Part shown: piece after piece, positions 1 to 10,594 of the stretch
How the letters are laid out: each line of letters opens with the position of its first letter
How positions within the stretch are numbered: the stretch's first letter is position 1
Source of the DNA: Roseiflexaceae bacterium
GTDB lineage: Bacteria; Chloroflexota; Chloroflexia; Chloroflexales; Roseiflexaceae
Assembly (NCBI GenBank): GCA_043754595.1
Contig: JAYUUK010000335.1
Span: 1-10,594 of the forward strand
Direction of reading: 5' to 3'
DNA: 10,594 nt
The notes under the pieces: generated by a model
What the model was told of the DNA's origin: nothing
The model's input: only the letters and a program-made list of their open reading frames with translations
Databases searched by the model: none
Made by a program: the position numbers and the translations under genes

Positions 1-113
1 CGCAGCGGGGGCACTGGGGGCTGCGCAAGCCCCCGAATCCTCCTCCGGTTCGTCGCCGAGGCGCGCGCAGCGCAGCGGGGGCACGGGGGCGCAGCCCCCG
101 AATCCTCCTCCCC
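1..113. repeat. Two tandem imperfect ~45-bp direct repeats (about 1-46 and 71-113). Each contains a GGGGGC...GCCCCC hairpin followed by AATCCTCCTCC. They lie immediately 3' of the minus-strand membrane-protein gene and may continue beyond the window start.
   Basis: Seen directly: 'cgcagcgggggcac(t)gggggc(tgc)gca(a)gcccccgaatcctcctcc' occurs twice with small indels. The inverted GGGGGC/GCCCCC arms sit inside each copy. The repeat may continue upstream of position 1. Confidence 0.6.
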
Positions 114-126
114 CTTTACCATCACT

Positions 127-2055
127 CTATGACGGCGCGAGCCGAAAAATAGTTACATCCCCTTCGCTGTAGACCACCTCGAACAGCGGCGATGCGGCCA
201 GCGCGGCGCGGTCCAGCGTCGTCCCGCGGTCGGTCGCGTAGACGTAGCCATAGCCAGCGCGGCGCATCTCAGCCGCCAGCGCGGTCGGGGCGCGCCCGCC
301 GCCCGCCAGCACCCACGCCGCCTGACGCTTGACCTCGGCCACATACGCCGCGCCGCCGGCGTTGAACACCACCGGCGGCACGCTCGTCTGCCGCCCGGCG
401 AGCGGCAGCAACCACCAGCCGCCATCGCCGCCGCGCAGCACATCGTAGAGCCACGGCGCGCTCGCCACCATAAACCGCGCATCGGCCGGCGTGTTAGCCC
501 GCGCCCACTCGATCGCCCGCAGGTCGGCCTCGGTGCTATTGACCGTATCGGGCCGCACGATCGTCTGCGTTCCGGCCGCCCCCCACACAGCCGCCACCAG
601 CAGCAGCGCCAGCAGCGGCAGCGAGCGCGCCCAGCCTGGCCAGCGCGCCACCTCCAGCCAGCGCTCCAGCGCCGCTGCCCCGCCGCCGATCAGCAGCGAG
701 GCCGGGCCGAACAGCGTGATCGCAACAAACTCGTTGGTGAAGAATGAAATGTACGGCAGCCGCAGCGCCGCCGGGTTGGCTAGCAGCAGCGCCAGCAGAC
801 ACCAGCACAGCACTAGCGTCGCGTCAGCCGCCCGCCGGCGGAGCAGCAGCAGCGCCCCCAGCGCCGCGCTCGCCAAGACCAGCCGGTTGGTGGCGGCCCA
901 CAGCAGCGCCCACGGCATCCCGTTGTAGCCAGCGTTGCCGATCGCGTTGGTCGCGGCGCTGCCAGTGGTGGCGCTCGCCTGCCCGAGCAGCAGCGCCAGC
1001 CACGGCCAGCACAGCGCCGCCGCCAGTACGCTGGCCGCGCCGAGCCACAGCGCCGCCGATCGGCTGAAGCGCAGCGGCAGCAGCGCCAGCGCCCAGAGCG
1101 CCGCCAGGCAGAGCGCCACGATATGCGTGCAGGCCAGCCCGGCCATCGCCAGCCCCACCAGCGCCGCCCGCCGCCAGCCGGTCGCCGTGCCGTCTGCCGC
1201 CGCCCCCCTGCTGAATAGCAGATGCAGCAGGATCAGCGCGCCTGGCAGCGCCGTCACCCCCATCAGCAGCGTATAGCGCGACCAGCTGAGGTAGTATGCC
1301 GGCATAAATGAGACAAGCCCGACGGCGACCGCCGCCGCCACGCCGGCCGCCGGCCTGCGCCATAAATACGCCGCCGCCCCGCCCCACGCCAGCGCCACCA
1401 CGCTGTTGAGCAGCTGCCCGGCGACCAGCAGCCCCCCTGGCAGATCGTCTGGCACCCGCGCGCCAGCGCCGCGTAGCGCGGCCGCCAGCCAGACGTGGTA
1501 GCCCCAGTGGTATGGCAGCCGCGCGATCGGCAGGTAGGGCGTCAGGTCGAACGGGACGCCGCCGCGCTCGAAGGCCACGCGCACCAGCAGCGCGTGGTGT
1601 ACGCCGTCCACCCACGGTGGGAACGCCAGCCCGCGCGCCTGTGCTGCCCGCGTGGCCACGATCAGCGCCAGCACCGCCAGCGTCGCGCCGTCCCACCGCC
1701 CCGGCCGCCAGCCGCCCGTCCCTTGCCACAGCGTGCTGCCAGCGACCGCACCCAGCAGCAGCAGTGGTGCGGCTTGCAGTGCCAGTGGCGCGACTGAGAT
1801 GCCGATCGTGCTACACCACAGCACCACGATGCTCAGCGCACCCATGCTCAGCGCGATCGAGACCGCCAGCTCGGTCAGCCACGGCAGCGCGGCGCCCGGC
1901 CAGATCAGACGCCGGACCAGGTAGCCAGGGGCCAGCAGCAGCGTCAGCCCAGCGCCGAGCAGCGCGCTCGGGTAGCCGAGCGCCAGCGCGCCAGCGCCGA
2001 GCAGCGCCAGCAGTAACGTTGGCCAGGATACCGTGGCGAAGGAGGGTGACCTCAC
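127..2055 (-). CDS. Polytopic integral membrane protein, about 642 aa, with more than 10 predicted TM helices and a C-terminal soluble domain. It is possibly a GT-C fold glycosyltransferase (family 39/87-like), but the product assignment is weak.
   Basis: Long minus-strand ORF ending at TAG 127-129. The translation is dominated by hydrophobic Leu/Ala/Gly/Trp-rich segments such as 'WPTLLLALLGAGALALGYPSALLGAGLTLLLAPGYL', and the last ~150 aa are hydrophilic. The six-frame ORF extends to 2469 but overlaps the upstream gene by more than 130 codons, so I place the start at GTG 2053-2055. That codon overlaps the upstream TGA 2052-2054 as GTGA. The family call is from composition and topology only, not a recognised signature. 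Confidence 0.6.
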   Translation of the reverse strand: MRSPSFATVSWPTLLLALLGAGALALGYPSALLGAGLTLLLAPGYLVRRLIWPGAALPWLTELAVSIALSMGALSIVVLWCSTIGISVAPLALQAAPLLLLGAVAGSTLWQGTGGWRPGRWDGATLAVLALIVATRAAQARGLAFPPWVDGVHHALLVRVAFERGGVPFDLTPYLPIARLPYHWGYHVWLAAALRGAGARVPDDLPGGLLVAGQLLNSVVALAWGGAAAYLWRRPAAGVAAAVAVGLVSFMPAYYLSWSRYTLLMGVTALPGALILLHLLFSRGAAADGTATGWRRAALVGLAMAGLACTHIVALCLAALWALALLPLRFSRSAALWLGAASVLAAALCWPWLALLLGQASATTGSAATNAIGNAGYNGMPWALLWAATNRLVLASAALGALLLLRRRAADATLVLCWCLLALLLANPAALRLPYISFFTNEFVAITLFGPASLLIGGGAAALERWLEVARWPGWARSLPLLALLLVAAVWGAAGTQTIVRPDTVNSTEADLRAIEWARANTPADARFMVASAPWLYDVLRGGDGGWWLLPLAGRQTSVPPVVFNAGGAAYVAEVKRQAAWVLAGGGRAPTALAAEMRRAGYGYVYATDRGTTLDRAALAASPLFEVVYSEGDVTIFRLAPS

Positions 2056-2807
2056 TCCTGGTTCGGCTCGCTCTGCCGACGGATCTCTTCGTCGGTGAGC
2101 GTGGTGGCGATGAACCGCTCGAAGAAGCTGTCGCCTGGCGGCGGCGTGACGGCTGAAGGTTCCGCTTGGGGAGCGGACGCGGGGCGAGACGGCGTGGTGG
2201 ACGAGGCCGCTGCGGCGTGACGTGGCAAGCTCTCGGCGGGCAGTGGCGATGGTGCGACGGAGCGCTGCGCCGCCGGCGGCCTGATCGCCACCGCCCGTCG
2301 CACGATAAGCTCGTGGAGCGCCTGACATGTGTCGAGCGGGCCGACTCCACAGACGGCGGCGATATCGGCGACGTTCGCCGCCCCGTCGATCGCGCCGAGC
2401 ACCCGCCAGGCGGTATCGCCGGGGGCGAACGCATCTTCCGGCGGCTCGTTGCGCGGCACAGGCACCCACATCATGCTCGGAACCGTGGCGCGGACCGCGC
2501 TCCAGTGCTGCGCATCGGCCATCGCCCGCTCGATCAGATCGAGCGGGTCGGCCCAGATCGTTTGCGCATCGCTGGCGAGCCCGGCGATGAATTGGAACGC
2601 CCCCTCGCGGATGGTGAACAGAAACCCGACGGCGTCAATGCCGGTCAGCAGATCGACATCTGCGTCATACGGCTGCCCATCCCGAAAGAAGATTCGCCCG
2701 GTCTGATCGCCGACCTGGATCTCCAGCGCGCCGGCCACCGAGCTATAGACGATCATCTCGATCAGCTCGCCGAGCGGGATGACCGCCAGCGTCCCTTCAA
2801 GCTGCAC
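2052..2807 (-). CDS. DUF4388 (PATAN-like) domain protein, 251 aa. An N-terminal ~100-aa DUF4388-type domain is followed by a Pro/Ala/Ser-rich tail, with no recognisable output domain.
   Basis: GTG start at 2807 is preceded on the minus strand by a strong SD AGGGAGG (plus 2812-2818, spacing ~4). The N-terminal 'LQLEGTLAVIPLGELIEMIVYSSVAGALEIQVGDQTGRIFFRDGQPYDA' matches the DUF4388 pattern as I remember it (G.L...L.dLLq.l......G.L.......G.i.f..G.i..A). The C-terminal half 'RPPAAQRSVAPSPLPAESLPRHAAAASSTTPSRPASAPQAEPSAVTPPPGD' is low-complexity. Stop TGA at 2052-2054. Confidence 0.6.
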   Translation of the reverse strand: MQLEGTLAVIPLGELIEMIVYSSVAGALEIQVGDQTGRIFFRDGQPYDADVDLLTGIDAVGFLFTIREGAFQFIAGLASDAQTIWADPLDLIERAMADAQHWSAVRATVPSMMWVPVPRNEPPEDAFAPGDTAWRVLGAIDGAANVADIAAVCGVGPLDTCQALHELIVRRAVAIRPPAAQRSVAPSPLPAESLPRHAAAASSTTPSRPASAPQAEPSAVTPPPGDSFFERFIATTLTDEEIRRQSEPNQE

Positions 2808-3009
2808 AGCGCCTCCCTGCCATAATATCCTATCATGGTAGCATACCGGCGTCTGCCGCGCAACGCCGCAGTGCGCAGCGCCTCAGAAAATATGCGCTCT
2901 TGATAGCGGCAGCAACCGCGCGGGATGCGCTGCGTAGATCGATCTCGTGCAACATCGCGCTGCACGCGCTCCGTCGCTTCTCCGGCATCTGACAAAAGTA
3001 AGGTGTGTC
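2808..3009. promoter_or_regulatory. Divergent intergenic region between the DUF4388 gene (-) and the flotillin gene (+). It is AT-enriched relative to its surroundings and contains a perfect 10-bp palindrome AGATCGATCT (2936-2945). The promoters presumably lie here but I could not place them exactly.
   Basis: 202 bp of non-coding sequence between divergent starts. Local AT-rich stretches include 'ccataatatcctatcatggtagcatacc' and 'cagaaaatatgcgctcttgatag'. A TTGATA sits at 2900-2905 with a poor -10 partner. Palindrome coordinates were checked by hand. Confidence 0.35.
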
Positions 3010-5028
3010 ATGCCAACGCTGTTTATCGCCCTCGGAATTGGGCTCCTGCTCATCGTGGCTGTGGTGGTCGCCTCGGGTTTTTTGCGCTACATCCCAAACA
3101 ACCGGGTGGGCATCGTGGAGAAGCTCGTCAGCGGGCGCGGCTCGCTCCAGTCAGGGCTGATCGCGCTCGGCGGCGAGGCCGGCTATCAGCCACACGTGCT
3201 GCGCGGCGGCTGGCATCTCTTCCTGCCGTTTCAGTACCGCATCCACTCGGTGCCGCTCGTCACCATTCCCCAGGGCAAGATCGGCTACATCTTCGCGCGC
3301 GATGGCCAGCAGCTCCAGCCGGCGCAGACCCTCGCCTCGAATATCACCGCGAGCGACTTCCAGGATACCTCTGGCTTCCTGAACGGCGGCGGCCAGCGCG
3401 GCCCGCAGCGCAAGATCCTGCGCGAGGGCACCTACGCCATCAACCTGGCGCAGTTCGTCGTCATCACCGAGGAGCAGATTTTCTATCTGCCGCTCGATTC
3501 TTCCGAGGAGGCGACGTTCCGCGGTATGGCCCGCCTGATCGCCGAGCGCGAGGGGTTCGCGCCGCTGGTGATCAAAGGCGCAGATGACCTGATCGGCGTG
3601 GTGATCGTCCATGATGGCCCATCGCTGCCACAGGGCGAGATCATCGCGCCCACCGTCGGCGACGACTCAGCCCAGGCCGCCACCTACCACAATAATTTTC
3701 AGGATCCCGAGAAGTTTCTGCTCGCTGGCGGCATCCGCGGCCGCCAGCTCCAGGTGCTCGTCGAGGGCACGTACAATATCAACCGGCTGTTCGCTACCAT
3801 CGAGATGATCCCCAAGACTACCATCGAGGTTGGCAACGTCGGCGTGGTGATCTCCTACACCGGCGAGCACGGTAAGGATCTCTCCGGCGATGAGTACTCC
3901 CACGGCGAGATGGTCACCCAGGGCAGCCGCGGCGTCTGGAGCGTGCCGCTCTTGCCAGGCAAGTACGCCTTCAACACCTACGCTGGCAAAGTCGCGCTGG
4001 TGCCCACCACGAACATCATCCTCAAGTGGAACCGCTCCGAGGTCGGTGCACACCGCTACGACGAAAATCTGGCCGAGGTCTCGCTGATCACCAAAGACGC
4101 CTTCGAGCCATCGCTGCCGCTCTCGGTGGTGGTCCACATCGACTACCGCCAGGCGCCGCTGGTGATCCAGCGCTTTGGCGATATCAAGCGGCTCGTCGAG
4201 CAGACGCTCGACCCGATGGTGGCGGCGTACTTTAAAAATATCGGCCAGACCCGCACGCTGATCGAGCTCATCCAGCAGCGCAGTAACATCCAGAGCCTCT
4301 CCAGCGAGGAGATGCGCGAAAAATTCGCCCGCTACAACCTTGAGCTCGAAGAGGTGCTGATCGGCACTCCGGCCTCCGGCGCCAAGGATACGAACATCGA
4401 GCAGATCCTGACCCAGCTGCGCTCGCGCCAGATCGCCGAGGAGCAGATCGAGACTTATAACCGCCAGCAGCGCGCCTCGATCAAGGAGCGCGAGCTGCGC
4501 GAGGCCGAGGCCCGCGCCCGGCAGCAGCAGCAGCTCACCGAGAGCGAGATCAGCATCGCGGTGCAGAGCAATCAGGGTAAGGCCGAATACCAGCGCGCGC
4601 TCCAGCAGGCCGAGACGATCCGGGTGCTCGCCGAGGCAGATGCCGAGAAAGCCGCTAGGATCGGCATCGCCGAGGCCATCGCCGTCGAGGAGAAGGTCCG
4701 CGCCTACGGCGGGCCACAGTTCCAGGTGACGCAGCAGGTCATGACCCGCTTCGCCGAGGCGATCGAGCGATCAGGCGTCGGGATTGTGCCGCAGATCGTC
4801 GTGGGCGGCGGCGGCCAAGGTACATCCGGCGGCCAGAACCTCATGGAGGGTCTGCTGGCGATGCTGCTCTCGGATAAGCTCGGCCTGCCGCTCAACACGA
4901 TTAGCGATCCAAAGCCCGAGGTCATCGCGATGCGCGAGCAAATGCTGCAGCGGCTGCGCAAAGACCAGCCAGAAGCCGCGCCGGCCAAGCTCGCGCCCGC
5001 TGCACGGCCGAAGATAGACGAGCGTTAG
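3010..5028 (+). CDS. Flotillin-family / SPFH (band 7) domain membrane scaffold protein of the YqiK/FloT type, about 672 aa.
   Basis: ATG 3010 is preceded by AAGGTG (3000-3005). The protein starts with an N-terminal TM helix, 'MPTLFIALGIGLLLIVAVVVASGFL'. An SPFH-like region ('NNRVGIVEKLVSGRG...LRGGWHLFLPFQYRIHSVPL') and a long coiled-coil follow ('EQIETYNRQQRASIKERELREAEARARQQQQLTESE...AEADAEKAARIGIAEAIAVEEKV'). The tail is Gly-rich ('PQIVVGGGGQGTSGGQNLMEGLLAMLL'), as is typical of bacterial flotillins. The six-frame ORF begins at 2947, but the ATG at 3010 with an RBS, sitting just before the TM helix, is the more plausible start. Confidence 0.85.
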   Translation: MPTLFIALGIGLLLIVAVVVASGFLRYIPNNRVGIVEKLVSGRGSLQSGLIALGGEAGYQPHVLRGGWHLFLPFQYRIHSVPLVTIPQGKIGYIFARDGQQLQPAQTLASNITASDFQDTSGFLNGGGQRGPQRKILREGTYAINLAQFVVITEEQIFYLPLDSSEEATFRGMARLIAEREGFAPLVIKGADDLIGVVIVHDGPSLPQGEIIAPTVGDDSAQAATYHNNFQDPEKFLLAGGIRGRQLQVLVEGTYNINRLFATIEMIPKTTIEVGNVGVVISYTGEHGKDLSGDEYSHGEMVTQGSRGVWSVPLLPGKYAFNTYAGKVALVPTTNIILKWNRSEVGAHRYDENLAEVSLITKDAFEPSLPLSVVVHIDYRQAPLVIQRFGDIKRLVEQTLDPMVAAYFKNIGQTRTLIELIQQRSNIQSLSSEEMREKFARYNLELEEVLIGTPASGAKDTNIEQILTQLRSRQIAEEQIETYNRQQRASIKERELREAEARARQQQQLTESEISIAVQSNQGKAEYQRALQQAETIRVLAEADAEKAARIGIAEAIAVEEKVRAYGGPQFQVTQQVMTRFAEAIERSGVGIVPQIVVGGGGQGTSGGQNLMEGLLAMLLSDKLGLPLNTISDPKPEVIAMREQMLQRLRKDQPEAAPAKLAPAARPKIDER

Positions 5029-5075
5029 CCGACACTCATCGAAGTCTCATCTCTCAAAGCCACCATCGTACCGCC

Positions 5076-5102
5076 GGGGACGCTCGGACCCAGAGCGCCC
5101 CC
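5076..5102 (+). terminator. Weak stem-loop (GGGGACGCTC / GAGCGCCCCC, one mismatch) 48 nt downstream of the flotillin stop. It has no U-tract, so it is either a possible terminator or simply RNA structure.
   Basis: The inverted repeat was read directly from the sequence. No T-rich run follows it, so an intrinsic-terminator call is weak. Confidence 0.25.
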
Positions 5103-5415
5103 GCATCATCCTGACGTTGTGGGGAAGGTGGGTCTACGGCAAGCTGCGGCGCGGGGATCCGCGATTTTGGCCGGAGCATCCGCGATGAGACGCCAGCGCC
5201 GCCCACCTCCTCGCGCTCCGCCGCCACCTATCTCCTCGCGATCCACTCCCACACATCGACCGACTGATGACCGACTGATGATCGATCGATGACCGATACC
5301 CGGCTGCGCGCCGCTGTTCACCAAAATCAGATTGCTACCATGGCGCGCGCCACCCTCCACGACGGATCGCTACAGTTTCAGCATGCTATCGCACACCGAT
5401 GCGCTAAACTGTTTC

Positions 5416-5444
5416 TTGCAACGCTGTCATGCTTGCGATATAAT
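5416..5444 (+). promoter_or_regulatory. Near-consensus sigma70-type promoter: -35 TTGCAA (5416-5421), a 17-bp spacer, and -10 TATAAT (5439-5444). It would give a ~125-nt leader for the giant TPR/motif-array gene.
   Basis: Read directly as 'TTGCAAcgctgtcatgcttgcgaTATAAT'. The orientation and position are appropriate for the downstream gene at 5574, whose RBS GGGAGGA lies at 5562-5568. Confidence 0.5.
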
Positions 5445-5573
5445 GCCGAGGAGGTTTACGAATCACATGTGTGCAGAACGCGCTGTAAGGCGCGGATGCC
5501 GCTTCTGCCGTAAAAGATTACCGTAATCTCCGGCCCCTACGACACCTGCGCGTACTGTTATGGGAGGATCGCG

Positions 5574-8500
5574 ATGGCAAGCATGAGCCTGCAAGCGGCC
5601 CAGAATCAAGCTCGGCAATGGCTCGAGACGGGCGAGGCGGAGCGCGCCGCTGGCTTCGCTCAGCACATGCTCGAGCAGACACCGGACAATCTGGAGACCG
5701 CGCGCATTCTCGGCGAGGCGTATCTCAAGACCGGAGATCTCGATCGGGCCCAACAGACGCTGGAACGCGTCATCGCGATGGACCCCGAGCATATCCCGGC
5801 GCACGTCCTCCTTGGGATGCTCGCCGAGCGCCGTGGTCAGCTCAAGCAGGCGATCGCCGAGTATGAGCAGGCCCTCGAAATCAAGCCGGACTATCCTGAG
5901 CTGCGTAGCCAGCTCCTTCGGCTCTACACCGAAGCCTGGGGTAGCGAGCACGCGCAGCTGCGCCTCAGCCGCGCCGGCCTCGCACGCCTCTACATCAAAG
6001 GCCATATGCTGCCGCAGGCGATCGCTGAGTTCCGTCAGGTCATCGCCGAACAGCCGTCACGCTACGATGCGCGGGTGGCGCTCGCTCGCGCGCTGTGGAA
6101 GAATGGTCAAGAGCCGGAGGCCGCCGAGACCAGCCGCAGCATCATCGCCGATCACCCGCAGTCGCTGATCGCCAACTTGATCCTCGGCTATCAGGCGCTC
6201 AACGCCGGCCGCGCCGAAGGCACCAAACTCTGGCAGACCGCCAGCGCGATCGACCCTGAGCAGGGGGCGGCGGCTGAGCTGTTCGAAGATCTGCCGGCCG
6301 CGCCGCCGATGCCGAGCATCCCCGATTGGGACGAGCAGGCCTGGCACGCGCGCAACGCCGCTCCGCCGCCAGAGACGATGCCGCCGACCCGCGCGGTTGA
6401 GCAGGTGACGCCAGCCGCTATTCCAGCCACGCTCGCCGCACCCGTGGCTGCGCCGCCCGCCCCGGCCAGGCAGATCGCGCCGCCAGGCGATGACTTTCTC
6501 GCTAGCCTGCTGGCGCTCGACAGCGCGCCAAAACTACCGCCGACGCCCGCCCCAATCGTGGACGAGCCACCATCCGAGCCGGATGGCATGCTGCCGTTCT
6601 CGCTCAACGATCTCGAGATCGGTGGCGAGCTGGCCCACGATCCAGCGCCCGAGGCGACTCAGCCGCCGCTCTCGCTCGATGACCTCGGCGTCTCCAATGC
6701 ACAGATCGCCGGCCTCGAACAGAGCGATCGGACGCTGGCTACTCCTGCACCCGAGATCTCCGAGACGCAGCCATTCTCGCTCAGCGAGCTCGGCCTCTCC
6801 GATGATGAGATCGCCGGGCTCGAAAGCGTCAATGTGCCGGCCGCTCAAAACCCTGCCGCGCCGGTCGAGCCCAGCGCTCCAGCGTCGGCCGAACCGATGT
6901 CGATCGAAGAGATGAAGCCCTTCTCGTTCGCCGACCTCGGGCTGTCCGATGATGAGATCGCGGCTCTTGAGCAGGGCGGCGTGGCCGATACGTCCGCTGT
7001 CAGCCAGCCGATCGAAAGCTTCGCGCCGTTCTCGCTTGACGATCTCGACGATGTTCCATCTGCGCGGGCGCCGGGCCGCACCGCCGATGACGATGATGCT
7101 GATGCCTCAGGCCTCAACCTGACGCCGTTCTCGCTCGACGATCTCGATTTTAGCGCCATCGACAGCGCCGCCAACCGGCCAACCTCGCTTCCCTCGTCGC
7201 TCCAGTCTTTCTCGCTCGATGATCTCCCGCCCGATCGGCCACGTACGAGCAATCTCGCAGATGACGATACCGCCGATCTACCCCCAATGGGCGGTGCCGA
7301 GCTCGAGCAGCCGCTGATGTTTGGCTGGCACGAGCCGCCGCAAAAAGATGAGCCGGATTTCGCCAAGACGCTCCGCGCTCGCCCGCCGGTCAACGATGAG
7401 AATGTCTTTGCGAGGCTCCAGGAGCAGCGCAAAAATATCCAACTGCCGCCGAGCGACTTGCCCGATGTGTCGATCGCTCCCGAGGATCATCTCGGGATGT
7501 TCTCGATGGACGATGTTTCGCTCCGCGATGATAGTGAGGGCGCTGCCGCAACCCTTGACCAAGTCCTTTTACCACCCCCGGCTGCTGCGCCGCTCGCCGA
7601 TATCGCCAGCGAAGATATGGCTGGGGCGATCTCCGCAGGTGAGATCCAGCCGTTCTCCTTCGCCGACCTCGGCCTCTTCGATGAAGAGATCGCCGCGCTC
7701 GGTATGGGTCCGGCGCAGAACGCACAATCGCCCGCGATGCCGGATCTCACTCCTCCGGTCGCAGCAATACCAGCCGCGCCCGAGCCGGCCGCAACAGCGC
7801 CGACCGCTGATGTCGCTGTGCCAGCGCCTGAGCCGGTCGTAGCAGCGCCGGCCGCACCTGAGCCGGCCGCGCCCGCCTTCAGCCACCACGAGCCGGAGCC
7901 AGAGGTGGAGAACTTGCACGATGCCATCGCCTCGGGCGAGATCCAGCCGTTCTCCTTTGCCGATCTCGGTCTCTCCGATGAGGAGATCGCCGCGCTCGGC
8001 CTCGGTGCTGCCCCACAGGCCGCACCTGAGCCAGCCATCGCTGCGTCAGCGCCGGCCGCACCTGAGCCAGCCATCAGCCACCACGAGCCGGAGCCAGAGG
8101 TGGAGAACTTGCAGGATGCCATCGCCTCGGGCGAGATCCAGCCGTTCTCGTTCGCCGACCTCGGCCTCTCCGATGAGGAGATCGCCGCGCTCGGCCTCGG
8201 TGCCGCCCCACAGGCCGCGCCAGAGCCAGCTGCTCAACCGGCACCAGCCGCACAAGCTGCGCTGGAGAATGAGGAAGATCTGTCGACCTTCGAGCTCGAC
8301 CTGCCCACATGGGATATGAGCGAGCTCGGCGGCGATAGCACAGCGGCCACATCGGGTGCCGAGCGCACCAACGATAATCTGCCCGCCCCATTCTCGCTCG
8401 CCGATATCGGCCTCGGCGATGAGCCAGACACCGATCACGATGACCGCAGCGATAGACTTAGCCTGACCGAAGCCGAGCTCGCCGATCTCGGCACCGGTGG

Positions 8501-9566
8501 CGACCTGGCGTGGGCTAACCAGCGGCCAGCGCCCACCATCGGCGCGACGCCCGCCGCATCCACACCGGCGCAGCTCTCGCCAGAGGAGGCCCTGCTGGCA
8601 AAAGGCCGCGCCCAGGGGTTCGTCGATATCAAAGATATCATCGCCGCTGTTGATAACCCGAACGAGGAGGTCGATCGGATCGAGGAGCTCGGCCGGCTGA
8701 TCCACAGCCAGCAGATCGCCATCCACGATGGCGATGAGGTCATCGATATGGACGCTGAGTATGAGGAGCCGGCCGCCCAGGAACCAGTCGCGCCACCGGC
8801 GGCACCAGAGACTCCTGAGATGACGCCATTCTCGCTCTACGAGCTCGGTCTATCCGATGCAGAGATCGAGTCGCTCGGCCTCGCTGACGCCACATCATCC
8901 GAGCCGACGCAGACATCATCTAATGTGCCGTTCTCGCTCGGCGATCTCGGCCTGGACGATTTCGCGATGCCGTCGCCCGCTGTCCCGAGCTCGCCGGTGA
9001 CCCCAAGCTCGTCATCTGAGGTTTTCTCACTGGAAGATCTCATTGAGGCGGATCTCCCGGTGTTCACGCAGCCTGCTGCGCCGACACCGCCCGTCCCGCC
9101 GGCACCACCCGCCGCCCCGGTCACCGTGCCGCCAGCGGCCGAGCGGCCAGTCACGCAGCCGCTGCCGCCACTGCCGGCCGCGCCCCAGCCAGTAGTAGCA
9201 CAGATGCCGGTCGCGCCCCAGCCCGCTGCGCCTGCCGAGGCGGCGATCGAAGACCCGGCTCTCTCTGGCTTTTTCTCGCAGCTCGCGCAAGACCCCGCCA
9301 ACCATGTGCTCCGGCTCGCTGTCGCACGCTTCAGCGGCCAGACCGGGCGTGTGGATGTTGCCGTGCAGCAATACAAAGATCTCATCCGCCGCAATGCCAT
9401 GCTCGATGATGTCATCGTCGATATCCAGGATATCATCGATGCGATGGAAGGCCAGCCAGAGAGCGATATCCGCAAGATGCATCGCACTCTCGGCGATGCC
9501 TATTCCAGACAAGGCCGCATCAACGAAGCTATGTCCGAGTATAGCTGGCCGATAGGGAGATCATGA
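5574..9566 (+). CDS. Large (1330 aa) multidomain scaffold-like protein. It has N-terminal TPR repeats (aa ~1-230) and a ~900-aa Pro/Ala/Glu/Asp-rich low-complexity region bearing ~17 copies of an acidic 'PFS[LF]xDLGLSDDEIAALG' short motif. An internal segment resembles sigma-70 region 1.1 (nt ~8571-8770), and the C-terminus is helical and TPR-like.
   Basis: ATG 5574 with SD GGGAGGA (5562-5568) and stop TGA 9564-9566. Codon usage (GC3-rich) is consistent across 4 kb. TPR-like helices include 'ARILGEAYLKTGDLDRAQQTLERVIAMDPEH' and 'AHVLLGMLAERRGQLKQAIAEYEQALEIKPDY'. Motif copies include 'TQPFSLSELGLSDDEIAGLES', 'MKPFSFADLGLSDDEIAALEQ', 'IQPFSFADLGLSDEEIAALGLG' (three copies), 'MTPFSLYELGLSDAEIESLGLAD' and 'NVPFSLGDLGLDDFAMP'. 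The overlapping minus-strand ORFs are GC-frame artefacts. Confidence 0.85.
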   Translation: MASMSLQAAQNQARQWLETGEAERAAGFAQHMLEQTPDNLETARILGEAYLKTGDLDRAQQTLERVIAMDPEHIPAHVLLGMLAERRGQLKQAIAEYEQALEIKPDYPELRSQLLRLYTEAWGSEHAQLRLSRAGLARLYIKGHMLPQAIAEFRQVIAEQPSRYDARVALARALWKNGQEPEAAETSRSIIADHPQSLIANLILGYQALNAGRAEGTKLWQTASAIDPEQGAAAELFEDLPAAPPMPSIPDWDEQAWHARNAAPPPETMPPTRAVEQVTPAAIPATLAAPVAAPPAPARQIAPPGDDFLASLLALDSAPKLPPTPAPIVDEPPSEPDGMLPFSLNDLEIGGELAHDPAPEATQPPLSLDDLGVSNAQIAGLEQSDRTLATPAPEISETQPFSLSELGLSDDEIAGLESVNVPAAQNPAAPVEPSAPASAEPMSIEEMKPFSFADLGLSDDEIAALEQGGVADTSAVSQPIESFAPFSLDDLDDVPSARAPGRTADDDDADASGLNLTPFSLDDLDFSAIDSAANRPTSLPSSLQSFSLDDLPPDRPRTSNLADDDTADLPPMGGAELEQPLMFGWHEPPQKDEPDFAKTLRARPPVNDENVFARLQEQRKNIQLPPSDLPDVSIAPEDHLGMFSMDDVSLRDDSEGAAATLDQVLLPPPAAAPLADIASEDMAGAISAGEIQPFSFADLGLFDEEIAALGMGPAQNAQSPAMPDLTPPVAAIPAAPEPAATAPTADVAVPAPEPVVAAPAAPEPAAPAFSHHEPEPEVENLHDAIASGEIQPFSFADLGLSDEEIAALGLGAAPQAAPEPAIAASAPAAPEPAISHHEPEPEVENLQDAIASGEIQPFSFADLGLSDEEIAALGLGAAPQAAPEPAAQPAPAAQAALENEEDLSTFELDLPTWDMSELGGDSTAATSGAERTNDNLPAPFSLADIGLGDEPDTDHDDRSDRLSLTEAELADLGTGGDLAWANQRPAPTIGATPAASTPAQLSPEEALLAKGRAQGFVDIKDIIAAVDNPNEEVDRIEELGRLIHSQQIAIHDGDEVIDMDAEYEEPAAQEPVAPPAAPETPEMTPFSLYELGLSDAEIESLGLADATSSEPTQTSSNVPFSLGDLGLDDFAMPSPAVPSSPVTPSSSSEVFSLEDLIEADLPVFTQPAAPTPPVPPAPPAAPVTVPPAAERPVTQPLPPLPAAPQPVVAQMPVAPQPAAPAEAAIEDPALSGFFSQLAQDPANHVLRLAVARFSGQTGRVDVAVQQYKDLIRRNAMLDDVIVDIQDIIDAMEGQPESDIRKMHRTLGDAYSRQGRINEAMSEYSWPIGRS
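7854..8235 (+). repeat. Intragenic tandem duplication: two ~195-204-nt units (~65 aa each) that are more than 90% identical at the nucleotide level. A more diverged third copy lies upstream (about 7630-7740).
   Basis: 'agccaccacgagccggagccagaggtggagaacttgca[c/g]gatgccatcgcctcgggcgagatccagccgttctc...' starts at both 7881 and 8076. The translated units are 'SHHEPEPEVENL[H/Q]DAIASGEIQPFSFADLGLSDEEIAALGLGAAPQAAPEPA'. Confidence 0.85.
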
Positions 9567-9937
9567 CAACTTACGGAAAAGCGAACATCATGCGGCGGAT
9601 CGTCGAAGATCTCATCCGTATCGATGGAGTGATCGGCAGCCTGCTCGTCGGCCGCGACGGATTGGTCGTCGCGAGCACCCTGATGGACGATGAAGACGCC
9701 GAGGTGCTCGGCGCGCGCGCTGCCGCCGTATTCGGCGAGATCGATAAGGCCACCAGCATCCTCGGCGTGGGCAAGCTGGTAGACTCGATCATTGATGCCG
9801 AGCAGGGGTCGATCTTACTGCTCGAGAGCCGCGATCTCATCTTGGTTGTTCTCACTCAACGTATGGTAAACTTGGGTCTGGTGAAAATGGAAATGCGTCG
9901 CGCCGCCAAGCGTGTCGGCGAGGCTGTGGCCGCCTGA
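9563..9937 (+). CDS. Roadblock/LC7 domain protein (MglB-like), 124 aa.
   Basis: 'MRRIVEDLIRIDGVIGSLLVGRDGLVVASTLMDDEDAEVLGARAAAVFGEIDKATSILGVGKLVDSIIDAEQGSILLLESRDLILVVLT' has the typical Roadblock/LC7 pattern (vxGvxgaxLvxxDGLxiAs...e..aa..a......a...lg.g.l..i.ie...g.i.i). ATG 9563 overlaps the upstream stop as ATGA (AGGGAGA at 9554-9560, spacing 2). An alternative start is the ATG at 9590 (MRRIVEDL...). Confidence 0.8.
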   Translation: MTTYGKANIMRRIVEDLIRIDGVIGSLLVGRDGLVVASTLMDDEDAEVLGARAAAVFGEIDKATSILGVGKLVDSIIDAEQGSILLLESRDLILVVLTQRMVNLGLVKMEMRRAAKRVGEAVAA

Positions 9938-9980
9938 CGCGCTGCGATTACGCCGGCGCACGAAAACGAAGAGGGAGTTC

Positions 9981-10430
9981 ATGGAGCGTTCGCTGATTAT
10001 TCTCAAGCCAGACGCCATCCAGCGCGGGCTTGTCGGTCCGATTTTGACGCGCCTCGAACAGCGCGGTCTCAAGCTCGTCGGGTTGAAGCTATCACAGATC
10101 GATGAGTCGCTGGCGCGCAAGCACTACGGCGTCCACGAGGGCAAGCCGTTCTTCGATGGATTGGTCGCGTATATTGTATCGGGGCCGGTTGTAGTGCTCA
10201 CCGTCACTGGGAAAAATGTGATCGAAACGGTGCGGGCGATGGTCGGCGCGACCAACCCGGTGAAGGCGGCCCCCGGAACCATCCGCGGCGATTTCGCCGT
10301 GGAGATCGGGCGCAATCTGATCCACGCGTCGGACTCGCCGGAGAATGGTGAGGCGGAAATCGGACTGTTCTTCGATGCAGGCGAGCTAGTGACGATGGAT
10401 CGCAGCAGCGACCGCTGGATCTACGAGTAA
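9981..10430 (+). CDS. ndk: Nucleoside-diphosphate kinase, 149 aa.
   Basis: 'MERSLIILKPDAIQRGLVGPILTRLEQRGLKLVGLKL...HASDSPENGEAEIGLFF' is a canonical NDK, including the active-site His region 'NLIHASDS'. SD GAGGGAG (9971-9977) lies upstream of ATG 9981. The six-frame ORF start at 9912 is an upstream in-frame extension without an RBS. Stop TAA 10428-10430. The gap to the Roadblock gene is only 43 nt. Confidence 0.95.
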   Translation: MERSLIILKPDAIQRGLVGPILTRLEQRGLKLVGLKLSQIDESLARKHYGVHEGKPFFDGLVAYIVSGPVVVLTVTGKNVIETVRAMVGATNPVKAAPGTIRGDFAVEIGRNLIHASDSPENGEAEIGLFFDAGELVTMDRSSDRWIYE

Positions 10431-10454
10431 TTACTAGACTCTAAAAAGCAGAAA

Positions 10455-10488
10455 CGCCCGGCGAGCAGTGCTCGCCGGGCGTCTTGTT
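10455..10488. terminator. Bidirectional intrinsic terminator with a perfect 11-bp stem CGCCCGGCGAG / CTCGCCGGGCG and a 5-nt loop CAGTG. It is followed by TCTTGTT on the plus strand and by TTTCTGCTTTTT on the minus strand.
   Basis: Read directly from the sequence. It sits 25 nt after the ndk stop and immediately after the stop (TAA, plus 10487-10489) of the convergent minus-strand ORF. Confidence 0.75.
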
Positions 10489-10594
10489 ATGGGGTAGATA
10501 GGCTTTGTGGACCTGGATCGGTGGGCGTCGGCGTGTCGGTCGGCGTCTCCGTGCGCGTCGGCGTCTCGGTCGGCGTGTCGGTGGGCGTCGGCGT
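10487..10594 (-). CDS. C-terminal fragment (last ~35 codons) of a convergent gene that continues beyond the window. It encodes a Thr-Pro repeat linker, '...TPTPTDTPTETPTRTETPTDTPTPTDPGPQSLSTP*'.
   Basis: The minus-strand frame is open from the window edge to TAA (plus 10487-10489). A period-6 DNA repeat (10521-10594) translates to a (T-P/T-D/T-E)n linker of the kind common in secreted or cell-surface proteins. The fragment is too short to appear in the ORF track. Confidence 0.4.
   Translation of the reverse strand, partial: TPTPTDTPTETPTRTETPTDTPTPTDPGPQSLSTP
10521..10594. repeat. Hexanucleotide-periodic microsatellite-like repeat (GTSGGC/GTCKSN)n, at least 12 units, truncated by the window end.
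   Basis: 'gtgggc gtcggc gtgtcg gtcggc gtctcc gtgcgc gtcggc gtctcg gtcggc gtgtcg gtgggc gtcggc' was read directly. It is coding on the minus strand (see the partial CDS). Confidence 0.7.

Follow-up and report, generated by a model that had tools for sequence, protein, structure and literature searches.

Does a pair of nearly identical units inside a bacterial scaffold gene mark a recent and ongoing repeat expansion, or an older duplication of the ordinary kind? The question is raised by a 10,594-nt contig from a Roseiflexaceae bacterium (JAYUUK010000335.1), the whole of which we analyzed and refer to as the window. An initial annotation had noted a near-identical 195-bp tandem duplication in this DNA and described it as very recent, probably variable between strains and contingency-like. 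We find that positions 7845-8234 are an in-frame tandem duplication of a 65-codon unit that is probably old and selectively kept, within a family characterized by unit turnover.

The tandem duplication and its borders

The duplication resides in a gene for a large acidic protein, referred to here as the scaffold. The features that define it are as follows:

5574..9566, + strand: scaffold protein gene, encoding an acidic protein of 1330 aa (ORF, translation, Pfam, homologues)
7626..7714, + strand: older, diverged copy of the repeated module (AISAGEIQPFSFADLGLFDEEIAALGMG), sharing 83-85% identity with modules A and B
7845..8039, + strand: unit A, first copy of the duplicated 195 nt (65 codons), with its motif at 7935-8006 (repeat search, TRF, alignment)
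7851..7868, + strand: 18-nt microrepeat GCCGCACCTGAGCCGGCC (AAPEPA) bordering unit A on the left (exact match, chance expectation 0.01)
8019..8072, + strand: A/B junction, 18-mer + ATCGCTGCGTCAGCGCCG + 18-mer (AAPEPA-IAASAP-AAPEPA), a 36-nt sub-repeat
8040..8234, + strand: unit B, second copy of the duplicated 195 nt (65 codons), with its motif at 8130-8201 (repeat search, TRF, alignment)

Tandem Repeats Finder (TRF) reported a period of 195 at 7871..8230 of the window (1.8 copies, 93% matches, 0% indels, score 650), and a repeat search aligned 7871-8035 with 8066-8230 at 94% identity over 165 ungapped nt. Gapped local alignment carried the similarity leftward to ~7820 (paired with ~8019) and introduced one indel of 9 nt and two of 3 nt; the duplicated stretch, indels included, covers about 7820-8231. 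A and B are both read in the frame of the scaffold ORF, and they combine significant head-to-tail similarity with a period that is a multiple of 3 in a single reading frame, as coding intragenic tandem repeats do. Each carries the motif-bearing sequence GEIQPFSFADLGLSDEEIAALGLG once, and the upstream copy, AGEIQPFSFADLGLFDEEIAALGMG, matches A and B over 89 nt in the repeat search. The initial description of one motif per unit and of an older, more diverged copy upstream is thus borne out, and its count of a handful of substitutions plus one 9-nt indel is essentially right: the units differ by 11 substitutions over the in-frame core of 165 nt.

Exact 18-mers, GCCGCACCTGAGCCRGCC, encoding AAPEPA and starting at 7851, 8019 and 8055, lie at the unit borders. 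This sequence occurs in four copies against 0.01 expected by chance, which alone rules out chance as the source of the similarity between units; the duplication in the scaffold gene is real. A true tandem duplication with such borders supports the proposed type of origin, unequal or slipped recombination, and the units would have arisen by homologous recombination of this kind between the flanking AAPEPA-coding 18-mers. TRF also detects a period of 36 at the junction (8018..8091).

The window is an entire 10.6-kb contig with repeats at both ends, and a second strain, L002, could not be assembled through the A/B junction. These circumstances would fit a two-copy state produced by assembly, in which a longer array was collapsed to two units or, with lower probability, one unit was duplicated in error. 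We consider this highly improbable. An independent assembly, L001 (ENA ERZ27272740; MEGAHIT, k141), contains the same two units with zero differences across window positions 7752-8752, so that the NCBI and ENA assemblies separately yield identical A and B. Moreover, the units differ at 11 sites and share no exact run longer than 40 nt, so k-mers of at least 41 separate them, and a false duplication would not create nine synonymous differences. The duplication in the window is not an assembly artefact.

Age of the duplication and unit number within the species

The differences between A and B in the in-frame core comprise nine synonymous and two non-synonymous changes (F/I and H/Q), corresponding to a pS of 0.226, a dS of 0.27 and a dN of 0.016 by the Nei-Gojobori method and to a dN/dS of ~0.06. 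Over the whole gene, pS between the window and L001 is 0.003. Because the unit pS exceeds the strain pS to this extent, the duplication appears about 75 times as old as the split between strains, an estimate that takes A and B as free of gene conversion. Any conversion would lower the apparent age, so the conclusion that it is not recent is a conservative one; the A/B differences are evenly spread, with no conversion tract seen. The older upstream copy differs from A and B by a dS of 0.46-0.65 and a dN of 0.09. The duplication thus long predates divergence of the sampled strains, and purifying selection has since kept A and B near-identical as proteins while synonymous sites drifted. Judged from these substitution patterns, the high protein identity of the units reflects purifying selection, not youth.

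Our same-species sample consists of three assemblies (the window, L001 and L002), which are the only members of their 90% cluster. The duplication is fixed in this sample, units A and B being identical in all three as far as resolved in each. The 195-nt unit is present twice in the window and in L001, and L002 has a 100-N gap at the junction; across these three assemblies, with L002 gapped at the repeat, no variation in unit number was seen. Two exact/degenerate DNA pattern scans of JGI metagenome contigs returned no further same-species strains, and a protein search with only the unit region yielded four distant fragments and zero same-species alleles. With three assemblies, one of them gapped at the repeat, a strain with one or three units may exist. 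The junction itself does differ: L002 positions 9783-9873 hold three 18-mers and two spacers followed by the gap, which amounts to one further exact copy of the 36-nt linker (12 codons) at the point where the assembly breaks. This 36-nt linker repeat is the only variable element currently detected in the species. The claimed variation in unit number therefore stands between lineages, where proteins carry 7-24 motifs; it was not seen within this species, where the two assemblies that can be counted both have two units.

The scaffold protein has no signal peptide and no transmembrane (TM) segment (maximum 19-aa Kyte-Doolittle hydropathy over the scaffold, 1.14), and we predict that it is cytoplasmic. 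This location bears on the possibility that the units represent a very recent slipped-strand duplication, still expanding and contracting, that serves as a strain-variable, contingency-like tuning knob. The 94% nucleotide identity of the units, the break in L002 exactly at the A/B junction with its extra 36-nt repeat, and whole-unit indels between near-identical proteins of relatives (see below) would all be compatible with such a knob. We nonetheless find it very unlikely. Its age component is largely refuted by the excess of unit dS (0.27) over strain pS (0.003), by the synonymous character of 9 of the 11 differences and by the presence of the duplication in all three assemblies with both units identical as far as resolved. 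A 195-nt in-frame period in two copies, with a longest exact run of 40 nt, is also a poor substrate for high-frequency slippage; a cytoplasmic protein offers no obvious diversifying pressure; and a population of the relative Roseiflexus RS-1 is constant in scaffold length.

Contingency loci, known from the simple-sequence-repeat phase variation studied by Moxon and colleagues, consist of units of 1 to ~9 nt in long perfect tracts and shift frame or promoter spacing at high frequency. The scaffold gene shares with them a repeat-mediated change of length within a gene. It differs in its 195-nt unit, present in 1.8 copies at 93-94% rather than in many perfect ones, and in that length does not act as an on/off switch, since repeat periods are multiples of 3 and the extra copy in L002 comprises 12 codons. 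For an in-frame period, two copies at 94% and a cytoplasmic protein lacking signal peptide and TM segment, the term contingency-like is not apt.

Unit turnover across the family

Full-length homologues of the scaffold, 933-1757 aa in length, occur throughout Chloroflexia, and near-identical in-frame units of 69-465 nt are found in almost every orthologue (Roseiflexaceae, Chloroflexaceae, Herpetosiphonaceae and Kouleothrix). At the DNA level, most of 82 loci contain in-gene tandem repeats of 69-465 nt (1.8-10.4 copies, 72-100% matches); 60 sequences from these loci have at least one tandem repeat with a period of at least 60 nt, a few of these repeats lying outside the gene, and every repeat period, in this gene as in its orthologues, is divisible by 3. 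Near-perfect arrays are present in the cultured relatives R. castenholzii DSM 13941, Roseiflexus sp. RS-1, H. aurantiacus DSM 785 and Chloroflexus islandicus. At the protein level, the best internal 40-aa window is identical at 36 or more of 40 positions in most of 120 homologues, with periods of 29-123 aa. Motif number ranges from 7 to 24 per protein across the family, the G-x-[IVL]-QPF type accounts for 0-8 per protein over the whole length, and the central sub-array, in which units A and B lie, has 2-4 units in the lineages examined. An identical repeat number in all orthologues had been set beforehand as the pattern that would speak against variable valency; the counts we compared are unequal, and between lineages the idea accordingly still stands.

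Signature residues particular to each lineage mark the units, and for 29 of 49 the nearest neighbor is in the same protein. Similarity within lineages exceeding that across lineages indicates, on these comparisons, concerted evolution. Whole-unit indels of 29-118 aa also separate proteins that are 97-100% identical (P0015/P0043, P0061/P0077, P0031/P0059 and P0136/P0087), including an indel of the orthologous 'ASGEVQPFSFADLGLSEEEIAALGL' unit. Much of this variation comes from short-read metagenome assemblies, in which near-identical units can collapse, and collapse could explain part of them. One such case appears in Herpetosiphon aurantiacus, where proteins of 1757 and 1655 aa are otherwise 100% identical and the difference looks like collapse. 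At least 11 public contigs end within these arrays. We rejected sequence alone as a means of telling true unit deletions from assembly collapse, as both give the same hybrid unit. In the well-sampled Roseiflexus RS-1 population, the 1534-aa length of the complete genome recurs to within +/-3 aa in more than 12 assemblies obtained independently, which argues for stability within a population.

Taken to the extreme, collapse would allow the units to be ancient and constant in number, with gene conversion and strong peptide constraint keeping them alike and assembly producing the differing counts of relatives. The high inter-unit identity with lineage-specific residues in every lineage, the stable lengths in the RS-1 population, the clear collapse-like case in Herpetosiphon and the many contigs ending inside arrays are all consistent with this. 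Yet the central sub-array has between two and four units in distinct lineages and total motifs vary from 7 to 24, a range that includes complete or long-read genomes (R. castenholzii DSM 13941, RS-1, H. aurantiacus and an MFD chromosome-level MAG). Periods differ as well, 54-65 aa here and 29-123 aa overall, which requires the birth and death of units, and the even spread of A/B differences provides no sign of a conversion tract. Unit number is hence not fixed over the family, and we regard this reading as unlikely.

Gain and loss of whole modules is routine in the scaffold family, and the duplication in the window is ordinary repeat evolution, not a fast genetic switch. The central and other sub-arrays gain, lose and homogenize units lineage by lineage through concerted, birth-and-death evolution. 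Motif valency consequently differs from lineage to lineage, and probably among some strains, on an evolutionary time scale and not as a reversible switch.

Long-period intragenic tandem repeats with unit-number variation are found in yeast FLO1-type adhesins and in the bacterial alpha C/Rib, SasG/Aap and Esp proteins; the FLO1-type repeats were reportedly described by Verstrepen et al. in 2005. Like these, the scaffold has in-frame head-to-tail units of tens to hundreds of nt with high nucleotide identity, gain and loss probably by unequal recombination, homogenization within lineages and a quantitative protein property that unit number would set. The adhesin-type proteins are surface-exposed, typically with many near-perfect copies, whereas the scaffold is predicted to be cytoplasmic and has two units at 94% with a dS of 0.27; and they vary in unit number, whereas none of the three scaffold assemblies shows such variation within the species. 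A general search of the literature on intragenic repeats found nothing specific to the scaffold family. In-frame unit duplication and concerted evolution are well known in repeat-rich disordered proteins, and the duplication itself matters little. Of modest value is the observation that assemblies of Chloroflexia metagenome bins systematically break, or risk collapse, at this gene; scaffold lengths taken from short-read MAGs are therefore not to be relied on.

Scaffold architecture and a possible Roadblock-coupled hub

Domains of the scaffold and the features flanking its gene are listed below:

5416..5444, + strand: promoter-like TTGCAA-17-TATAAT site ahead of the scaffold gene (10/12 consensus matches; consensus match only)
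5574..6263, + strand: N-terminal TPR domain, aa 1-230 (several Pfam TPR families above gathering scores; most conserved alignment block)
8589..8765, + strand: sigma-70 region-1.1-like mini-domain, aa 1006-1064 (Pfam PF03979, AF2)
9231..9545, + strand: C-terminal helical TPR-like domain, about aa 1220-1324 (AF2 pLDDT 93-98, six helices)
9563..9937, + strand: Roadblock/LC7 gene, start overlapping the scaffold stop (ATGA; Pfam Robl_LC7)
9981..10430, + strand: nucleoside diphosphate kinase (NDK) gene, third of a conserved trio (Pfam NDK 8.7e-53; L001 gene call)
10454..10482, + strand: GC-rich hairpin after NDK with a 13-15 bp stem, likely a bidirectional terminator

The scaffold consists of an N-terminal TPR domain, a Pro/Ala/Asp/Glu-rich disordered region, the sigma-70 region-1.1-like mini-domain and the C-terminal TPR-like domain. 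Matches above curated thresholds within aa 1-230 identify it as a TPR-repeat protein (TPR_19, 88.4 bits against a gathering score of 25, E 3.9e-25; TPR_16, 63.2 against 32.7; TPR_2, 56.2 against 27). The match of aa 1006-1064 to PF03979 falls just below threshold (21.1 bits versus a gathering score of 22.5, E 3e-4), and precomputed PF03979 matches are present in most scaffold homologues. AF2 models this mini-domain with a pLDDT of 92-95 and an H-E-H-H-E-E topology, and phmmer aligns it weakly (E 0.24) to the RpoD N-terminus of 7xya_F. The best Foldseek PDB matches of the C-terminal domain, consensus TPR and MamA, are likewise weak (E about 1e-2). An Rfam scan detected no RNA families in the whole window.

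Net charge over aa 260-1000 is -111, and the disordered region contains about 13 PFS[LF]xDLGL motifs (a repeat family of 13 copies). Each 65-codon unit consists of a conserved peptide module of ~35 aa, E-V-E-N-L-x-D-A-I-A-S-G-E-I-Q-P-F-S-F-A-D-L-G-L-S-D-E-E-I-A-A-L-G-L-G (peptide EVENLHDAIASGEIQPFSFADLGLSDEEIAALGLG), followed by a Pro/Ala linker. AF2 predicts two short helices in each module (pLDDT 82-85) and gives linkers values below 50; on these models the modules would be conditionally folding docking peptides. No curated family covers the motif: Pfam searches with the units alone gave sub-threshold noise (NNH7, TonB_N and XYPPX), and NCBIfam searches with the scaffold gave only generic TPR matches below cut-off. 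Matches to DUF1127 and lamin-tail families in some homologues are probably motif look-alikes and were set aside.

The gene immediately downstream encodes a Roadblock/LC7 protein (Robl_LC7, PF03259, 54.5 bits against a gathering score of 23) that matches PDB Roadblock proteins at 2.6e-11. The two genes are translationally coupled, with an ATGA stop/start overlap and a GGGAG Shine-Dalgarno sequence. In all 45 sequences that extend far enough (the window, L001, L002 and 42 other loci), the Roadblock gene lies downstream of the scaffold gene, and in 38 of the 45 the NDK gene follows. Across relatives the Roadblock protein retains 73-87% amino acid identity, versus only 33-50% for the scaffold. Upstream PatA_N and Band_7 (SPFH) genes were considered as parts of the system and dropped, since they occur only in same-species loci and not in other lineages.

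As docking peptides, the modules would by their number set the valency of a hub working with the coupled Roadblock/LC7 protein; their most likely ligands would be that protein or the scaffold's own TPR domains. With low confidence we further propose that the scaffold is a previously undescribed, Chloroflexia-wide cytoplasmic hub. It would comprise a TPR domain, a docking array, the sigma-1.1-like domain, a second docking array and a C-terminal TPR-like domain, and would be encoded in a conserved operon with Roadblock/LC7 and NDK. Module number, changed by duplication and deletion of units, would tune the clustering of its partners, be they Roadblock dimers or its own TPRs. If so, evolution could adjust valency in a system of filamentous gliding bacteria that serves polarity, motility or condensate formation, and the 36-nt junction repeat would be its currently unstable element in this species. 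Strict conservation of the coupling to Roadblock/LC7 points to a regulatory module of filamentous gliding Chloroflexia that has yet to be studied, and the family offers a natural series, one scaffold with 7 to 24 copies of a conserved ~35-aa module, usable for questions of valency.

Polar hubs of the HubP/FimV type are large, very acidic proteins with imperfect tandem repeats, the acidic 46-aa repeats of Vibrio HubP among them, and are thought to recruit several clients. The scaffold resembles them in its acidity, in a repeat number that differs between species and in a TPR-like helical end domain. HubP/FimV proteins have an N-terminal LysM domain and a TM segment, whereas the scaffold has no Pfam LysM match and no TM segment. 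The FimV C-terminal model TIGR03504 reaches only E 0.013 and 15.5 bits against a cut-off of 30.65, at aa 48-72 within the N-terminal TPR domain. On these grounds, and with an unrelated repeat motif, we rejected the scaffold as a member of this family.

A precedent for a scaffold peptide docking on a Roadblock dimer is provided by the Myxococcus xanthus polarity scaffold RomR, a short helical peptide of which (residues 371-420) binds the Roadblock protein MglC (PMC12719032). The scaffold lacks the receiver domain of RomR and detectable sequence similarity to it, and the window contains no MglA-like GTPase, unlike the RomR-MglC/MglB module. What the two have in common is a disordered, Pro-rich and acidic scaffold paired with a Roadblock/LC7 protein, a pairing that we read here from the coupled genes.

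An in-frame duplication older than the sampled strains

In the scaffold gene, one unit has been duplicated in frame. The duplication predates the divergence of the sampled strains, is under purifying selection, and belongs to a family-wide pattern of unit turnover and homogenisation. It lies within a long open reading frame (ORF) of the window:

5574..9566, forward strand: scaffold gene ORF, encoding 1330 aa

Tandem Repeats Finder places an array at 7871..8230, with a period of 195 nt, 1.8 copies, 93% matches, no indels and a score of 650; positions 7871-8035 and 8066-8230 are 94% identical over 165 nt (repeat family D6). Gapped local alignment extends the similarity leftward to approximately 7820 versus 8019, introducing three indels (9, 3 and 3 nt). 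One period corresponds to exactly 65 codons and is in frame with the scaffold ORF. The two units, A (7845..8039) and B (8040..8234), each contain GEIQPFSFADLGLSDEEIAALGLG (7935-8006 in A, 8130-8201 in B). An older, more diverged copy, U, is found at 7626-7714 (83-85% identity over 89 nt). L001, a 99.7%-identical strain assembled independently (ENA ERZ27272740, 83.8-kb MEGAHIT contig), shares both units and shows zero differences from window positions 7752 to 8752, ruling out chance or artefact as the source of the duplication. The repeat search, the alignment and this matching assembly bear out the tandem duplication as the initial annotation described it.

Its dating as very recent is contradicted by the divergence of the units. 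Over the 165 nt of the in-frame core, 11 sites distinguish A from B, nine of them synonymous and two non-synonymous (F/I, H/Q), giving Nei-Gojobori values of pS 0.226, dS 0.27, dN 0.016 and dN/dS ~0.06. Between the window and L001, 6 of 3993 scaffold gene sites differ (pS 0.003). Measured against this between-strain value, the A/B synonymous divergence puts the age of the duplication at ~75 times that of the strain split, and any gene conversion between A and B could only lower its apparent age. The near-identity of the A and B peptides reflects purifying selection on both copies, not youth. For U compared with A and B, dS is 0.46-0.65 and dN 0.09.

Exact copies of the 18-mer GCCGCACCTGAGCCRGCC occur at 7851, 8019 and 8055 (chance expectation 0.01), flanking unit A on both sides and appearing twice at the A/B junction. 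We infer that the duplication arose through unequal or slipped recombination at AAPEPA-coding 18-mers.

Three assemblies of this species exist: the window, L001 and L002 (ENA ERZ28593433 scaffold_27, 99.7% identical); two JGI metagenome scans and one protein search using the unit region alone found no further strains. In L002, a 100-N scaffold gap falls exactly between window positions 8072 and 8073, the A/B junction, and to its left is an extra exact 36-nt copy (ATCGCTGCGTCAGCGCCG + GCCGCACCTGAGCCAGCC, encoding IAASAP-AAPEPA):

L002 9783-9973 (= window 8019-8072/8073): extra 36-nt copy, then the 100-N gap

With this copy included, perfect 36-nt periodicity in L002 spans 90 nt, creating a cycle for k-mers below ~54 that would account for the assembly break; on this basis, we consider the extra copy probably real. 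Both the window and L001 have two 195-nt units, and the element currently varying in this species is the small junction linker repeat, not the 195-nt unit. L002 may conceal a third 195-nt unit. Owing to the gap, the L002 gene caller gives just a 488-aa C-terminal fragment of the scaffold protein (P0121).

The suggestion that the array behaves as a contingency locus fails on every testable feature, namely the size of the units, their frame, how many copies there are and their identity across strains. As a case of coding tandem repeats evolving within a multivalent scaffold, the duplication is of a known type; the gene family that hosts it is uncharacterised.

Unit turnover across the scaffold family

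The scaffold family is spread across Chloroflexia (Roseiflexus, Roseiflexaceae, Kouleothrix, Chloroflexus, Oscillochloris, Viridilinea, Chloroploca and Herpetosiphon). Its members range from 933 to 1757 aa, with 'tetratricopeptide repeat protein' as their sole annotation, and the closest non-self relative is just ~45% identical. Among the 120 best homologues, most have a best internal 40-aa window with at least 36 of 40 residues identical, internal repeats have periods of 29-123 aa, and core motifs number 7 to 24. In most of the 82 fetched loci, the scaffold gene contains in-frame tandem repeats with periods of 69-465 nt (1.8-10.4 copies, 72-100% matches); in all, 60 sequences have a tandem repeat with a period of at least 60 nt, a few located outside that gene. 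Isolates and long-read genomes likewise carry in-frame repeats there.

The central sub-array comprises two to four units per lineage examined, and its motif type is counted zero to eight times across the whole protein. These units bear lineage-specific residues, such as ASGTIQPF...EEEVAAL (P0030), NSGQVQPF...ALEGS (P0013), QGALA[AS]GEVQPF (P0036) and AIASGEIQPF (window), and for 29 of 49 the nearest neighbour is a unit of the same protein. Together these features are the signature of concerted evolution.

Pairs of homologues with 97-100% identity across their aligned residues are set apart by clean indels of 29-118 aa, all of which span one to three complete motifs. Several fall exactly on the unit orthologous to the one duplicated in the window:

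P0015/P0043: 57 aa
P0061/P0077 and P0061/P0193: 57 aa
P0031/P0059: 114 aa, equal to two units
P0073/P0084: 53 aa

The protein of R. castenholzii DSM 13941 (complete genome, 1445 aa) and that of a 97%-identical lineage (1334 aa, two assemblies) are exactly three 37-aa units apart. Serious counter-evidence comes from Roseiflexus RS-1, the H. aurantiacus cluster and contig ends. The 1534-aa RS-1 allele recurs in more than 12 independent assemblies with a change of at most 3 aa, down to 96.7% identity. In the H. aurantiacus cluster, P0118 (complete genome, 1757 aa) and P0131 (JGI/IMG, 1655 aa) differ only by two 51-aa units (a 102-aa block) and are otherwise 100% identical. This difference looks like assembly collapse of two units, the alternative being their loss on a laboratory scale; unequal-crossover deletion and assembler collapse yield the same hybrid unit and are thus not separable by sequence alone. 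The scaffold gene is a recurrent assembly breakpoint, with at least 11 public Chloroflexia contigs terminating within its arrays (L019, L028, L029, L037, L039, L043, L054, L055, L056, L060 and L072), and its length in short-read MAGs is therefore unreliable.

Unit number certainly changes between lineages, probably changes between some strains, and is stable within populations. The variable motif number proposed initially stands at the scale of lineages.

Protein architecture and gene neighbourhood

Three regions precede the C-terminal part of the scaffold protein:

aa 1-230: N-terminal TPR domain, strong Pfam support
aa 260-1000: Pro/Ala/Asp/Glu-rich region, net charge -111, housing most PFS[LF]xDLGLSxEEIAxL motifs
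aa 1006-1064 (window 8589-8765): sigma-70 region 1.1-like mini-domain, Pfam 21.1 bits, just below the gathering score of 22.5

This protein has no TM segment or signal peptide, and its repeat module is covered by no curated family. In an AlphaFold2 model covering aa 740-1330 and based on a 67-sequence alignment, modules A and B each form two short helices (pLDDT 82-85) joined by linkers below 50. A six-helix C-terminal domain (pLDDT 93-98) has TPR proteins as its best PDB matches, weakly (E ~1e-2). The mini-domain (pLDDT 92-95) shows an H-E-H-H-E-E order resembling a winged helix, and most homologues have a precomputed sigma-70 region 1.1 match. It is embedded midway in an otherwise disordered acidic protein, and NCBI names one homologue fragment 'RNA polymerase sigma factor region1.1 domain-containing protein'.

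A Roadblock/LC7 gene lies directly 3' of the scaffold gene in all 45 sequences reaching that far (window, L001, L002 and 42 other loci). The start codon of the window's copy overlaps the scaffold stop codon (ATGA, with GGGAG ahead of the overlap). The Roadblock/LC7 product shows 73-87% aa identity, conservation far above the scaffold's own, and NDK comes next in 38 of the 45. With less confidence, we infer that the modules act as docking peptides that fold conditionally, and that their number sets the valency of a hub acting with the Roadblock/LC7 partner; as precedent, RomR 371-420 binds the Roadblock protein MglC (PMC12719032).

The scaffold, Roadblock/LC7 and NDK trio is kept across Chloroflexia (the latter two at window 9563-10430; loci L004-L080); PatA_N and Band_7, which lie upstream in the window, are not conserved as neighbours in the loci compared. 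The 545-nt intergenic region 5' of the scaffold gene contains an 11-nt tandem repeat, GACCGACTGAT (5258-5296, 3.5 copies, 85% matches), ~120 nt ahead of a promoter-like site at 5416-5444. Just 3' of NDK, a strong GC-rich palindromic hairpin (10452-10484, 13-15 bp stem), readable on both strands, is likely a bidirectional terminator between convergent genes. The window is a whole contig and begins inside a GC-rich 65-nt tandem element (GCGCAGCGGGGGCAC..GGGGGC..GCAGCCCCCGAATCCTCCTCC) with an internal inverted repeat (window 1-111; L001 1-148; L002 1692-1875). The element occurs in two to three copies, its period is not divisible by 3, and it resembles a REP-like hairpin repeat of intergenic DNA. 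The contig ends in a GTCGGCGTC-rich tandem repeat (10518-10594; periods 12, 18 and 30) belonging to a 473-aa minus-strand gene seen in L001, and both ends are thus repeat-induced assembly breaks.
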